The translations under genes were made by a program, and so were the position numbers. Shown piece by piece: positions 1 to 64,000 of a stretch of 64,000 bases of DNA. The notes under the pieces were generated by a model, which made no database searches, was not told where the DNA came from, and saw nothing but the letters and a program-made list of their open reading frames with translations. How positions within the stretch are numbered: the first letter of the stretch is position 1; each line of letters begins with the position of its first letter. The DNA is taken from contig CAJKRG010000006.1 in NCBI GenBank assembly GCA_905202215.1, positions 2,111 through 66,110 on the forward strand. The letters are read 5' to 3'. The stretch is from an uncultured Porphyromonadaceae bacterium. GTDB taxonomy: Bacteria; Bacteroidota; Bacteroidia; Bacteroidales; Muribaculaceae.

Positions 1-342
1 GACGTTGATCACGGCATCCCACTGGGCTTCTGTCATACGCATCATCAGGCCGTCTTTTGTAATGCCTGCATTGTTGACGAGAATATCTATGGTACCGAAG
101 TCGGCGAGAACCTGAGCCACGACTTCTTTTGTCTGATTGAAGTCGGCGGCATTTGAGGCATATCCTTTGGCTTTGACGCCGAGAGCGGCGATTTCTTCTT
201 CCGTAGCTTTACCGTTCTCGTCGATCACGAGGTCGGTGAATGCGATGTTGGCACCTTCCTGAGCGAAGCGCAGAGCGAGTGCTTTGCCGATTCCGCGGGC
301 GGCACCGGTTATAAGGGCTGTTTTTCCTTCAAGTAGTTTCAT
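1..342 (-). CDS. fabG: 3-oxoacyl-[ACP] reductase (SDR family). The 5' part of the gene is inside the window; the 3' end is cut by the window edge.
   Basis: My reverse-strand translation reads MKLLEGKTALITGAARGIGKALALRFAQEGANIAF...ILVNNAGITKDG. This is the classic SDR/FabG Gly-rich NAD(P)-binding motif plus the NNAG motif. The ATG is at 340-342 on the minus strand. It is not in the ORF track because it runs off the window edge. Confidence 0.85.
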   Translation of the reverse strand, partial: MKLLEGKTALITGAARGIGKALALRFAQEGANIAFTDLVIDENGKATEEEIAALGVKAKGYASNAADFNQTKEVVAQVLADFGTIDILVNNAGITKDGLMMRMTEAQWDAVINV

Positions 343-393
343 GAGTTGAAAAATGTTTCTTATGTTCTGACGGCAAAATTAAGAAAAAATCGC

Positions 394-401
394 TATTTTT
401 G
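394..401 (+). promoter_or_regulatory. Bacteroidetes sigma-A -7 box (TATTTTTG) upstream of plsC
   Basis: Matches the TAnnTTTG consensus and sits ~25 nt upstream of the ATG at 426. The -33 element is weak. Confidence 0.35.
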
Positions 402-425
402 CAAAGAATAACACCAATAATCAGT

Positions 426-1166
426 ATGTTAATACTTTACCGTATATATCAGATTTTTATCATGATCCCTTTGCTGTTGGTTGCCACAATCTTGGCTGCT
501 ACAGTCACTATCGTGGGAAGCATGCTGGGCGCGCAACGGTCGATGGGCTATTGGCCCGGACATATATGGGCGCGTATTTTTTCTGTCCTTTCTCTTGTCA
601 GAGTGAAGGTCAACGGACGGGATAATATCGACCCTGACACCAGCTATGTTTTTGTAGCCAACCATCAGGGAGCATACGATATATTCGCTATCTATGGTTA
701 TCTGGGGCATAATTTCAGGTGGATGATGAAAAAAGGTCTTGAGAAGATACCTTTTGTGGGCTATAGCTGCCGTGTCTCCGGTCATATTTTTGTCGACAAT
801 TCGACACCATCGGCCACTGCGCGAACGATGGAAGCTGCCGAGAAACAACTCTCTGGCGGTATGTCGGTAGTGGTGTTTCCCGAAGGTTCACGCAGCCGTG
901 ACGGCAAGATGCATGCATTCCGCCGTGGCGCCTTCAAGCTTGCCACGGAATTTTCTTTGCCGATAGTTCCTATCACTATCGACGGAGCCTACAGGGTAAT
1001 GCGCAGAGGTGCGATACTGCCGCATTGGGGTACTATCAATCTCACGATACATAAGCCTATCGAAGTGTCGGCCGAGACCGGCCGTCATGAACTTGCCGAG
1101 GTGATGGAAAAGTCATCTGAGGCAATCGCTTCGGCGCTTCCATTGTCGCAACGACCGGCGAAATGA
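426..1166 (+). CDS. plsC: 1-acyl-sn-glycerol-3-phosphate acyltransferase (lysophospholipid acyltransferase)
   Basis: The HXXXXD acyltransferase motif (NHQGAYD) and the FPEGSRSRDG motif are present, with an N-terminal TM helix. The ORF-track start at 399 is a TTG. The first ATG (426) sits 25 nt downstream of a TAnnTTTG -7 box at 394-401. Confidence 0.8.
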   Translation: MLILYRIYQIFIMIPLLLVATILAATVTIVGSMLGAQRSMGYWPGHIWARIFSVLSLVRVKVNGRDNIDPDTSYVFVANHQGAYDIFAIYGYLGHNFRWMMKKGLEKIPFVGYSCRVSGHIFVDNSTPSATARTMEAAEKQLSGGMSVVVFPEGSRSRDGKMHAFRRGAFKLATEFSLPIVPITIDGAYRVMRRGAILPHWGTINLTIHKPIEVSAETGRHELAEVMEKSSEAIASALPLSQRPAK

Positions 1167-1230
1167 ACAATCAGACAGGCGTAAGCGTTGAATATTCATG
1201 TTAAATATCAATACTTGCTTCTGTCGAACT

Positions 1231-1854
1231 ATGAAACTCCCGACCGCATCTTTTTTCAGTGCTCTGGCAGTTCTCGGAGCCATTATCTTTATTTCGTCCT
1301 GTTCGCGAACCGACCGTTTCGCGGGTGAATGGATGGGCACTCCTTCACGTATTATGGGCATTCCCGGTGCTTCCGATGCGACATCTACCGTCAGCATTGA
1401 TTTCGCTCCTACTTCCGATGTCCGTAACGGTGGCAATGTGTTCATGACCGCCACAATAGATGTGAGTCAGGCTGTGACTGGTTCGGAATTCTCTCTTGAT
1501 TCGCCGTATCAGGTTGATATCGCCGCTACCGCTTCTATACGTGGTCGTTACGTTGCTGAAGACAATGATGACGACGATATTCTCCTCCATTTCGATCCTT
1601 CGACGCTACAGGTGAACATTGATCCCGCCGGCGTGACATTCTCGGAAAATATCCTTACAGGACTCCAGCGTCCGGCCCTTGATTCGCTCACAACAAAGAC
1701 TGTAGACGCCTGGCGTGTGCTTGTCACATCGGCTATCCGCGACGAGTTCTATAAATATCAGAAAATAGAGGATATAAAGGTTCATCATGGCGACATGATG
1801 TCGTGTGAGGTCGCTGATCGCGACTGCACTTTCCGCCGCATCGCTCCCAATTGA
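1231..1854 (+). CDS. hypothetical lipoprotein
   Basis: N-terminus MKLPTASFFSALAVLGAIIFISSCS is a signal peptide with a lipobox Cys. There is an Asp-rich stretch (EDNDDDDILL). I recognise no family. Confidence 0.55.
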   Translation: MKLPTASFFSALAVLGAIIFISSCSRTDRFAGEWMGTPSRIMGIPGASDATSTVSIDFAPTSDVRNGGNVFMTATIDVSQAVTGSEFSLDSPYQVDIAATASIRGRYVAEDNDDDDILLHFDPSTLQVNIDPAGVTFSENILTGLQRPALDSLTTKTVDAWRVLVTSAIRDEFYKYQKIEDIKVHHGDMMSCEVADRDCTFRRIAPN

Positions 1855-1923
1855 TATTTTGTACGCAAGCCTCAAGGTAAAAAAATACCGGGATAATGGC
1901 ATGCCGTTATCCCGGCTCTGTTT

Positions 1924-4407
1924 CTATACGGGGTCGACGTCGTAATAGACTGTGAGCCCTTTCATGAGAGGAGAGGAGGTGAGGGCGATATATCGCTCGC
2001 GGAGAAGTTCCTTTATCCTGACAGTCGAGGCGTTTGTTTCGAGTTTGAGCATTATCCTGCGAATATACATAGACTGTACACGGCTGACAGCCGGTTCCAG
2101 CGGTCCCATGATGCGGTTGCCGAAAATTTTGCGCAGACTGCGGGCATAGCGGTCGGCGCATTCCACGAGAGTACGGGCATCACGATGTTTTATATATATG
2201 TTTATAATTCGCATGAACGGCGGATAATTGAACGCCTCGCGTTCGGCGATTTCCCGGCGGTAGAAGCTTTCATAATCGTGGGCTGCCGCCAGGGCAAGCA
2301 CCGGATTTTCCGGATTGTGTGTCTGAATTATGACTCGACCTATGCCGTCGCGACGTCCGGCGCGTCCGGCGACCTGCTCTATCATATTGAAAGCGCGTTC
2401 GGCAGCCCGAAAATCAGGAAGCGAGAGAATGGCATCGGCATTCAGTATACCGACAACTTCAACCCCTCCGAAATCGAGACCTTTGGTCACCATCTGTGTT
2501 CCGACGAGAATATCGGCTTTCCCCTCAGAGAAATCATCGATAATTTTGCTGTAGCCCTGTTTATTGCGGGTGGTATCGAGGTCCATGCGCAAGATTCGGC
2601 GTCCCGGGAAGACTTCGCCGATTTCGTCTTCGAGTCGTTCTGTCCCGTAGCCCATGATTTCCATGGCCGGTTCTTTGCATTCGGGGCATACGGTCGGCAC
2701 GGGATATTCTGTACCGCAATAGTGGCACTGAAGACGGTTCCTGCGTTTGTGATAGGTGAGTGCAACGTCGCAGAAATTGCATTTCGGAGTGAAAGCACAG
2801 AGCTTGCAGCGTGCCATTGGAGCATAGCCGCGTCTGTTGAGGAAGAATATGGCCTGACGTCCGCGGTTGGCCGCATCGACAGTGGCATCGAGCAGATGGT
2901 GCGAGAAATATCCTGAAACGGCTTTTCGACGACGTTCGGCCCTCATATCTACGATTTCTACGGGGGGCAATGGAACGTTTGAATAACGTTCGGTGAGTTC
3001 CACAAGACCGAATTTCCCGGTAAGCCCCTTGTAGTATGTCTCTATTGTGGGTGTGGCGCTTCCGAGCAGTGTTTTGGCTCCATGCATGGCGGCCAGTACT
3101 GTCGCAGCGTCGCGGCCGTTATATCGTGGAGCCGGATCTGCCTGTTTGTAGCTTGGTTCATGCTCTTCATCGACAATGACAAGGCCCAGGGAGGCGAAAG
3201 GGAGAAAGACGGCTGAACGTGCACCGATTATCACGAGAGGTTCCGCAGTATGGAGGAGGCGACGCCATATCTCGACACGATCGTTATCGGAGAATTTGGA
3301 GTGGTAGATGACAATTTTCGAACCGAATACTTTCTGCATTCGTACGGTCAGCTGTGTCGTGAGCGCGATTTCCGGTACGAGAAACAGCACCTGGCGTCCC
3401 TGTTTCAGCACATAGTCGATGAGATGCATGTAGATTTCGGTCTTGCCCGACGATGTGACGCCGCGCAGCAGACTTATGGCATGATCCTTGAAGCTGGCAT
3501 GGATACCGTCGAGCGCTTTTTTCTGAGGCTCGGACAGAATAGGAAGCGCACCGCCGGCCGGACCGGAGTATGTGAAACGCGATACCTCTTTATGGTATAT
3601 TTCGCAGAGTCCTTTTGCCGCGAGAGCCTTTACGGTCGCACGCGACACTTCGGCGCGTTCGGCAAGGACATCGAGAGGCACTTCGACCAAAGGTGTGTCT
3701 TCGTTATTGAAATTCGATAATGCGAGAATGGCGACCAACGCGGCTTCCTGTGCGGCCGAACGTTTTACAGCGGCAAACGCGGCTGTAATAGCGCCTTTGT
3801 CATGACGCGTTATCATCGGACGTACGTAAAAGCGCTTTACGGCCCGATATCGTTCGACAAGTTTTTCAGATACGAGAACAAGGCCTTTTTCCAGCAGGCG
3901 TGTCACAGTCTGGGTAACGGATCCCGAGGAGGTTTTGCCTTCAAGCTGGCGCACCGGAATCGGGCCTTTCTCACGTATGGTCTCAAGAAGAGCCATTTCT
4001 TTTGGCGAACATGCAGCCAAAGCCTCCTGAGCGGCTTCCGGGTCAAAAGTCACGCGGGTTTCGCTTTCGAGTTTCAATCCTGCCGGAAGAGCGGCTTTAT
4101 AGACTTCTCCGATTGTGCACAGATAGTATTGGGCCATCCATTCCCAAAACCGTATCTGCGGATGGCGCACGATAGGCTCAGGATCGAGGACTGAAGCTAT
4201 TTCCTTGAGGGCTATTCCCTGTCCGGGGCCAACGGGCGATGTCGCGCATACGACTCCCGTGTAATAATGCCTGTCGCCGAAAGGAACAAGCACACGGCTG
4301 CCCGCATGCACCTTAGATTGCATTTCAGGGGGAACGATATATGTGAACGCCCCCTCAAGAGGCAGCGGCACGATTACCGACGCAAACATAGAAGAGATCT
4401 TTTCCAT
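1924..4407 (-). CDS. priA: primosomal protein N' (replication restart DNA helicase PriA)
   Basis: DEEH box (IVDEEHEPSYKQ), a Walker A-like GVTSSGKTE, and a Cys4 zinc-binding cluster (CKLCAFTPKCNFCDVALTYH...CHYCG), the PriA hallmark. The likely true start is MEKISSMF at 4405-4407. The ORF-track N-terminal extension MPCFFCIFALR is probably spurious. Confidence 0.85.
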   Translation of the reverse strand: MEKISSMFASVIVPLPLEGAFTYIVPPEMQSKVHAGSRVLVPFGDRHYYTGVVCATSPVGPGQGIALKEIASVLDPEPIVRHPQIRFWEWMAQYYLCTIGEVYKAALPAGLKLESETRVTFDPEAAQEALAACSPKEMALLETIREKGPIPVRQLEGKTSSGSVTQTVTRLLEKGLVLVSEKLVERYRAVKRFYVRPMITRHDKGAITAAFAAVKRSAAQEAALVAILALSNFNNEDTPLVEVPLDVLAERAEVSRATVKALAAKGLCEIYHKEVSRFTYSGPAGGALPILSEPQKKALDGIHASFKDHAISLLRGVTSSGKTEIYMHLIDYVLKQGRQVLFLVPEIALTTQLTVRMQKVFGSKIVIYHSKFSDNDRVEIWRRLLHTAEPLVIIGARSAVFLPFASLGLVIVDEEHEPSYKQADPAPRYNGRDAATVLAAMHGAKTLLGSATPTIETYYKGLTGKFGLVELTERYSNVPLPPVEIVDMRAERRRKAVSGYFSHHLLDATVDAANRGRQAIFFLNRRGYAPMARCKLCAFTPKCNFCDVALTYHKRRNRLQCHYCGTEYPVPTVCPECKEPAMEIMGYGTERLEDEIGEVFPGRRILRMDLDTTRNKQGYSKIIDDFSEGKADILVGTQMVTKGLDFGGVEVVGILNADAILSLPDFRAAERAFNMIEQVAGRAGRRDGIGRVIIQTHNPENPVLALAAAHDYESFYRREIAEREAFNYPPFMRIINIYIKHRDARTLVECADRYARSLRKIFGNRIMGPLEPAVSRVQSMYIRRIMLKLETNASTVRIKELLRERYIALTSSPLMKGLTVYYDVDPV

Positions 4408-4480
4408 ACGAAGTGCGAATATACAAAAAAAACAGGGCAAAAGCCCTGTTTTTCATTATGGAGTTTGTAAAGAACGTTGA

Positions 4481-5863
4481 TCAGAGATCGCGGGGATCGG
4501 GAACTTCATCTTCGTTTACAGGAATGTCGGTGTTGACGTTCTTGCAGCCTACGGTGCCGTAGAAGAAGAGGTAGGCGAGCATTGCGATGACGAGCCAGTA
4601 TGATATCATGTAACTGGCTGTGTTGGCGATTGCATTCTGGATAAGAGGCATGATGCCGCCGCCAACAACCATCATCATGAAGATACCCGAAGCCTGGGCA
4701 GTGTATTTGCCGAGGCCTTCGACAGCGAGGTTGAAGATACCTCCCCACATTACAGAAGTGCAGAGGCCGCAGAGCACCAGGAACATTGCCTTGGCCGGGA
4801 CTTCGGCCATAGAGAAGCCGTCGGCAGCGCTATATGCGGGCATCGAGATACGGATGCTTGCGGGAAGGAGAATTGCGATGGCGATAAGGACAATGGCGGT
4901 CATCGATACGACGATGAGCTGTACGCGGCTCGATACCTTGCCGGAGATGACGCTTGATACAAGACGGCCTACGAGCATGAGGAGCCAATAGATGGCAACA
5001 ACGCCGCCAGCCACGGCTGAAGCTTCGCCGAGAATGCCTGCGCCGTTGGCGCTCTGGTCGGCGAGGTAGAAGTTGAGGGTGCCGGGGATACCGATTTCGA
5101 TACCTACATAGAAGAAGATACCGATTACACCGAATACGGTGTGGCGGAAGTTCCAGGGAGAATGGCTGTATTTTACTTTGGTCTTGCCCTTGGCGAGATT
5201 AGGCTCGGGGATAGACACGAATGTGATGACGATGAACGCGAATACGAACACACCCATTGCAATCCAGAGGAGGGGAGCCACATTTGCCATGGTCGAGGCG
5301 GGGCTGAGAGCGCCGATAAGCGCGCCGACGAAGAGCGGGGTGAGTGTGCCCGAGAGGGAGTTGAGCGAGCCGCCGGTCTGAATGAGCTGGTTACCACGGT
5401 TACCACCTCCGCCGAGGAGGTTGAGCATGGGGTTTACAACGGTGTTGAGCATGCACACGCAGAAACCGCAGATGAATGCACCGAGAAGATAGATATAGAA
5501 GTTGAGAGGCACAGCGGTGCCGGAGATACTTCCGAGTGTCACGTCCGCTCCGACAACGCCGGAGAGCCACTGCACGAATAGGCCTACAACGCCTACCGCC
5601 ATAGCCCAGAGTGCGGTTTTCTTATATCCTATTTTTACAAGAAGATTACCTGCCGGAATGCCCATGAAGAGGTAAGCTGCGAAGTTCATCATGTTGCCCA
5701 TCATGCCGAGCATTGAGTTGCCTTCGAACTTATATCCCCAGATTGTTCCGATCGGGGCGGCAAGGTTTGTAACGAAAGAAATCATGGCAAAGAGGAAGAA
5801 CATGGCGATGATAGCCACCACGTTGGCTCTTTGCGAGGCTGGAGCCTTTACAGTTTTTTCCAT
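4481..5863 (-). CDS. MFS sugar:H+ symporter (FucP / glucose-galactose transporter family)
   Basis: About 12 TM segments. The N-terminal region (AIIAMFFLFAMISFVTNLAAPIG...GIPAGNLLVKIGYKKT) is typical of FucP/GluP-family MFS permeases. A candidate -7 box TATATTTG lies on the minus strand at 5940-5947. Confidence 0.7.
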   Translation of the reverse strand: MEKTVKAPASQRANVVAIIAMFFLFAMISFVTNLAAPIGTIWGYKFEGNSMLGMMGNMMNFAAYLFMGIPAGNLLVKIGYKKTALWAMAVGVVGLFVQWLSGVVGADVTLGSISGTAVPLNFYIYLLGAFICGFCVCMLNTVVNPMLNLLGGGGNRGNQLIQTGGSLNSLSGTLTPLFVGALIGALSPASTMANVAPLLWIAMGVFVFAFIVITFVSIPEPNLAKGKTKVKYSHSPWNFRHTVFGVIGIFFYVGIEIGIPGTLNFYLADQSANGAGILGEASAVAGGVVAIYWLLMLVGRLVSSVISGKVSSRVQLIVVSMTAIVLIAIAILLPASIRISMPAYSAADGFSMAEVPAKAMFLVLCGLCTSVMWGGIFNLAVEGLGKYTAQASGIFMMMVVGGGIMPLIQNAIANTASYMISYWLVIAMLAYLFFYGTVGCKNVNTDIPVNEDEVPDPRDL

Positions 5864-6007
5864 TGGTACTGTGAGGTTTATTTGTTGGTTGAAATTAGTT
5901 CGGAATTTTATAGGAAAGGCCGCTTGGCGCTTTGCAGTGCAAATATACGCATAATCCCCCTAAATCGAAAAAATTTTTTGACAGCTTCAGGCTCAGGAAT
6001 CATGTCG

Positions 6008-6868
6008 TCAGTCGTTGATTTCTGAGTTGGCGATATGCATGCGGCCGATGATTTTGCCGTCTTCGGCTGTAGTGTAGATATATTCGAAGTCGTATCCTAA
6101 CCGTGCAGGCATTTCGATAAGATAGTCGGCTGAACGTTGATCGCGGAAAGTCGGAATCACAGCATCTTCGCGGCTTGTGTTGAGGAAATCCTGGAAAAAA
6201 TCGAGATCGAGATCGGCTGAATTTCCACTGATTTCCATATCCATGACTATGCAATTTCGGGTATCGTCTATGGTGACTGCTTTCCACGTCGTCACTTCGT
6301 CGACTGCCCGCGGTAGCGAGCTGTTCGATACCCGGACGATCGCAGCGAGTCGGGCTGCCTTTATTTCTTCGGGGCTTCGGCCATCGGATTTGGCTTTGAT
6401 GGTTGCAATCATAGATTCGATATCATCGGGTGTGCCGTCGAAGCCGAACCCCATTATCAGGAAGAGATAATCGCCTTCTTCAAAAGCATAGAGAGTGCCT
6501 CTGACTTCTTTTCCCGATATTTTCCCTTCGAAGCCGACTTTGGATGTTTTCCTTGATCCGATCTCGGTTTCAGATATACTGTCGAAAGTGCAGTTCCTTA
6601 ATTCGGCATTGACACCGCCGAAACTCTGGGCGTATAGGAATTTCTCGACATCGGGGCCGGCTGGGAACGCGACTATGGATATGCCTCCGTTGGCATTGGA
6701 TATGACGGCAGTCTCGGAAAAATCAGGGATACTTATTCGGTCTTTGTTCAGCGAGTAGTCCGTCGGTTTTTCGAACGAGAAAGCCGAAGTCTCTATTGTC
6801 TCGGATCTGTTGCATGCAGCCGTCATTAATATGAAGGCTATGGCGATCAATTTATAAAATGTTTTCAT
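6008..6868 (-). CDS. hypothetical lipoprotein
   Basis: MKTFYKLIAIAFILMTAACNRSE is a signal peptide plus lipobox. No recognisable catalytic motif. Confidence 0.5.
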   Translation of the reverse strand: MKTFYKLIAIAFILMTAACNRSETIETSAFSFEKPTDYSLNKDRISIPDFSETAVISNANGGISIVAFPAGPDVEKFLYAQSFGGVNAELRNCTFDSISETEIGSRKTSKVGFEGKISGKEVRGTLYAFEEGDYLFLIMGFGFDGTPDDIESMIATIKAKSDGRSPEEIKAARLAAIVRVSNSSLPRAVDEVTTWKAVTIDDTRNCIVMDMEISGNSADLDLDFFQDFLNTSREDAVIPTFRDQRSADYLIEMPARLGYDFEYIYTTAEDGKIIGRMHIANSEIND

Positions 6869-6981
6869 AGTACGTGAATTGATTAATCAAAGGTAAACTT
6901 AAAAAATGTGATATGCAATTATTTTGTTACTTTTCGTAATGTTGTCATTATAATTACGGTTCGTGATGTTTGGACAGAAAA

Positions 6982-7013
6982 TTTGCGAATAGAGGAACAA
7001 ATGTGTAATTTTG
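6982..7013 (+). promoter_or_regulatory. Bacteroidetes sigma-A promoter (-33 TTTG, 20-nt spacer, -7 TAATTTTG) for the alpha/beta hydrolase gene
   Basis: TTTG at 6982-6985, a 20-nt spacer, TAATTTTG at 7006-7013, and the ATG at 7031. Good match to the Bacteroides consensus. Confidence 0.5.
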
Positions 7014-7030
7014 CGGGTTAATAAACAGAA

Positions 7031-7798
7031 ATGGATCAGACGATAGAAATAGACGGACTGAGAATGCGTTATGACTGTCTGGGGGAAGGCCCTCAGGCAG
7101 TGATAGTCATGCACGGATGGGGGTGTAAAGCCGCCACGGTGCAGATTCTTGCAGATGCGGCTTCCGCTTCCGGCACCACGGTCTATAATCTGGATTTGCC
7201 TGGCTTCGGCGACTCGCAGGAACCGCCCGCACATTGGGGTGTCTATGACTATGCGCATTTCATAGAGAAATTTGCCGATACGCTCGGCATATCAAGGCCG
7301 GTTCTTATTGGTCATTCCTATGGTGGCCGCATAGCTATCGTATATGCTTCCGAAAGGCCGGTAGAGAAAGTCATACTGGTGGACGCGGCCGGGATCAAGC
7401 CTCGACGCTCGCTCAGATATTACCTGAAAGTCTATGCTTTCAAGGCTGCGAAGCATATTCTTCCGCTGATTCTCGGACGTCGCAGAGGCGAGAGGATCAT
7501 TGACAGCATGCGGGGTAAATCCGGGTCTGCCGACTATAAGGCAGCATCGCCTGTCATGCGGCGTATCATGAGCACGTCTGTCAATCAGGATCTGAAGCAT
7601 CTCATGCCTTCGATCAAGGCTCCGACTTTGCTCATATGGGGCGAAAACGACACTGCGACTCCGCTGCGCGATGCCCGCACGATGGAAAAACTGATACCGG
7701 ATGCCGGCCTTGTGCTATACGAAGGGTGCGGGCATTATTCATTTCTCGAACGCCCGGGACAGACCGTGGCTGTCATTAAAAGTTTTCTGAAAATATGA
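7031..7798 (+). CDS. alpha/beta-fold hydrolase
   Basis: HGWG oxyanion-hole motif, a GHSYGG nucleophile elbow (GXSXG), and a C-terminal GHYSFLERP with the catalytic His. Confidence 0.75.
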   Translation: MDQTIEIDGLRMRYDCLGEGPQAVIVMHGWGCKAATVQILADAASASGTTVYNLDLPGFGDSQEPPAHWGVYDYAHFIEKFADTLGISRPVLIGHSYGGRIAIVYASERPVEKVILVDAAGIKPRRSLRYYLKVYAFKAAKHILPLILGRRRGERIIDSMRGKSGSADYKAASPVMRRIMSTSVNQDLKHLMPSIKAPTLLIWGENDTATPLRDARTMEKLIPDAGLVLYEGCGHYSFLERPGQTVAVIKSFLKI

Positions 7799-9393
7799 TT
7801 ACGCTAATTATCACAATAGTTGTCTTTATCCTGGCTTATGCGGCGCTTGCTCTGAGTCTTCGCCGCGACCTGACCATGTTTCAGCAAAACTCATACCGTC
7901 CGGAGCGCTACCGCAGATGGCTAAAGGAATCGGGAGAGAGTACTTCGGGCTGGCGACTCGGGGCGATAATCATATTTCTATTTTCAGTTACTAAATTCTG
8001 TCCTGAAAATGTCGGTCTCGGGTCCATAGCTATATTTTCGCTTCTATATGTGATCTCTCTCGCTCGCCGCAAGTATAAGAAACCGCTTGCCATGACAGCG
8101 CGTGCCACACGAATCTATATCACAGCCTGTTTCCTTGTAGCTATTGTGGCCGCTCTTGGCATGATGTTTCTTGGCGATACGGTCGGCGAGCGCGTCTACC
8201 GGGCCGCATGGCTCATGTGCGGACTGTGCGGTGTCGATTATGTGATTGTGGCAGCCAACTGGATTCTTAAGCCGATAGAAAACCGTATTACGAAAAAATA
8301 TCTGCTTGATGCCCGCAACCGTCTCGAGTCCATGCCGGGTCTCAGGATAATAGGTGTCACTGGCAGCTATGGCAAAACGACGACCAAGCACTATCTGCAG
8401 CGTATACTGTCAGAGCAGTACGAGACTCTGATGACGCCCGGCAGCTTCAACACCACTCTCGGAGTCGTCCGCACGATCCGTGAATATCTAAAGCCCTATC
8501 ATGAAGTCTTTATCGTGGAGATGGGCGCCAAACAGCGTGGCGACATCAAGGAAATCTGCGATCTCGTGCACCCCTGGGGTGGTATTGTCACGGCGGTGGG
8601 ACCGCAGCATCTCGAATCGTTCAAGACAATAGAAAATGTGCGCGACACAAAATTCGAGCTTATCGATGCTCTTCCTTCCGACGGTCTGGGTGTTGTCAAC
8701 GACGATTTCCCGATGATAGCCGGTCGCGAGGTGACTGATGTTAAAGTGCTCCGGTATGTCGTTAAAAATGCTGATGATAAAAATGCCGTCTATCGTGCCA
8801 CCGACATTGAATATAGCCCCAACGGTACACGTTTTACGGTTGAATGCCCTGATGGCGTGCGGCTGAAGCTTGAGACACGTCTGGTAGGCGAGTGCAATAT
8901 ATCCAATATCCTCGCAGCTGTGGCGATGGCACGTGCACTTGGGGTGATTGACGACAAGATAGCCTATGCAGTCGAGCGCATTGAACAGGTCGAGCATCGC
9001 TTGAGTATCCGACGCATTCCCGGTGGAATGACAATAATCGATGATGCATTCAACAGTAATCCCGTCGGCTCGGCCATGGCTCTCGACGTGCTCGCCGCCA
9101 TGAAACCCGGCAAACGCATCCTTGTCACCCCGGGCATGATAGAACTCGGCGATGAGCAGTATGAACTTAACAAGCGCTTCGGCGAAAAAGCGGCTTCCTG
9201 CTGTGACATAGCTATTGTGGTCGGACACTACAACCGCGAGGCTATATGCAAGGGGCTCGATCTCGGTCATATGCCGGTCGAAGCCATACGTCAGGTTGAT
9301 ACTTTCACGCAGGCACAGGAGGTACTGCGCTCAATAGCCGCACCCGGCGATACCGTCCTTTATGAGAATGATCTCCCGGATACTTTCAAATAA
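7795..9393 (+). CDS. murF: UDP-N-acetylmuramoyl-tripeptide--D-alanyl-D-alanine ligase with an N-terminal membrane extension
   Basis: Mur ligase ATP-binding motif GVTGSYGKTTTK and C-terminal Mur ligase domains. About 150 N-terminal residues are hydrophobic TM segments. It overlaps the upstream gene by ATGA. Confidence 0.85.
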   Translation: MITLIITIVVFILAYAALALSLRRDLTMFQQNSYRPERYRRWLKESGESTSGWRLGAIIIFLFSVTKFCPENVGLGSIAIFSLLYVISLARRKYKKPLAMTARATRIYITACFLVAIVAALGMMFLGDTVGERVYRAAWLMCGLCGVDYVIVAANWILKPIENRITKKYLLDARNRLESMPGLRIIGVTGSYGKTTTKHYLQRILSEQYETLMTPGSFNTTLGVVRTIREYLKPYHEVFIVEMGAKQRGDIKEICDLVHPWGGIVTAVGPQHLESFKTIENVRDTKFELIDALPSDGLGVVNDDFPMIAGREVTDVKVLRYVVKNADDKNAVYRATDIEYSPNGTRFTVECPDGVRLKLETRLVGECNISNILAAVAMARALGVIDDKIAYAVERIEQVEHRLSIRRIPGGMTIIDDAFNSNPVGSAMALDVLAAMKPGKRILVTPGMIELGDEQYELNKRFGEKAASCCDIAIVVGHYNREAICKGLDLGHMPVEAIRQVDTFTQAQEVLRSIAAPGDTVLYENDLPDTFK

Positions 9394-9394
9394 A

Positions 9395-9510
9395 ATTAAG
9401 AATTATGGATTAAGAATTATGGATTGTGTTTTGTTTACAGTGTATTATCGGCAAATTATTCATAATCCATATTTCGTATATTCATAATTCCTCATTCATA
9501 ATCCATAATT
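9395..9510. repeat. AT-rich inverted-repeat element (MITE/REP-like), copy 1
   Basis: The left arm carries two direct copies of AAGAATTATGGATT. The right arm carries two copies of the complement ATTCATAATCCATA. The spacer is ~35 nt. The element fills the murF-ddl intergenic region. The same terminal motif recurs at 41366-41443. Confidence 0.6.
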
Positions 9511-9511
9511 T

Positions 9512-10699
9512 ATGAGAACAAAGGTTGCAGTTTTTTTCGGCGGACGATCCACCGAGCACGAGATATCGGTAATATCGGCTAACCAGGCCATGGCCGCGAT
9601 TGACAAGGAAAAATATGAGGTGATACCAGTATATATTTCCAAGCAGGGCCATTGGTATACAGGTGAGTTGCTGACCGATGTCAAAAACTATAAAGATATT
9701 CCGTCTCTGCTCAAACAGTGTACAGAAGTGTATATGCGTCCGGTATTCGGCGATTTCAATCTTTACAAGGCAAATGCCGGTCTTTTCTCTTCGAAGGCTC
9801 CCGTCGCCACGGTGGACGTCGCTATTCCCGTGCTACACGGATCCAACGGAGAGGACGGAACATTCGAGGGTGTTCTCGAGACTATCGGACTGCCATATGC
9901 CGGCTGTAATACACTTGCTTCGGCCAACGGCATGGATAAGATAACCATGAAGATGATTCTGGCTTCCGACGGAATACCTGTGGTGGACTATGTATGGTTC
10001 ACTGACAAACAGTGGTTCTCGAAGCGCGACAGGTTCCTGAGCGATATCGAGACTCGTCTGGGCTATCCTGTAGTGGTGAAACCGGCTAATCTTGGCAGCA
10101 GTGTCGGCATTGGACGTGCCGATAACCGCGACCAGCTTCTTGAGCGTGTGGCCGAGGCCGAACGCTATTCCACCCGTATCATCGTCGAGAAGATGGTGGA
10201 GAACCTTCAGGAGATCAACTGTGCCGTGCTCGGCGATGCCGACGAATATATCACCTCGGTGCTCGAAGAACCGATCAAAAGCGGTGAGATTCTCTCGTAT
10301 ACCGACAAATATATGGGTGGTTCCAAGGATAACCGCGGCATGCATGCTGCCAAGAAGCGTATTCCGGCCGATCTGCCCGCTGCAGAGACTGAACGTATCC
10401 GCTTTCTCGCCGGAGAAACCTTTCGCGTGCTCGGATGTCACGGAGTGAGCCGCGTAGACGTAATGACCGACGGTAAAACACGCGATATCTATGTGAATGA
10501 AATCAATACCATTCCGGGCTCGCTATCGTTCTATCTCTGGGAGGCTGCCGGTATCCGCTTCGACGAACTTATGGACCGTATGATACGTCTTGCATTCAAG
10601 CGGCAGCGCGATATGTCGGCCAAAACAGTTAGCTACGACCAGAATATTTTCGCTCTTGGCGGCGGTACCAAAGGCGGCGTAAAGGGCGGCATAAAATAA
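9512..10699 (+). CDS. ddl: D-alanine--D-alanine ligase
   Basis: N-terminus VAVFFGGRSTEHEISVISA, an ATP-grasp core, and a C-terminal EINTIPG motif. There is an unusual Gly/Lys-rich C-terminal tail. Confidence 0.85.
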   Translation: MRTKVAVFFGGRSTEHEISVISANQAMAAIDKEKYEVIPVYISKQGHWYTGELLTDVKNYKDIPSLLKQCTEVYMRPVFGDFNLYKANAGLFSSKAPVATVDVAIPVLHGSNGEDGTFEGVLETIGLPYAGCNTLASANGMDKITMKMILASDGIPVVDYVWFTDKQWFSKRDRFLSDIETRLGYPVVVKPANLGSSVGIGRADNRDQLLERVAEAERYSTRIIVEKMVENLQEINCAVLGDADEYITSVLEEPIKSGEILSYTDKYMGGSKDNRGMHAAKKRIPADLPAAETERIRFLAGETFRVLGCHGVSRVDVMTDGKTRDIYVNEINTIPGSLSFYLWEAAGIRFDELMDRMIRLAFKRQRDMSAKTVSYDQNIFALGGGTKGGVKGGIK

Positions 10700-10703
10700 G
10701 GAT

Positions 10704-11447
10704 ATGTTCAATTTCTTCAAGTCCAGACCAAAAGAACCGGTAAAACTCTGTTTCAATACAGACATACATTGTCATGTTGTTCCGGGAATCGACGATGGCG
10801 CGAAGACTGCCGAATCGGCTGTCGATCTTATCGAGCGCATGCAGGGATGGGGGATAGAGCGTATCATCGCCTCGCCTCATGTGACTCAGGAAACATTCGA
10901 GAACGACCGCACTACCATCGAGCCCGCTCTCGAAGCGCTGCATGCCGAGCTACGCAGACGGGGCAACCATATTGAAGTGCTTCATTCTGCCGAATACCGT
11001 ATAGACGGACTGCTGTCGCAAAGACTTGAGGATAACGATATAATGCCTTATCCTAACGATTATATCCTGATCGAGAATTCGTTCCTTCAGGAGCCCTGGA
11101 ACATAGACCAGCTTGTGTTCGATCTTCAGGTGCGCGGACTTAAGCCTGTTATGGCTCATCCGGAGCGTTATTCATATTATCACTATCATCCCGAACGTTA
11201 CCGTCAGCTTCATGATGCCGGGCTTGCCCTCCAGATCAATCTTCTGAGTCTTGCCGGTTACTATGGGACAGCCGAACAAAAGATGGCCCGTAATCTTATC
11301 CGGGATGGACTGGTCAGTTTCATCGGTACCGATCTGCACAATACACGGCATGCCGATTCTATTGATGCATATCTGCGTACGTCGGCGGCTTATGCCGATA
11401 TGGAAGCGCTTGCCCCGATGATCCGGAATAATACCGCATTCTTTTAG
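10704..11447 (+). CDS. PHP-domain protein-tyrosine phosphatase (CpsB/YwqE family)
   Basis: N-terminal DIHCHVVPGIDDGAKT metal-binding motif of CpsB-type PHP phosphatases. Length is ~247 aa. It starts 5 nt after the ddl stop. Confidence 0.75.
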   Translation: MFNFFKSRPKEPVKLCFNTDIHCHVVPGIDDGAKTAESAVDLIERMQGWGIERIIASPHVTQETFENDRTTIEPALEALHAELRRRGNHIEVLHSAEYRIDGLLSQRLEDNDIMPYPNDYILIENSFLQEPWNIDQLVFDLQVRGLKPVMAHPERYSYYHYHPERYRQLHDAGLALQINLLSLAGYYGTAEQKMARNLIRDGLVSFIGTDLHNTRHADSIDAYLRTSAAYADMEALAPMIRNNTAFF

Positions 11448-11519
11448 AGGTTGTTTGATAACGAACTTTGAAATCCCGGTACGTTGCAGGAAAAAACATG
11501 TGCCGGGTTTTTATTGATA

Positions 11520-12368
11520 TTATTTTGCGAAGATTGCGGCTATGCGTTTGGGATTTACGCCCAGAGCTGCGGCACGTGCGGCATCGGCGCGTGCGTCGTC
11601 GAGGAGAAAACGGTCGCGGTTGAGGATCGCGCGGTAGTAATATAACTCGGGATCGTCGGGATAGCGCTCCAGTCCTTCGGCAAGGACTCCTGATGCCTCG
11701 CTGAGTTCGCTGAGGGCCAGAAGAGAGCCTGCGAGAGCGGCATAGTATTCAGGCGCAGGCTCAAGCGAGACGAGCTTGCGCAGGTATGGAAGTGCCTCAC
11801 GGTCGCGCCCCGACAGGGAATAAAGCATGCCGAGCGCACGCGCCGTGGTCAATGCTTCGGGCACTATGGATCTGAGCACATTGAAATCGGCTTCGGCCGC
11901 GTCGAGTTTGCCTGAGTAAAGGGCTATGGTGCCATGATAGTAGCGGGCGTCTATATTGAGGGAATCTGCGGCTATCACTTTTTCGAAGGCTTCGGAGGCT
12001 TCTTTGTCGCGTCCGAGTTTCAGAAGCACCTCTCCGCGGTTTGCCTGTGCGGTGCGCAGTTCGGGCGCACGACGCACGGCCTCGTCGAGCACGGCGATTG
12101 CCATAGAGTCGTTGTCCATATAGGAATATATCATGCCGAGATTGGAGAGCAGGAGCACGTTCTGAGGCGAGTCGGGCCGCAGCGACATTGCTTCGAGCAA
12201 CCGTTGGGCCGCTCCGGCAAAGTCTCCGTCGGCCACGGCCTTGTCGGCTTGTCCGCACAGTAGTACATACGGGTCTTCCTCGTCGGCCGGTACGGTGGAC
12301 TCTATCTTTTGGGCGCCCGCGGACAATGAGATAACCGCGAATAAGGAGAGGAACAGATGTTTCATCAT
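11520..12368 (-). CDS. tetratricopeptide-repeat protein with signal peptide
   Basis: Signal peptide MMKHLFLSLFAVISLSAGAQ followed by multiple TPR-like Ala/Leu/Tyr-patterned helices. The start overlaps the lgt stop by ATGA. Confidence 0.6.
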   Translation of the reverse strand: MMKHLFLSLFAVISLSAGAQKIESTVPADEEDPYVLLCGQADKAVADGDFAGAAQRLLEAMSLRPDSPQNVLLLSNLGMIYSYMDNDSMAIAVLDEAVRRAPELRTAQANRGEVLLKLGRDKEASEAFEKVIAADSLNIDARYYHGTIALYSGKLDAAEADFNVLRSIVPEALTTARALGMLYSLSGRDREALPYLRKLVSLEPAPEYYAALAGSLLALSELSEASGVLAEGLERYPDDPELYYYRAILNRDRFLLDDARADAARAAALGVNPKRIAAIFAK

Positions 12369-13213
12369 TTTTTCTTTTCTACAGCCCACTCGTTGGGGTA
12401 GGCTATTTTAATGCGTTTGCGCATGAGCGCCCTGAGGATGAGGAAAATGCCGAGAAGTGCAAACGGTATGCTGAGCCACTGGCCCATGTTGAGTGTCATT
12501 GTGGCCTCGAATGCAACCTGGTCGTTTTTGATAAATTCAACGAAGAAGCGCGAGCCGAAAGTTCCGAGCAGGAAAACACCGAAGAGGAGACCGGGGCGTT
12601 CGCCGAGATTACGTTTCCAGTACATCCACATCATCAGTCCGAACAGAGCGAGATATGTCAGGGCTTCGTAGATCTGTGTGGGGTGGCACGCGAGGCCGTA
12701 ATAGAGCTGATTCCATTCCTCCGAGCGCACGAATTTGAAACCCCATGGCAGATCGGTGGGATAGCCGAATATTTCGGAATTCATCAGGTTGCCCAGTCGT
12801 ATCAGGCAGCCGACAAACGCTATCGCTATGGTTAGACGATCGAATGTCCATAGCGGCGACCGTTTGGTGGTGAATATGGAGAAGAGTATGACCGCTATGA
12901 TAATGCCTATTGCGCCTCCGTGGCTGGCGAGACCGCCTTCCCAGGTGGCAAGTATTTTCCAGGGATGGGCGGAGTAGTAATCCCACTGGTAGAAAAACAC
13001 ATGGCCGAGACGTGCTCCGACGACTGTGGCGACACCGACGTATATCAGCAGTATGCCGACCCAGTTTTCAGGCGCACCCTCGCGCTTGAACATTTTGGCT
13101 ACGATGTTGAAGCCTATCCAGAATCCGATGGCGAACATAAGTCCGTACCAGCGCACGGTGACAAAACTATCTATGAGTATCGGGTTGACATCCCAGGTGA
13201 TGAAGTTTAGCAT
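12365..13213 (-). CDS. lgt: prolipoprotein diacylglyceryl transferase
   Basis: Lgt N-terminus (VRWYGLMFAIGFWIGF) and the Lgt signature region, polytopic membrane protein, ~280 aa. Confidence 0.85.
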   Translation of the reverse strand: MLNFITWDVNPILIDSFVTVRWYGLMFAIGFWIGFNIVAKMFKREGAPENWVGILLIYVGVATVVGARLGHVFFYQWDYYSAHPWKILATWEGGLASHGGAIGIIIAVILFSIFTTKRSPLWTFDRLTIAIAFVGCLIRLGNLMNSEIFGYPTDLPWGFKFVRSEEWNQLYYGLACHPTQIYEALTYLALFGLMMWMYWKRNLGERPGLLFGVFLLGTFGSRFFVEFIKNDQVAFEATMTLNMGQWLSIPFALLGIFLILRALMRKRIKIAYPNEWAVEKKK

Positions 13214-13270
13214 TTTCTATAGTGAGAAATTATATGTTACAGCTTGGTCGAGTCTTTTTCAGAAACCGGA

Positions 13271-14680
13271 TCAGCGCTCTTCAGGCCTGGCGAAATATTT
13301 CGATGTGGCCTTGCGCACTTTCGGACTGAGGAATATTATTGCTATCATGGTCGGTATGGCCATGAGGGCATAGAATAGGTCGCATGCTCCTACAGCCGCC
13401 TCGATAGGAACTATGGCGAAGACGATGAGTGACGCCAGAAAAGCCCATGAGTAGTATTTTCCCCGGCGTGTGCCGAAGAGATAGTTGGCACAGGTTGTGC
13501 CGTAGAAAGAATAGGAGAACATCGACGACATCGCAAAGCAGATGACCACACACATCAGCAGTATGTCGCCGGCGGGAATAGCGTTGCTGAAGGCCTGCAT
13601 GGCAACTTCAAGTCCCTTGACACCTTCGACGTTGATGTCGCCGCACAGCAGAATTGCCACAGCGGTGAGTGTGCATACGAGGCCCGAATCGATGCTCGGT
13701 CCGAGCATTGCCACAAGTCCTTCGCGCACCGGCTCATTGTTGCGGGAGGCGCCGTGCATGATCGAGGCGGTGCCTATGCCGGCATCGTTGACAAGGGCTG
13801 CCCGCCGTGCTCCTATTATCGCTATTCCGGCAAGAGCGCCGAAGCCGGCCCGAAGATTGAACGCTTCGGTAAAAATGCTCTTGAATACGCCGGGAACACC
13901 GTCGATATTGGTAATGATGATGAAAAGCACCATCAGGAAATATAGACCCACCATGAATGGCACCATGACGGTTGCCACACGTGCTATGCGCGTGATACCG
14001 CCGAGTATCACCACCGCAACCACGGCTGCTATGGCACAGCCGAAGAGCAGTCGGTAGACACGGACATTCTCAAGCCCCAGAAAGCCTCCGAGACCGGATA
14101 TGAAACCATTCGATGCAATGCCTTCGGGAGTAGTAAACGTGGTCATAAAGGCCTCGGTGAGCTGGTTGGCGTTCATTATGCACATGGTGCCGAACAGACC
14201 GGCTATCGCGAAGAAGCGCGCAAGCGGTTTCCATTTCATGCCCATTCCCTGCTCGATGATGTGCATAGGGCCTCCCTGCGGGCGCCCCTGGTCGTCTTTA
14301 CCCTTGTACATTATGGCCAGAACGCCTTCGTGGTATTTCGTAGCCATACCGACAAGGGCGCTCACCCACATCCAGAAAATGGCGCCGGGGCCGCCCATGA
14401 CCAGGGCAATGGCCACGCCGGCGATATTACCGAGTCCGACGGTCGCGGCAACTACCGACGCAAGAGCCTGAACCGACGATATCTGGCCGTTTTTAGCCTT
14501 GGAGTCGGGTTTGCGGCGCAGTTCTCTGACAGCTGCCGGAAGACGGCGTATCGACACTGCTCCCGATGACAGAAAGAGGTAGAGACCTCCGCCGATCAGA
14601 AGGAAGAAAAGAGGATAACCGCAGAGTATTTCTGCGGCATTGATTATGAATTGTCCTATCGAGTCTAACATTGGGGACAA
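13271..14680 (-). CDS. alanine/glycine:cation symporter (AGCS family)
   Basis: GNIAGVAIALVMGGPGAIFWMWVSALVGMATKY is the AGCS signature region. About 11 TM segments, ~470 aa. Confidence 0.8.
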   Translation of the reverse strand: MSPMLDSIGQFIINAAEILCGYPLFFLLIGGGLYLFLSSGAVSIRRLPAAVRELRRKPDSKAKNGQISSVQALASVVAATVGLGNIAGVAIALVMGGPGAIFWMWVSALVGMATKYHEGVLAIMYKGKDDQGRPQGGPMHIIEQGMGMKWKPLARFFAIAGLFGTMCIMNANQLTEAFMTTFTTPEGIASNGFISGLGGFLGLENVRVYRLLFGCAIAAVVAVVILGGITRIARVATVMVPFMVGLYFLMVLFIIITNIDGVPGVFKSIFTEAFNLRAGFGALAGIAIIGARRAALVNDAGIGTASIMHGASRNNEPVREGLVAMLGPSIDSGLVCTLTAVAILLCGDINVEGVKGLEVAMQAFSNAIPAGDILLMCVVICFAMSSMFSYSFYGTTCANYLFGTRRGKYYSWAFLASLIVFAIVPIEAAVGACDLFYALMAIPTMIAIIFLSPKVRKATSKYFARPEER

Positions 14681-14729
14681 AATTAGCTAAAAAGCCCGAC
14701 ATAGCCCCCCTCCCGTCCGCTAAAAAAGG

Positions 14730-17276
14730 TTATTCCAAGATTGCGGAAGGTGCGGCTCCATGTCCGCGGACTTCATCACCCCGGCGTACCTTTCGGCCGT
14801 ATCCTATTGTATAGGAGGCGGAAATATTAATACTGCTATGGGCCGACGGATTGTAGTAGGTCTGGTATTCAGCATATAGCGGCGTATTGCGGGTCCACGT
14901 TTCCGAGCGCCATCCGCGATTGAATATATTTTTGGCCGCAACGTTCACTGTCCATATGCCGTTTCCCCATCCAAGCGAGATCATGTGGAAGTTTCGCCAG
15001 CGGATTATAATGTTTGAGTTTTCGGTAAGTTTCTTGTCAGGACTGCCCCAGGAAGCGAGTATATTGAAATTTTTCCAGTAATAGACGGCCTGCAGCTGTA
15101 CACGGAATGAATACAGCGAGCTATCATAGCATCCGCTTGTATGTCTGGCATTCTGTGTGATGTTTGCATATAACTGGAGATTATTGTCCAATAGCTTGTA
15201 ATTGATTCCTGCTCCGATGTAGCCGTTGGTATAGTTGCCGTCGTTTACAAAATTGCGCAGAATGGCCATTCCATTCCTGTAAGGAAGATAGATTGTTGCA
15301 ACACGATCGAAATCTCTGTTGAATCCTCCGAAAACGGCCACGGACAGCGCATTGCTGTGAAACCAGTTATATGCTATGTTGGACGTCAGGTTTCTGTAAT
15401 TTTTTAGATAAGGATTGGCGGTAAAATACATGAATTCATTGCTCTGTATCGTATCGTTGGCTTTCATGATTATGCCGGGGGTGCGGCTGCCATAATTCAT
15501 ATAAACCTGAAGTTGACTTTTCCTGCTCAATTTCAAAGACATATTTGCACTGATGTTGGGATAGATCCCTTTGACGGGGATGTGGTTCATTGAAGTATGA
15601 TTGACCACGAATCCTATATTGGTCCACAGCGATATTTTCTTTGTCTGGTAACGGTAGTTTATACTTACCGAGGCATTAGATACATAATAAGAATCCTTCA
15701 TATTGTTGGAACCGCGGTATGTAAGTCGGTTGATATTCTGTCCTCCGCCCAGAAAGAGCGTAAGCTGATGCTCTTTCTCAATCATCAGGCGCCCGGAGGC
15801 CTGAATGCCCCAGTTATACGCATTTTCCGTAATCTGGTTGCATATGGAGTTTCCTATGAGCGAGGAATGATAGTACGAAATATTGTTGCGGTGAGTATGC
15901 AGAAATGACGGCGTAATGTCGAAAGACATATTTTTGCGGATGAGGCCCCATAAGTTGCTGTGATAATAGATTGTATTGTGTTTTCTGGGCGATGAGCGCG
16001 TGTATGTGTAATTATTGTCGGGATACGCATCGACATCCAGAGTCCCGCTCATGAATTGTTCGGGCTCGGATACGTGGGTGAGCGACAATGTGTTTCTTGC
16101 CGAGAATTTTTCGGTGTTGTATGAGGCTCTGAAAGTCAAGGGATATTGATCGGACCGGTTGTGAGCGGATTCGAAAGTTTCTTTGCGGTTTACGATAAAC
16201 GGTTCTCCGTTTTTTTCAAGATTATATTCGCCGGTCGTGTTGACACCATTATGGTGACTGTCCTGATTTGTACTGCCACAAAAGAGATCATATGTCATTT
16301 TTTTGAAAGTGAACCTGCTGAACACGGTGCTGTTGTTGTAGATACCGTTCAGAGTCGTAAATGATTCATCTGCTTTAGTGTATCCGCCGTATTCATATTC
16401 CTGTACGATAAAATTGATTACTTTTTGTTCTCCTTTGAAGCGTGGATCGGTCGGGAACTCGATGTACTCTACTTTTCTTACGTCAGTTATTCTCATGCCC
16501 TGCAGCTCGTCGGGCTCTGCTGTATGATAATTGATATACAGCGGTACACTGTTGCCAAATACATCTTTTACGGCATCCTCACCGGGATTTATTATCAGCT
16601 GGGGAATGGCCATACGACGCAGAAGGTCTGTCGCATTACGGGAAGCGTTCTTTTGTCGGTTGCTCGGAATATATATGTTTTTGTCAGTTGCAAGAATAGT
16701 CTGATCGGAGGTAATGGATATCGATGCGAGTTGCACCGGCAACTGATGCATGGTTATTTCTCCCATGGATTGCGCCGGACTATTCTTATAAACTGTCTTA
16801 TAGCCGACACAACTGAATTTTACGATGATATTCCGTTTGTCGCAGGGTATTAGAAAATGTCCGTTGACGTCGGTAACAGCGTAGGTGATTACCGATGAAT
16901 CTCTCGGAGCAAGAATCATTACTGTTACGCCGGGCACAGCCTCTCTGTCGGCTGCGATAACTTTTCCGGTATATATGAATTTGCCGTGCTGCAGGGCTTC
17001 GATATAGTATTTGTCGCCCTTATTGACGATAGATACCGGATTCAAACCTATGGTTTGCCGCAAGGCCTCATAGATATCGTCGGTGTCAAGCGTCGCATTA
17101 GTGGTATAATTGTTAAGTTCGTTATATATGAAGTTGATATCTATATCCCCGTGTTGCTCTGCAATCTCAGTCAGAGCTTCGGAGAGTGGAAGATTCCGGA
17201 AATGATAGCTGAATTTAGCCGCCCGCACCGTCATGACGCATGTAATCACGGCAAAAAGAATGATAAGCTTTTTCAT
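14730..17276 (-). CDS. TonB-dependent outer-membrane transducer-like protein (STN domain + carboxypeptidase-regulatory-like domain + beta-barrel)
   Basis: Signal peptide, an STN-type signalling domain (LSEALTEIAEQHGDIDINFIY...KGDKYYI), a CarbopepD_reg-like segment (GKVIAADREAVPGVTVMILAP...TDVNGHFLI), then a long Tyr/Asn-rich beta-strand region. It sits immediately downstream of the anti-sigma/ECF sigma pair. Confidence 0.65.
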   Translation of the reverse strand: MKKLIILFAVITCVMTVRAAKFSYHFRNLPLSEALTEIAEQHGDIDINFIYNELNNYTTNATLDTDDIYEALRQTIGLNPVSIVNKGDKYYIEALQHGKFIYTGKVIAADREAVPGVTVMILAPRDSSVITYAVTDVNGHFLIPCDKRNIIVKFSCVGYKTVYKNSPAQSMGEITMHQLPVQLASISITSDQTILATDKNIYIPSNRQKNASRNATDLLRRMAIPQLIINPGEDAVKDVFGNSVPLYINYHTAEPDELQGMRITDVRKVEYIEFPTDPRFKGEQKVINFIVQEYEYGGYTKADESFTTLNGIYNNSTVFSRFTFKKMTYDLFCGSTNQDSHHNGVNTTGEYNLEKNGEPFIVNRKETFESAHNRSDQYPLTFRASYNTEKFSARNTLSLTHVSEPEQFMSGTLDVDAYPDNNYTYTRSSPRKHNTIYYHSNLWGLIRKNMSFDITPSFLHTHRNNISYYHSSLIGNSICNQITENAYNWGIQASGRLMIEKEHQLTLFLGGGQNINRLTYRGSNNMKDSYYVSNASVSINYRYQTKKISLWTNIGFVVNHTSMNHIPVKGIYPNISANMSLKLSRKSQLQVYMNYGSRTPGIIMKANDTIQSNEFMYFTANPYLKNYRNLTSNIAYNWFHSNALSVAVFGGFNRDFDRVATIYLPYRNGMAILRNFVNDGNYTNGYIGAGINYKLLDNNLQLYANITQNARHTSGCYDSSLYSFRVQLQAVYYWKNFNILASWGSPDKKLTENSNIIIRWRNFHMISLGWGNGIWTVNVAAKNIFNRGWRSETWTRNTPLYAEYQTYYNPSAHSSINISASYTIGYGRKVRRGDEVRGHGAAPSAILE

Positions 17277-17277
17277 G

Positions 17278-17934
17278 TCAGTCTATGATTAATGCGTTGT
17301 CGATAAGTATTATATTGATCTGCTCGAAGTTGTTGATCTGCTCTGTAATCTGCTCGAGAGGTAGCGACTGATCCCAACGGAAATATAGAATAAGATTTTT
17401 GGTCCGTTCGCTTCGGTAACTTACGGCAGCTCCATAATAGTGTGCTATCGTAGAGATCATATCGTCGAACGAATATTTCCTGAATATAACTATTTGCGGT
17501 GCTTCCGTCGGCTCAGGTGTGTAGACGGAGTCTTGGACGACGGTAAGGACGCTGTCGCTTATATTTGCAGTATCGGTTTGGGCTGGGGCTGTTCTTTTAG
17601 ATTGCTCAAGCGAGTTATATACACCTATTGTCGTTGCAATCATGGCCAGGGTAGCGAACGCAAATATTGCAGCGGCGGCTATATTGCGGGCCGGATATCC
17701 TGTCGGAAAACGCAGGAGTTTTTTTCTGAATGTATGGGAATGGTTTCTCTTAAAGCAATTCCACTCCTTATCTACATCCGCATCAGATGTCTCTGTCAGA
17801 GATGTGGCTGTCTTGCTCATGAGATTGTAAAGTTGCATGACTTCAGAATCTTCGAGAAGTTCATTAAGCTCTTTGACAGAGGTGAATTCGGGATGCTCGA
17901 TGGCCTCCAGAAGTCGGTCGGTCTTGTCTTTCAT
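17278..17934 (-). CDS. anti-sigma factor (short FecR-like, one TM helix, DUF4974-like C-terminal domain)
   Basis: A central TM helix AAAIFAFATLAMIATTIGVY and a C-terminal region resembling the FecR C-terminal domain. It overlaps the upstream sigma gene by 4 nt. Confidence 0.6.
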   Translation of the reverse strand: MKDKTDRLLEAIEHPEFTSVKELNELLEDSEVMQLYNLMSKTATSLTETSDADVDKEWNCFKRNHSHTFRKKLLRFPTGYPARNIAAAAIFAFATLAMIATTIGVYNSLEQSKRTAPAQTDTANISDSVLTVVQDSVYTPEPTEAPQIVIFRKYSFDDMISTIAHYYGAAVSYRSERTKNLILYFRWDQSLPLEQITEQINNFEQINIILIDNALIID

Positions 17935-18416
17935 CTTGGTTGAAAATAATGGCGTAAAATATCTATTGCATGACGCAGATGTTTGTATACGGCAACTTCG
18001 CTTATAGATAATTCATCGGCGATTTCCCTATAGGTCATGTGGTCGGAAAACTTCAGCTGTATCACCCTCCGGCTTCGTTCGGGCAGATGGCGCTCAATGA
18101 TATCGTTGATTTTTTCGACATCCTCTTCATCCGGCCACGGCTTATCTTCTATTTCACTGTTGTCAAGCGCATAAAGTTTACTAAATCTTTCATGGACAGA
18201 CAGGCTGCGAATGTGTTTAAGGCAGGCGAAGCGTACACCGTTTAAAAGATATGCGGGAGTGACCGACGATAAATCTTTATCCGTAAGCAGTGAGGCGAAG
18301 ACGTCGTGGACAACATCGCGGGCGACCTCCTCGTTGCGCAGCAGCCGGTTGGCAAGAACGAGCATTGCCTTATAGTTGCTTCGGAAGAGTTGTTCTATTT
18401 CATCTGTTATTGTCAT
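17931..18416 (-). CDS. RNA polymerase ECF-type sigma factor
   Basis: Sigma-70 region 2 and a region 4 HTH (LKFSDHMTYREIADELSISEVAVYKHLRHA). The likely true start is MTITDEIEQLF at 18414-18416. The ORF-track N-terminal extension is dubious. Confidence 0.75.
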   Translation of the reverse strand: MTITDEIEQLFRSNYKAMLVLANRLLRNEEVARDVVHDVFASLLTDKDLSSVTPAYLLNGVRFACLKHIRSLSVHERFSKLYALDNSEIEDKPWPDEEDVEKINDIIERHLPERSRRVIQLKFSDHMTYREIADELSISEVAVYKHLRHAIDILRHYFQPR

Positions 18417-18529
18417 ACATTTATATAAACCGCGACTTTGAATTTTCCTAACCGCGCCGCGATAAAAATTACAATAAAAGCCTCCAAGACGATTCTTGAA
18501 GGCTTTCATTAAATTGTATTTGACGGGAG

Positions 18530-19816
18530 TCAGAGGGCGAAGAAGGTGGTGAAGGCGGCGATGGTGGCGATGTGGTCAGCAGTGGAGGCGGTTTCGCGGA
18601 TGGAGTGCATGGCCCAGAGTGGGGCACCCATGTCAACGCCGCGCAGGGGGATCTGTGATGTGAGAATGTTGCCGAGGGTAGAGCCGCCCGCGACGTCGCT
18701 ATGGTTCACGAAGTATTGGCAGGGCACACCGGCTTCCTCGCAGATGGCCCGGAATACGGCAGCCGAGTCGGCATCGGTCATATACTTGCAGTTCGCGTTG
18801 ATTTTGATGCATGGGCCTCCGCCGAGCACCGGGTGATTGGTCGGGTCCTGTTTCTCGACATAGTTCGGATGAAGTCCGTGTGCGTTGTCGGCCGATATCA
18901 TGAATGAGTTTGCGACAGCCCGCATGAAGTCCTGATCGGAACCTCCGAGGCACGACACCACGCGGCGCATGATGTGTTCGAGAATAGGCGATCCTGCGCC
19001 CTGCTTGGTGCCGGAGCCGGTTTCCTCGTTGTCGAAGATAGCGGCCACACGTGTAAACCGCGACGGCTCGTCGATATTGGCTATGAGGGCCGAGATGGCG
19101 GCGTGAACCATGCTGAGGTCATCGATGCGGCCGGAGCATATCATCTCGTTTTCGAGACCGACAGTGCCGGCGCGTTCGGTGTCGTAGAGCGAGAGGTCGT
19201 AGTCGAGGATCTCATCGGGATCGACATCGAGCTGTTCTGATATCAGGGTACGGATAATGCTTTTCGGGGTAGGGCAGTCGAGGGCTATCACAGGCAGCAT
19301 GTCCTTCTGCCGCGACAGCGGATTGCCTTCGTTGACAGCGCGGTTGAAGTGGATGGCAAGATGGGGGATCGTAAGGAGAGGACGGTCTACGCGCATCAGT
19401 TCCATCCGCGGGCGCAGAAGATTGTCGCTGCGGAGCGCTACGCGGCCTGCGACAGACAGCGGGCGGTCGAACCATGTATATAGTATCGGGCCTCCGTAAA
19501 CCTCGGTGTTGAGCTTCACGGCACCTCCTTCGCATGGCATTTCCGACCGGGGCTTGATGCGGAAGCCGGGCGAATCGCTGTGAGCGGCAACGACGTTGAA
19601 GCCTGCCGCGGGATTGCCGTCGCCGACAATGAAGGCGAAAATCGCCGATCCGTTCTGTAACACGTAGTACTTGTCGCCCGGAACGAGCGTCCATTCGTCG
19701 GCCATGTCGAGTTGGCGGAATCCCTCGTTTTCGAGGAGTGTTCTGGCGGTGTTTACGGCCCAGAAGTTGACGGGCGATGCGTCGAGAAAGGCGCAGAGGT
19801 CGGCTATGTGGTTCAT
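18530..19816 (-). CDS. M18-family aminopeptidase (aspartyl aminopeptidase-like)
   Basis: HSDSPGFRIKP and downstream metal-binding motifs of the M18 family. The likely start is MNHIADL at 19814-19816. Confidence 0.75.
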   Translation of the reverse strand: MNHIADLCAFLDASPVNFWAVNTARTLLENEGFRQLDMADEWTLVPGDKYYVLQNGSAIFAFIVGDGNPAAGFNVVAAHSDSPGFRIKPRSEMPCEGGAVKLNTEVYGGPILYTWFDRPLSVAGRVALRSDNLLRPRMELMRVDRPLLTIPHLAIHFNRAVNEGNPLSRQKDMLPVIALDCPTPKSIIRTLISEQLDVDPDEILDYDLSLYDTERAGTVGLENEMICSGRIDDLSMVHAAISALIANIDEPSRFTRVAAIFDNEETGSGTKQGAGSPILEHIMRRVVSCLGGSDQDFMRAVANSFMISADNAHGLHPNYVEKQDPTNHPVLGGGPCIKINANCKYMTDADSAAVFRAICEEAGVPCQYFVNHSDVAGGSTLGNILTSQIPLRGVDMGAPLWAMHSIRETASTADHIATIAAFTTFFAL

Positions 19817-20337
19817 TTCAGTTCGCTGTGATATATGAAGTCGGCGGCGCGCATTGCGCTGCATATTGTCTGGCTGAGATAGTTGTCGAAGCGGTATTTG
19901 AAGTCGGCGAGGACTTCGGGCACTGCTTCTGTTGGGGCTTCGCGCATGCTTTGGGCGAGGTCGTAGGCTGTCTGGTAGATGTCGGCGAGTTGTTCGGCGA
20001 GCGATACCGCCACGGGTGTGTCGGAATAGCGCATATCGTCGACCAGGGTGTCGAGATATGTGTCGAATTCGCCGAGTACTCCGGCCACGGCGGTGCGGAC
20101 GGAGTCATATTGTTCTTCGTCGAGCTCGTCGATGATGGCGCCGTTATCGGCGCCTTCGGTGCTGTCGCCATAGGGCTTGAGATCGAATGCCGTCATATAG
20201 ATGCGTGGCAGATAGCGGAGCATCTGACAGCACAGATCGCGCGGCTCTTCTTCGGCGCAGCCTTCGAGATATTTACAGTATTCGACAGCCAGCCCCGTAA
20301 GGCTTATGGCAGCCGGTGAAATCGTGGGTTTTGTCAT
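19813..20337 (-). CDS. conserved hypothetical protein (DUF5063-like)
   Basis: 174 aa, no catalytic motifs. It sits between nadD and the aminopeptidase with 4-nt overlaps on both sides. Confidence 0.5.
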   Translation of the reverse strand: MTKPTISPAAISLTGLAVEYCKYLEGCAEEEPRDLCCQMLRYLPRIYMTAFDLKPYGDSTEGADNGAIIDELDEEQYDSVRTAVAGVLGEFDTYLDTLVDDMRYSDTPVAVSLAEQLADIYQTAYDLAQSMREAPTEAVPEVLADFKYRFDNYLSQTICSAMRAADFIYHSELK

Positions 20338-20936
20338 TTTTTCTTGTCTGGGGCCTTGTACAGGCGGTTGTCGACGATGTATTTGTATACTCCCGCGGGC
20401 AGGAAGTAGTTCATGTTGCGTCCGCGGGCTATGGCATCGCGTATGAATGTGCTCGACACATTCATCATCGGAGCATCGACCACTTCAAGGCCGTCGACAT
20501 GTCGCCTGTCGACAGGATAGCCGGGGCGAAGATAGACTATGACGCCGAATTCGTCGAGAATGCGGCGGCTTGCACGCCATTGGTCGAATATGCGCCAGTT
20601 GTCGCTGCCGATTATGAGTTTGAAGCGGTATTCGGGGTAGCGCTCGCGCAGCACGTCGAGGGTGTTGATTGTATATGATGGTTTGGGCAGACTCAGCTCG
20701 ATGTCACAGATGTCGATGGCGGAGGCGCCTTTTACGGCTATATTGAGCATGGCCAGCCGCTTCATGTCGGGTAGGAGGTCGCCCGGTTCCTTGAGCGGAT
20801 TTCGGGGCGAGAGAGTGAGCCATACTTCGTCGACATATCCCCATTGACTCAGATATGAAGCGAGCATCATATGGCCGGCATGCACCGGATTGAACGATCC
20901 GCCGAGTATGCCTATGGTTTTCGTATCTTCAGCCAT
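20334..20936 (-). CDS. nadD: nicotinate-nucleotide adenylyltransferase
   Basis: IGILGGSFNPVHAGHMMLA is the (H/T)xGH nucleotidyltransferase motif. Length ~200 aa. Confidence 0.85.
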   Translation of the reverse strand: MAEDTKTIGILGGSFNPVHAGHMMLASYLSQWGYVDEVWLTLSPRNPLKEPGDLLPDMKRLAMLNIAVKGASAIDICDIELSLPKPSYTINTLDVLRERYPEYRFKLIIGSDNWRIFDQWRASRRILDEFGVIVYLRPGYPVDRRHVDGLEVVDAPMMNVSSTFIRDAIARGRNMNYFLPAGVYKYIVDNRLYKAPDKKK

Positions 20937-21114
20937 TATTTGCTGTTGAGGATGGGTTGAAAGTTTATGAAGTTGAGTTTGGCAAGTAGGAAACTTGTTA
21001 AAGGTGAAGAGTGAATGGTGAAAGGTGAAGATAATAGTGGAGTCGCGAAAGGAGTATTATCTTCACTCAGTCGTAGCCTGATTTTCACTTCGACTTGAGC
21101 TTGCGAAAGTCGGG

Positions 21115-21690
21115 CTATAAACTGATGAAGCCGTCGATGAGATTGCGTGTCTGCTCTATGGCGGTGTCGAGGCGGTCGTTGACCACAATTCTGTCGAATT
21201 CGGGTGCACGACCGAGTTCATAGGCCGCACGGTCTATGCGCACGTCGATGACTTCGGGTGTCTCTGTGCCGCGGAATTCGAGACGTCGGCGCAGTTCGTC
21301 GAGGCTCGGAGGCTGTATGAAGATAGTAAGGGCACCGGCACCGTAGACATCTTTCACGTGGAGAGCACCGTTGACATCAAGATCGAGAATTATGTTGTGG
21401 CCCTCGCCGGTGATTCGATCGACCTCACGGCGCAGTGTGCCGTAGAAGCGGCCGGGATATACTTCCTCATATTCGAGAAACTCGCCTTCCGCTATGGCGT
21501 CGCGGAAGTCTTCTTCGGTCATGAAATAGTAGTTGACACCGTCCTGCTCGCCCTCGCGGGGCGGACGTGTCGTGGCTGATACCGCGAATCCGAGATTAAG
21601 ATCGCAGTCGCCGAGTATGGCATTGATAATCGTAGATTTGCCGCAGCCCGAAGGGGCTGCGACAACTATCACTTTTCCTTTTTTTATCAT
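21115..21690 (-). CDS. gmk: guanylate kinase
   Basis: P-loop VAAPSGCGKSTII and a Gmk-length core (191 aa). Confidence 0.85.
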   Translation of the reverse strand: MIKKGKVIVVAAPSGCGKSTIINAILGDCDLNLGFAVSATTRPPREGEQDGVNYYFMTEEDFRDAIAEGEFLEYEEVYPGRFYGTLRREVDRITGEGHNIILDLDVNGALHVKDVYGAGALTIFIQPPSLDELRRRLEFRGTETPEVIDVRIDRAAYELGRAPEFDRIVVNDRLDTAIEQTRNLIDGFISL

Positions 21691-23222
21691 TGGTGAGCGG
21701 GACGGAGGAGGTCGTTTACGGTTTTGACGGGGTTGAAGGTCGAGGCCGGTACTTCGACGAACACGGTGTTCCAGCGGCTCATGGCGCCGTTCCAGAGGCC
21801 GGGCAGTTCAAGGGCGCGCAGATCGCGGCCGTCGAACGATTTCTCGGATATGAATCCTGTCGCCGGGTCGACATAGTCGGGCAGATGATAGGTCGATCCG
21901 TCGGGGCGGCGCAGATAGCACACGAGGTCTACGGGATTGAAGTGCGTCGCCTTCTTCATCATCTCAACGTTTTCGGGTTTGGTGGTGTCAATCTGGGTCG
22001 ATTCGAGAATCTGGGGAGAGACATATGAGCCGTCTGAGGCATAGGCGTTGTACGGGCCGCCTCCCGGTTCGCCTTCGTTGCGCACCATGCCGCATACGCG
22101 GAGGGGACGGTCGAAAATGGCGAGGATGAAGTCGCGGCGTTCAGCCGGATCGACATCTGCTGCCAGACGGGGCGAACTCATACACAGGATCTGTTCGATA
22201 AAGGCAGTGGCTTCGGCAAGAGTGGCATCGTCGGCGCCTACAGCGAGTTTTTCGCGGAGCTGCTGCATGCGGTCGCGCACCAGCAGGAGCATGCCGCCGA
22301 TGAGTTTTTTATAGCGCAGAGTGTCGGTACGGTGACTGTCGGCTACGACATTGTCGATGTTTTTGATGAAGACGACAGCCGCATTAATGTCGTTAAGATT
22401 CTCTATGAGAGCGCCGTGGCCGCCCGGACGGAAGACGAGTTTGCCCTCTTTGGTCCGGAAGAGTTCGTTGTCGGGTGTGACTGCAATGGTGTCGGTCGAC
22501 GGTTTCTGTTCCGAGAGCGATATGTCGTAGTGTACTCCGAATTTCTGCTCCATGGCAGGCACTGCCTGTGCGAGTTTGGCTTCGAAGAGTTTGCGGTGGT
22601 CGGCCGATACGGTGAAGTGAAGTTTTACAAGGCCTTCTTTTGTCGCGGCGGTCTGGGCACCTTCGGCAAGCTGTTCTTCGAGGGCCGTGCGTGTGCAGCC
22701 GTCTTCGTATTTATGGAACGTCAGGAGCGCTTTTGGAAGCGCGCCGTAGTTGAGGCCGTCGGGAAGTATGATGGCACCGACGAGTTCTTTGAAGCGGCCT
22801 TCGGCTGCGAGTTCGTTGGGAGTCTTGCCATAGAGACGTATGGTCGCGGCTTCCAGTTCCTTGTAGAAAGCGAAATCACCGATGTGCTCTACGAGCTGGG
22901 CCACCGGGCTACCTTCTGCAGGCACGCTCTCGGCGCCGTTGACGAAAGCGAACAGGGCTTTGAACATGCGCGAGGCCGCACCCGAAGCAGGCACGAATTT
23001 GAGAACGTCGCCGCCGTCGGCAAGAAAATCGTTCCAGCGGGCGAGGCAGGCGGCTTCGAGATCGGCGTCGACGGGCGTGATGCCATGTCCGACAGACGAA
23101 GGGGAGTCGATTTTGAGATAGGGGAAACCGGTGCGGAAGCTTTCGAGTTGGGCTTCTACGCGTTCTTGGCTGATGCCCTTGGCTTTAAGCTGTTCAAGGT
23201 CGGCCTGTGTGAATGTTGCCAT
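21687..23222 (-). CDS. conserved uncharacterised protein (DUF4301-like), translationally coupled to gmk
   Basis: 511 aa, no TM segment or signal peptide. The family assignment is from memory and not verified. It overlaps gmk by 4 nt. Confidence 0.5.
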   Translation of the reverse strand: MATFTQADLEQLKAKGISQERVEAQLESFRTGFPYLKIDSPSSVGHGITPVDADLEAACLARWNDFLADGGDVLKFVPASGAASRMFKALFAFVNGAESVPAEGSPVAQLVEHIGDFAFYKELEAATIRLYGKTPNELAAEGRFKELVGAIILPDGLNYGALPKALLTFHKYEDGCTRTALEEQLAEGAQTAATKEGLVKLHFTVSADHRKLFEAKLAQAVPAMEQKFGVHYDISLSEQKPSTDTIAVTPDNELFRTKEGKLVFRPGGHGALIENLNDINAAVVFIKNIDNVVADSHRTDTLRYKKLIGGMLLLVRDRMQQLREKLAVGADDATLAEATAFIEQILCMSSPRLAADVDPAERRDFILAIFDRPLRVCGMVRNEGEPGGGPYNAYASDGSYVSPQILESTQIDTTKPENVEMMKKATHFNPVDLVCYLRRPDGSTYHLPDYVDPATGFISEKSFDGRDLRALELPGLWNGAMSRWNTVFVEVPASTFNPVKTVNDLLRPAHQ

Positions 23223-23299
23223 TTTATATAGAGTGTTAGTATTTTAGGCAAAAAAACTATTACAAAGCCAAAAATACGAAAAAACACCGATTCCGCAAA

Positions 23300-24841
23300 C
23301 TATTTCAGTCTTATTTCTGTGATCCGCCAGTTGCTTCCCGTATACTCTTGGAAATCGACAGTTTCGGTGTCGGCCGGAATAGGCTCGAATGTAAGGCTGA
23401 AGGAACCTTCTCCATTTTTGTCGGCAGTAAACTCTTCGCCGGGAGTGATTCCATGGCTGCCGGTCAGCTTATATTGCTTGCCGGCAGAATCTGCAAGGAA
23501 TGCCCGCGGATCTATTTTGATCCACCAGCCCGGTATGTACCGCACCTTGAAAGATATGGTTGTGCCTTCCGGTGTCTGTTCAATACGTTCGATATCGAGT
23601 ACGAAATCGGTGGTGTTGGTTATGTATTCAGGCCTGACAATTGTGCGGGTGCCGGCTGTTTCGGAGATGCTCTTTTGACCTTTTGAATCGGTATGGAAAC
23701 GGATCATGCGGTCGAATATACCTTTGCTGTAACCGAGGAACCGGTCTGTGACGATGCCTTCGGGCGACACAAGCACAAACGTAGGCATTCCCTCGGCTCC
23801 GAAATTACGGTATAGGCCCAGATCTTCCTTGCCTTCGTTCCAGTTGTTGCCTTCGAGGCTGTAGCTCGCGCTTGCCTCACGCCACATCTCATCGCTATCC
23901 AGCGAAAGACTGATGACCTCGGCGATATCGGCATATTTATTTGCGAATTCGTGCAGTTCGGGAATAGCCATTACACACGCGTAGCAGCCACGGCTCCAGA
24001 AATCGAGGAGCAGCCATTTGCCGCGAAAATCGGCAAGATGATGCACATTGCCGGCGAGATCGTAGAATGTTCCGTCAGGCACGGTGTCGCCTCTCTGCGC
24101 TGTTTTCGGAGGATAGAGCAGGATTTCTATCTTTTTCCCGGCCTCCGATGTTTTCACGCTTTCGTCGAGACTGTTGAAAAGTGATTTCAGTTCATCAGTA
24201 TACGAATCGGGATATTTTTGATAAAACTCATGGCTACGGGCCAGTTGCTCTGCTTTGGCAAGCCACGAAGCGTTGACCGGCAGTTTCCGGAGCAAGGCAA
24301 TGTCACGGCGGTAGATTGCTATCATGATTGAGTCGCCTATATAGTCATTGTCTCTATAAGCTTTGCGCACGCCCTCGCGTGATTCAGTATCGGTCGCCGC
24401 TGTCATTGCCTGGATATAGTCGGTTTCGCGTTTCTGATATTGATCCCACAGCTTCTTGCTGTTTGTCAGGAAGCGGTCGTATTCGGCCTGTTCCGGCACG
24501 GCGCTGCGCACAGGCCATGTAAATATATTATAATCTGAGGCCTCGACTTCGACCTCGGCTCCGGGTCGCAGATATATCGTGCGATCCATCGAGGGAACCT
24601 GGGGAGCGTTCACGCCGAGGGCCGTTTTCATCAGTCCGCTGTCGACAGGCACGACGAGCCTGAAAAAACCATTGATTACGGTATCTCTCGCTATGCTTGT
24701 TCCGGCCTGCCCGAGCATTTGGAACAATATGACTTCCGTGCTGTCGGGAAGAGCGCCGCAGTGCCCTGTAATCACGGCATTTTCCGCATTGCCGCACATC
24801 GCTGCAGCTAAAGCAGCACCGACAATAAATCCTTTTTTCAT
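23300..24841 (-). CDS. TlpA-like thiol-disulfide oxidoreductase with N- and C-terminal extra domains
   Basis: Signal peptide and a thioredoxin-fold CxxC motif (FWSRGCYACVMAIPEL). At 513 aa it is much longer than canonical TlpA. Confidence 0.65.
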   Translation of the reverse strand: MKKGFIVGAALAAAMCGNAENAVITGHCGALPDSTEVILFQMLGQAGTSIARDTVINGFFRLVVPVDSGLMKTALGVNAPQVPSMDRTIYLRPGAEVEVEASDYNIFTWPVRSAVPEQAEYDRFLTNSKKLWDQYQKRETDYIQAMTAATDTESREGVRKAYRDNDYIGDSIMIAIYRRDIALLRKLPVNASWLAKAEQLARSHEFYQKYPDSYTDELKSLFNSLDESVKTSEAGKKIEILLYPPKTAQRGDTVPDGTFYDLAGNVHHLADFRGKWLLLDFWSRGCYACVMAIPELHEFANKYADIAEVISLSLDSDEMWREASASYSLEGNNWNEGKEDLGLYRNFGAEGMPTFVLVSPEGIVTDRFLGYSKGIFDRMIRFHTDSKGQKSISETAGTRTIVRPEYITNTTDFVLDIERIEQTPEGTTISFKVRYIPGWWIKIDPRAFLADSAGKQYKLTGSHGITPGEEFTADKNGEGSFSLTFEPIPADTETVDFQEYTGSNWRITEIRLK

Positions 24842-24934
24842 GGCTATAACTGATGATTTAGTTTCACTCGCAAAAGTACAAATAAAACCGAATCCTTAAA
24901 AAATAAATGCACGATTAAACATGTATTTCGCAAG

Positions 24935-24967
24935 AAAAAAGCCGCAGACACATTGCAGTTCTGCGGC
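24935..24967 (-). terminator. rho-independent terminator downstream of guaA
   Basis: Hairpin GCCGCAG...CTGCGGC. On the minus strand it is followed by a U-run (the A6 tract at 24934-24940 on the plus strand). Confidence 0.55.
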
Positions 24968-25016
24968 CCGGAAATTCATGATTTGGTGAATGGTTACCTT
25001 CGGTCTGAAGCGGGAG

Positions 25017-26552
25017 TTACTCCCATTCGATTGTGGATGGGGGTTTTGAGGAGATGTCGTAGCATACGCGGTTGACGCCGCGTACTTTGTTTATGATTTC
25101 GTTGCTTACTTTGGCGAGGAATTCATATGGGAGGTGTGCCCAGTCTGCGGTCATTGCGTCGGTAGATGTGACGGCGCGGAGGGCTACGGCGCGTTCGTAG
25201 GTGCGTTCGTCGCCCATTACGCCTACGCTCTGAACGGGCAGAAGGATTACGCCTGCCTGCCATACCTGATCATAGAGGCCAGCGTCGCGCAGACCCTGGA
25301 TAAAGATATGGTCGGCGTTCTGGAGCACGGTCACTTTTTCGCGGGTCACTTCGCCGAGAATACGCACGGCGAGGCCGGGGCCGGGGAAGGGATGACGCTT
25401 GATCAGAAGTTCGGGCATACCGAGTTCGCGGCCTACGGCGCGCACTTCATCTTTGAAAAGGAGGCGCAGCGGCTCGCAAAGTTTGAGATTCATTCGCTCT
25501 GGGAGGCCGCCGACGTTGTGATGGCTTTTTATGACGGTGCCGGTGATAGACAGCGATTCTATGCAGTCGGGATAGATGGTGCCTTGGGCAAGCCATTTGG
25601 CATCGGTGATTTTATGAGCTTCTGCATCGAAGACCTCGATGAAGTCGGCGCCGATGATTTTGCGCTTGCGTTCGGGGTCGGTGACACCGGCAAGGTCGGC
25701 GAAGAATTTATCGGAAGCGTCGACGCCGATAACGTTGAGGCCGAGGCACTGGTAGTCGCGGAGAACGTCGGCGAACTCATTCTTGCGGAGCATGCCGTGG
25801 TCGACGAAGATACAGGTCAGACGGTCGCCGATGGCTTTGTTGAGCAGAACGGCTGCCACGGAGGAGTCTACGCCGCCGCTGAGGCCGAGTATCACACGGT
25901 CGTTGCCGAGCTGTTGTTTGAGTGCGGCGACTGTGGTTTCGATAAACGAGGCCGCGCTCCAAGAGCGCGAAGCGCCGCAGATGCCAACGCAGAAGTTCTC
26001 GAGCAGCTGCATGCCGCAGGTGCTGTGGAATACTTCGGGGTGAAACTGCACTCCCCACAGACGCATTTCGGCAGGTGCCTGGAAGGCAGCGAAACGAACA
26101 TCGTCGGTCGAGGCGACAGTGGTGAAACCTTCGGGAATGGCAGTGATGGTGTCGCCATGGCTCATCCATACCTGTGCTCCAGGTTCAATTCCTTTGAAGA
26201 GGGGGCAGGCGGGGTCTATCTGAGCAAGGTTGGCGCGTCCGTATTCGCGCGAAGGCGCCGGTTCTACTTTTCCGCCGAATTCCTGAGCCGTGAGCTGAGC
26301 TCCGTAGCAGATACCAAGCACCGGCAGACGGCCGACGAGTTCGTGGAGGTCGAGTTTGAACGCACCTTCATCGTAAACAGAAAGAGGGCTTCCCGATAGG
26401 ATTACGCCGATAATGCCTTCTTCAGCTTCGCGGCCGAATGGAAATTTGTTGTAGGGGATGATTTCGCTGTAAATCGACAGTTCGCGCACGCGGCGACCAA
26501 TCAACTGGGTTGTCTGCGAGCCGAAGTCGAGGATAACAATTTTCTCCGTCAT
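25017..26552 (-). CDS. guaA: GMP synthase [glutamine-hydrolysing]
   Basis: An N-terminal class I glutamine amidotransferase domain and an ATP-pyrophosphatase SGGVDSSV motif. The true start is [13 protein letters not shown] at 26550-26552. The ORF-track 33-aa N-terminal extension is spurious. Confidence 0.9.
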
Positions 26553-26707
26553 AAAAAATATGTGTTTTGCTGTGCAAAAATACTGAAAAATCGCGACATA
26601 TCGTGTATTGACCGCTCTCGTATGACAATAAAATGTATAGCAAAGTGCCAAAATGGTATAAACAGACAGAAATTTGAGTAATCGTTAGATTGGACAATAA
26701 TAAATTA

Positions 26708-26715
26708 GTACTTTT
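26708..26715 (+). promoter_or_regulatory. -7 box TACTTTTG upstream of the SGNH hydrolase gene
   Basis: Matches the TAnnTTTG consensus and lies 20 nt upstream of the ATG at 26736. The GH5 gene promoter carries the identical extended motif TACTTTTGCAG. Confidence 0.4.
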
Positions 26716-26735
26716 GCAGTACCTAAAACAAACAG

Positions 26736-27833
26736 ATGATGAAAAATCGCATTATTTCTTTATTATCAGTGGCTATCATAGCGTGTTCTACGGTCTTTGC
26801 CGCTGAAGGCGATGTGCCGGTTGAATGGCACAATCTTAAATCTTACCCACTGTTGGGCACACTCGCACCGGATGCATCCGTGCCCTATTCGCGTTTCCCC
26901 GATTCGATGAAGGACAGTGTCCGTAAGGAGCTCTGGCCTATCAGCACATGTTCGGCGGGGCTGTCGGTGCGCTTCCGCTCTGATTCGCCTCGTATTCAGC
27001 TGAAATGGAAAAGCAGCGGCGGCGGTGACCTCAACCATATGACCGCGACCGGTGTCCGCGGTCTCGACCTCTATGTGCTGCAGCCCGATTCGACCTGGAC
27101 TACAGTCGGCAGCGGGCGTCCTCTTTCAAAAAACTGGACCACTACAACGGTCATGAAAGACATGGAGCCGGGTGTGGTCCGTGAATATATGCTCTATCTT
27201 TCGCTTTACGACGGTGTGGACAGTCTTTTTGTCGGTGTCGACTCGGCCACGGTGCTCGCCATGCCGGCGGTTGATTTGCCGGTGCGCCGTAAGCCTGTGG
27301 TGATGTATGGCACCAGCATTCTGCAGGGCGGATGCGCCTCGCGCGCCGGTATGGCTCACACAAATATATTGCAGCGAATGCTCAACCGCGAGGTTGTGAA
27401 TCTTGGTTTCAGCGGCAACGCACGCCTCGACCCTGAGGTTGCCGAGTTGATGGCAACATCGGATGCTTCGTGTTTCGTGGTCGACGCTATGCCCAATTGC
27501 ACGCCGGATATGATTGATGAGCGTATGGAGAAATTTCTCGGAATACTGCGTGCCGCTCATCCGACCACACCAATTCTACTGGTCGAGAGTCCGTGGTTCC
27601 CCATAATGCGCTTCAACCGCGAGACCAATACTACCATTCGCGAGAAAAATCGACGTCTGCGTGCTATCTACGACCGTCTGTCGGTTAGCGACAAGAATCT
27701 GCATTATTTCAATGCCGACAATATACTGACAGACCCTGAGGCGACGGTTGACAATTATCACTTTACAGATTACGGCTTCCTTGAATTTGCCAGGGCGTTG
27801 CGTCCGGTTCTGGAACAGTTGATAGAGGAATGA
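26736..27833 (+). CDS. SGNH/GDSL-family hydrolase (esterase) with signal peptide
   Basis: Signal peptide and block I GTSIL(Q)GG with the catalytic Ser (VVMYGTSILQGGCASRAG). An N-terminal beta-sandwich-like region precedes the SGNH fold. Confidence 0.65.
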   Translation: MMKNRIISLLSVAIIACSTVFAAEGDVPVEWHNLKSYPLLGTLAPDASVPYSRFPDSMKDSVRKELWPISTCSAGLSVRFRSDSPRIQLKWKSSGGGDLNHMTATGVRGLDLYVLQPDSTWTTVGSGRPLSKNWTTTTVMKDMEPGVVREYMLYLSLYDGVDSLFVGVDSATVLAMPAVDLPVRRKPVVMYGTSILQGGCASRAGMAHTNILQRMLNREVVNLGFSGNARLDPEVAELMATSDASCFVVDAMPNCTPDMIDERMEKFLGILRAAHPTTPILLVESPWFPIMRFNRETNTTIREKNRRLRAIYDRLSVSDKNLHYFNADNILTDPEATVDNYHFTDYGFLEFARALRPVLEQLIEE

Positions 27834-28015
27834 TTCGTAGAATACTGTCGAATGTCGTTCTCGTCGCCGTTCCGGCGATGTGGCTCTGTGTGTTTTGTCG
27901 AATCGACGGCGGATTATCGTTTTCCGGCTTGATAATGACCGCATTTCTTGCGGCAATATCATATCTGATAATATATCTGTTGTTTGTAATCGTGTCAAGG
28001 CTTGAGAGCCTCTGA
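27830..28015 (+). CDS. possible small two-TM membrane protein (61 aa)
   Basis: ATGA overlap with the SGNH gene stop. It has two hydrophobic helices and is followed by a strong terminator. No homology was recognised, so it could be spurious. Confidence 0.25.
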   Translation: MIRRILSNVVLVAVPAMWLCVFCRIDGGLSFSGLIMTAFLAAISYLIIYLLFVIVSRLESL

Positions 28016-28102
28016 TAGATCCACCGGACCGTAAACCAAGGAAATTACCTCTCTGGTATCGGGTTTTGTCGAAAATATTCCGGTGATTTTTTAGTGAAAT
28101 AT

Positions 28103-28145
28103 AAAAAACGCGCTTCCACATGCTACTGCGGAAGCGCGTTTTTTT
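28103..28145. terminator. bidirectional rho-independent terminator between convergent genes
   Basis: A6 tract, stem CGCGCTTCC/GGAAGCGCG, T7 tract. It serves the plus-strand SGNH/small ORF unit and the minus-strand PBP1A gene. Confidence 0.7.
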
Positions 28146-28159
28146 GCCGGTATTATGTA

Positions 28160-30556
28160 TCAGTCGAATGCTCCTGAGAGCGATTCGTCGAGAGTTTCTT
28201 CTTCTTCAACCGGGGCGAATTCGGTTTCGCAGAGGTTGAGGCCTGCGGGGAATTCGAAGCGGGAAGCCTGTGTGTAGGGCAGCGACGGGTCGGCATATAC
28301 TTTGCTGATATATTTTCCGTAGATTGGCAGTGCCATCGAGGCGCCTTGGCCCTGAGCCATATTGTTGAAGTGGATATAGCGGTCTTCGCCTCCCACCCAT
28401 GTGCCCGATACCAGGTCGGGAGTGAAGCTCATGAACCAGCCATCGGCGTTGTCGTTGGTCGTGCCGGTTTTGCCTCCGGTCTGAGCGGTGACGTTGAATG
28501 GCGGGCGGCGCAGGCGATTGCCGGTGCCGCTGTCGACAACGTTGAGCAGCAGCGATAGAATGCGCCAATAGCCTTTTTGCGTTATGACCTCGGTCTGCGA
28601 GGGTGCAAAATCGCTTATTATGTTGCCGTTGGCGTCGGCAATGGCTGTGACGAAGACGGGGTCGGAGCGCATGCCTTTGTTGGCGAATGCACTATAGGCC
28701 GTCACCATTTCTTTGACAGATACTTCGCACGGGCCGAGGCAGAGCGACTTCACTGCCGGAAGAGCGTTCGTAATGCCATAGCTGTGCATGCGTTTCACGA
28801 GTTCAGCCGGGCTCAGACGGTCCATGATTCGGGCCGAAATCCAGTTGTTGGAGTTTGTGAGCGCCCAGCGGAGGTCTACCATCTCGCCCAGGCGTGCATG
28901 GCCGGCATTTCGGGGCTGCCAGATTCGTCCGTTTTCGTCATATAAGGTCGGCTGTTCGTTGAGCAGCTGGGTGCACGGGGTGAACTCGTCGGTCTCGAGG
29001 GCGTATGTATAGAGGAAAGGTTTGATGGTCGAGCCGACCTGGCGGCGACCGGTCGATACCATGTCGTACTGGAAGAAGCGGAAGTCGGGGCCACCCACAT
29101 ATGCCTTTACAAAGCCAGTGGTAGGATCCATCGACATGAAGCCTGTGCGGAGGAAGGATTTTGAATAGAGCAGAGAGTCGCGCGGTGTCATCACTGTGTC
29201 GACAGGGCCGTCGTAGCTGAATACGGTCATTTCTGTCGGAGTATTGAACTCGGCTTCAAGCTCGGCCTCGCTTTTCCCTGCCACGCGAGCCACACGCGCA
29301 CGCTCGCTCTGCCTGATGGCGTTTTTGATGAGCTTGGCGCGCATATCGTCGCTCAGCTCGCCGCGGTTGGAGGTGTAGGGGGCGGCTGACGATCCTTTCT
29401 TCTCGCGGAAGAACTGGCTCTGGAGCGTTTTCATATGTTCCTGCACAGCTTCTTCCGCATAAGTCTGCATACGCGAGTCGATGGTCGTGTAGATCTTCAG
29501 TCCGTCGTTGTAGATGTCGTATTTTGTGCCGTCGGGCTTACGGGTCTTTTCAATCCATCCGTAGAGCGGGTTGGTGGCCCAGGCGATTGAGTCGTCTGTA
29601 TATTTCTGTCGGTCCCACGACGGATAATTGGAGCGCACGGGCTTTTTGGCCGTGAGATAGCGGCGCAATTCCTCGCGGAAATAAGGCGCCAGGCCGTCTT
29701 TGTGATCCACGCGGTGGAAATTGAGAGTAAGGGGTTCGTTCTTGAGGCGTTCAAGTTCGTCGCCGGTGAGCATGTCGGCCTTGTACATCTGTTCAAGTAC
29801 CACATTGCGGCGGTCTTTGGTTCGCTCGGGATGACGCACGGGGTTGAAGTAGGACGGGTTTTTGACCATGCCGACCAGCGTGGCTGCCTCGAGTACATTG
29901 AGGTCGGCCGCTTCCTTGTTGAAATATACCTTGGCCGCCGACTTTATGCCGACAGCATTATAGAGAAAGTCGAACTGGTTGAGATACATCTTCAGGATTT
30001 CCTCTTTCGAATAAAAACGTTCGAGCTTTATGGCTATCATCCATTCGATGGGCTTCTGCATGGCTCGCTGCAATATTCCGTTGCTCGGAGGAGTGTAAAG
30101 CTGTTTGGCGAGCTGCTGGGTTATAGTGGAGCCGCCGCCGGCGTTTTTCTGTCCGAGGAGAACGGTCTTCACCATGGCGCGGGCTATGGCTTTGACGTCG
30201 ATGCCGGAATGATCTTCGAAGCGGGCGTCTTCCGTGGCTATGAGCGCGTCGACGACGGCCGGCGAAATTTCGTCGAAGTCAGCATAGACGCGGTTACCCG
30301 TATTGCGGAAATAGCGTCCCATTTCCTGACCGTCGGAGGTATATATGACAGAGGCGAATTTATCCTGCGGATTTTTCAGCTCCTCCACAGGTGGCATATA
30401 TCCGATGACGCCGTTGTAGACGAGAATGAAGAATATACCGATGAATACAACAAGCGCCACAAAACCGATCCACATCCATCGGATCGCTTTTCTGACCCAG
30501 GGTTTCTGCCGGGGGCTTTTTCCCGTTTTTTTATTTTTTTGATTAAGAGTTGACAT
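28160..30556 (-). CDS. mrcA: penicillin-binding protein 1A (bifunctional transglycosylase/transpeptidase)
   Basis: N-terminal TM anchor. GT51 motifs (EDARFEDHSGID, GGSTITQQLAKQ) and a transpeptidase domain with STIKP (SxxK). The likely start is MSTLNQKNKK at 30554-30556. Confidence 0.85.
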   Translation of the reverse strand: MSTLNQKNKKTGKSPRQKPWVRKAIRWMWIGFVALVVFIGIFFILVYNGVIGYMPPVEELKNPQDKFASVIYTSDGQEMGRYFRNTGNRVYADFDEISPAVVDALIATEDARFEDHSGIDVKAIARAMVKTVLLGQKNAGGGSTITQQLAKQLYTPPSNGILQRAMQKPIEWMIAIKLERFYSKEEILKMYLNQFDFLYNAVGIKSAAKVYFNKEAADLNVLEAATLVGMVKNPSYFNPVRHPERTKDRRNVVLEQMYKADMLTGDELERLKNEPLTLNFHRVDHKDGLAPYFREELRRYLTAKKPVRSNYPSWDRQKYTDDSIAWATNPLYGWIEKTRKPDGTKYDIYNDGLKIYTTIDSRMQTYAEEAVQEHMKTLQSQFFREKKGSSAAPYTSNRGELSDDMRAKLIKNAIRQSERARVARVAGKSEAELEAEFNTPTEMTVFSYDGPVDTVMTPRDSLLYSKSFLRTGFMSMDPTTGFVKAYVGGPDFRFFQYDMVSTGRRQVGSTIKPFLYTYALETDEFTPCTQLLNEQPTLYDENGRIWQPRNAGHARLGEMVDLRWALTNSNNWISARIMDRLSPAELVKRMHSYGITNALPAVKSLCLGPCEVSVKEMVTAYSAFANKGMRSDPVFVTAIADANGNIISDFAPSQTEVITQKGYWRILSLLLNVVDSGTGNRLRRPPFNVTAQTGGKTGTTNDNADGWFMSFTPDLVSGTWVGGEDRYIHFNNMAQGQGASMALPIYGKYISKVYADPSLPYTQASRFEFPAGLNLCETEFAPVEEEETLDESLSGAFD

Positions 30557-30604
30557 ATGTTTTATGATAGAGAGACTGGAAAATCGTGTAAAATTAATCA
30601 AAAC

Positions 30605-31498
30605 TTACCAAATAAGCAAATTGCGGTCGACGCACTCCGCAATCAGGAAGCATATGGCACAGGCGAACATACACATCGAGGTCATGCCAAGCAAGGGAGT
30701 GAGAGCCGCGCCTGTGCGTTGCCCCATGGCTTTTGTGATAAGAGCCGTTGCAAGTAGATATGCGGCTGGCACGGTCATCCATGCCATGCGCTGTACATAC
30801 CATATGTGCATGGTCAGGGCAACTGCGAGGATGGCATTGGCCATATACAATATGCGCATGGCTTTTGGCCCCCACGCTGTGGCGAGGGTGCTTTTGCCGG
30901 CGGCACGGTCGTCGGGTATGTCGCGGTAGTTGTTTATCACAAGTACATTGGCACCCATCAGGCCTATTGCGCATGACCCGAGGAAAACCGGGTGAGACCA
31001 TTCGAGTGCCTGTACGTAATAGGTCAGATTGACAGGGATAATGCCGAAAAAGAAAAATACGGCGACTTCGCCGAGACAATGTGTTGAGAGAGGATAGGGG
31101 CCGGTGCTGTAGGCGAGCGCTCCGAGTCCGATGGCTATGCCGGCGCCAATAAGCCAGTAACCGCCCCAGTACGTCAGGCTGAGACCGAGCAACGCAGCGG
31201 CGCCGAGGACTCCGAATGTGGCTGTTTTCATGGCGCGGGGAGTGATCTCGCCCTCGGTCACTCCCCGTCGCGGCCCCTGGCGTCCGCGACGGTCGCGTCC
31301 GGCCTTGTAGTCGTAATATTCATTGGCGAAATTCGAGGCGATCTGGCATAAAATAGCGAAAACAAGGCATATTGCCGCCGGCAAAGCCTTGAAAGTCCCG
31401 CTACTTATATTATATGCCAAAGCCATCAGCACTCCGGCCACAGAGACAGGCAGCGTGCGCAGACGCATGGCTTCGATCCAGTATCCAATCTTTTTCAT
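30605..31498 (-). CDS. menA: 1,4-dihydroxy-2-naphthoate octaprenyltransferase (UbiA family)
   Basis: UbiA-fold polytopic membrane protein. N-terminus (WIEAMRLRTLPVSVAGVL) and the Asp-rich motif NEYYDYKAGRD are typical of MenA. Confidence 0.75.
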   Translation of the reverse strand: MKKIGYWIEAMRLRTLPVSVAGVLMALAYNISSGTFKALPAAICLVFAILCQIASNFANEYYDYKAGRDRRGRQGPRRGVTEGEITPRAMKTATFGVLGAAALLGLSLTYWGGYWLIGAGIAIGLGALAYSTGPYPLSTHCLGEVAVFFFFGIIPVNLTYYVQALEWSHPVFLGSCAIGLMGANVLVINNYRDIPDDRAAGKSTLATAWGPKAMRILYMANAILAVALTMHIWYVQRMAWMTVPAAYLLATALITKAMGQRTGAALTPLLGMTSMCMFACAICFLIAECVDRNLLIW

Positions 31499-31621
31499 GC
31501 CGCAAAATTACTCTGAATTTATGAAATATTCCTATTTTGAGAGACTGAAAAAGGAATATATAGATAATGACAATCTCTGTAACTTGTGGCTGGATTGTAT
31601 TGCCATGACGGTTTGCATAAA

Positions 31622-32500
31622 TCAGAGTTTTTGTCTGTACATTGCGCGAAATTCCGACGGAGTGCACTTTTTTCGTTCACGGAAACAACGGCTGAAATGG
31701 CTTACGTTATTGAACCCGCATTCGTAGCATATTTCTGAAATCGGCATCTTGGTGTACACAAGTCGCCTCGAAGCTTCTCCTAATCGCATGTTTATGATGT
31801 AGTCGCTGACCGACAGGCCTGTATGCAATTTGAAAAAGCGCGAGAATGATGATTCGGTCATCCCGATTATGTTTGCCAGATCAATCAGACGGATACGTTC
31901 GGTGATGTGCTCGGTGATATATGTCTGTACTTTGGTGATTCGACGGGAGTCGTTCGAAGTATATTTGTGGGAGAACGTTGAACTGGAAAGCATGCACATA
32001 TCTTTACTGTTGGCAAGTATATCCATAAGTTTCAGTAGGTCGTACATTCTGGCGATCGGACTTGTTTCTTTCGCTATTTTATTGAAATAATAAAAAGTAT
32101 GCAACACGGTCTCTGTTCCGAATGCCACACCGTTTGTTGCCTTGTCTAGCAGGCGCACAATACTGTCGAAGTTATTGCCTCTCAAATAATCGGGATTATA
32201 ATAGTCGGGACCAAACTGAATGGTGAATTCGCTTATTTTGTTCGACTTGCAGTTATACATTTCCCACCCGTGTTCAATGCCGGGTCCCAGCAACACCAAA
32301 TCAAAATCATCAAGCACCTCAATGGAGTCGCCAACAATACGGCGGGCATTCCTGCATCCATAGATAAAGTTTAGTTCATAGGCATCATGGCTGTGGACCG
32401 GATAGTCAAATTCAGACTTTTCTCTTGCCACAGCATAAAAATCATATTTGCCTTTTATAGGTACTAATTCGGTAATTATCTCTTTATTTGGGCTTTTCAT
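31622..32500 (-). CDS. AraC-family transcriptional regulator
   Basis: C-terminal dual HTH of the AraC type (GFNNVSHFSRCFRERKKCTPSEFR). It is divergent from the GH5 gene. Confidence 0.75.
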   Translation of the reverse strand: MKSPNKEIITELVPIKGKYDFYAVAREKSEFDYPVHSHDAYELNFIYGCRNARRIVGDSIEVLDDFDLVLLGPGIEHGWEMYNCKSNKISEFTIQFGPDYYNPDYLRGNNFDSIVRLLDKATNGVAFGTETVLHTFYYFNKIAKETSPIARMYDLLKLMDILANSKDMCMLSSSTFSHKYTSNDSRRITKVQTYITEHITERIRLIDLANIIGMTESSFSRFFKLHTGLSVSDYIINMRLGEASRRLVYTKMPISEICYECGFNNVSHFSRCFRERKKCTPSEFRAMYRQKL

Positions 32501-32800
32501 GGTGGTTTAAAACTACAAACGGTGTTCTCGGCATATGCAAAGATATACTATTTTTCTGCAACGTGCCAATTGTGTTTTATCGCATATGGCATATGATGCA
32601 TATGTAGTTTGCTAATTTTAGCTTCATAGTGCAGGAATCGGAATATCGGTAAAATTGCGTGAAGTTTATAACTTGGTTGATAACAGTTTGTTGCGTCGGA
32701 TTTGCGTCCGTATTTTGTTCTGTTTTTGTCTATTGCTCGTCTGTTCTTGAAAAAGCGGTTAATAGACAAATGCAGAACAATGATACTTTAAAACTCTCTG

Positions 32801-32808
32801 TACTTTTG
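32801..32808 (+). promoter_or_regulatory. -7 box TACTTTTG upstream of the GH5 gene
   Basis: Matches the TAnnTTTG consensus and lies ~40 nt upstream of the ATG at 32850. The -33 element is weak. Confidence 0.35.
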
Positions 32809-32849
32809 CAGCGAATAGCAAAATACCATAGTTAGACACTGCAAATCCC

Positions 32850-33965
32850 ATGAAAAGATTCTTAAGTTTATTATTAATTCATCTTTATTATTTTGTCATT
32901 GTTCAAGCTCAGGGAAGTTTCAGCACCAATGGATCCCGTCTTCTTGATGCTAATGGCAACGAGTTTGTAATGCGAGGTGTAAATTATTCGTGGTGTTGGC
33001 AGAAAGGCAAGGAAAATTCAGTCATTCCCGCCGCAAAACGTATAGGCTGCAACACCGTGCGCATCCAGCTTGGAACAGGTCGCCGCTTTTCTAAACCGGG
33101 TTTACGCGACCTCAAGAAACTGATTACACTCTGCGAGGAAAACAGACTGGTGTCAGTCTTTAATACCCACGATGCCACAGGAAGCGATGACTATGCAGAC
33201 CTTGAGGAGGCTGCTGATTTCTGGGTGGCCTTTGCCGATATTCTTAACGAACACGCCAATACAACCATCATCAACATTGCAAATGAGTGGATGGGGTCAA
33301 TGAATAAAGCCAGCCAATGGGCCGACGGCTACAAGAAGGCGATAGCCATTATACGCGACGCCGGTATCCGCAACACCCTTATGATAGATGCCGCCGGTTG
33401 GGGCCAATGTCCAAAAAGCATTTTCGAGAAAGCAAGCGATGTGGCCGCTGCCGACCCTCTTGGCAACATAATTTTTTCAATGCATTTTTACGATGTTGCC
33501 GCTAAAAACTCAAATACGGTCCGTCAAAACATCGACCAGGCTATTCTTACCGGATTTCCGGTTGTAATCGGCGAGTTCGCGTGCAGCCACGGCGGGCGTT
33601 ATGTCGACTGGCAGACAATTCTGGACTATAGTGCCGCAAAGAAAATGGGCTGGCTGGTCTGGAGCTGGACCGGTAATAGCGGGGGCGTTGAGGACTGCGA
33701 CATGTTCAGAGGCTACGATGAGTCTGCATACCTTCCAAATGGCACGAACACCGTGTTGGGCCGAAACGGTATCAAAGAAACCTCAACCGAATGCTCGGTT
33801 TTCGGCAACTCCGGTATTAAAAATATAACCGAATCAAACGATATCGACATGTCTGAACCTTACGAAATCTTCGATATAACCGGCCGACGTGTAGAACGAT
33901 TCACCGGACCCGGCCTCTACATTGTGCGGCAGGGCAACAAGATAATAAAACTATTCAAACAATAA
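32850..33965 (+). CDS. secreted GH5-family glycoside hydrolase (probable endo-beta-1,4-mannanase) with T9SS C-terminal sorting domain
   Basis: Signal peptide and a (beta/alpha)8 GH5 core. The conserved acid/base region IANEWMG matches GH5 NEx(Y/M)G. The last ~70 aa (YEIFDITGRRVERFTGPGLYIVRQGNKIIKLFKQ) match the Por/T9SS type-A C-terminal domain pattern. Confidence 0.7.
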   Translation: MKRFLSLLLIHLYYFVIVQAQGSFSTNGSRLLDANGNEFVMRGVNYSWCWQKGKENSVIPAAKRIGCNTVRIQLGTGRRFSKPGLRDLKKLITLCEENRLVSVFNTHDATGSDDYADLEEAADFWVAFADILNEHANTTIINIANEWMGSMNKASQWADGYKKAIAIIRDAGIRNTLMIDAAGWGQCPKSIFEKASDVAAADPLGNIIFSMHFYDVAAKNSNTVRQNIDQAILTGFPVVIGEFACSHGGRYVDWQTILDYSAAKKMGWLVWSWTGNSGGVEDCDMFRGYDESAYLPNGTNTVLGRNGIKETSTECSVFGNSGIKNITESNDIDMSEPYEIFDITGRRVERFTGPGLYIVRQGNKIIKLFKQ

Positions 33966-33984
33966 TTAACCAATTAGCTAAGAA

Positions 33985-36429
33985 ATGAACAAATCAATCT
34001 TATCATTTATGGCTGCCATGGTTATGACTCCGGCAATCAATGCTGCCGAACTCGACCTGACACCCATGTATTCCGCAGAATTGTGCTGGAACGGAGCATC
34101 ATTAGAAAACAATAGAGCCTCATGGACCGAAGGCTGGGGCGGCATTGTATTCAATCTTGAAAACAAGGACTATTCGGGCTACAACTATGTGGTTTTTGAA
34201 TTTGCAGAACCATCGCATGCAAAATTCAAACTTGAATCTTACTATGCCGCTGAAAGCGATGCAGCAACCGCAACGGAAGCCGATGCGGCTTCCTCAAAAA
34301 TAATCATGAAGCTGGATCAAACTAAGAAAGGCGACATTGCCAAAATAGCCTTGATGTCGGCTAAACCAGGTTCCACAACTATTTCAAAAGCCGTGATGGT
34401 TGATGAACTTGAAACAGATCCCGTGCTCTTTGATGGCAGTGTTGAGGTGCCTGATATGAAGAAAGTATATTTCAAACTTGGCGCAGATAAATTCATTGGT
34501 CTCAAAAAAGGGCAGACACTCACTGTGGAATTTACCACAGGCTCGCTCCAGCAGTATGCATCGGTAGATTTTTACTCCAACAATGCCAAGCTCGCATGTC
34601 AGAATACTCGCACCAATACTAAGAAAGACGGTCAGTTTGATCTCGGTACAACCTATACTTCAACAACTATAGCCGAAGACAGCGATGTAGAAAAACTTCA
34701 GGCATACGGACTGCAGATTAAAGGCCGCAATGTGACCATCACTAAGGTGACACTTGCCGACGGACCCGTTGTTCCCGATAAGCCCGAAACTCCTGATACA
34801 CCCGACAGCCCGACCGACAATATCCTCTGGACTGGAGAAGCTGCTACCGGCAGTTGGGCCAACGATGTTACTGTCGATGCTCCCAAGTTCGCCGCTCTCG
34901 CTGCCGGCGATAAGATTGCAATCTATCTCAATGTTGATGCCGGCAAGGACTACGGCAACATTGAACTTGCCGACCAGAAATACACCAAACTGGCCGCTGA
35001 TGGCACCGGCGAGGGTCTTGACAACTATGGCTGCATTCAACCGGACATAAACTGCATTACCTACGAGCTGGGTGCGGCCGATGTCGCTTTGCTCAAGAAA
35101 AACGGCCTGCGTGTCAAAGGCGCAAACATTACTGTCACAAAAATTGAACGTATTCCTGGAACCGGTGGTAGCGTCGTCACTCCTGGTGCGACTGAACTCT
35201 GGACTGGAGAAACTGCTACCGGCAGTTGGGCCAACGATATAACTGTCGATGCTCCCAAGTTCGCCGCTCTCGCTGCCGGCGATAAGATTGCAATCTATCT
35301 CAAAGTTGATGCCGGCAAGGATTACGGCAACATTGAACTTGATGACCAGAAATACACCAAACTGGCCGCTGACGGCACCGGCGATGGTCTTGACAACTAT
35401 GGCTGCATTCAACCGGACATAAACCGCATTACTTACGAGCTGGGTGCGGCCGATGTCGCTTTGCTCAAGAAAAACGGTCTGCGCGTGAAAGGCGCAAATA
35501 TTACAGTCACAAAAATAGAACGCATTGCAGGGGATGGCGGCAGCTCCGATATTCCAGGGGAAATCGAGCTCTGGAACGGAAACTTTGCCACCGGCAACTG
35601 GGCCAACGATGTTACTGTCGATGCTCCTAAGTTCGCTAACGTCAAAGGTGGTGACATTATATCGATTTATCTTGGCGTTGATGCCGGCAAAGACTATGGC
35701 AACATTGAGCTCGATGACCAGAACTACACCAAACTGTCGGCTGACGGAACTGCTGCAGCTCTTGACAGATATGGCTGCATTCAGCCCGATGTTACTAAGC
35801 TCGACTACACTCTTACCTCTTCAGATGCCGCGCTTCTCAAGGCTAATGGCCTGCGCGTGAAGGGCGCAAATATCACAATAAGCCGCATTACACTGACTGC
35901 TGGTGATGGAGAACCCGATGAGCCGGCTGTGCCCACTAATGAAACCGTGTTGTGGAGCGGTAGCGTCAACTGTGGTCAATGGGCTCAGACAGTGCATGTA
36001 GCTGCCGAAAAATGGGCAGAAGCAAAAGTTGGCGATAAATTCAAAGTAAACCTCAAAATAAATGCCGGCAAAGGCAAGGGTATAATAAAGGTGCAGAGTG
36101 CAGGCGCAGACCTTGAGGTCAATGGCAAGGGTACAAACATGGATGCCAATGGCAATTTCCAGCGCGGAGCCTCTGAAGCTGTATATGAACTTACGGAAGG
36201 CGACCTTGCAATGCTTAGGCAGAACGGCCTTACAATCTCCGGTTTTGCCGTTACAATCTCACAAGTCAGCCTGCTTTCTCCTGTCAATTCCGGTATCAGC
36301 GATGTCTTTGTAGATGAAAATGTTTCTATCGAATATTATAACCTCAATGGAATACGTGTGGACGAACCCACTCCGGGCATCTACATTCGTCGACAGGGCA
36401 ACAAAGTGAGCAAGGTTATAGTGCGCTAA
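33985..36429 (+). CDS. secreted multi-module protein with four tandem ~124-aa CBM-like repeats and a T9SS C-terminal sorting domain
   Basis: Signal peptide and an N-terminal beta-rich region, then a Pro/Thr/Asp linker (PDKPETPDTPDSPTDN), then four tandem ~372-381-bp repeats starting near 34825, 35197, 35569 and 35950. The first two are ~95% identical at the DNA level. The C-terminus YYNLNGIRVDEPTPGIYIRRQGNKVSKVIVR is a T9SS CTD. Confidence 0.7.
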   Translation: MNKSILSFMAAMVMTPAINAAELDLTPMYSAELCWNGASLENNRASWTEGWGGIVFNLENKDYSGYNYVVFEFAEPSHAKFKLESYYAAESDAATATEADAASSKIIMKLDQTKKGDIAKIALMSAKPGSTTISKAVMVDELETDPVLFDGSVEVPDMKKVYFKLGADKFIGLKKGQTLTVEFTTGSLQQYASVDFYSNNAKLACQNTRTNTKKDGQFDLGTTYTSTTIAEDSDVEKLQAYGLQIKGRNVTITKVTLADGPVVPDKPETPDTPDSPTDNILWTGEAATGSWANDVTVDAPKFAALAAGDKIAIYLNVDAGKDYGNIELADQKYTKLAADGTGEGLDNYGCIQPDINCITYELGAADVALLKKNGLRVKGANITVTKIERIPGTGGSVVTPGATELWTGETATGSWANDITVDAPKFAALAAGDKIAIYLKVDAGKDYGNIELDDQKYTKLAADGTGDGLDNYGCIQPDINRITYELGAADVALLKKNGLRVKGANITVTKIERIAGDGGSSDIPGEIELWNGNFATGNWANDVTVDAPKFANVKGGDIISIYLGVDAGKDYGNIELDDQNYTKLSADGTAAALDRYGCIQPDVTKLDYTLTSSDAALLKANGLRVKGANITISRITLTAGDGEPDEPAVPTNETVLWSGSVNCGQWAQTVHVAAEKWAEAKVGDKFKVNLKINAGKGKGIIKVQSAGADLEVNGKGTNMDANGNFQRGASEAVYELTEGDLAMLRQNGLTISGFAVTISQVSLLSPVNSGISDVFVDENVSIEYYNLNGIRVDEPTPGIYIRRQGNKVSKVIVR

Positions 36430-36470
36430 GCCTTCGACACTGCTATACTCTCAATCCTCGTTAGGTCATG

Positions 36471-36616
36471 GTGTCATAACTCAGCTTTTCAAGGCAGTAG
36501 GGGCGCGCGTTCGGCGGGGCCGCCGAGAATTGCTTGCGAAATTCGCAGATAGCCAGACCTTTGATACGCGGGCGCGCCGAACGCGCGCTCCTACTGAGGA
36601 CTATGTATTATGACAC
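36471..36616. repeat. 146-bp nested palindromic element (9-bp terminal inverted repeats enclosing a 22-bp GC-rich inverted repeat)
   Basis: Outer inverted repeat GTGTCATAA (36471-36479) and TTATGACAC (36608-36616). Inner arms CAGTAGGGGCGCGCGTTCGGCG (36495-36516) and CGCCGAACGCGCGCTCCTACTG (36575-36596, one mismatch), separated by a 58-nt GC-rich spacer. It lies between two convergent genes. Confidence 0.6.
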
Positions 36617-36642
36617 ATCTTCCTGACAGTTAATGAAATAAA

Positions 36643-36672
36643 GGCCCACGGAATTTGAGATTTCCGTGGGCC
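36643..36672 (-). terminator. rho-independent terminator of the M16 peptidase gene
   Basis: Perfect 11-bp stem GGCCCACGGAA/TTCCGTGGGCC with an 8-nt loop. On the minus strand it is followed by a U-rich tract (complement of AAATAAA at 36634-36640). Confidence 0.65.
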
Positions 36673-36696
36673 TCATGCTTGTGGGGGAGGAGCTGA

Positions 36697-39603
36697 TTAG
36701 TATCCGAAGATGTCTTCGGTGGTGAGGATTACGACTTTGCCGAGTTTGCGGAGTTCGTCCATGGGAAGCTCTTTGATGTCGCCGAGGATTCCGATGTTAT
36801 AGATACGGCCTTTGACATTATCTTTCTGGAACGTCTCGAGCTGGTCGAGGGTTGCTGTCGGAAGAATTTCGAAGAGTTCGCGGCGCGGGTCGTGGTCGTA
36901 ACCGAGGTCGCGGTCATCGAGATATGCGAATGCCAACTGATTGTTGACGTAACGCTCGGTGCGGCAGCGGGCGTCGAGGCCGGCCTTGGCAAGCTCGAAT
37001 GCTGCCTCGCTGCGGGGCATGTCGTTGATTATCTCATCGAAAGCGCTCATGGCATCGAGGAGTTTGTCGTTCTGAGTGGCAATAGTTGTCACATATGCAT
37101 AAGTGCGGTCTTTCTTGGATGGCTGGCTGAAACCTGCCCATGCCGAGTATGCGAGCGAGCGACTTTCGCGCATTTCCTGGAAGACGATAGAGTTCATCGA
37201 GCCTCCGAAATACTCGTTATAAAGCTGGAGCATAGGCTGCTTGGCCGGATCGAAAACTTCGCCGCGGTTCGAATAGCCCATCATATAGAGCTGTTTTGCC
37301 TCATAGGGAGCTATGTAGATCACGGTTTCGGTGGGCTGTAGGGGTTTGTATTTCTGCTCCTTGGAGGGCACGATAGGCTTTTTGGCGATGGGATGCGTGG
37401 CGTTTATGAGCTTCACGACTGCTTTCTCGGGTGCGTTGCCCCAGTAGATTGCTGTCTGTTCGTAGTTGTTGAGCTTACGGAGCGCCTCGATGAAGTCTTC
37501 GGGTTTGGCAGCTCGCATCGATTCGATGGAAGGCTGTTCGGTGGCTGGATTCTTGGCTCCGTATCGCACATAGTTCTGGAGCATGCTGAAGTTCGAGCGC
37601 TGGTTGTGTTTTGCGTCGAGACGCATTTTTTCTTGACGGTCGATATTGGCCTTCAGAGCCTCGGGCGAGAGGACTGCGTCGGCCATAACTTTCTCGAAGA
37701 GAGCCACTGCCTTGTCCATGTTTTCGCTCAGACCGGTGATGACGGCGTATGTACGTTCGCCGCCGACGCTGAAGTTGAATTTGCAGGCGAGCTTGAAGAA
37801 TTCGTTCTTCACCTCTTCAGGTGTCATGGTCGAGGTACCTACATAGTTCATGAGGTTTCCGGCCATATAAAGAGCCGGATCTGTATACCAGCCGAGGTCG
37901 TAGACGTAAATGAGCTGGAAGATGTCGTTGGTTTTGTTGGGCATGTAGAGTACTTCCATGCCGTTTTTGGCCTTGAGACGGGTGAGGTCTTTCTTATAGT
38001 CGGCGAAGACCGGGGTGATAGGCTCCACTTTGCTGTTCTGGATCTCCCTGAGGAAATCGGAACTGAGATGGCGGTTCATCTCGATTGGAGTGATTGCCGG
38101 TTTCGCTATCTTGAGCTCGTTCTTGTCCTCGCCCTTGCGCTTGTATATGGCTGCAAAATTTTCAGGACCGAGATATTTGTTGGCCATAGCCACGATGTCG
38201 GCTTTGGTCACTTTGTCGATTTTCGAGAGGTCGGCTACTTCATCGGCCCAGGGTATGCCGTTGACAAAGGCATCGACATAGTAATTGGCGCGCGAGCTGT
38301 TGTCGGTAAGACCGCTCTGGACGTCGAGTTTCATATTTGCCTTGACGGCTTCGACGAGTTCGTCGGTGAATTCGCCTTTGCGGAGCTTTTCGGCTTCGGC
38401 AAGGAAGATGGCGCGCACGTCGTCGAGGCTTTGATCGGCCTTTGGACGTCCGGTCATCACGTAAGCACCGGCATCGGCCATATCAAGAATATATGCTCCA
38501 CCGCCGAGAACGCGCTGGGGAAGAGTGATATCGAGGTCGAAGAGGCCGGTCTTGCCGTTGGCCATAACGTTATCGAGAACTTTGAGAGCCGTCATGTCTT
38601 CGTTGGCCGCTTCGGGCAGACGCCAGCAGAGAGTGATGTTTTCCGCCTCAGGACCGAAAGTCTCGACATCGACGGGTTTTGTGAATGCTTTTTCAGCCGG
38701 AAGCGACGGGCGCGGGAGGTTTTTGTTGGGTTTGAGATGACCGAAGTATTTGGTGATGACGTCGACCATATAGTCGGGATCGAAGTCACCGGAAAGGCAG
38801 ACAGCCATATTGTTGGGCACGTACCACTGTTTGTGGTAGTTCTTTACGTTGGTGATCGACGGATTCTTCAGATTTTCCTGAGTGCCGAGCACAGTCTGTG
38901 AACCGTAGGGATGGTTAGGGTAGAGTGTCGAGAGAATTGCTTCGTATACCTTTCGGTTGTCCTGAGTCAGCGACATGTTCTTCTCCTCGTAGATGGTTTC
39001 CAGCTCGGTATGGAATCCGCGGAGGATCGGGTGCTCGAAGCGGTCGGCCTGTATACGTGCCCAGTTTTCGATCTGATTGGACGGTATGTCCTCGACGTAG
39101 CATGTCACGTCGTAGCTTGTGTAGGCATTTGTTCCGTTGGCACCGATAGCGCTCATGAGTTTGTCGTACTCGTTGGGGATAGCTATTTTTGAGGCTTCGT
39201 AGCTCACGGAGTCGATCTCGCGGTAGATGCGGGCACGCTCGGTGCTGTCGGTGGTGCGGCGGTATGTCTCGAAGAGAGTTTCGATACGGTCGAGAAGCGG
39301 TTTCTCTGCGGCATAGTCGCTTGTGCCGAATTTTTCAGTGCCCTTGAACATAAGGTGTTCGAAATAGTGGGCCAGACCGGTGGTTTCGGCGGGATCATTC
39401 TTACCTCCCACACGCACTGCGATATATGTCTGAATGCGCGGCTGGTCTTTGTTGACGCTCATGAAGAGCTTCAGACCGTTTGGAAGAGTGTACATCTTGG
39501 TCTGCAGGGGGTCGCCGGGCACGGTCTCGTAATTGTACTTCGCAGCCGAAGCCATTACGGGCAGTAAGAGTGCCAGAGCGCCGAATAGACGCAATCCTTT
39601 CAT
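36697..39603 (-). CDS. secreted M16-family zinc metallopeptidase (insulinase/pitrilysin-like, two-lobe)
   Basis: Signal peptide and the inverted zinc-binding motif HYFEHLMFKGTEKFG (HxxEH). Length 968 aa, consistent with a double M16 active/inactive domain architecture. Confidence 0.75.
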   Translation of the reverse strand: MKGLRLFGALALLLPVMASAAKYNYETVPGDPLQTKMYTLPNGLKLFMSVNKDQPRIQTYIAVRVGGKNDPAETTGLAHYFEHLMFKGTEKFGTSDYAAEKPLLDRIETLFETYRRTTDSTERARIYREIDSVSYEASKIAIPNEYDKLMSAIGANGTNAYTSYDVTCYVEDIPSNQIENWARIQADRFEHPILRGFHTELETIYEEKNMSLTQDNRKVYEAILSTLYPNHPYGSQTVLGTQENLKNPSITNVKNYHKQWYVPNNMAVCLSGDFDPDYMVDVITKYFGHLKPNKNLPRPSLPAEKAFTKPVDVETFGPEAENITLCWRLPEAANEDMTALKVLDNVMANGKTGLFDLDITLPQRVLGGGAYILDMADAGAYVMTGRPKADQSLDDVRAIFLAEAEKLRKGEFTDELVEAVKANMKLDVQSGLTDNSSRANYYVDAFVNGIPWADEVADLSKIDKVTKADIVAMANKYLGPENFAAIYKRKGEDKNELKIAKPAITPIEMNRHLSSDFLREIQNSKVEPITPVFADYKKDLTRLKAKNGMEVLYMPNKTNDIFQLIYVYDLGWYTDPALYMAGNLMNYVGTSTMTPEEVKNEFFKLACKFNFSVGGERTYAVITGLSENMDKAVALFEKVMADAVLSPEALKANIDRQEKMRLDAKHNQRSNFSMLQNYVRYGAKNPATEQPSIESMRAAKPEDFIEALRKLNNYEQTAIYWGNAPEKAVVKLINATHPIAKKPIVPSKEQKYKPLQPTETVIYIAPYEAKQLYMMGYSNRGEVFDPAKQPMLQLYNEYFGGSMNSIVFQEMRESRSLAYSAWAGFSQPSKKDRTYAYVTTIATQNDKLLDAMSAFDEIINDMPRSEAAFELAKAGLDARCRTERYVNNQLAFAYLDDRDLGYDHDPRRELFEILPTATLDQLETFQKDNVKGRIYNIGILGDIKELPMDELRKLGKVVILTTEDIFGY

Positions 39604-39616
39604 AAGTCGTAAAGTT

Positions 39617-41362
39617 TTAATTGGTTAATTTTACAGGAGTTTTGGATGCGGATTTGGTTTTGATTGTTTTTTCGGTTCCGAGAGAGCGGTCGGCATTGCG
39701 CATCAGCTCTTCCATTGCCGGCGGTACTATGAATATGTCGTAGCGGTCAGCTGGCCGCATTCCGTCGAACCATTTGAATTTAGGCAGGTAGTAGTTGCTC
39801 TTCTTTGCAAGGAAAAGAGGTGTCGCGGCGCCTGTTGTCTCTGGCCACATTTTGATCATCTCAGTGGTCTGACCCCGGAAAAGAGCCGTCAGAAAGCTGC
39901 TCTGGGCATTGACCATTTTGTTGATCGTACTGTCGGATTCTTCGGGATACATTATGATCTCGACGTTACCGTCGATGTCAAGCCTTCGCATCTCTCCGTT
40001 TTCGAAAGAAGCCACCATCTTTTTTCCGCTAAGCTGATTGTAGTGGTCGCCTTCGATATGCTGGGCTGTGAAGCCCTGGTCGGGCAATGTTGCCGTTTCT
40101 ATGGTCGAGTCGTTGAGATGCAGCTCTATGATATTTCCAAAAATCTGACGGTCTTCGCTCCATACAATCGGGCTTACGAACATGCGTAGCATGGTGTCGG
40201 CTTCGGTAAAGCGCATGGAATCGCATATGCCCTGCATGTCGGAGCGGAAGAAACGCACTCTTGGATAGGCGACAGCCACATGGGTTGTGTCGAAGCGTGT
40301 GAATTCAGGCGTGCCTTTGACGGTATCGGCCTGTATCAGTGTTGTATCTATTTTACGGAATGTCTGCAGATAGCGGGCGTGCAGGAAAAGGGTATCGGGT
40401 TCGCCGAAATGCCGCATTTCGGCATGCCCGGTGACAAAGGAGCTGTCCGTAAGCTCGTTGTAGTAGCCGTAGTCTCCATAGATAGCCGCTTTGTGTGCCG
40501 AATCAGTCGCTTCCATCGACCCGAAGGCTTCGCCGAAACCGCGGTTGCGGTCGTAGAAGATTGTATCGGCGGTGAGCGTCTGGCCCTGTGAGGTCACTAT
40601 TGTGGAGCGGTCGTAGAGCGTCGTGCGGTTGCTGTCGGTGTCGTATATGCCGAGCGAGGTAAAGATCGTGCCGCGGTCGTTGACGACAGTCGAGGGAGAG
40701 TGAAGTTCGGCGATATGGGTTCCGGTATTGTAATATAATGTATCGGAGTAGATATTGAGAGTATCGGAGCTGTTCCGTGAGAACAGATGGACGTCGGTGT
40801 AGAAGTTAGCTTCCTTTGTCGACGGCACATATTCTCCTTTGAGAGAGGTGAGAGTATTGCTTGGATCGGTAAGGGTGCCTCCGACTTCATAGTAACCGAG
40901 ATCGATTCCGAGATCATAGATGAAGATATCGGTCTCGAGCATTACGTCGCGGTTGATGAGCTGCACTTTCTTGCCGGGATCGGCATAGAGTGTGGCGATT
41001 TCCGCCACGCCATCGAAGTTGAGTTCGTCGGCATATACGAACAAGGTATCGCCCTGCTCCATGCTTACGTTTCCGAATGCATCCATCGATTCGGTTTCGG
41101 CGAAATAGTGGGCGCTGTCGCAACGCATGGTCATCGGGCCTTTGGTGAAAATCACGTCGCCTACGAGTACCATAAACGAATCGCTTTCGTTTTTTTTCAG
41201 AATGTCGGCGTGCTCGAGAAACACGCGGTTACCCGCTGAGCGGTCGGCTGTAGGTACTGTCGGACGGATTTCAGGCCGTTGTTTCTGAGGTGCGGCAAGA
41301 AGCATCAGCGCAGGCAGAGCGAGCGCCGATACCAAAGCGAAAAACGACTTGCGTCCGAGCAT
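39617..41362 (-). CDS. periplasmic OstA-like (LptD N-terminal-domain-like) protein
   Basis: Signal peptide, then a beta-jellyroll OstA-like N-terminal region (VFLEHADILKKNE...VGDVIFTKGPMTMRCDSAHYF...). No C-terminal beta-barrel. It is adjacent to a SurA-like PPIase. Confidence 0.5.
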   Translation of the reverse strand: MLGRKSFFALVSALALPALMLLAAPQKQRPEIRPTVPTADRSAGNRVFLEHADILKKNESDSFMVLVGDVIFTKGPMTMRCDSAHYFAETESMDAFGNVSMEQGDTLFVYADELNFDGVAEIATLYADPGKKVQLINRDVMLETDIFIYDLGIDLGYYEVGGTLTDPSNTLTSLKGEYVPSTKEANFYTDVHLFSRNSSDTLNIYSDTLYYNTGTHIAELHSPSTVVNDRGTIFTSLGIYDTDSNRTTLYDRSTIVTSQGQTLTADTIFYDRNRGFGEAFGSMEATDSAHKAAIYGDYGYYNELTDSSFVTGHAEMRHFGEPDTLFLHARYLQTFRKIDTTLIQADTVKGTPEFTRFDTTHVAVAYPRVRFFRSDMQGICDSMRFTEADTMLRMFVSPIVWSEDRQIFGNIIELHLNDSTIETATLPDQGFTAQHIEGDHYNQLSGKKMVASFENGEMRRLDIDGNVEIIMYPEESDSTINKMVNAQSSFLTALFRGQTTEMIKMWPETTGAATPLFLAKKSNYYLPKFKWFDGMRPADRYDIFIVPPAMEELMRNADRSLGTEKTIKTKSASKTPVKLTN

Positions 41363-41365
41363 TTA

Positions 41366-41443
41366 AGTGAATTATGGATTATGAATTGAATAATGAATGA
41401 CGAACTGACGAATCTGTCAATTCATCATTCATAATTCTTAATT
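41366..41443. repeat. AT-rich inverted-repeat element (MITE/REP-like), copy 2
   Basis: Left arm GAATTATGGATTATGAATTGAATAATGAATGA and right arm TCATTCATAATTCTTAATT. The arms share the terminal motif AATTAAGAATTATG(G/A)AT with the element at 9395-9510. It lies between two co-directional minus-strand genes and its end overlaps the PPIase stop codon. Confidence 0.55.
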
Positions 41444-42803
41444 AGTTGGACATCCAGCCTTTGTGCTTGAAGTCGCAGCCACGCCATCCTTCTTCGATGC
41501 GGACGTAGGTGTCTTTGATCTTGTTTTCAAGCCATTTGTTGATTATCTCTTCTCGCTGGGCATTCTCATACATGTCTTTGATTGTCTGATAATCGTCGGC
41601 GAGGTTTGCCTGATGTGAATCGAGGCGGGATGTAAGTTTAACCATTGCCACAATTTCGCGGTCGCGCTTGGGATCGCGCATGATGAAGGGTTGTGAAATG
41701 TCGCCGGGCTGCATGGTGCTGACTGCTTTGGCGATTTCCTGCGGAAGTTCCGACATCTGGAAGCGGGTGGTGCCGTTTTCGGCATTCACCATCACGCCGT
41801 TACTGAAACGGGTGTCCTTGTCCTGAGAAATGAGGCGTACGGCGTCTTCGAATTTGAGAAGGTTTCGGTCGACTATATCAACGCGTACACTGTCAAGACG
41901 AGTAAGGGCTTCGGTGAGGTCTTTTTCAGCTACTTTGGGCCGGAGAAGAATATGACGGGCGTTGATTCGGTCGCCACGTTTCTCGATCAGCTGTATTATA
42001 TGGAAACCATATTCTGTCTCTACGATTTTCGATACTTTCTTGGGGTCGTTGAGGTTAAAAGCTACCGCAGCGAACTCGGGCACAAGCTGGCCGCGACCCA
42101 TGAAGCCCATTTCTCCGCCTCGGCGCGCACTGCCCGGATCTTCGGAATAAAGGATGGCGAGAGTCGAAAACTCGCTTTCGCCGCGGGTGACGCGGTCGGC
42201 ATAGTCGCGCAGTCGTGCCTTTACATCGTCAATTTCCTGACGTGGGATCTGCGGGTTAAGGGTCAGAAGTTGCACTTCTACCTGCAAGGGGATAAATGGT
42301 ACACTGTCGGCAGGCAATTTATCGAAATAGCGACGTACATCGCCCGGAGTAACCTTGATATCCTCGGTAAGTTTACTGCGTACCTGCTGTATTCTCGAAC
42401 GGTTGCGGAGATTTTCGGCGTAATATTCGCGGATATCCGGGAACGGTTTGCGGAAATATTGCTCTACCTTTTCGCGTGAGCCGAGGTTGTTGATGAGATA
42501 GTTCATCTGCTGGTCGAGCTGTATCTGTACCATAGATTCCTGTACTTCGATGGTGTCGAGGTCGGCCTGATGAAGAAAAAGGCGTTCTATGGCAATCTGT
42601 TCGGGGATAATACAGTACGGGTCGCCGGCTACGGGCACACGTTCACTCTGCATTTCCTGATACATGCGTTCGATTTCCGATTTATAGATTGGTTGGTCGC
42701 CTATCATCCAGGCCACTTCCTCGATTACGTTTCCCGGAGTTGCGGCCCAGAGACCGATAGCACTCAGAAGAGCGGCAATAGGCAGTAAATTCTTTATTTT
42801 CAT
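41442..42803 (-). CDS. peptidyl-prolyl cis-trans isomerase (SurA/PpiC-type periplasmic chaperone)
   Basis: Signal peptide, SurA-like N-terminal chaperone region, and a parvulin domain (KIVETEYGFHIIQLIEKRG). The likely start is MKIKNLL at 42801-42803. Confidence 0.75.
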   Translation of the reverse strand: MKIKNLLPIAALLSAIGLWAATPGNVIEEVAWMIGDQPIYKSEIERMYQEMQSERVPVAGDPYCIIPEQIAIERLFLHQADLDTIEVQESMVQIQLDQQMNYLINNLGSREKVEQYFRKPFPDIREYYAENLRNRSRIQQVRSKLTEDIKVTPGDVRRYFDKLPADSVPFIPLQVEVQLLTLNPQIPRQEIDDVKARLRDYADRVTRGESEFSTLAILYSEDPGSARRGGEMGFMGRGQLVPEFAAVAFNLNDPKKVSKIVETEYGFHIIQLIEKRGDRINARHILLRPKVAEKDLTEALTRLDSVRVDIVDRNLLKFEDAVRLISQDKDTRFSNGVMVNAENGTTRFQMSELPQEIAKAVSTMQPGDISQPFIMRDPKRDREIVAMVKLTSRLDSHQANLADDYQTIKDMYENAQREEIINKWLENKIKDTYVRIEEGWRGCDFKHKGWMSN

Positions 42804-42966
42804 AATGTGTATATTCGATCGATTCTGCAAAGTTAATCTTTTTTTCGCGCTCAGCACAACTGTTAAATCTTTTTATGAAAAATATCGGGTTAAAGCAAGT
42901 CGTCTGAACCCAGGCTTGCCGTGAATTGTTTCTTTATTGCATTTAATGAACTAACACTACTGAAAT

Positions 42967-43377
42967 ATGGAATCAACACATCAGAAAGCGGCTCAGGCAG
43001 CCGCCGAAGTTTCTGCAGCCGCAGCCCGGATTTCGGCTGATGCAGCAAAAGTAGCCGTCGGACAGCAGGCCGAGGCTGTTAAAGAAGGAGCTGTCGATCA
43101 GGCCGCGCAGCTTAAGGAAAAGGCAGCCCAGGTAGCTCAGAATGTCAAGGACAAGGCTGCCGGCGCGGTCAGCAATGCCAAGGAAGGGCTGTCGCAGGCT
43201 GCCGCCGCGGCTCAGGACGCGCTCGAGAGACAGAAATCCGATCCGGATTCGGCTCTTAACCAGACAAAAGAGGCTGCCGGAAGCATTGTCGACAAAGTGA
43301 AAGGTGCAGCAGCCTCGGCTATGGAAAAAGGAGCTGATATGCTCGACGGGCTTGCCGACAAACTCCGTGGCGAATAG
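42967..43377 (+). CDS. alanine/lysine-rich hydrophilic protein (LEA/YtxH-like amphipathic-helix protein)
   Basis: 136 aa, ~35% Ala with periodic K/E/Q (AAQVAQNVKDKAAGAVSNAKEGLSQAAAAAQDA...). No TM segment. Followed by a hairpin terminator at 43400-43429. Confidence 0.5.
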   Translation: MESTHQKAAQAAAEVSAAAARISADAAKVAVGQQAEAVKEGAVDQAAQLKEKAAQVAQNVKDKAAGAVSNAKEGLSQAAAAAQDALERQKSDPDSALNQTKEAAGSIVDKVKGAAASAMEKGADMLDGLADKLRGE

Positions 43378-43505
43378 TGGTTATTGAAAAATTATGATAG
43401 AAGAAGGTGCGGCGACGTACCTTCTTTTGTGATATGTCTGTTTGCCTGAATGAGGACTGAACCTTGGACGATAATCATGTGTTTCAATAAGAAAAACAAA
43501 CAGTT

Positions 43506-44162
43506 ATGCTCAGACGTCTTTCTTTCCTTACGGCCTTTATAGTGGCGGCAGTCTGTGCGCATGCGCAGTATTATGAGCTTGCGAATCAGCTTACAAACCT
43601 TATATCGCCGGCGCTCAGCGGCTCGGCGAGCTATCGTGGATATGTAGATCTTACCGGCACCGCCGGCTTTGGCGACAACAGAGCCAATTTTGTCGGTATC
43701 TCCACATCGCAGGGCTTCCAGTATGCACCATGGTTCTTTATGGGCGCCGGTCTCGGTATCGATGTGGCTATGGCGCGGGGTGAGGATGCCGTGTATGATA
43801 CTCCCGGATATTATGGCGGCAACACAACACGGACACAAGCCATGTTACCTGTGTTCTCCGACTTCCGCTTCAATATAGGAGCCCAGAAAACCGCCTCTTT
43901 TTTCATTGATCTCAAGATCGGCGCCGCATGGTTTCTCGGCGGCAAATATCTTGAAATGACCGATTTCACGATGGGTCACGGTGCCCAGTTCTTTCTACGG
44001 CCAACTATAGGTCTGCGGATTCCCGTGAGTTCGGCCAATCAGAAACAGGCTGTCAACATAGGCGTTACATATCAGTTGCTTACCTCCAACAACAATTACC
44101 GTCGCAATGGAGCCTCAGGAACTTTAAATGCCTTTGGAGCGACGATCGGGTTCGAGTGGTAG
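43506..44162 (+). CDS. outer-membrane beta-barrel protein (OmpA-like / opacity-family porin)
   Basis: Signal peptide [21 protein letters not shown], alternating amphipathic beta-strands, and a C-terminal aromatic residue (…IGFEW) typical of OMP barrels. Confidence 0.6.
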
Positions 44163-45128
44163 CGAATGCAGCTTTGTAAAGGCCAGAATCTCGTCGATAT
44201 AGCCGAATGCAATGCAGACGCTGGTATCGGCGGCGCCATAATATACGGCCACCCGAGAGCCATCTGTAACTGCGGCGCAGGGGAATACCACATTCGGAAC
44301 ATCGCCGGCCAGCTCATAAGGTGCCGCTGGAGCCAACAGGTAGTCGCGGGTGCGGTATAATACTCTTGCCGGATTGTCTTTGTCGAGAATGGCGGCACCA
44401 AGAGAATAGCGGTAGCCGTTGCAGGTACGTATTACTCCGTGATAGAACATCAGCCAACCTTCTTCGGTGAGAAACGGCACCGAGCCGGCTCCGATCTTTA
44501 GACATTGCCATGCGCTTTCCTCGAAGGGTGTCACTTTCATTACGCAACGGTGCTCACCCCAGTATTTCATGTCGGGGCTGTAGCTGATGAATATGTCGCC
44601 GAAGGGCGTATGTCCGTTGTCGCTCGGCCGGCTTAGCATGGCATAGCGTCCGTCTATTTTATCGGGGAACAGGACGCCGTTACGGTTAAAGGGCAGAAAG
44701 GCGTTCTCGCACTGAAAAAATTCTTTGAAATCGAATGTATAACCGATGCCTATGGTCGGCCCGTTGTAGCCGTTACACCATGTGATCCAGTAGCGGTCTT
44801 CGATCCATGCCACACGCGGATCATATTTGTAGTCGGAGTCTATCATGTCGGTGTTACCGGGCCGGAAACGAATCGGTTCGTGTTCGATTTCCCAATTAAT
44901 GCCGTCTTTGCTGAAACCGGCAAAGATATTCATCTGCACAGCTCTGTTGTCGCAGCGGAAGACGCCGGCAAAACCATTGCCGAACGGAACGACCGCGCTG
45001 TTGAATATGCTGTTGGACGTCGGGATTGCATAACGGTCGATTATTGGATTGCGGGAATAACGCCACAGGGCGTCTGTGCAGCCTTCGGGTCGTTCTTCCC
45101 AGGGCATGTTAGTGATATCGGGTTTCAT
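44124..45128 (-). CDS. GH130-family glycoside phosphorylase (beta-1,4-mannoside phosphorylase-like)
   Basis: Five-bladed propeller GH130 signature regions ([24 protein letters not shown]..., [27 protein letters not shown]). Length 334 aa, intracellular. Confidence 0.7.
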
Positions 45129-46420
45129 TGTTTTTCTGTTGTATGAGTGAATGGTATTTTTGCCGCTATAATGAAAGCCGGCAGCGACATGGCCAGTGCC
45201 AGCAGGAAAAACGACTCATAGCCAAGTGTACGACATATATAGCCGCTGACCATACCCGGCAGCATGAAACCCAGATTCATGATGCCGCTTGCGAAAGCAT
45301 AGTGCGCCATAGGATGTCGACCTGCTGCGACCTGCTGCATCATAAACAAAGTCAACCCGACGAAACCGAAGCCATAGCAGAAATACTCGGTGACAAGTGC
45401 TGCCGCGACAATCATGAGACTTTCGGGTCGAAAATATGCCAACAGGTAATATATGACAAAAGGAATGTTGAAAATACTTACCAGGGGAATCAAAACTTTT
45501 TTCAGGCCGAAATGTGCGGTGAAATATCCTCCAAGCACAGACCCGGCTATGAAGGCTACCGTTCCCATCGTGCCGTAGGTAAGTCCGATGTCCTCATTTG
45601 ATAATCCGAGTCCGCCGGCAGCGGCCGGCGCTTTAAGAAATAAAGGCACCATTTTGACGGCAAAACCTTCGGTAAGGCGATAACATATTATGAAAAGTAT
45701 ATACAGCCAGATATGTTTTTTTGTAAAAAAGTCTTTGAATACATCGCATAGCGATGACATTGCATCTCGGAGAGTGGCCGGAGTCTCTTGATTCGTGGAA
45801 CCTGTCGGAAGAAAAAAACAATGGTATATCTGGACTGCGATTAGGATGCCGGCCATAAGCCCCATGATTATCATCCATGCATAGATTGCCGCCATGTCGG
45901 GGGCTGTCTTTCCGAAATGTCTCATGAGGCGCCCTGCAAGATAGATGAGACCGCCGTTGACGAGCACTTTTGCAAGATTGTAGAATGCTCCCTGCCAGCC
46001 GATATAGCGGGCCTGTGTTGTTTTGTCGAGAGAGGTGAGATAAATGCCGTCGGTGGCTATGTCGTTGGTGGCTCCGCAGAAAGCTATGACACCCATAAGT
46101 GTTATCGTATAGGCGAAAAAGTCGGGCAGCGGAAGTGAGAATGCGATAAAACCGAAGCAGATACCCGAGAGGAGCTGACATGTGAGTACAAACGTCTTTT
46201 TCGTGAAATACAGTTCCAAAAGAGGGCTCCACAGCGGTTTAAGGGTGTAAGGTAAAATGAGAAGGGATGTCCAGAAAGTAATGCTCGCTTCGTCGATTCC
46301 GAGGTCGGCAAGCATTATGACTGCGGCCAGTGAGATGGCCACAAAAGGAAGCCCCATGGCGAAGTATGCCGTGGGGATCCACGCGACGGGTGATATCCGT
46401 TTATGGACGGTCATCCTCAT
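45125..46420 (-). CDS. MFS/GPH-family sugar:cation symporter
   Basis: 12-TM permease sandwiched between the GH130 and GH92 genes with overlaps, consistent with manno-oligosaccharide uptake modules in Bacteroides. Confidence 0.65.
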
Positions 46421-48596
46421 TTACACCGAACGATACCGAAGGTTCGGGTCCCATTTCAAATTCGAGTATTCCTCCGGCGGCAATATCGCGATAATCGATA
46501 TATGATTTTTCGTAAGGCTTGCCGTTGAGGCGGGCGTGCTGAATGTAGATGTTTTTATCGGAATTGTGGTGTGCCATTATTTCGAAAGTACGGCCATTGC
46601 CGACATCGATAGATGCCGAATCGAACAGAGGAGTTCCGAACACGAATTTTCCGCCAGCCGGTTCAACCTGATAAATGCCCATAGATGAGAGAACGAACCA
46701 TGCGGACATCTGGCCGACATCTTCATTGCCGCATAGACCGGCCATGTCGTCGTTATAGAGTCTGTCCATGACGTGGCGCAGAAGCGGAGCCGCTTTTGCC
46801 GGTTGTCCCGCATAGTTGTAGAGGTATATGGTATGATGTCCCGGCTCGTTGCCGTGTGCATACTGGCCTATGAGGCCGCTTATGTCGGGCGACGCATTAC
46901 CTTCGAGAGCACTGTCGACCGTGAAGAGCGAGTCGAGTTTTGATACGAAAGCCTTGTCTGAGCCGAAAAGACCGATGAGTCCGTGGGGATCGTGCGGCAC
47001 AAGCCATACATATTGCCATCCGTTACCTTCGCAATAGTCGTCGGCACGGTGTGTTGTGGCGAAGGGATTGAATGATTCGTCGCGGAATTGTCCTGCCATG
47101 GATTTACCACGCATGAATTGCAGGGTGGAATCGAAATAGCATTTATAAGATTTGCCCCGGCTTCCGAAATATGCCGTATCGTCGTCGAGTCCGAGGGTGG
47201 CTGCGATCTTTGAGACAGCATTGTCTGCAATCGCGTATTCGAGCCCTTTGGCGACGCTTTCGCCGCAGTCGGGAGCATCGAAAGGCACATATCCGTAGCC
47301 CTTAAGGGCACTAAGAGAACGCTCGTCGAGCATGCAGGAAGTTTTCATGGCCTTGAATGCGCCCAAAGAATCTTCGACAAAGCCTTTCAGGAACAAGTCG
47401 GCGAGCACAATTACTCCGGGGTTGCCGATCATGCAGTCGGTTTCGTTGCCGTGGAGATGCCATACGGGGAGTTTGCCCTGCTGGCGATGGATGTTGAGGA
47501 ATGTGGCCGCATAGTCGGACTGTATGTCGGGGTGGATTATGGTCGATAGCGGGTGGGCGGCGCGGTATGTGTCCCAAAGAGAAAAAATAGTGTAATTGGT
47601 GAATTTTCCCTCGGTGTTATGGATATTGCCGTCGGCTCCGCGATAGTCTCCGTTTACATCGGAGAATGTGGCGGGAGCGAACATGGTGTGATATAGCGCC
47701 GTGTAGAATTTACGTAAGTCGCTCTCGTTATTGCCGCTGATTTTTATTTTTCCGAGACGAGCGTTCCACTCTTCGTCGGCTTTGGCGGCAATGGCGTCGA
47801 AAGTTCCTTTTTCCGCTTTGAGATTATGCAGTGAGTTGTCGGTGCTGACTGCCGAAATACCGGTCTGTGCGGTGAGGATATTGTTTGCAGGACTGAAAGA
47901 TAGAGTGGCAACGGTGCCTGCCGAGGTAGAATCGACCTCAAAAGAGGTTATCGGACTTGAAAATACTGTGGTGAAATATAAGTGCTGGTCTTTGGCCCAG
48001 CCGGTGGAGCGTCGGTAGCCCGAAACCGTGGTGTCGTTGACGAGGCTTATACCGGATTCCACATGATTGTCCCAGCCAATGCCGTATCCGAGATCGATTT
48101 TAATAAATGCGCTGTCGGTTCCGGCCGGATAGGTGTATCGGTGCGCGCCTGTACGGTTTGTTGCGGTGAGTTCAGCCTTGATATTCGAATCGTCGAGAGT
48201 TACCTTGTAATATCCGGGACGGCACAACTCTTTGTCATGGGAAAAATGAGACATACTGTCGGTTCTGGAAGTGACAGGCAGAAATAGAATGTCTCCGAGG
48301 TCTCCTATTCCGGTGCCGCTGAGATGTGTATGGCTAAAGCCAAGAAGAATCGAGTCGGAATAGTGGTATCCAGAGCACCAGTCCCAGCCCTTCACAATCT
48401 GTGACGGCCCGAGCTGTACCATACCGAACGGCACGTTTGCGCCAAGGAACACATGCCCGTGGTCGCCAGTGCCTATAAACGGATTTACATATTCGGTCAG
48501 ATTTTTTTCGGATACGTCGGTTTTTGCGCCACCGCACGATATTGACAGCAGAACAAGAATAATTCCGGCGATGGAAATGGCGTGCCTGTTTTTCAT
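46401..48596 (-). CDS. GH92-family alpha-mannosidase with lipoprotein signal
   Basis: GH92 N-terminal signature YVNPFIGTGDHGHVFLGANVPFGMVQLGPS. Length ~730 aa. The likely start is MKNRHAISIAG with a Cys lipobox. A -7 box TACATTTG lies on the minus strand at 48627-48634. Confidence 0.8.
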   Translation of the reverse strand: MKNRHAISIAGIILVLLSISCGGAKTDVSEKNLTEYVNPFIGTGDHGHVFLGANVPFGMVQLGPSQIVKGWDWCSGYHYSDSILLGFSHTHLSGTGIGDLGDILFLPVTSRTDSMSHFSHDKELCRPGYYKVTLDDSNIKAELTATNRTGAHRYTYPAGTDSAFIKIDLGYGIGWDNHVESGISLVNDTTVSGYRRSTGWAKDQHLYFTTVFSSPITSFEVDSTSAGTVATLSFSPANNILTAQTGISAVSTDNSLHNLKAEKGTFDAIAAKADEEWNARLGKIKISGNNESDLRKFYTALYHTMFAPATFSDVNGDYRGADGNIHNTEGKFTNYTIFSLWDTYRAAHPLSTIIHPDIQSDYAATFLNIHRQQGKLPVWHLHGNETDCMIGNPGVIVLADLFLKGFVEDSLGAFKAMKTSCMLDERSLSALKGYGYVPFDAPDCGESVAKGLEYAIADNAVSKIAATLGLDDDTAYFGSRGKSYKCYFDSTLQFMRGKSMAGQFRDESFNPFATTHRADDYCEGNGWQYVWLVPHDPHGLIGLFGSDKAFVSKLDSLFTVDSALEGNASPDISGLIGQYAHGNEPGHHTIYLYNYAGQPAKAAPLLRHVMDRLYNDDMAGLCGNEDVGQMSAWFVLSSMGIYQVEPAGGKFVFGTPLFDSASIDVGNGRTFEIMAHHNSDKNIYIQHARLNGKPYEKSYIDYRDIAAGGILEFEMGPEPSVSFGVNEDDRP

Positions 48597-48716
48597 GTTG
48601 TGAGTTGTGATTGGATGTTTGCAGTGCAAATGTAATTAAGATTTTGCTAATTTAATCGGCATTGCAGACATGGCGACACATATGGCAACATGAAGGACAG
48701 AAGAGTCTGTACTCGA

Positions 48717-49091
48717 TTAAATTCTGAATCTTTCAGGATATGAGCTGAGCAGTGTGTTGAGCACGATAACCGCATTATTCCGCTGGTGATCGTGTGACGA
48801 GTAGAGAAGGGTGGCTTTAGTGTGAGAGGCCAGTGTCTGTACGAGATCTGCGAAAGCGGCGCTTGTCCGAAGCTCTGTTCCGTAGCGTTTTTCGAATTCG
48901 GTCCAGCGGTTTTCGGGATCTGCATGAAACCATTCCCTCAGTTCGGTTGACGGCGCAATATCCTTATCCCATAAATCATAGTGGAAGGTCTCGTGGGATA
49001 ATCCGCGTGGCCATAATCTGTCGATATATACGCGGAAACCGTCGGAATTGTCGGCGGGATCATATGCGCGTTTCAATTGCAGTGTAGTCAT
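48717..49091 (-). CDS. DUF488 (YeaO-like) family protein
   Basis: 124 aa. VYIDRLWPRGL and the overall size match the DUF488 family. Confidence 0.6.
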   Translation of the reverse strand: MTTLQLKRAYDPADNSDGFRVYIDRLWPRGLSHETFHYDLWDKDIAPSTELREWFHADPENRWTEFEKRYGTELRTSAAFADLVQTLASHTKATLLYSSHDHQRNNAVIVLNTLLSSYPERFRI

Positions 49092-49176
49092 AATCAGTTA
49101 TTTTTGATTAAAGAACGTTTCGGTTAAAATGATTGTTCGTATGAATATTAGGGAATTTTTGTATCTTTGCACACCG

Positions 49177-49743
49177 ATGGAAGAAAAAAAAGAACATATC
49201 GACGATCTGACAGCAAGGCTTCGCGACCCTGCTACCGTGCGTGCTGCTTTCAGCGACATGGTTGCGGAATTCAGCCGCCCGCTTTACTGGCAGATACGAC
49301 GTATGGTTCTCAATGCCGATGACGCCGACGATCTGTTGCAGAATACTTTCATGAAGGCGTGGAACTCGCTCGAGAATTTCCGCGGGGAAGCCAAACTGTC
49401 GACATGGCTTCATAAGATCGCCATAAATGAGGCGATAAGTTTCCTTGAAAAAGAAAAACGTCGTGCCGGAGTCTCACTTGATGACCCTGACGGTGCAATG
49501 GCGGCCGGTATAGCGGCCTCACCGGATCTCGACGGAGATTCTCTTGGCGCGCATCTACGTCAAGCCGTGGCCGCTCTTCCTGAGAAACAGAGAATTGTTT
49601 TCAATATGAAGTATTTCGATGATATGAAATACGAGGATATATCCGAAATTCTCGGCACTACAGTGGGCGCGTTGAAGGCATCGTATCATCTTGCAGTTAA
49701 AAAAATCGAAAAGTATATGGAGCGTTTCGACCATGGCGATTAA
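49177..49743 (+). CDS. RNA polymerase ECF sigma factor (RpoE-like)
   Basis: Sigma-70 region 2 (LLQNTFMKAWNSLENFRGEAKLSTWLHKIAINEA) and a region 4 HTH (MKYEDISEILGTTVGALKASYHLAVKKI). Start chosen at MEEKKEHI. Confidence 0.75.
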   Translation: MEEKKEHIDDLTARLRDPATVRAAFSDMVAEFSRPLYWQIRRMVLNADDADDLLQNTFMKAWNSLENFRGEAKLSTWLHKIAINEAISFLEKEKRRAGVSLDDPDGAMAAGIAASPDLDGDSLGAHLRQAVAALPEKQRIVFNMKYFDDMKYEDISEILGTTVGALKASYHLAVKKIEKYMERFDHGD

Positions 49744-49791
49744 ACCTTGAAGTCGAAAGATAGTCTCATCTATATAAATAAATATCAGAAT

Positions 49792-50265
49792 ATGGACCGG
49801 AATAAATCTCATATACTCGAAATAGCCCGAAAGCAGGGTCTTGCCACTCCTTCGGCCGGTCTTGATGTGCCCGAAGGTTATTTCGATTCTTTTACAGCGC
49901 GCATGACGGCTGCGTTGCCGGAGCGGCCCGAACTGGAACACCCCGACGACATTGAAGCCGAGACCGCTCCGCGTACGTTCTGGCAGACGGTGCGTCCATA
50001 TGTATATATGGCTGCCATGTTTGCCGGAGTATGGCTCATGTTGCAGCTTTTCACCATGCTTACCGGTACGGGACGCCTTCAGCCGATGGATTCGAATCCT
50101 GTGCTTGCCGAAGCTCTTGACAACGACGCCTTTCTGGAACAGTTTGTCTATGATGATTTTGATTCGTGGGATATTGTCGACGAGATGGTCGAGGACGGTA
50201 GCCTTGATGCCGATTTCGAATTTGTCAGCGAAGATATCCCTGAAAATATTGTGCTCCCTCAATAA
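49792..50265 (+). CDS. membrane anti-sigma-factor-like protein
   Basis: It is immediately downstream of the ECF sigma gene. It has one TM helix (VYMAAMFAGVWLMLQLFTML) and an acidic C-terminal tail. Start chosen at MDRNKSHI. Confidence 0.5.
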   Translation: MDRNKSHILEIARKQGLATPSAGLDVPEGYFDSFTARMTAALPERPELEHPDDIEAETAPRTFWQTVRPYVYMAAMFAGVWLMLQLFTMLTGTGRLQPMDSNPVLAEALDNDAFLEQFVYDDFDSWDIVDEMVEDGSLDADFEFVSEDIPENIVLPQ

Positions 50266-50275
50266 CTAACAGAAT

Positions 50276-50767
50276 ATGCTCAATCGTTCTATTTCAATAA
50301 TGTGTGCGGTTTTTGCCGTTTTTATGTTTTCGTTCAGAATTGCAGCGCAGCAGCTTAACGAAGAAGACCGCAACCGCTATGTCACTCAGATAAGGGCCTA
50401 CAAGCATGATTATATTGTCAAAGAGCTCGATCTTACCAAAGAGCAGCAGAATGCTTTTTTCGAGCTTTATGACAATATGGAAGACAAGATAATGGATCTT
50501 GGCACCGAAGTCCGCAATCTTGAGAATAGCGCTCTTTCCGACAATGCTTCTTCCGAGGAGGTCTCGGCTGCCGTAGCCGCTTTATACAGCCAGAAACAGC
50601 AGGAAGGAGAGATTGAAATGGAATATTACGAGAAATATAAGAATATTCTGTCTCCTCGTCAGCTTGTGCTGCTGAAACAGGCTGAACGGAAGTTCAATCA
50701 GCAGCTTATGCGTCAACATCGCCGTATACGGGGTGAGAAAATGAACGCACGCGACAATAAACGCTGA
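50276..50767 (+). CDS. periplasmic LTXXQ-like (Spy/CpxP-like) helical protein
   Basis: Signal peptide, a predicted all-helical fold, LTKEQQNAF (an LTXXQ-like motif) and a second SPRQLVLLKQ motif. This gene order after a sigma/anti-sigma pair is typical of envelope-stress regulons. Confidence 0.5.
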   Translation: MLNRSISIMCAVFAVFMFSFRIAAQQLNEEDRNRYVTQIRAYKHDYIVKELDLTKEQQNAFFELYDNMEDKIMDLGTEVRNLENSALSDNASSEEVSAAVAALYSQKQQEGEIEMEYYEKYKNILSPRQLVLLKQAERKFNQQLMRQHRRIRGEKMNARDNKR

Positions 50768-50772
50768 CCGCC

Positions 50773-51552
50773 ATGGCTGTGCGAACCCCCTCCGAAACAA
50801 TAGATGCCGCAGAATCCGCCGGCATTGCTAAAAATAGCCGACCTTTAGGGCGCCTTCTCGCCGGTAGCGCGCTTGCTGGTGCCTATATCGCCTTGGGCGG
50901 TACATTGTCACTGATCATAGGATTTGGCTTTCCGGAACTTACGGCAGCCAATCCAGGACTTCAGCGTCTCCTGAGCGGACTGGTGTTTCCGATAGGTCTG
51001 ATGCTTGTAGTGATACTCGGCGCTGATCTTTTTACCGGAAACAACGCACTTCTTGTTCCTCCTTTCATGCGTGGACGCGTATCTGCAGCTGACATAATAC
51101 GAAACTGGACTATTGTCTGGTTCGGAAATTTCGCGGGTGCTCTTGCATTCGCGTATTTTCTTGTCTATATACCTGGTCTCTCATCGGCTCCATGCTATTC
51201 CGATGCACTTGCAGGTATGGTAGCCGCAAAGACCAATGCCTCTTTCTGGGTCATTTTTCTAAAAGGAATCGGAGCAAACTGGTGCGTTTGTCTTGCGGTG
51301 TGGCTGGCCTTGAGCGGGCGCCGTCTTGGCGAGAAGCTTATTGCCTGTGAAATCCCGGTGATGGCGTTTGTCGCCCTGGGATATGAGCATTGTGTGGCAA
51401 ATATGTTTTTTCTTCCTCTCGCCATGATGCAAGGGGCTGATCTTGACGTAATATCACTTTTTACGGCTAATCTGATACCGGCTACGTTAGGCAATATCGT
51501 AGGAGGCGCGCTTTTTGTCGGGGCGCTCCAATATTATCTACATCGCCGCTAA
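50773..51552 (+). CDS. formate/nitrite transporter (FNT) family channel
   Basis: Six TM segments, 259 aa, with FNT signature regions (LVVILGADLFTGN, the CEIPVMAFVALGYEHCVANMFFLP His-containing loop). It starts 6 nt after the upstream gene. Confidence 0.75.
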   Translation: MAVRTPSETIDAAESAGIAKNSRPLGRLLAGSALAGAYIALGGTLSLIIGFGFPELTAANPGLQRLLSGLVFPIGLMLVVILGADLFTGNNALLVPPFMRGRVSAADIIRNWTIVWFGNFAGALAFAYFLVYIPGLSSAPCYSDALAGMVAAKTNASFWVIFLKGIGANWCVCLAVWLALSGRRLGEKLIACEIPVMAFVALGYEHCVANMFFLPLAMMQGADLDVISLFTANLIPATLGNIVGGALFVGALQYYLHRR

Positions 51553-51631
51553 TGTGTTAACGGTTGTTAAATATCGATTTCCCCATGCAGTAATCGGCAT
51601 TTTGACACTCTTTTCTATGTAGGTTCATCAC

Positions 51632-53179
51632 ATGGATAATGCAAGCCTCATAGAGCAGTGTTCGGCCGGCAGCAAGGAAGCGATGGAGTCGCTTTATTGC
51701 TGCTACAGCAGGCGTATGATGCGTGTTATCCATCGTTATGTGACGGACAGTAAGTGTGCCGAAGATATTTTACATGATGGTTTTGTGCTTATTTTCACCC
51801 ATATCTCAGAGGTGAGACAGCCCGAACGTCTTGAATTCTGGATGGGTACCATCATGAAGAATCTGTGCCTCAACTATCTCAGCACGCTTGATGTCATGAC
51901 CATGCTTGATGATGATATCGAGTTGCCTGAGATACCTGATCTTGAGGACATCCTGAGTTACGAAGAGCTTGAACAACTGATCAATCGACTTCCCGACGGA
52001 TATCGTACGGTATTCAAACTTGCTGTTTTTGAAGGAAAATCGCATAAGGAGATCGGACGTATTCTCGGTATTTCGCCAAATTCCTCGTCATCTCAGCTAT
52101 TCCATGCCAAAGCGTTGCTTCGTAAGCTTATAACCGAACGGAGGCGTCAGGCCGAACTTATAGCTCTGGCCCTTCTTGTTGCAATCGGTGGTTTTACAGT
52201 TCTATATCGGAGTGATATCCCCGACAAGAATATGGAGATTGTGCAGACGGAAGTGCCGGAGATTGAAGAACGATTTAGTGAAATTCTGGCAGAAGCAGCT
52301 ATGCCGGAATGCAGAGAGACTGTGCAGATCCGAAAAAAATATGAAGTCAGCGAAAACAGGACGGCAGAGACTATGGAGATTGTTGCCGACCTCGACAGTG
52401 TGTCTGTAGAGGATACTCTCGTCGCTGAGGCTGATTCGGATTCTGTTGTGCCGCAAGTCGAGACTGGGCCTGTAAGGCAGACAATGTTTGATATTCCCCG
52501 AAAGGCTGTGGCAAATGCCCTGTGGACTATAGGCGCGCACTATACTGTTGGAGCCCAGACCCCGACAGTAGTTGGCGCGGATTATGTGGATAGAGCCCCG
52601 ATATTCAGCACAATGGATGGAACTGCAGGCAATTTTGTACCTTCGGATAAGATGCCGCTTCCGGAACCTTCGCTCTATCATGAGACAGACTATGATCTGC
52701 CGCTGACTTTCGGAGTCTCTGTGTCGAAAAAAATTACATCAAGACTGAGTTTGGAAACAGGACTCAACTATACCTATATGCATGCGACACTGAGATATAC
52801 CTCTCTGAATATGAGTCAGTCTGTGAAATCTAATTTCATCGGCATACCTCTGAAGGTTTCCTATACCTTTTACAGTAAAAAGGGACTGTCGTTTTATGGA
52901 ACCGGAGGCGCTTCCGTCGATTTCCCGATAGGGATGCATACTCGGACGACCGGAACGTCGGCCTATCCGGTGGCTGTGTCACTTCCTGAACTCAAATCGC
53001 GTACAGAGTTTTCGGCGCATGGTGGAATCGGGCTGCACTATTCCCTTACGCCAGTAATAGGTGTCTATATCGAACCGTCTGTAAGACACTATTTCAGGAA
53101 CGGCGCGAGCGCTCCGTCCTATTGGCAGGAACATCGCACGCTTATATCCGTGCCGATCGGAATAAAAATAAATTTGTAG
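51632..53179 (+). CDS. ECF sigma factor fused through a TM helix to a C-terminal OMP-like beta-barrel/beta-rich domain
   Basis: Residues ~1-175 carry sigma-70 region 2 and a region 4 HTH (YRTVFKLAVFEGKSHKEIGRILGISPNSSSSQLFHAKALLRK). One TM helix follows (AELIALALLVAIGGFTVLY), then an acidic linker. The last ~220 aa have alternating beta-strand patterning ending ...TLISVPIGIKINL, like OmpA-type barrels. It is a single uninterrupted 515-aa ORF. Confidence 0.55.
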   Translation: MDNASLIEQCSAGSKEAMESLYCCYSRRMMRVIHRYVTDSKCAEDILHDGFVLIFTHISEVRQPERLEFWMGTIMKNLCLNYLSTLDVMTMLDDDIELPEIPDLEDILSYEELEQLINRLPDGYRTVFKLAVFEGKSHKEIGRILGISPNSSSSQLFHAKALLRKLITERRRQAELIALALLVAIGGFTVLYRSDIPDKNMEIVQTEVPEIEERFSEILAEAAMPECRETVQIRKKYEVSENRTAETMEIVADLDSVSVEDTLVAEADSDSVVPQVETGPVRQTMFDIPRKAVANALWTIGAHYTVGAQTPTVVGADYVDRAPIFSTMDGTAGNFVPSDKMPLPEPSLYHETDYDLPLTFGVSVSKKITSRLSLETGLNYTYMHATLRYTSLNMSQSVKSNFIGIPLKVSYTFYSKKGLSFYGTGGASVDFPIGMHTRTTGTSAYPVAVSLPELKSRTEFSAHGGIGLHYSLTPVIGVYIEPSVRHYFRNGASAPSYWQEHRTLISVPIGIKINL

Positions 53180-53230
53180 ACTGCATGCAGTATTTGTCTT
53201 TTTTGCTATCTTTACTATAGAAATCAATAT

Positions 53231-53917
53231 TTGAACAATATGAAACTTACCCGTTATCTCATTATTGCAGCGGCAGCTCTCTCGCTGGGCGCTTGCAACA
53301 ACAGCGGCGATAATGCCGTGGCGTATTTCACCGACATTGTGACACTCGATTCGAGTACCGACCAGGGATCGGTGATGACATTCCGTGAACTGAACGACTC
53401 TCCTGTCATTACTCTGACGAGTACTACGGCTTTGCCGAAAGATAATGTCGGAAAACGTATTGTTATTCTGTACAGCCCCGTCGGAACAACCGAACATGGC
53501 GTGAGCGGCAATGTTAATCTTGTCAACGCCGGTCTTACCTATGGTGCCGGTGCGCCTCCGCTGGATGCCGTGGTCGACACTCTCGACAACTGGAAAAGCG
53601 ATGAAATAACTTTCATGCAGGCTTACCGTTCAGGAAAATATCTTAATCTCGGCATGATCCTTCCCACCAATGCCTCGCTTGAGAAATTCCGCTGTTATAT
53701 CGACGTGACTACTCTCGACAACGAATATCCGGAGCTTCATGTGGTGTATAAGGCTCAGGTCGGATATGATTCGCAATCTGCCAATTTCTTCGGGTCGTAT
53801 GATATAAGCAGTTTATGGAACCGTCCCGGTGTCAAAGGCCTCAAGGTGCTCTACACCGGATATAACAACGGTTCGGTGACCATAGAGAAAGAAACCGCCG
53901 TCAAACCGGCAGAATAA
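53231..53917 (+). CDS. hypothetical lipoprotein (possibly NigD-like)
   Basis: MKLTRYLIIAAAALSLGACNNSGDN is a lipobox. A ~230-aa beta-rich lipoprotein. The NigD-like call rests on size and organisation only. Confidence 0.45.
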   Translation: MNNMKLTRYLIIAAAALSLGACNNSGDNAVAYFTDIVTLDSSTDQGSVMTFRELNDSPVITLTSTTALPKDNVGKRIVILYSPVGTTEHGVSGNVNLVNAGLTYGAGAPPLDAVVDTLDNWKSDEITFMQAYRSGKYLNLGMILPTNASLEKFRCYIDVTTLDNEYPELHVVYKAQVGYDSQSANFFGSYDISSLWNRPGVKGLKVLYTGYNNGSVTIEKETAVKPAE

Positions 53918-54003
53918 ACACGATTCCATTATATACGTAGAAAATGCACCGGCGCTCCGCATATTGGAGGCCGGTGCATTTTTTTGTTTTTATCTTCTAT
54001 GGA

Positions 54004-55850
54004 TTATTTGCGGGCAATGCGCCAGATGGTTCCCTCGATAAGTGATACGTAGATGTCGCCGGACACAGGATCGATGTCGATGCCGTTGACCTCGCTTACG
54101 CCGAGAGGTAGCGACGCTACGAGTTCGGGGCCGTCGGCGCGGGTTATGGTCACAATTCCGCGGCGGCTGCCTGCGTAGATATACCCGTCTTTTTCGACTA
54201 CGATGCAGGGGGCATGTTCATATCCGAGACCGAGATCAAGAGTCCAGAGTTCCTTGAATCCGGGAGCTGTGGCATCGACTGCCACAAGTTCGCCGTCCAT
54301 GGTCTTGGCATAGATACGTGTGCCGTCCTCGCTGTGGCCCAGACTTTCGCGGTAACGGTGGCTGTTGTCGCGCCACAGCTGGCGCCCGGTCGCCCGGTCG
54401 AGAGCAGTCATATAGCGGTCGGGGGCCACGACAAACACTTTGTCGCCTGTGATTACTGGTACGACGTTGCCCGGACCGAGCATGTTGGCTGTCTTACCGT
54501 TGTTCCACACCCATTTGAGTTTGCCCGTATTGAGGTCGAGAGCGCGAAGATTTGTGTCCCATGCGCCGAACACGAGATCGGAACCGTCGATTGCGGGGGC
54601 TGCCTGACAGTAGTTGAAAATGGAATCATAACTCCATACGAGCTTCCCGTTGTCAGGGCGGCGACGTTCCATGCGTTTGTATGCGCCCTGGATATAGCCT
54701 TTTCCGTCGGGGGTGATAACTCCGTCGGCTACATACGGGCCTTCTTTCGAGGTCTGTTTTTTAACGCTACGGCCGTTGCGGGCATCAAGAATGAGGATGC
54801 CGTCGTGCGATGGGAATGCGACACGGCGGTTTTTCAGTGCCACAGGACGGCTGAAGAGGCTTGCGCCGGTCGGAGTGCTCCATGTGCGGCCGGTACTGCG
54901 GTCGATGGCGCGGGCCTGGCCCAGCGAATTGCCAAAATAGATGTTGTCGCGGTCGAAGCCAAGGCGGGTGAATATGGAGGCGCTGTCGGTCCATACCTTA
55001 TCCACGGCAAAGCCTTCGGGGACGGTGATGTCGCGTTTTTCCGGACGTTTGGCCTTCTTGTGGGTTGTTTTTGCCGGGAAAGCGTATTTGGCTTCTGGTG
55101 CTTCTCCGATATTTTTATTATAAATATGTACCCATGCAGGATCGACTTCGACTATAGTATATCCGTATTTGCCGTCGCGCATGTCTAAGGCACGAGTCAT
55201 CACACAAGGAAGATCGCTGCCGCTGTTGTCTCCGCCGGCTTTGTAGCGGCGCCAGGTATGGTAATGTCCGTTGATATGACCGATGACAGGATATTGTTCG
55301 AGCAGTTCAAGATAGTCGGCACAGTTGTCAAGATCGTCGAGGAGGGGATAGTGATTGAATGACAGCACGCGTTTGCCTGGTGTTGCGAGAGAGTCGAGTG
55401 TCGCTTTGAGCCAGTGCAGATCTTCCTGTTTCACATGGCCGTCGCCCATCTTCATGTATGGACCGCAATTGATACCGATGATGATGAGAGAGTCGAATTC
55501 GGCTACAAATCGGTCGTTACCCCAGAGGTCGACGAATGTTTTTGTTGCACTTTGGCTCCAGGTATCCTCGTGGTTTCCCGGGAGAACGAACAAGGGTGCT
55601 TTGATTCCGTCAAGAATGCTTTTTACATTGTTGAGTTCGATGTCTGATCCTTCGTTGCCGAGGTCGCCGTTCATCACCACGAAATCGTATTTTCCTTTGT
55701 TTATTTCATCGACAGCCAGGCGCAACTGCGATTCATTTGCGTTCCCGGGTGTGACATGGACATCGCTAAGTACAGCCATGCGTTGCCCTGACATGTAAGA
55801 AAAGGCAGAAACAGATATTGCGGCTGCCAGAAAGATTTTGCGTAAATTCA
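54004..55850 (-). CDS. calcineurin-like metallophosphoesterase fused to a PQQ-type beta-propeller repeat domain
   Basis: Signal peptide. N-terminal MPE motifs (GDLGNEGSD, GNHED, GHYH) and a C-terminal half with repeated PQQ/BamB-like blades (…LVWSYD…, …LKWVWNNG…, …QLWRDN…). The ORF-track start is a TTG. A better start is MNLRKIF at 55848-55850. The track coordinates are off by 1 nt here. Confidence 0.6.
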
Positions 55851-55977
55851 TGGGCTTACGTTGTTTTTTGTGTTTTTCGTTGTGCAAAAATAGCCAAAAA
55901 ACAACGACCGGCAAAACTTGTCGGGCAAGAATTACCGGTTTTTCAGAGGTGATGTTTTATGATATCCTTTGTATATT

Positions 55978-56223
55978 TCAGGATTTCCGACTAAGGAGTC
56001 CTACCAGCCATAAAAGGACGATAGCTCCGATGACAGATGTTATCAGGCTGCCTATTATTCCGCCGGCAGAAATACCGATCAGGCTGAATAACCATCCGCC
56101 GAGAACTCCGCCTATTATGCCGACGATGAGATTGACAACAAGTCCGAATCCGCCGCCGCGCATTAGCTTGCCGGCTACGAAACCCGATACCAGACCGATG
56201 AGAATGAACCAGATAAAATTCAT
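55978..56223 (-). CDS. GlsB/YeaQ/YmgE-family small membrane stress protein
   Basis: 81 aa, Gly-rich with three TM helices. FILIGLVSGFVAGKLMRGGGFG matches the transglycosylase-associated-protein family signature. Confidence 0.7.
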   Translation of the reverse strand: MNFIWFILIGLVSGFVAGKLMRGGGFGLVVNLIVGIIGGVLGGWLFSLIGISAGGIIGSLITSVIGAIVLLWLVGLLSRKS

Positions 56224-56277
56224 GATGATATATGTTTTGATGATTTTATCTGAAAACGTCGCCTGTGACGTTATTGT

Positions 56278-56784
56278 TCATATTGTGACTGCGAACAGGC
56301 TCTGCGCCTCCAGAAGCGTCTTATGTTCGGGATGAATCAGGAACAGAAACTCACGTGCGAGTATCGCGGGTTCAATATCGGTGGCAGCGGGTGTGAGACT
56401 GATCGAATGTGGAACCGATGCTCCCGTGCGTAGGTTAAGGATCCACAGAGGTGTGTTGCCGTTTCTCGCGAGATCGGTGATGATCTGTTCTGTTCCGCAA
56501 TTGTCGGGATAGTGTCTTACTCCAAATTTTTGAGCGAGAACCGAAGCATTTTTACCGCCGTTCCGGCAACATAATGCCACGGAAATACCGGCTTCTCTCA
56601 TTGCCGATACGAATGGAGCGGCCTCAGTGGCCGTGTCGGCGAGAAGAGTTACCCAGAGAGGCGGGAAATTCAGATGTAGTCCGGGGGTGAGGACTCCGGC
56701 ACGTCGTGCGCCGCTTTTTACCGCCGGTCGGTGGAGACTGCGGCGGTGTTCCTCCATTTTGTTTTCGAGATAATTGTCTGCCAT
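56278..56784 (-). CDS. hypothetical protein
   Basis: 168-aa ORF with ordinary codon usage, no signal peptide and no recognisable motifs. Confidence 0.4.
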   Translation of the reverse strand: MADNYLENKMEEHRRSLHRPAVKSGARRAGVLTPGLHLNFPPLWVTLLADTATEAAPFVSAMREAGISVALCCRNGGKNASVLAQKFGVRHYPDNCGTEQIITDLARNGNTPLWILNLRTGASVPHSISLTPAATDIEPAILAREFLFLIHPEHKTLLEAQSLFAVTI

Positions 56785-56966
56785 ATTTTTTCTGACAAAG
56801 ATAACGATAAAAGACGATATGCCATCTTTATCGGTCAGTAGAAATAATTTTGAAAAATTTTAAAAAATTCAGAACCTTTTTCTCTGTAACCGTGTTGTAA
56901 TATCAAAATCGGATAATTCAACTATCTGAGAGACAAAAGAGATAAGAACACTATTATTAATATGTC

Positions 56967-58022
56967 ATGAAAAGAATCGCATTCATCCTCGCTGTTGCTC
57001 TCGGGAGTGCAGCAGCTTTCGCTCAGGTAAACAAGGGCGAGCTCAAACAGCTTCAGAATTTCCTGGCTCAGCCGGCCGAACACGCCGCTACCAATGCCGA
57101 AGCTCTCAAGATTACAAACATTAAGGATCCTTCCACCTGGGAAGGCGTTACTGTCGTAGGCAAGAATGTTACCGCCATCGACTGGAAAGACAAACACCTT
57201 GCAGGCGTTCTCGATCTCAGCGGTTTCACCGCTCTCACAAAAGTGGATGTATCGAGAAATAAACTTCAGGGTATCACAGCAAAGGGTGATGCAGCCCTTG
57301 CCGAAGTGAATGCCTCCCGAAACCGTATCTCGGAAGCCGATTTTGACGGATGTACATCGCTTACCAAGCTGACGATCAATAATAATCGCATCGCCGAGTT
57401 CTCGCTCAACAATGTGCCTTCGCTCAAGAATCTCAATATAGCTTCGAATCTTCTGGCGGCTCTCGATCTTCAGGCCTCGCCGACTCTTGAGACTCTTAAC
57501 TGTCAGAGCAATCACCTCGAAAGTCTCGTAATTGCTGACTGCACTGCCCTCAAGAACCTCTATTGCGGCTATAACAAGCTTACCGGTGTGACACTTTCGG
57601 GTGTGACAAGTCTTCAGAATCTTAATGTTGACGACAATCAGATTGCCAACATGATTGTTTCCGGTCTTCCTTCTCTCTCTACTTTTATTTGCTCCGACAA
57701 TAATATGAAGCAGCTCGGACTTCGCGAGTGCAACGCTCTCCTCGATATTGTCTGCTCTTATAATGATCTTACTTCCTTCGAAGTGTCGAATTGCCCTAAC
57801 CTTATCTTCGTGGACTGCTCGTACAACGACCTTACCCAGCTCACACTCAGCAATCAGACCTTCCTGCAGCGCCTTCTCTGCAACAACAACGAACTTACAA
57901 TGCTCGATGTTTCTTTCGACCAGGCTCTTACCTACATCAATTGTCGCTACAACATGATTACCGACATGCGAACCATAGCCTGCCCGAACCTGAGAATGAT
58001 AGCCTGCCAGTGGAACTATTGA
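56967..58022 (+). CDS. secreted leucine-rich-repeat protein (BspA-like LRR)
   Basis: Signal peptide MKRIAFILAVALGSAAAFAQ followed by ~12 tandem ~22-aa LRRs (LxxLxxLxCxxNxLTxLDVS...). It ends in a strong terminator at 58055-58094. Confidence 0.65.
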   Translation: MKRIAFILAVALGSAAAFAQVNKGELKQLQNFLAQPAEHAATNAEALKITNIKDPSTWEGVTVVGKNVTAIDWKDKHLAGVLDLSGFTALTKVDVSRNKLQGITAKGDAALAEVNASRNRISEADFDGCTSLTKLTINNNRIAEFSLNNVPSLKNLNIASNLLAALDLQASPTLETLNCQSNHLESLVIADCTALKNLYCGYNKLTGVTLSGVTSLQNLNVDDNQIANMIVSGLPSLSTFICSDNNMKQLGLRECNALLDIVCSYNDLTSFEVSNCPNLIFVDCSYNDLTQLTLSNQTFLQRLLCNNNELTMLDVSFDQALTYINCRYNMITDMRTIACPNLRMIACQWNY

Positions 58023-58054
58023 TATCGGCAATGCGATAGACAAATACCCCCCGA

Positions 58055-58094
58055 GCCGGGCGGAAGGTCGAGAAGCCTTCCGCCCGGCTTTTTT
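58055..58094 (+). terminator. rho-independent terminator of the LRR protein gene
   Basis: Perfect 13-bp stem GCCGGGCGGAAGG/CCTTCCGCCCGGC, an 8-nt loop, and a T6 tract. Confidence 0.75.
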
Positions 58095-58140
58095 CAGATA
58101 TAATGAAACGGGTCTGTTTGAAAAAGCGGCCCCGTTTCAT

Positions 58141-58148
58141 TATCTTTG
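58141..58148 (+). promoter_or_regulatory. -7 box TATCTTTG upstream of the B3/4-domain gene
   Basis: Matches the TAnnTTTG consensus and lies 9 nt upstream of the ATG at 58157. It is overlapped by the right arm of an 11-bp perfect inverted repeat (58102-58112 / 58131-58141). Confidence 0.35.
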
Positions 58149-58156
58149 CAGGCGTT

Positions 58157-58825
58157 ATGGAAATTTCATTTGAACCCGCTATAAAAGATGCCGCCCCATT
58201 GCTGACGGTGATGTGTGTGGAGGCTGATATTGACAACGGCCCCACTTCCGATACTCTTTGGAGTGAAATATGCGGCTGTGCCGCCGGTATCGCATCTTCG
58301 ACGCCAATGGAGATGGTGCGTCATCGTCCGGCTATAGATGCTACGAGAGCTGTATATAAAACTCTCGGCAAGGATCCCAACCGTTACCGTCCGAGTGCAG
58401 AGGCTCTTTGCCGGCGTGCGGTGAAAGGTCTTGAACTGTATCGAACTCTTACAGTGATTGATCTCATCAATCTTCTGTCTATGGTCACGGGACATTCGAT
58501 AGGCGGTTTTGATGCCGACAAAATAGCAGGCGACCGGCTGATTCTCGGTGTCGGTCGTGCCGGAGAGCCATACGAGGCTATAGGACGCGGTTTGCTGAAC
58601 ATAGAAGGCTTGCCCGTTTATCGCGATACTGTCGGAGGGGTGGGCACTCCGACTTCCGATAATGACCGCACCAAGCTTTCGCCTGACAGCCGACGGTTGC
58701 TTATGACTGTCAATATGTACGGTTCTTCCGAAGTAACGCCTGAGGAAGTAGAGGCTATGGCCAGGCGCCTTCTCACTGATTATGCCGGTTCTAAGGACAT
58801 CCATGTCAGATATTACAGACCATGA
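58157..58825 (+). CDS. B3/B4 tRNA-binding-domain protein (PheT-related)
   Basis: About 220 aa with a B3/4-like fold. Conserved genomic association with tsaC, which it overlaps by 4 nt. Start chosen at MEISFEPAIKD. Confidence 0.5.
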   Translation: MEISFEPAIKDAAPLLTVMCVEADIDNGPTSDTLWSEICGCAAGIASSTPMEMVRHRPAIDATRAVYKTLGKDPNRYRPSAEALCRRAVKGLELYRTLTVIDLINLLSMVTGHSIGGFDADKIAGDRLILGVGRAGEPYEAIGRGLLNIEGLPVYRDTVGGVGTPTSDNDRTKLSPDSRRLLMTVNMYGSSEVTPEEVEAMARRLLTDYAGSKDIHVRYYRP

Positions 58826-59448
58826 AAATACTTACCGTATATCCTAATTCCGTGAATCAACGGTATATAGACGAGGCTGTGGATGCCATGCGCCGAGGCG
58901 AGATAATAGTATATCCGACAGATACATTCTATGCTCTCGGTGCTGATGCGCTCAATAACCGCGCCGTCGAACGCCTATGCCGTCTGAAAGGTATAAATCC
59001 CGATAAAAATCTACTGTCGGTAGTTTGCTCAGGACTCTCGCAGGCGGCTGAATATGCCAGGATCGATAATCGCGCTTTTCGTCTGATGAAGGAAAATCTG
59101 CCGGGGGCATTTACGTTCATTTTGCCAGCTGCAAGCACTTTGCCGAAAGTTTTCAAGAGCCGCAAGACGGTTGGCGTACGTGTGCCGGACAATGCTATAG
59201 CCATGGCTCTTGCCGAAAGTCTCGGCAATCCTGTGATGAGTGCTTCGGTTCCTCTCGGAGACAGTGACGACGCACTTGTCGAGGCTGCCGATCCGCGGGC
59301 GCTCGGCCTGCGCTATTCAGGCACACCGGAAGTAACTGTGGTAATCGACGGGGGAGACGGCGCTACCGAAGGGAGTACAGTCATAGACTGTCTTGACAGC
59401 TCGTCTCCGGAAATAGTCCGCCAGGGTCTTGGTATTATTGAATTGTGA
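58822..59448 (+). CDS. tsaC: L-threonylcarbamoyladenylate synthase (YrdC/TsaC family)
   Basis: YrdC signature (IIVYPTDTFYALGADALN) and length 208 aa. Confidence 0.8.
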   Translation: MKILTVYPNSVNQRYIDEAVDAMRRGEIIVYPTDTFYALGADALNNRAVERLCRLKGINPDKNLLSVVCSGLSQAAEYARIDNRAFRLMKENLPGAFTFILPAASTLPKVFKSRKTVGVRVPDNAIAMALAESLGNPVMSASVPLGDSDDALVEAADPRALGLRYSGTPEVTVVIDGGDGATEGSTVIDCLDSSSPEIVRQGLGIIEL

Positions 59449-59508
59449 AAAATACCGGCACAGCCATCGGGCATGTACCGGCATTGTCGTATATTGTTTC
59501 AGCCTATA

Positions 59509-60735
59509 TCAGGATTCGGATTTTTGGCAGGCATCTTCGGTTTTTGTTGTCTGCGAGGGATCGAGCATGAGTTCGTAGATCTGGCGGGTGTCGGCCGGGG
59601 TGAGCTTATAGTAGTTACCGAGGGACTCGCCTTTGTTTTCGTGGAGTTTGCGGACGAGGGTGTCGATGTCGGGGTTCTCGATTCCGAGAGCCTTAAATGT
59701 CGATGGCATTCGGAGCATGGCTGTGAAGTAGGCCTTGAGGGAGGCGACAGTCTCGATGGCTGCCGAGCGGTCGTCGGTAACCTCTATCTTGAAAATGCGT
59801 CGTCCGAGCTGTGCGACTTTCGACGGTTTATGATGTGCCATGAACGACATCCATGCCGGCATGACAACGGCGAGCCCGGCACCGTGGGCAACCTCGGGAT
59901 AAAGTGCGCTGATTTCATGCTCCATAGCGTGTGAACTCCAGTCTTCCTGTCTTCCGCAACCGACGAGGCCATTGTGAGCCAAAGTTCCGGCCCATTCTAT
60001 ATTTGCCCGAGCTTGATAATCGGACGGATCGGCCATGGCTTTGGGGGCTTCGGTCATGAGAGCCATCAGTAATCCTTCAGCAAGGCGGTCGGTGACTTCG
60101 ACACGCGAGGTATTCGAGAAATAGCGTTCGAGTATATGGGCCATCATATCGACCACACCTATGGCTGTCTGTTTTGCCGAGAGACTTACAGTCATTTCTG
60201 GATTCATGATGGCGAAACGAGGCTTTAAAATACTGTCGGTGCGTACGCTGATTTTGCGCTTATCGGCCGAACGAGTGATCACGCTGTTGCCGGATCCTTC
60301 GCTGCCCGCGCCGGGTATTGTGAGTATAACGCCGACCGGCAACGCCTCCTCGACGCGGGCCTTCCCTTCAAAGAAATCCCAGAAATCGCCTTTGTATGGC
60401 ACGCCTGCGGCGATGGCTTTGGCGGTGTCGATGACCGATCCGCCTCCGACGGCAAGAAGACCATCGACTTTTTTTGCGCGCGCGAGTTTGATGCCTTCAT
60501 AGACAAGTGTGTCTGTCGGATTGGGCTCGACGCCACCCAATTCTACATGTTCTATTCCCAGTGTATTGAGTGAATTGGTAATTCGGTCGATGAGTCCGTT
60601 TGTTTTGGCATATTTCCTGCCATAGACAATGAGAAGCTTGGCGGCTCCTGTGAGGAATGTCAGCATACCGACTTTTTCCTCGGCACCGCGTCCGAATTCG
60701 AAGAGAGTAGGGGAGTAGTATGAGAAGTTTTCCAT
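59509..60735 (-). CDS. iron-containing (group III) alcohol dehydrogenase
   Basis: Fe-ADH fold. A GGGSVIDTAKAIAAG NAD-binding motif and His-rich metal-binding motifs (…HAMEHE…, …HGAGLAV…). 408 aa. Confidence 0.75.
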   Translation of the reverse strand: MENFSYYSPTLFEFGRGAEEKVGMLTFLTGAAKLLIVYGRKYAKTNGLIDRITNSLNTLGIEHVELGGVEPNPTDTLVYEGIKLARAKKVDGLLAVGGGSVIDTAKAIAAGVPYKGDFWDFFEGKARVEEALPVGVILTIPGAGSEGSGNSVITRSADKRKISVRTDSILKPRFAIMNPEMTVSLSAKQTAIGVVDMMAHILERYFSNTSRVEVTDRLAEGLLMALMTEAPKAMADPSDYQARANIEWAGTLAHNGLVGCGRQEDWSSHAMEHEISALYPEVAHGAGLAVVMPAWMSFMAHHKPSKVAQLGRRIFKIEVTDDRSAAIETVASLKAYFTAMLRMPSTFKALGIENPDIDTLVRKLHENKGESLGNYYKLTPADTRQIYELMLDPSQTTKTEDACQKSES

Positions 60736-60799
60736 AATGCGATGGTAAATCGGAGGAGAGGATTAGTGTATCATTTACATTCTAAACACTCTGAGGGTG

Positions 60800-62113
60800 T
60801 TATTGTTCAGTCTTGCGTAACTCGAGGACATATACGGGCTGGGGTGCCGCATCGGTGGTTCGCTCGCCGTCGCCCTGAGATGCGCATTGTACGTAGATAT
60901 CGAGTTTTTTGTCGGCTGTCCACCGCACGGGGTCTATGCTCGGCTCCCATGCATCGACCGAAAAATCCGTGAGGTCGCTGATTGTCCATTCCGAATCTTT
61001 ACCCGAGCGATAGGCGAGGCTGACCCGGCTTTCGCGTTCGGCATCGCGGAATACGAAGTAGACTTCGTCGCCGTCGGCGAGTATCTGCGGCCGGGCAATA
61101 GGAATCATTTTTGTGCCGCCGCCTGAGAGTGAAAAGGGTGTTTTGCGTTTGCCGACTGTGCTCATGCTCCAGTGTTCGCCGTCGTGATTTATGAGGCGAT
61201 ATTGCGGAACGGAATCGTTCTGTTCGCGCCAGTATGTTGCGATAAGGGGATTGCCTTTGCTGTCGGCTGTCATCGATGTCTGATTGATGAGTTCGGAGTT
61301 TTGCGGTACGGGCCAGGCAATCTCGGCTTCGTCTGCTGTTATAGGGAGGGTATAGGGTGTGCCGTCGCTACGTTCCCATGTAATGCCGCCGTCACGCGAG
61401 CGTGCATAGCACAGATCGTGATTAGTTTCCACCAGTCCTGATTCGCGCCATACCCACGACAAGTGGATTGTTCCCTGTCGGTCGGCGGTCATCTGCCAGT
61501 AGGCGTTGCGGTCGCCTTCGCCGTCGAGAAGGACGGTGTGGACACGGCTCCATGATTTTGTCTTAGGATTATATCGGTTAAGTACCATATTGCCGCCGCC
61601 GGAGAATCCGGACCGGTATGCGAACATCAGAGTTCCATCGGGCAGAAGATGAAATTCGGGATAAGTGACATCGGTTTCGTTTTCGCCTGTCATTGCCTCG
61701 AGGGGACCGAGAGTCAGCGATCCGGGGGCGATACTGTGGGCGTAGTGGAGTGAATCGCCATGATGATCGAAAGCCGCATGGATATATCCTTCGCCATCAA
61801 CTCCGATAGATATCACATTATGAGCGTCCGTTACTTTACCTTTATACGGAGAGCGTTCGATGGTCCATGTGTCGGTGTCGTGGGGTCGCGAGGCGAGAGT
61901 GACATATCCCTCCGGATCGTAATATGCCGCATACTGTGTGTCGCCGTAGCTCACTATTGAATTTGTGCGGAATACCGCCGTATTGACTGATGTGGCACTG
62001 TAGCCGGGCGCGATTTCGGAGAGATGTGTGGTGAAGTCCGATACGCCTTCCTGACGGGGCTGGCAGGCGGCACAGACAAGAGCAAGAACTGCAATAATGG
62101 TATTGGATTTCAT
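60800..62113 (-). CDS. BNR/Asp-box repeat lipoprotein (sialidase-like beta-propeller)
   Basis: Lipobox MKSNTIIAVLALVCAAC and an Asp-box (SRDGGITWER) plus Trp-rich propeller-like repeats. The catalytic assignment is open. Confidence 0.5.
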   Translation of the reverse strand: MKSNTIIAVLALVCAACQPRQEGVSDFTTHLSEIAPGYSATSVNTAVFRTNSIVSYGDTQYAAYYDPEGYVTLASRPHDTDTWTIERSPYKGKVTDAHNVISIGVDGEGYIHAAFDHHGDSLHYAHSIAPGSLTLGPLEAMTGENETDVTYPEFHLLPDGTLMFAYRSGFSGGGNMVLNRYNPKTKSWSRVHTVLLDGEGDRNAYWQMTADRQGTIHLSWVWRESGLVETNHDLCYARSRDGGITWERSDGTPYTLPITADEAEIAWPVPQNSELINQTSMTADSKGNPLIATYWREQNDSVPQYRLINHDGEHWSMSTVGKRKTPFSLSGGGTKMIPIARPQILADGDEVYFVFRDAERESRVSLAYRSGKDSEWTISDLTDFSVDAWEPSIDPVRWTADKKLDIYVQCASQGDGERTTDAAPQPVYVLELRKTEQ

Positions 62114-62215
62114 ATTATGGTTTGTTTTTGCAAAAAAACGAATAACAGAGTCAAAAATACGAAAAAAAAGCGGACAGACAGCTCCGCGTCATACGTATAT
62201 TGTCCGGATATACGT

Positions 62216-62250
62216 AAAAAGCCGACCCCGGAGGTCGGCTTTCATATTTT
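62216..62250. terminator. bidirectional rho-independent terminator downstream of rpmE2
   Basis: A5 tract, stem GCCGACC/GGTCGGC with loop CCGGA, then a T-rich tract on the plus strand. On the minus strand the U-run is the complement of the A5 tract. Confidence 0.6.
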
Positions 62251-62308
62251 TCCTTTTGAGATCCGGAGTGGCCTTGCGCATTGGCGATCCGGAATTCTAT
62301 AAAGGTTT

Positions 62309-62563
62309 TTATTTCTTGTTACGAACGCTGTAGCGGCTCATGAACTTGTCTACGCGGCCTGCGGTGTCGACGAGTTTCTGCTTGCCGGTGAAGAAGGGGT
62401 GCGAAGAGCTGGTGATTTCAAGTTTTACCAGGGGATAGGTCACTCCGTCGATTTCGATGGTCTCGCGGGTGGCTACAGTCGAACGGGTGATGAATGTTTC
62501 TTCGTTCGACATGTCTTTGAACACCACTTCACGGTAGTTCGCGGGATGGATGTCTTTTTTCAT
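62309..62563 (-). CDS. rpmE2: 50S ribosomal protein L31 type B
   Basis: 84 aa, [15 protein letters not shown]...HPFFTGKQK. The type B (zinc-independent) L31 paralog lacks the CxxC pairs. Confidence 0.85.
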
Positions 62564-62639
62564 TGCTATTCTCTCTTTAATACGTATTAATCAGTCTTTT
62601 AGAAACGGCGATGGTAGGTCGCCAATTCGTAATGGCCTG

Positions 62640-62670
62640 CAAATGTACGAAAAAAATCCGAATTACCAAA
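62640..62670 (-). promoter_or_regulatory. Bacteroidetes sigma-A promoter for rpmE2 (-33 TTTG, 19-nt spacer, -7 TACATTTG)
   Basis: On the minus strand, TTTG (complement of 62667-62670), a 19-nt spacer, and TACATTTG (complement of 62640-62647). It lies ~75 nt upstream of the ATG at 62563. Confidence 0.5.
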
Positions 62671-62869
62671 ATATTTTGACATTAAGGATTCCGGCTATGG
62701 GGCCGATTGCCTTTTAACTCAGTCTGTTGCGACAGTCGCACTATGGTTTGAACGCATTTTAACATGCGGAGTGGCGCTATGACATATTTTTTGTTTAACT
62801 TTGTGGCTCAAAACGAATCTGCCGTTGCGACGATTATTAATATATGTTTTAATACTTGGGGCCATCTCG

Positions 62870-64000
62870 ATGGCTTTTTCGGGTAAAGGCACATCACTGC
62901 CCGATATGCCCGACGGGGTTTTCGACTCCGTCGTGCCTTTGTCTGCACCGGCAATAATGGCTGCGGATACGAGCGCGACAGTCGATTCGGTGCTTGTGGT
63001 ACCTGCAGATTCGTCGCGCGCTGTCAACAGAGCCATTGCCTCAGCCCCTTCGCGAATGCGCTATACCAAAGCCGATCTGGATGCTCCCGTTCTGTTTACA
63101 TCTTCAGACTCCATGCTTATCATACGCCGGGATTCGGCGTTCATGTATGGTTCGAGTTCTGTCACTTATGGCGACATAAAGCTTGATGCCGAACAGATAG
63201 AGATGAATCTGCGCGATAATACCGTATATGCCGTAGGTCGCGAGGATTCCACCGGCGAGCTTATAGGCAAGCCTGTGTTCAGTCAGGGCGGTACTGACTA
63301 CGAGGCCAAGACGATGCGCTATAATTTCCAGACAGAGAAGGGCTATATAAAAAATGTGATCACTCAGCAGGGCGAAGGTTATCTGACGGGTGGCACGACT
63401 AAGAAAGATTCGACCGGCAGTTTCTATATCGGTGACGGTAAGTATACGACCTGTGACAATCACGATGACCCTCACTTCTATTTTCAGATGACCAAGGCAA
63501 AGGTTAATCCGGGCAAGAACGTGGTGTTCGGTCCGACGTATATGGTTCTTGCGGGTTTACCGCTGCCTCTCGCACTGCCTTTCGGTTATTTCCCGTTTAC
63601 CGACAGCTATGCCTCGGGTATTATCGTTCCGACTTTCGGCGACGATTATAACCGCGGTTTCTATCTGCGCGACGGCGGCTATTATTTCGCCATCAACGAC
63701 AATATAGATCTTGCGCTTACGGGCGAGATATACACAAAAGGTTCGTGGGGCATAAACGCCCGTTCGACTTATGCGAAACGATATAAGTATAGCGGAAATT
63801 TCAGCCTTAATTACCTTAAAACCATTCTGGGAGAGAAAGGTTCGCCCGATCATTCGGTTCAGACCAACTTCCAGATTCTCTGGAGTCATAGTCAGGACTC
63901 CAAGGCCAATCCCAATATGTCGTTGTCGGCGAGTGTGAACTTCACAACTTCGGGCTATACACGAAACGACCTCAATTCATATTATTCACCGTCGTTCACT
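62870..64000 (+). CDS. lptD: LPS-assembly protein LptD-like (OstA family) outer-membrane protein, N-terminal part (runs off the window end)
   Basis: My own translation reads MAFSGKGTSLPDMPDG...YGDIKLDAEQIEMNLRDNTVYAVGRED...KGYIKNVITQQGEGYLTGG...YTTCDNHDDPHFYFQMTKAKVNPGKNVVFGPTYMVLAGLPLP. This is the OstA-like N-terminal domain followed by the beginning of a large barrel. It is not in the ORF track because there is no stop in the window. An upstream in-frame TTG at 62801 would add a hydrophobic signal-like segment (RRLLIYVLILGAIS), so the true start is uncertain. Confidence 0.5.
   Translation, partial: MAFSGKGTSLPDMPDGVFDSVVPLSAPAIMAADTSATVDSVLVVPADSSRAVNRAIASAPSRMRYTKADLDAPVLFTSSDSMLIIRRDSAFMYGSSSVTYGDIKLDAEQIEMNLRDNTVYAVGREDSTGELIGKPVFSQGGTDYEAKTMRYNFQTEKGYIKNVITQQGEGYLTGGTTKKDSTGSFYIGDGKYTTCDNHDDPHFYFQMTKAKVNPGKNVVFGPTYMVLAGLPLPLALPFGYFPFTDSYASGIIVPTFGDDYNRGFYLRDGGYYFAINDNIDLALTGEIYTKGSWGINARSTYAKRYKYSGNFSLNYLKTILGEKGSPDHSVQTNFQILWSHSQDSKANPNMSLSASVNFTTSGYTRNDLNSYYSPSFT

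Follow-up and report, generated by a model that had tools for sequence, protein, structure and literature searches.

A GTAG-tagged REP doublet, probably one copy of a mobile-element family, between convergent genes of a Muribaculaceae genome

We analysed a 64-kb window, a stretch of 64,000 nucleotides from an uncultured Porphyromonadaceae bacterium (Muribaculaceae in the GTDB lineage), and concentrated on a palindromic element at 36471-36616. The element lies between two convergent genes, as the original prediction had it, one for an 814-aa repeat protein upstream and one for an M16 peptidase on the opposite strand (Table 1). It starts 41 nt past the stop codon of the 814-aa gene on the + strand and is therefore probably transcribed in the 3' UTR of that gene. 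The C-terminus of the 814-aa protein (...IEYYNLNGIRVDEPTPGIYIRRQGNKVSKVIVR) resembles, by eye, what we take to be a putative T9SS sorting domain.

Two inverted repeats are nested in the element, the total length of which is about 146-160 nt. The outer one, formed by GTGTCATAA and TTATGACAC, is exact over 9 bp just where it had been placed; a perfect inverted repeat of at least 9 bp between two 35-nt flanks was found in 10 of 5000 shuffles. The inner one had been described as a near-perfect inverted repeat of 22 bp. It is real and ranks first among all inverted repeats of the 64-kb window, but its arms extend over 29 nt each, are 90% complementary and stand 44 nt apart. High GC content is a property of these arms (83% and 79%) and not of the spacer, for which about 75% had been claimed: the 44-nt loop has 45.5% GC, compared with 57.5% for the whole unit and a window average of 50.8%.

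Table 1. Coordinates of the element, its parts and the neighbouring features in the window
Feature	Position	Strand	Remarks
Gene for 814-aa repeat protein, upstream of the element	33985-36429	+	part of a glycan-utilisation cassette
Left terminal inverted repeat	36460-36479		exact 9-bp core GTGTCATAA at 36471-36479; chance 10/5000
Weaker left extension, GTTAGG-N5	36460-36470		by sequence reading
Left outer flank, CTCAGCTTTTCAAGG	36480-36494		between terminus and REP unit; semi-conserved in the subfamily
Left REP unit, type A, then CGAGAA	36495-36523	+	GTAG tag at 36497-36500, GC hairpin next
Central spacer	36524-36567		44 nt, 45.5% GC, small internal hairpin; homologous to spacers of L009, L010, L013 and L031
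Right REP unit, type B, own-strand continuation GTATCAA	36568-36596	-	GTAG tag, seen as CTAC on the + strand, at 36591-36594
Right outer flank and right terminal inverted repeat	36597-36627		TTATGACAC at 36608-36616; weaker extension to 36627
Intrinsic terminator of the M16 peptidase gene, separate from the element	36641-36674	-	13-bp stem, then TATTTCATTA
M16 peptidase gene	36697-39603	-	convergent with the 33985-36429 gene

Folding of the 146-nt unit had been proposed as a check with the original prediction; here the fold was compared with those of shuffled sequences. The unit proved far more stable on both strands, with -78.1 kcal/mol (z = -7.9) as + strand RNA and -68.8 kcal/mol (z = -6.0) as - strand RNA, and 0 shuffles folded as well in either case. 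As DNA, the corresponding values are -47.5 and -38.8 kcal/mol. The better folding of the + strand is explained by the single mismatch between the arms, which is a G-U there; one such position is not evidence of RNA selection.

A consensus scan for intrinsic terminators gave none at the element, the hairpin of which is not followed by a U-tract, in agreement with the earlier view that it is not a simple terminator. The sole terminator detected in the intergenic region is the - strand hairpin of Table 1, which we assign to the M16 peptidase gene because its T-run is on the - strand. A hairpin at 36643-36672 had been named as the real terminator; this holds for the M16 gene, but for the + strand gene it does not obviously serve as one, and no canonical terminator of that gene was detected. 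A promoter scan revealed no sigma-70-type promoter-like site inside the element. Rfam produced no match at gathering thresholds across the whole window; with relaxed thresholds, miRNA models alone were hit, by chance similarity of hairpins, with scores of 20 bits where 70-200 are required.

Copies of the element were sought by scanning 185,579 species, one genome each, with an exact 20-mer of the arm (AGTAGGNGCGCGCGTTCGGCG). It occurs in 22 DNA blocks from only 2 of these species-representative genomes, both of them Muribaculaceae-type MAGs. The first carrier, MGBC105056, is labelled Muribaculaceae and has an M16 peptidase 94% identical to that of the window. The second, SRR19792994_bin.78, is labelled Porphyromonadaceae and shares about 90% DNA identity with MGBC105056 where the two overlap. 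Among metagenome contigs the exact 29-mer had one match, cut at the end of the locus, whereas BLAST against plasmid and phage collections returned no match to the element and a scan of viral contigs none to the 29-nt core. In an nhmmer census of 379 kb of examined DNA, 42 units were counted, including 2 in the window and 2 at L001, a locus that comes from a second assembly of this species; syntenic loci from other relatives contained none. The lower bounds are 27 units for MGBC105056 and 10 for SRR19792994_bin.78, and the window's own genome has one doublet in the roughly 66 kb read. The search for copies in relatives, a further check suggested with the original prediction, thus yielded the unit about 40 times, in two related MAGs of the Muribaculaceae and in a single contig of metagenomic origin.

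The repeated unit is 29 nt long (CAGTAGGGGCGCGCGTTCGGCGCGCCCGC) and consists of a GTAG tag and a GC hairpin of its own, in the layout CAGTAG + GGGCGCGC-GTTCG-GCGCGCCC + GC. The consensus unit folds as DNA (-12.9 kcal/mol) into a GC stem of 8 bp that closes a 5-nt loop. The two units of the window are partly degraded as DNA hairpins, with -8.0 kcal/mol for the left and -10.1 kcal/mol for the right one. The left unit departs from the family consensus at two positions, 36517 and 36519, both C to G, and the right unit carries 1 substitution, making 3 substitutions in 58 core nt for the window copy. The locus of the second assembly has the consensus C at 36517, without the C-to-G change. Across 33 extracted units the 29-nt core is almost invariant and the flanking sequence varies by copy, although this apparent conservation is overstated by the ascertainment of loci via one exact 20-mer arm; second arms, which were not ascertained, differ from the consensus by 0-6 substitutions. 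The GTAG tag is kept in 30 of the 33 units, both window units among them, with CAGTAG preceding the stem.

Units are organised as singlets, as head-to-head doublets and as clusters, such as a tandem cluster of 4 units (L021) and a group of 3 (L016). Every doublet is head to head with GTAG outside, over spacers of about 20-140 nt, and the window copy has this geometry of two inverted 29-nt units with their GTAG ends outside. The doublets are asymmetric: one arm continues into CGAGAA and the other into GTATCAA. Four other loci (L009, L010, L013 and L031) belong to the window's subfamily and share with it the spacer and the outer flanks up to the GTGTCATAA termini, at 78-86% identity. Beyond these termini the similarity ends, indicating that the predicted 146-nt boundaries, at whose motifs the homologous copies also stop, are essentially the ends of the element. 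The left terminus recurs in homologous copies at L013, L015, L029, L031, L009, L016, L021 and L023; the motif TCAG..TTTCA(A/G)GG stands directly 5' of CAGTAGG in L013, L015, L031, L010 and L029; and the right end of L009 (...AAAATGTATTATGACACAC) aligns with the right flank and terminus of the element. A second spacer subfamily comprises L011, L012 and L027. In the window's subfamily, the doublet including its spacer and ends is the repeated unit.

None of the units lies inside a credible gene. Two fall within ORFs of about 100 aa, which we judged to be spurious because they consist of repeat sequence. Either orientation to the flanking genes is seen among the copies, single arms are found too, and the neighbouring gene ends are 3' ends in 24 of 34 cases. 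The unit is thus a dispersed, extragenic, multi-copy repeat of a narrow Muribaculaceae clade.

We asked whether filled and empty sites could be compared. Relative to sister MAGs, the window has an extra 5.2-kb cassette (31511-36697) between ubiA and the M16 gene, containing an AraC regulator, a GH5 enzyme and the 814-aa protein. Close relatives found by synteny via M16 peptidase homologues are without this whole cassette and so offer no informative empty site. Synteny via GH5 homologues located the same three-gene cassette in other genomic contexts; in cassettes L036-L039 an ordinary hairpin-plus-T terminator follows the last gene and no REP is present at that position, but the GH5-cassette homologues are at most 77% identical, too diverged to define the insertion point. 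Contigs of a 96-98% identical strain stop short of the element. Two orthologous pairs from the two MAGs (L015/L028 and L011/L024) have REPs in the same intergenic regions, but rearranged. By none of the three routes, M16 synteny, GH5 synteny and the two-MAG orthologous pairs, was a clean pair of filled and empty site obtained.

These data bear on the possibility that the element is a functional RNA whose structure is selected, be it a stabiliser in the 3' UTR, an unconventional terminator of the upstream gene or, as suggested in the original prediction, a structured small RNA of about 150 nt. The 9 kcal/mol advantage of the + strand fold, + being the sense strand of the upstream gene, would suit such a role, as would the location of the element at the terminator position of homologous cassettes and the preference of family members for gene 3' ends. 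However, the substitutions in the arms of 10 doublets affect one arm only in 21 of 21 cases, with 0 of 21 compensatory, which indicates independent decay from a master sequence rather than a stem kept by selection. The lack of an Rfam family, of a U-tract after the hairpin and of a sigma-70-type promoter-like site in the element also speaks against an RNA, and so does the occurrence of copies in both orientations to the upstream gene, of half-elements and of clusters. We consider a structure-selected RNA unlikely, and the small RNA in particular finds no backing in the Rfam result, the uncompensated changes, the two orientations and the single arms. An effect of the element on mRNA 3' ends is likely as a by-product.

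RAYTs are the Y1 HUH transposases that mobilise REP and REPIN sequences (PMC3116915, PMC3733652, PMC6006769). A first regular-expression search (HUH + YxxxNP) of the examined DNA showed no RAYT; it missed a candidate because that copy has His for Tyr and NV for NP. The candidate emerged when E. coli TnpA_REP, verified as identical to PDB 4ER8, was used as a phmmer query against all six-frame ORFs, the best match being L020:796-1380. The ORF (L020:859-1380) encodes a 174-aa protein of the HUH/Y1 type in MGBC105056, the MAG with the most units. L020 covers the beginning of a 75-kb contig from that MAG, and this contig opens within a REP unit. In the window and in about 1.8 kb of extra sequence from the species, no RAYT gene was found by regular expression, phmmer or extension of the end genes. 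Small ORFs beside REP units were also considered and are not transposases.

The 174-aa protein contains the motifs MPNHFH (HUH), WQRSFHEH and LHIDRNV. In NCBIfam it matches best the model NF047646, REP-associated tyrosine transposase (REP_Tyr_transpos), with E = 1.1e-10 and a score of 41.6 bits, which is below the curated cut-off of 80; the match to Pfam Y1_Tnp (E = 0.011) is likewise below its curated cut-off. A large protein collection contained 26 homologues, one of them named RayT by its source. When the homologues were aligned, very little or no variation was seen at the HUH histidines and at W138, and very little at Tyr159-Ile160 and Asn163; the HUH motif (NHFH) is intact in all family members. 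When the family profile was compared with the PDB, 4ER8 was the sole match (E = 9e-8). The AlphaFold model of the protein (pLDDT 81, pTM 0.76) also matched the fold of 4ER8 best (E = 1.9e-6, TM about 0.55); the transposases of IS608 and ISDra2 ranked next. In its motifs (NHFH, WQ, YIxxN) the protein agrees with subclass 2.4 as described by Quentin et al. 2018 (PMC6006769). Several assemblies have members of the transposase cluster on contigs as long as 151 kb, which agrees with a chromosomal location of the gene. We also observed that the repeats coincide with ends of MAG contigs and that several of the contigs with a RAYT gene measure only about 1 kb.

At the catalytic Tyr159 the MGBC105056 copy has His, whereas Tyr is kept in all 12 of the other sequences read that reach this position, which come from two clusters. 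Given His159, the enzyme of the MGBC105056 lineage may be inactive. This MAG combines the Tyr159-to-His change with a decayed REP beside the gene, yet the most REP copies were seen in it.

Linkage between repeats and transposase was examined at two levels. At L020, two REP units lie upstream of the transposase gene: the unit at 1-26 is canonical, and that at 706-725 is degenerate and stands about 134 nt from the start codon. Downstream of the gene, nhmmer detected no unit. In a cluster of 84% identity, called ORFs from two independent assemblies (P0287 and P0283) read through the upstream DNA. The extension of P0287 runs through GRALGAPA (REP +), 10 residues and TRARRTRAPT (REP -), the last an exact match to the REP consensus in one frame, and stops 27 nt short of the start codon; of the extension of P0283, the common proximal flank PTDLDLKLFSA alone can be read. 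Judged from this protein read-through, a REP doublet would lie directly upstream of the RAYT gene in at least one of the two. In one of the MAGs with REPs there is thus a gene for a putative RAYT-type Y1 HUH transposase; REP units stand just upstream of it, and the family scores of the protein are below threshold.

The original prediction had proposed a MITE-like insertion, which is right in so far as the element is a copy of a dispersed, non-autonomous repeat; the kind of repeat is REP/REPIN with a link to a Y1 HUH enzyme, and not DDE-type. As a classical DDE-type MITE, the element would be a deletion derivative of an IS, mobilised in trans via its GGCAGTGTGTCATAA-like terminal inverted repeats, and the GC hairpins would be incidental. 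Terminal inverted repeats that are real and recur in other copies, a size of about 150 nt and a multi-copy, extragenic family are all expected of a MITE. Several observations argue the other way: 1) reading of the sequence under either choice of ends gave no direct repeat flanking the window copy, so that the target-site duplication that had been suggested as a check is not visible there; 2) the outer ends are far less conserved than the internal 29-nt GTAG hairpin; 3) many copies are single hairpins without termini; 4) the roughly 380 kb of examined sequence contains no IS with matching ends; and 5) in one REP-carrying MAG, REP units adjoin a RAYT-type gene. On this evidence a DDE-type MITE is quite improbable, even slightly more so than a selected RNA.

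Conserved inverted repeats around variable spacers at many Bacteroidales loci also recall an invertible DNA switch of the Bacteroidales type (inverton), the spacer of which is flipped by a site-specific recombinase, and at L031 an outer flank of the window's left-hand type does adjoin the other arm type. But the spacer is just 44 nt, and known invertons are far longer; it has no promoter-like site; the element is downstream of both convergent genes; and many units are singlets. Moreover, the orientation is the same in two independent assemblies of the species, and the associated enzyme type is a Y1 HUH transposase, not an invertase. We regard an inverton as barely credible. Consensus motifs of attC/integron and Mpi-type inverton sites, compared by eye, did not fit the element.

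The element was also compared with known REP systems. In the REPIN/RAYT systems of Pseudomonas fluorescens and its relatives (Bertels & Rainey 2011, PMC3116915; RAREFAN preprint 10.1101/2022.05.22.493013), two inverted REPs and a short spacer likewise form one long hairpin, it is the doublet that is repeated, extragenically, and repeats adjoin a Y1 transposase gene of low copy number, for which the present family has a candidate in a related MAG. The differences are that the host here is a member of the Bacteroidota (Muribaculaceae) and not of the Proteobacteria, that the transposase motifs fit Quentin's subclass 2.4 and not RAYT groups 2 and 3, and that the copies number tens so far instead of hundreds.

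In the GTAG REP superfamily, which includes E. coli REP/BIME and S. maltophilia SMAG (Di Nocera et al. 2013, PMC3733652), GTAG is likewise 5' and outside the stem. The 8-bp stem and 5-nt loop fall within the superfamily ranges of 5-13 and 2-20, and head-to-head dimers 20-100 bp apart, singlets, clusters and a bias to positions downstream of genes are common to both (PMC3733652). The sequence of stem and loop, however, differs from every GTAG REP family compared. That survey reported GTAG repeats in Proteobacteria, Cyanobacteria, Chloroflexi and the PVC group, and in Bacteroidetes CGTC repeats only (PMC3733652).

Subclass 2.4 is common in Cyanobacteria and Bacteroidetes, and REPs beside transposases of subclasses 2.4 and 2.6 have been recorded in Bacteroidetes (PMC6006769). 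In Runella slithyformis, a member of this phylum, GTAG REPs (GTAGGGGCGGGGCTTGCCTCCGCCC) flank a subclass 2.4 TnpA_REP (PMC6006769 Table S1). The Runella REP has the same anatomy as the one described here (GTAG, a G-rich 8-bp stem and a 5-nt loop), and the pattern NH[IFV]H, WQ, YIxxN of its transposase is found here as well, the two proteins being compared by motif only. Stem sequence and bacterial order differ, and the protein here reads YIDRNV against the subclass consensus YIxNNP. The HUH and Tyr motifs also align with those of E. coli TnpA_REP/RayT on its REP hairpin (PDB 4ER8), at an identity of about 18-24%; the protein here has an extra insertion of low confidence at residues 86-107, and the REP sequence is different.

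The element has the structure that defines a GTAG-tagged REP in the form of a head-to-head dimer, and its architecture is that of a REPIN. A RAYT is accounted for in part, by a gene from a related repeat-carrying genome that has sub-threshold scores and flanking repeats upstream only. Mobility of the REP doublets is suggested by the distribution of copies. Taken with the evidence against the alternatives, we consider it very probable that the element is one copy of a GTAG-REP doublet (REPIN-like) from a mobile-element family. In such a family, the transposase would recognise the small REP hairpin and the 5' GTAG in single-stranded DNA, and would move or copy the doublet without target-site duplication, as has been proposed for E. 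coli TnpA_REP and for REPIN/RAYT of Pseudomonas. The window copy would be a slightly decayed insertion, to judge from its few core substitutions. In the 3' UTR it could act as a very stable hairpin (-78 kcal/mol), blocking 3' exonucleases or terminating transcription weakly, an effect on mRNA 3' ends that would be a by-product and not the reason for the existence of the sequence.

The kind of element, REP/REPIN, is already known; the family is new, in Muribaculaceae, and we found no paper describing such repeats in this group. Here a GTAG-REP family that is compact and defined by its sequence comes with a candidate for the cognate RAYT, in bacteria that abound in the gut, have been little studied genetically and in which no REP/RAYT system is known to have been characterised. 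The 29-nt core is a possible clade marker and a possible substrate for biochemical tests, and in annotation the units are easily mistaken for RNA genes, terminators or invertons. At the locus itself, the element may alter the mRNA stability of the 814-aa gene or read-through into the convergent M16 gene. More tentatively, and with somewhat less than even confidence, we suggest that a living REPIN-RAYT population exists in Muribaculaceae of the mouse and human gut, inherited vertically within one genus-level clade, in the way of the systems of Pseudomonas and Enterobacteria. If this is true, the MGBC105056 lineage could be a natural experiment on a REPIN population after loss of its transposase, and the idea of the 'domesticated replicator' would reach a dominant gut phylum in which the 2013 survey had no GTAG REPs.

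In the window, a 5.2-kb cassette is flanked by ubiA and an M16 peptidase gene. The cassette carries genes for an AraC-family regulator, a GH5 glycoside hydrolase and an 814-aa putative T9SS cargo protein. It is absent from sister MAGs, where the gap between ubiA and the M16 gene is just 34 nt (loci L002-L004), and a set of the same three genes was found in unrelated contexts in L036-L039. The 5.2-kb cassette resembles a small glycan-utilisation module that can be transferred. A 20-nt inverted repeat, whose arms are 90% complementary and 26 nt apart, was observed in the intergenic region between the divergent AraC and GH5 genes. It is detectable in L036 and L037 as well, and may serve the AraC regulator as an operator.

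The 814-aa protein itself is internally repetitive: its domains recur in tandem about every 372 nt (124 aa), at a nucleotide identity of about 76-82%, as revealed by off-diagonal BLAST matches and recurring LWTGE.ATGSWAND.TVDAPKFAALAAGDKIAIYL segments. In near-identical strains, contigs end inside this repeat region.

Features of the window and of the compared loci (L-numbers)
Feature	Coordinates	Strand	Remark
AT-rich inverted repeat	9401-9510		
ubiA	30605-31498	-	cassette neighbour
5.2-kb cassette	31511-36697		
AraC-family regulator	31622-32500	-	cassette gene
Inverted repeat, AraC/GH5	32715-32780		
GH5 glycoside hydrolase	32850-33965	+	cassette gene
814-aa putative T9SS cargo protein			third cassette gene
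Tandem domain repeats	34825-35877		in 814-aa protein
REP unit	L015:4462-4490		just past end of orthologous stretch
REP unit	L028:4750-4778		just past end of orthologous stretch
P0270	L020:859-1380		RAYT-like protein

Elsewhere in the window, AATTATGGATT motifs make up an inverted repeat that is rich in AT, with 28-nt arms of 82% complementarity. It sits in a 118-nt gap separating two plus-strand genes, which were assigned as Mur-ligase-family and D-Ala-D-Ala ligase genes by homology with L041. Runs of GGGGATTA / TTAGGAG motifs adjoin a REP doublet in L026 and bear only a loose likeness to these motifs.

Extragenic repeats seem unusually abundant in the MAG MGBC105056. Its REP units in L014, L016, L017, L018, L021 and L030 are set amid other repeat families, among them CAGCCCG-type heptamer arrays, GC hairpins containing CCATAGG, and palindromic modules of about 450 nt with inverted REP units at their ends and a bidirectional terminator-like hairpin at their centre. 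The RAYT-like protein P0270 of this MAG has His in place of the catalytic Tyr159, a residue kept in all 12 of the other sequences read that extend to this position, and the REP unit directly upstream of its gene is degenerate. P0270 could be an inactivated transposase, residing in the genome with the most REP copies seen.

A 4.4-kb orthologous stretch is 90% identical between the two REP-carrying MAGs (loci L015 and L028), and shortly past its end each locus carries a REP unit in the common intergenic region, with differing surrounding sequence. The presence of a unit in the matching intergenic region of both MAGs suggests that some REP insertions are older than the split of the two REP-carrying species.

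Follow-up and report, generated by a model that had tools for sequence, protein, structure and literature searches.

Dma-type proteins are the only reported polypeptides that directly link the bacterial surface to the cytoplasm across both membranes, and in gut Bacteroidota their split versions govern the production of vesicles, tolerance to toxins and fitness in colonisation. Fractionation and tagging showed that Dma1 physically spans both membranes: the barrel was recovered in the OM/OMV fraction, and the N-terminus binds Das1; Dma1 is proteolytically processed, and the split systems act by freeing the sigma factor (PMC10927553). The sigma-fused subtype, which is the simplest Dma version, was described in gut Bacteroidota in 2024 as Dma3/BT_2778, spanning both membranes (Pardue et al.; PMC10927553). 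Deletion of Bt dma3 gave no detected phenotype (PMC10927553, PMC13088901), and its locus rises in expression in dma1 as well as dma2 mutants, when Das1 or Das2 is freed (PMC13088901). The gene adjoining Bt dma3, BT_2779, is co-induced with it, and NigD lipoproteins belong to the published Das1 and EcfO regulons (PMC10927553, PMC13114119).

Here we examine a fused gene in a 64-kb stretch of DNA, the whole of which we call the window. Judged by its sequence and predicted structure, the encoded protein is a Dma3-type member of the Dma family, set beside BT_2778 by the described architecture: it has a fused ECF sigma factor, a single transmembrane (TM) helix, a disordered tether, an eight-stranded barrel and a Bacteroidota host. 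It is thus a further member of a published subtype and no new design; the first-pass annotation had described the architecture correctly but had missed its earlier publication. The window offers a clean Dma3 example, in which a candidate promoter motif accompanies one adjacent putative target gene; both give handles on how the sigma factor is switched and on what the Dma3 class regulates.

Results

Domain architecture of the fused protein

The gene and its predicted parts are as follows.

51632..53179, + strand: fused sigma / dual-membrane-spanning protein gene, Dma3 type; ATG start, 515 aa plus stop
51695..51883, + strand: sigma-70 region 2, aa 22-84; Pfam PF04542 (Sigma70_r2), 32.2 bits; pLDDT >93
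51962..52120, + strand: sigma-70 region 4.2 helix-turn-helix, aa 111-163; Pfam PF08281 (Sigma70_r4_2), 52.9 bits
52151..52207, + strand: predicted single inner-membrane helix, aa 174-192, a signal-anchor with the N-terminus inside; Kyte-Doolittle 2.11, RRRQ before the helix
52208..52522, + strand: acidic intrinsically disordered tether, predicted periplasmic, aa 193-297; pLDDT ~32 over 195-294
52523..53176, + strand: predicted C-terminal 8-stranded outer-membrane-type beta-barrel, aa 298-515; PF13505, PF13568, AlphaFold2 and Foldseek

In the open-reading-frame listing of the window, 51632..53179 (+) is one unbroken frame of 515 aa. The single ORF, Pfam (all matches exceed the gathering cut-offs) and AlphaFold2 agree with the first-pass annotation that the sigma, TM and beta parts are contiguous without a frameshift, and its details (one TM helix, an acidic linker of ~100 aa, a beta domain of ~220 aa) were all correct. 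Foldseek adds to Pfam and AlphaFold2 in upholding the overall layout, with a cytoplasmic ECF sigma factor, one inner-membrane helix and an extracytoplasmic beta domain in a single polypeptide.

By sequence, the N-terminal domain has what defines ECF (group 4) sigma-70 factors: regions 2 and 4 only, conserved core-binding and helix-turn-helix residues, and a bipartite -35/-10 motif; such factors often control their own genes. It scored 68.8 bits against TIGR02937 (sigma70-ECF; cut-off 42.9), and in Foldseek searches of the PDB it resembled sigmaE/AlgU/SigW. Among 70 homologues, D45, L47, H48, D49, G50 and W70 are invariant in region 2, as are L120, P121, G123, Y124, H138, E140, I141, L145, G146, I147, S154, Q155, L156 and A159 in region 4.2; 28 of the family's 30 invariant columns fall in regions 2.2 and 4.2. 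Its 38-46% identity (E about 1e-40) to sigma ORFs that adjoin Dma-type genes at split loci of Bacteroides, Phocaeicola and Prevotella suggests that it belongs to ECF21 or a sister group.

In 70/70 homologues sigma4 ends 5-6 residues before the TM helix begins, and AlphaFold2 predicts an unbroken helix (149-193) in which the last sigma4 helix continues into the TM helix. Positive charges flank the TM helix on its cytoplasmic side, and Gly or Pro occurs inside it in 68/70 homologues. The first-pass annotation had proposed looking for site-2-protease-like motifs close to the TM helix. In the homologue alignment neither the surroundings of this helix nor the linker showed a conserved motif for site-1 or site-2 proteases; across residues 168-296, residue 175 (80%) is the one column that reaches 80% conservation. 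The linker is rich in D/E (22-23%; 22% over aa 194-300), and in the 70 homologues its length ranges from 67 to 159 aa (median 120) and never falls below 67.

The C-terminal domain matched OMP_b-brl (PF13505, aa 352-488, 36.8 bits) and OMP_b-brl_2 (PF13568, aa 344-471, 35.1 bits). Structure prediction, proposed earlier as a check on this domain, returned an 8-stranded outer-membrane-type barrel: AlphaFold2 gave eight DSSP strands over 298-514 (pLDDT ~90), in which turns of 2-4 aa mostly alternate with long loops of 4-40 aa and strand 1 is followed by a long loop at 311-349. In the PDB, Foldseek matched it to OmpA-TM, OmpW, OmpX, Ail and OprF-N, with TM-scores of 0.6-0.67 when normalised to a designed 8-strand barrel or to OmpW, OmpX and OmpA. 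In 67/70 homologues the chain ends in W, F or L, which resembles a beta-signal. The predicted geometry thus fits a protein that spans the envelope: a linker of at least 67 aa, the turn/loop pattern, the beta-signal-like C-terminus and the positive-inside helix. No pathway is established for inserting a barrel while it is still joined to an inner-membrane anchor, a difficulty that would not arise if the C-terminal domain were a periplasmic beta-sandwich or soluble sensor and the protein spanned the inner membrane only. We consider that highly improbable in view of two OMP barrel models above threshold, eight long amphipathic strands whose structural matches are to integral outer-membrane barrels only, the C-terminus and linker length just described, and the recovery of the homologous Dma1 barrel in outer-membrane vesicles (PMC10927553).

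The fusion and its split relatives

Split sigma and Dma genes with overlapping stop and start codons occur in related genomes, and a frameshift or lost stop could in principle have joined such a pair in the window. The data leave this artefact a negligible chance. The 90%-identity cluster of the window protein has 36 members, nearly all of 515 aa; one of them (P0121) is indexed in 365 blocks of the contig collection, and near-identical, uninterrupted 515-aa copies lie on hundreds of independent contigs, which disposes of the concern that other assemblies might split the ORF. The homologue search returned more than 120 full-length proteins of 470-590 aa with the same architecture, and among the best 80 loci fused ORFs came from 46 separate species-level genomes. 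Split Dma ORFs, moreover, carry a cytoplasmic segment of 48-83 aa before the TM helix. A simple read-through would be expected to retain this anti-sigma segment of ~50 aa, yet the fused forms lack it and make up a clade of their own (75/100 bootstraps in the sigma-domain tree). We therefore reject the artefact on the strength of the many independent contigs and genomes and the missing segment.

Orthologues with the same fusion and split sigma/anti-sigma pairs had been posed as alternatives by the first-pass annotation; both exist, full-length fused orthologues on the one hand and split relatives, as a separate clade, on the other. By sequence, both modules are homologous to the split pairs of Das sigma factor and Dma protein, with the barrel 24-34% identical (E 1e-19 to 1e-24) to the adjacent split Dma ORFs. 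Because only 5-6 residues separate sigma4 from the TM helix, against 48-83 aa in split Dma, the fused protein is not a Dma1/2-type anti-sigma factor.

The view that such fusions are rare found no support: a fused, split or sigma-only relative occurs in at least 554 species-level genomes, and the fused form accounts for 46 of the best 80 loci, in Muribaculaceae, Prevotella, Alloprevotella and Bacteroides. That they are poorly characterised still holds, given the absence of any known phenotype in Bt dma3 mutants (PMC10927553, PMC13088901). Bacteroidota names are attached to 79 of the best 80 loci, the other (L074) being titled 'bacterium' only; a 'Staphylococcus sp.' MAG label on one homologue in the protein database (P0045) is probably a binning error. 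Homologues labelled B. thetaiotaomicron or WP_011108473.1 (the accession of BT_2778) were found neither by a search with a Bacteroidaceae homologue (P0107) nor among the cluster members.

Promoter motif and adjoining genes

Two candidate promoters flank the fused gene, the second preceding a putative target gene.

51582..51617, + strand: putative ECF-type promoter P1, upstream of the fused gene; -35-like TGCAGT at 51586-51591
about 51608-51618, + strand: P1 -10-like element CTCTTTTCTAT
53182..53217, + strand: putative ECF-type promoter P2, 3 nt past the fused-gene stop; -35-like TGCAGT at 53186-53191
about 53208-53218, + strand: P2 -10-like element ATCTTTACTAT
53240..53917, + strand: NigD-like lipoprotein gene, 225 aa from ATG 53240, lipobox LSLGAC, a putative direct target; NF051862

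A conserved ECF-type motif, RTGCAGT[C/A]TTT...aTCTat, lies upstream of 41/46 fused genes, and TGCAGT occurs near the start of 41/46 against about 0.1 expected. We scored the window with a PWM built from 40 sites in other genomes, although its seed hexamer was taken from the window itself (training minimum 18.8; reporting threshold 12 bits). Two matches only were found in the 64 kb, both in the expected intergenic gaps and on the expected strand. P2 ranked first (19.2), a score equalled in 1/200 dinucleotide shuffles, and its homologous site in relatives L082/L083 scores 24.0. P1 ranked second and is weak (14.2, below the training minimum). Both of its blocks are kept, with a varying spacer, in the 61%-identity relative (L082), although the homologous site there scores <12 bits. 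A scan of 48900-54100 with consensus sigma-70 promoter and terminator models, which represent neither Bacteroidota nor ECF promoters, gave nothing above shuffles.

The motif follows the system in other genomes as well. At 28/46 fused loci a second site lies 0-125 nt past the stop and precedes varied genes, and of 36 PWM matches of at least 15 bits away from the system's own start (0.75 Mb), all but one precede an ORF that adjoins the system. A closely related -35 element, ATGCAGTATTTTTG, is present at split Das loci. The -10-like element, in contrast, is aTCTat or GGACTaAT at fused loci and CATTTAT at split loci.

The downstream gene aligned over residues 5-207 with model positions 4-204 of 211 in NCBIfam NF051862 ('NigD1/NigD2 family lipoprotein'; E 1.1e-11), its 45 bits falling below the cut-off of 60; Pfam NigD_C likewise stayed below cut-off (21.0 vs 22.6 bits), and NigD_N gave no match. 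We read synteny from stand-ins 98% (P0121) and 61% (P0004) identical to the window protein, and the NigD-like gene is kept downstream of the fused gene in relatives of 61-98% identity. A tblastn search (1e-5), however, found the NigD-like neighbour in none of 80 loci. We therefore dropped a fixed operon of sigma-Dma and NigD and prefer variable cargo behind a conserved promoter. Other genes downstream of fused loci encode a serpin, CotH, a DUF4377 lipoprotein, a SAM methyltransferase and a radical-SAM enzyme. BT_2779 is a class I SAM methyltransferase, and a homologue of it adjoins 11/46 fused loci, where a motif site precedes 6/8 of the immediately downstream copies and both (2) upstream copies. 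At one split locus (L064) the motif stands before a genuine NigD gene, in agreement with the NigD members published for the Das1 and EcfO regulons (PMC10927553, PMC13114119).

Discussion

We favour, at a probability of roughly 60%, an autonomous sensor of the Dma3 type, in which a tethered sigma factor would be freed by cleavage to transcribe its own gene and the NigD-like gene. The ECF sigma domain would sit in the cytoplasm, held by the inner-membrane signal-anchor helix, and the disordered acidic tether of ~105 aa would cross the periplasm to the 8-stranded barrel in the outer membrane. Tethering itself may bar the sigma domain from RNA polymerase, since the last sigma4 helix runs directly into the membrane helix. 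Outer-membrane damage or a surface cue sensed by the barrel might be the trigger; the tether would be cut first and the TM helix next, by regulated intramembrane proteolysis, which would set the sigma domain free. Its promoters would be of the RTGCAGT[C/A]TTT-N-aTCTat type, namely P1 at its own gene and the stronger P2 before the NigD-like gene, and the two genes would form a self-contained envelope-stress cassette. The weakness of P1, the failure to find a conserved cleavage motif and the lack of a detected phenotype on deleting Bt dma3 (PMC10927553, PMC13088901) count against this explanation, as does the need for a route by which a protein anchored in the inner membrane would reach the barrel-assembly machinery.

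The sigma domain might instead be active while tethered, drawing RNA polymerase and promoters to the inner membrane as ToxR, TcpP and CadC do, with the barrel and tether modulating it by conformation, tension or oligomerisation and not by proteolysis. Proteolytic release and action at the membrane are the two options that the first-pass annotation had named, and they are still the appropriate ones. The fused protein has neither an anti-sigma segment nor a conserved cleavage motif, its two target promoters lie beside the gene, which suits co-transcriptional membrane insertion keeping the locus near the membrane, and the invariant sigma4-TM spacing could be a fixed working geometry. That spacing, however, leaves the DNA-binding sigma4 helix merely 5-6 residues from the bilayer. 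Juxtamembrane linkers are longer in ToxR-type regulators, and sigma4 has in addition to bind the beta-flap of a polymerase of roughly 400 kDa. Activity in the tethered state, which we regard as unlikely, also sits poorly with the Gly/Pro content of 68/70 TM helices, compatible with intramembrane cleavage, and with the release of free sigma by homologous split systems and the processing of Dma1 (PMC10927553). It is quite unlikely, in our judgement, that the fused protein mainly serves the split Das/Dma systems as a target or damper and is no autonomous sensor, its promoters being read by a separate Das-type sigma and its own tethered sigma being inactive or a membrane-bound decoy that ties up core polymerase or a shared partner. 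The closely related -35 element at split Das loci, together with the induction of Bt dma3 in dma1 and dma2 mutants, does mean that another sigma factor might read these promoters, and the lack of a dma3 deletion phenotype speaks for this reading (PMC13088901). The 28/30 invariant columns in regions 2.2 and 4.2, on the other hand, argue for selection on sigma function and not the decay of a decoy; the different -10-like elements of fused and split loci suggest separate specificities, and the motif accompanies the fused gene in families that have nothing else in common.

An extension of the autonomous sensor, which we offer tentatively and at somewhat less than even odds, is that the entire pathway from surface to promoter lies in one chain with no anti-sigma factor, membrane proximity being the inhibitor, so that the system is a portable two-gene cassette with interchangeable cargo. 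If true, a promoter past the gene's own stop would drive exchangeable cargo, in the window the NigD-like lipoprotein, and the published cross-induction of dma3 would follow from the -35 element that it has in common with split Das systems.

Comparison with known systems

ToxR, TcpP and CadC are winged-helix activators that are active while tethered and end in the periplasm. Like them, the window protein unites a DNA-binding domain with one TM helix and an extracytoplasmic sensor in a single chain, but it is a sigma factor and is predicted to reach the outer membrane. In FecA-FecR-FecI and RseA/sigmaE, a signal at or beyond the outer membrane is likewise relayed to an ECF sigma factor (discussed in PMC10927553), and release by sequential proteolysis is the likely shared logic. 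These systems use three or two separate proteins, whereas the window protein would combine all roles in one chain; the Fec transducer is a 22-strand TonB-dependent barrel, against 8 strands here. ECF41, ECF42, ECF238 and ECF263, among others, also join an ECF core to a C-terminal extension and have no separate anti-sigma factor. As far as the main text of Casas-Pastor et al. 2021 goes, these extensions are cytoplasmic (SnoaL-like, TPR, Cys-rich) or multi-pass TM (ECF263), and none is described there as an outer-membrane barrel (PMC7826278).

The split ECF21 sigma/anti-sigma pairs Dma1/Das1 (BT_4721/BT_4720), Dma2/Das2 and EcfO/Reo (B. fragilis, Phocaeicola vulgatus) are closer, with homologous sigma and barrel, the same TM-tether-barrel layout and a related -35-like element. 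In contrast to the window gene, they are two genes, and the anti-sigma begins with a cytoplasmic sigma-binding segment of ~50 aa. In the window protein that segment is absent, and the sigma domain is part of the same covalent chain and ends 5-6 residues ahead of the TM helix. The window protein therefore cannot be an anti-sigma factor of the usual kind. Dma3/BT_2778 is the nearest counterpart: it too joins an N-terminal ECF sigma by way of a TM helix and a long disordered region to a C-terminal 8-stranded OMP_b-brl_2 barrel, is confined to Bacteroidota and has a co-regulated gene directly beside it. The window protein differs in coming from another, probably Muribaculaceae-like, lineage, its closest named relative being from an uncultured Muribaculum (41% identity), and in having a NigD-like lipoprotein gene as its neighbour where BT_2778 has the methyltransferase BT_2779.

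A single reading frame joins a sigma factor to a predicted outer-membrane barrel

The first-pass annotation described one polypeptide made of an ECF sigma factor, a TM helix and a barrel-like domain, and it read both frame and architecture correctly: the ORF (51632..53179, +; ATG start, 515 aa) is uninterrupted, and the sigma, TM helix and barrel parts were all found. Four Pfam matches lie above the gathering score:

aa 22-84, Sigma70_r2
aa 111-163, Sigma70_r4_2
aa 344-471, OMP_b-brl_2 (PF13568)
aa 352-488, OMP_b-brl (PF13505)

The N-terminal part belongs to the ECF superfamily by NCBIfam TIGR02937 (68.8 bits; cut-off 42.9) and reached none of the NCBIfam equivalog or subfamily cut-offs. Residues 174-192, directly preceded by RRRQ, are the sole strongly hydrophobic segment (Kyte-Doolittle 2.11), and Asp and Glu make up 22% of residues 194-300.

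From a family alignment of 70 sequences, AlphaFold2 modelled the sigma2 domain confidently (pLDDT >93) and the sigma4 domain at pLDDT 70-79, with the final sigma4 helix running unbroken into the membrane helix (helix 149-193). Residues 195-294 were disordered (pLDDT about 32), and the C-terminal domain formed eight beta-strands within 298-514 (pLDDT about 90); barrel strand 1 is followed by a long loop (311-349) modelled at low confidence. The barrel connections are 2-4 residues long on one side and 4, 15, 18 and about 40 on the other, in the model a typical arrangement in which short turns face the periplasm and longer loops the cell surface. Both barrel ends would lie on the periplasmic side, which fits the need of a tether arriving from the periplasm. 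In Foldseek searches against the PDB (TM-scores normalised to target, up to 0.67), the N-terminal part matched ECF sigma factors (sigmaE/RseA, AlgU/MucA, SigW/RsiW) and the C-terminal part matched integral 8-stranded outer-membrane barrels (OmpW, OmpX, the OmpA transmembrane domain, Ail, OprF-N, OprG). What had first been noted as a beta-strand pattern is therefore predicted to be an eight-stranded barrel of outer-membrane type.

Across 70 homologues, the linker spans 67-159 aa (median 120). The periplasm is about 20-25 nm wide, and even the shortest linker, if extended, is long enough to cross it; alongside the predicted barrel, a purely inner-membrane topology is unlikely. In the same set, the TM helix has a basic cytoplasmic side (median 3 K+R in 9 residues, vs 1 in the 12 after the helix) and contains Gly or Pro in 68/70; the protein ends in W, F or L in 67/70. 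The first-pass annotation had also pointed to cleavage near the helix; we found no conserved cleavage motif in residues 168-296 of these homologues, since residue 175 (80%) is the only column to reach 80% conservation.

The fused form is widespread and forms one clade

At 90% identity, the window protein falls in a cluster of 36 proteins, nearly all of 515 aa, and one of them is indexed in 365 assembly-collection blocks with the same neighbours as in the window. The fused ORF is thus a genuine, well-conserved feature, and the sequencing or assembly artefact that the first-pass annotation had considered is unlikely. Its description of such fusions as rare did not hold: the architecture recurs in more than 120 full-length homologues of 470-590 aa, and scanning one genome for each species turned up relatives in at least 554 genomes. 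The best 80 of these carry Bacteroidota names in 79 cases and the title 'bacterium' in one. One full-length homologue (P0045) lies on a 2.6-Mb contig labelled 'MAG: Staphylococcus sp.', probably a mislabelled or chimeric bin, because all other matches come from Bacteroidota.

ORF parsing of the 80 best loci revealed both fused and split arrangements. A single fused ORF (490-607 aa) is present in 46/80, from Muribaculaceae, Prevotella, Alloprevotella and some Bacteroides, and 28/80, from Bacteroides, Phocaeicola, Parabacteroides, Tannerellaceae and others, are split, with a sigma ORF of about 180 aa followed at -26 to +35 nt by a 346-576-aa ORF. This second ORF encodes a cytoplasmic segment of 48-83 aa (e.g. 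KWIxxLRxRMEDYSEPxPxGLWxxLExEL), then TM helix, linker and barrel. Compared with split sigma factors, the sigma domain of the window protein shows 38-46% identity (E about 1e-40); its barrel shows 24-34% identity to split barrels (E 1e-19 to 1e-24). The nearly invariant sigma4 residue I167 is followed by the TM helix after just 5-6 residues in each of the 70 fused proteins aligned, so that an anti-sigma segment would not fit in between. A neighbour-joining tree built from the sigma domains groups the fused forms in one clade (75/100 bootstraps) but not the split forms (33/100), which suggests, with moderate support, a single fusion event.

A candidate promoter motif flanks the fused gene

The window has an element in common with a 61%-identity relative (L082), ATGCAGTA[AT]T ... 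CTTT[TA]CTAT, with identical spacing, once in the intergenic region ahead of the fused gene and once in that just past its stop codon. In 41/46 loci of other genomes, TGCAGT occurs between -200 and +130 relative to the start of the fused ORF, against a background expectation of about 0.1 per region. From 40 non-redundant sites outside the window we derived a weight matrix of 36 columns (consensus ncCATGCAGTCTTTT-N12-atCTattta); the seed hexamer itself had come from the window. A scan of both strands of the 64-kb window gave only two matches (third-best score, 8.3):

51582, +, putative site P1, 14.2 bits, with the ATG of the fused gene 50 nt further on
53182, +, putative site P2, 19.2 bits, 3 nt past the stop codon, with the ATG of the next gene, NigD-like, 58 nt further on

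Among 200 dinucleotide-preserving shuffles of the window, one reached 19.2 and three had two matches of at least 14.2. P1 scores lower than every training site; in L082, the site upstream of the fused gene scores below 12 bits, yet both sequence blocks are conserved. A 10-nt palindrome, CTGCATGCAG (53183-53192), starts 4 nt past the stop codon, overlaps the -35-like element of P2 and precedes a T-rich run; the terminator scan did not call it between the fused gene and the NigD-like gene.

A second site lies 0-125 nt past the stop on the same strand in 28/46 fused loci. Leaving aside matches at a system's own start, 36 sites in 0.75 Mb of loci score at least 15 bits, and 35 of them precede an ORF next to the system (the exception, on the minus strand of L063, has no ORF after it). 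The gene behind the second site is interchangeable among fused loci (L001-L075): small lipoproteins (one DUF4377, some without a family), serpin and CotH lipoproteins, class I SAM methyltransferases or radical-SAM/SPASM enzymes. Four Prevotella loci (L025, L029, L037, L038) carry an extra copy before a radical-SAM gene 0.5-1.9 kb downstream.

In ten split loci (L047, L051, L055, L058, L064, L065, L068, L070, L071, L078), the sigma gene is preceded at about 55 nt by a related element, ATGCAGTATTTTTG...CATTTAT; its -35-like part is nearly equal to that of fused loci and its -10-like part differs. L064 has one more copy, in front of a true NigD gene (NigD_N and NigD_C domains). This reproduces the regulon link published for Bt Das1 and P. 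vulgatus EcfO, whose main regulon members are NigD-family lipoproteins (PMC10927553; PMC13114119), and so supports reading the motif as a putative promoter of this sigma group. We found no published promoter motif for the group in the searchable literature.

Neighbouring genes

46401-48629, -, GH92 alpha-mannosidase-family gene
48717-49091, -, DUF488 gene
49129-49743, +, ECF sigma factor
49747-50265, +, 172-aa single-TM protein, no Pfam match, probably the anti-sigma factor of the preceding sigma
50276-50767, +, 163-aa protein, weak match to LTXXQ/Spy-like models
50773-51552, +, formate/nitrite transporter
54004-55914, -, calcineurin-like metallophosphatase with PQQ-type beta-propeller repeats, 636 aa

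The row at 49129-51552 (gaps of at most 10 nt) is a second, conventional ECF system directly upstream, placing two envelope-signalling sigma systems in tandem, and is kept whole in relatives of 61-98% identity. The upstream GH92 and DUF488 genes are also conserved in relatives, which fits a gut Bacteroidales genome. The metallophosphatase gene is convergent with the NigD-like gene and is called as 615 aa in another relative, L081. A 373-aa ORF (56922-58043, -) is fully antisense to a 351-aa protein (56967-58022, +) that by eye resembles a leucine-rich repeat protein. On the minus strand, the repeats probably just cast a shadow ORF that is no gene; in L081, the plus-strand counterpart is called alone.

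Discussion

Computation shows a conserved architecture of four parts that has lost the anti-sigma segment and keeps a fixed sigma4-TM spacing, together with the promoter motif and where it lies. By analogy with Dma1/Reo and RseA-type proteolysis, the barrel would be seated in the outer membrane and the tether would hold the sigma domain in an inactive state; cleavage would then follow a cue from the envelope or surface, and the freed domain would transcribe its own gene and the adjoining NigD-like lipoprotein gene. We give this full mechanism a probability of roughly 60%.

One main rival holds that the sigma domain is active while tethered, in the manner of ToxR; the lack of a conserved cleavage motif speaks for it. 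In the other main rival, the fused protein is a target of the split systems or damps them. The Bt dma3 locus is induced in dma1 and dma2 mutants (PMC13088901), and the near-shared -35-like part could underlie this; it also means that another sigma factor could read the fused-locus promoters. The window locus offers a compact, testable model: one protein, one strong adjoining candidate promoter and one NigD-like putative target.

The architecture is that of the published Dma3 type, part of a family described in 2024, so the window protein is not a new kind; it very probably belongs to this type, and the remaining interest lies in the function and activation mechanism of the sigma-fused subtype. 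Dma3 was reported in 10/29 Bacteroidota, mainly Bacteroides and Prevotella, and deletion of its gene gave no phenotype (PMC10927553). BT_2779, a class I SAM-dependent methyltransferase, is co-induced with BT_2778, the Bt Dma3 gene (PMC13088901 supplement). A homologous methyltransferase adjoins the fused gene in 11/46 loci, in 8 of them 66-78 nt past its stop codon, and in none of the split loci; this synteny ties Bt Dma3, indirectly, to the clade of the window protein. Dma1 (BT_4721) starts with a segment of about 40 aa to which the ECF21 sigma factor Das1 binds; a TM helix comes next, then a long disordered region and finally an OMP_b-brl_2 barrel, which was found in outer-membrane vesicles (PMC10927553). 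The second ORF of split Dma systems carries its 48-83-aa cytoplasmic segment before the TM helix, whereas the fused form does without it.
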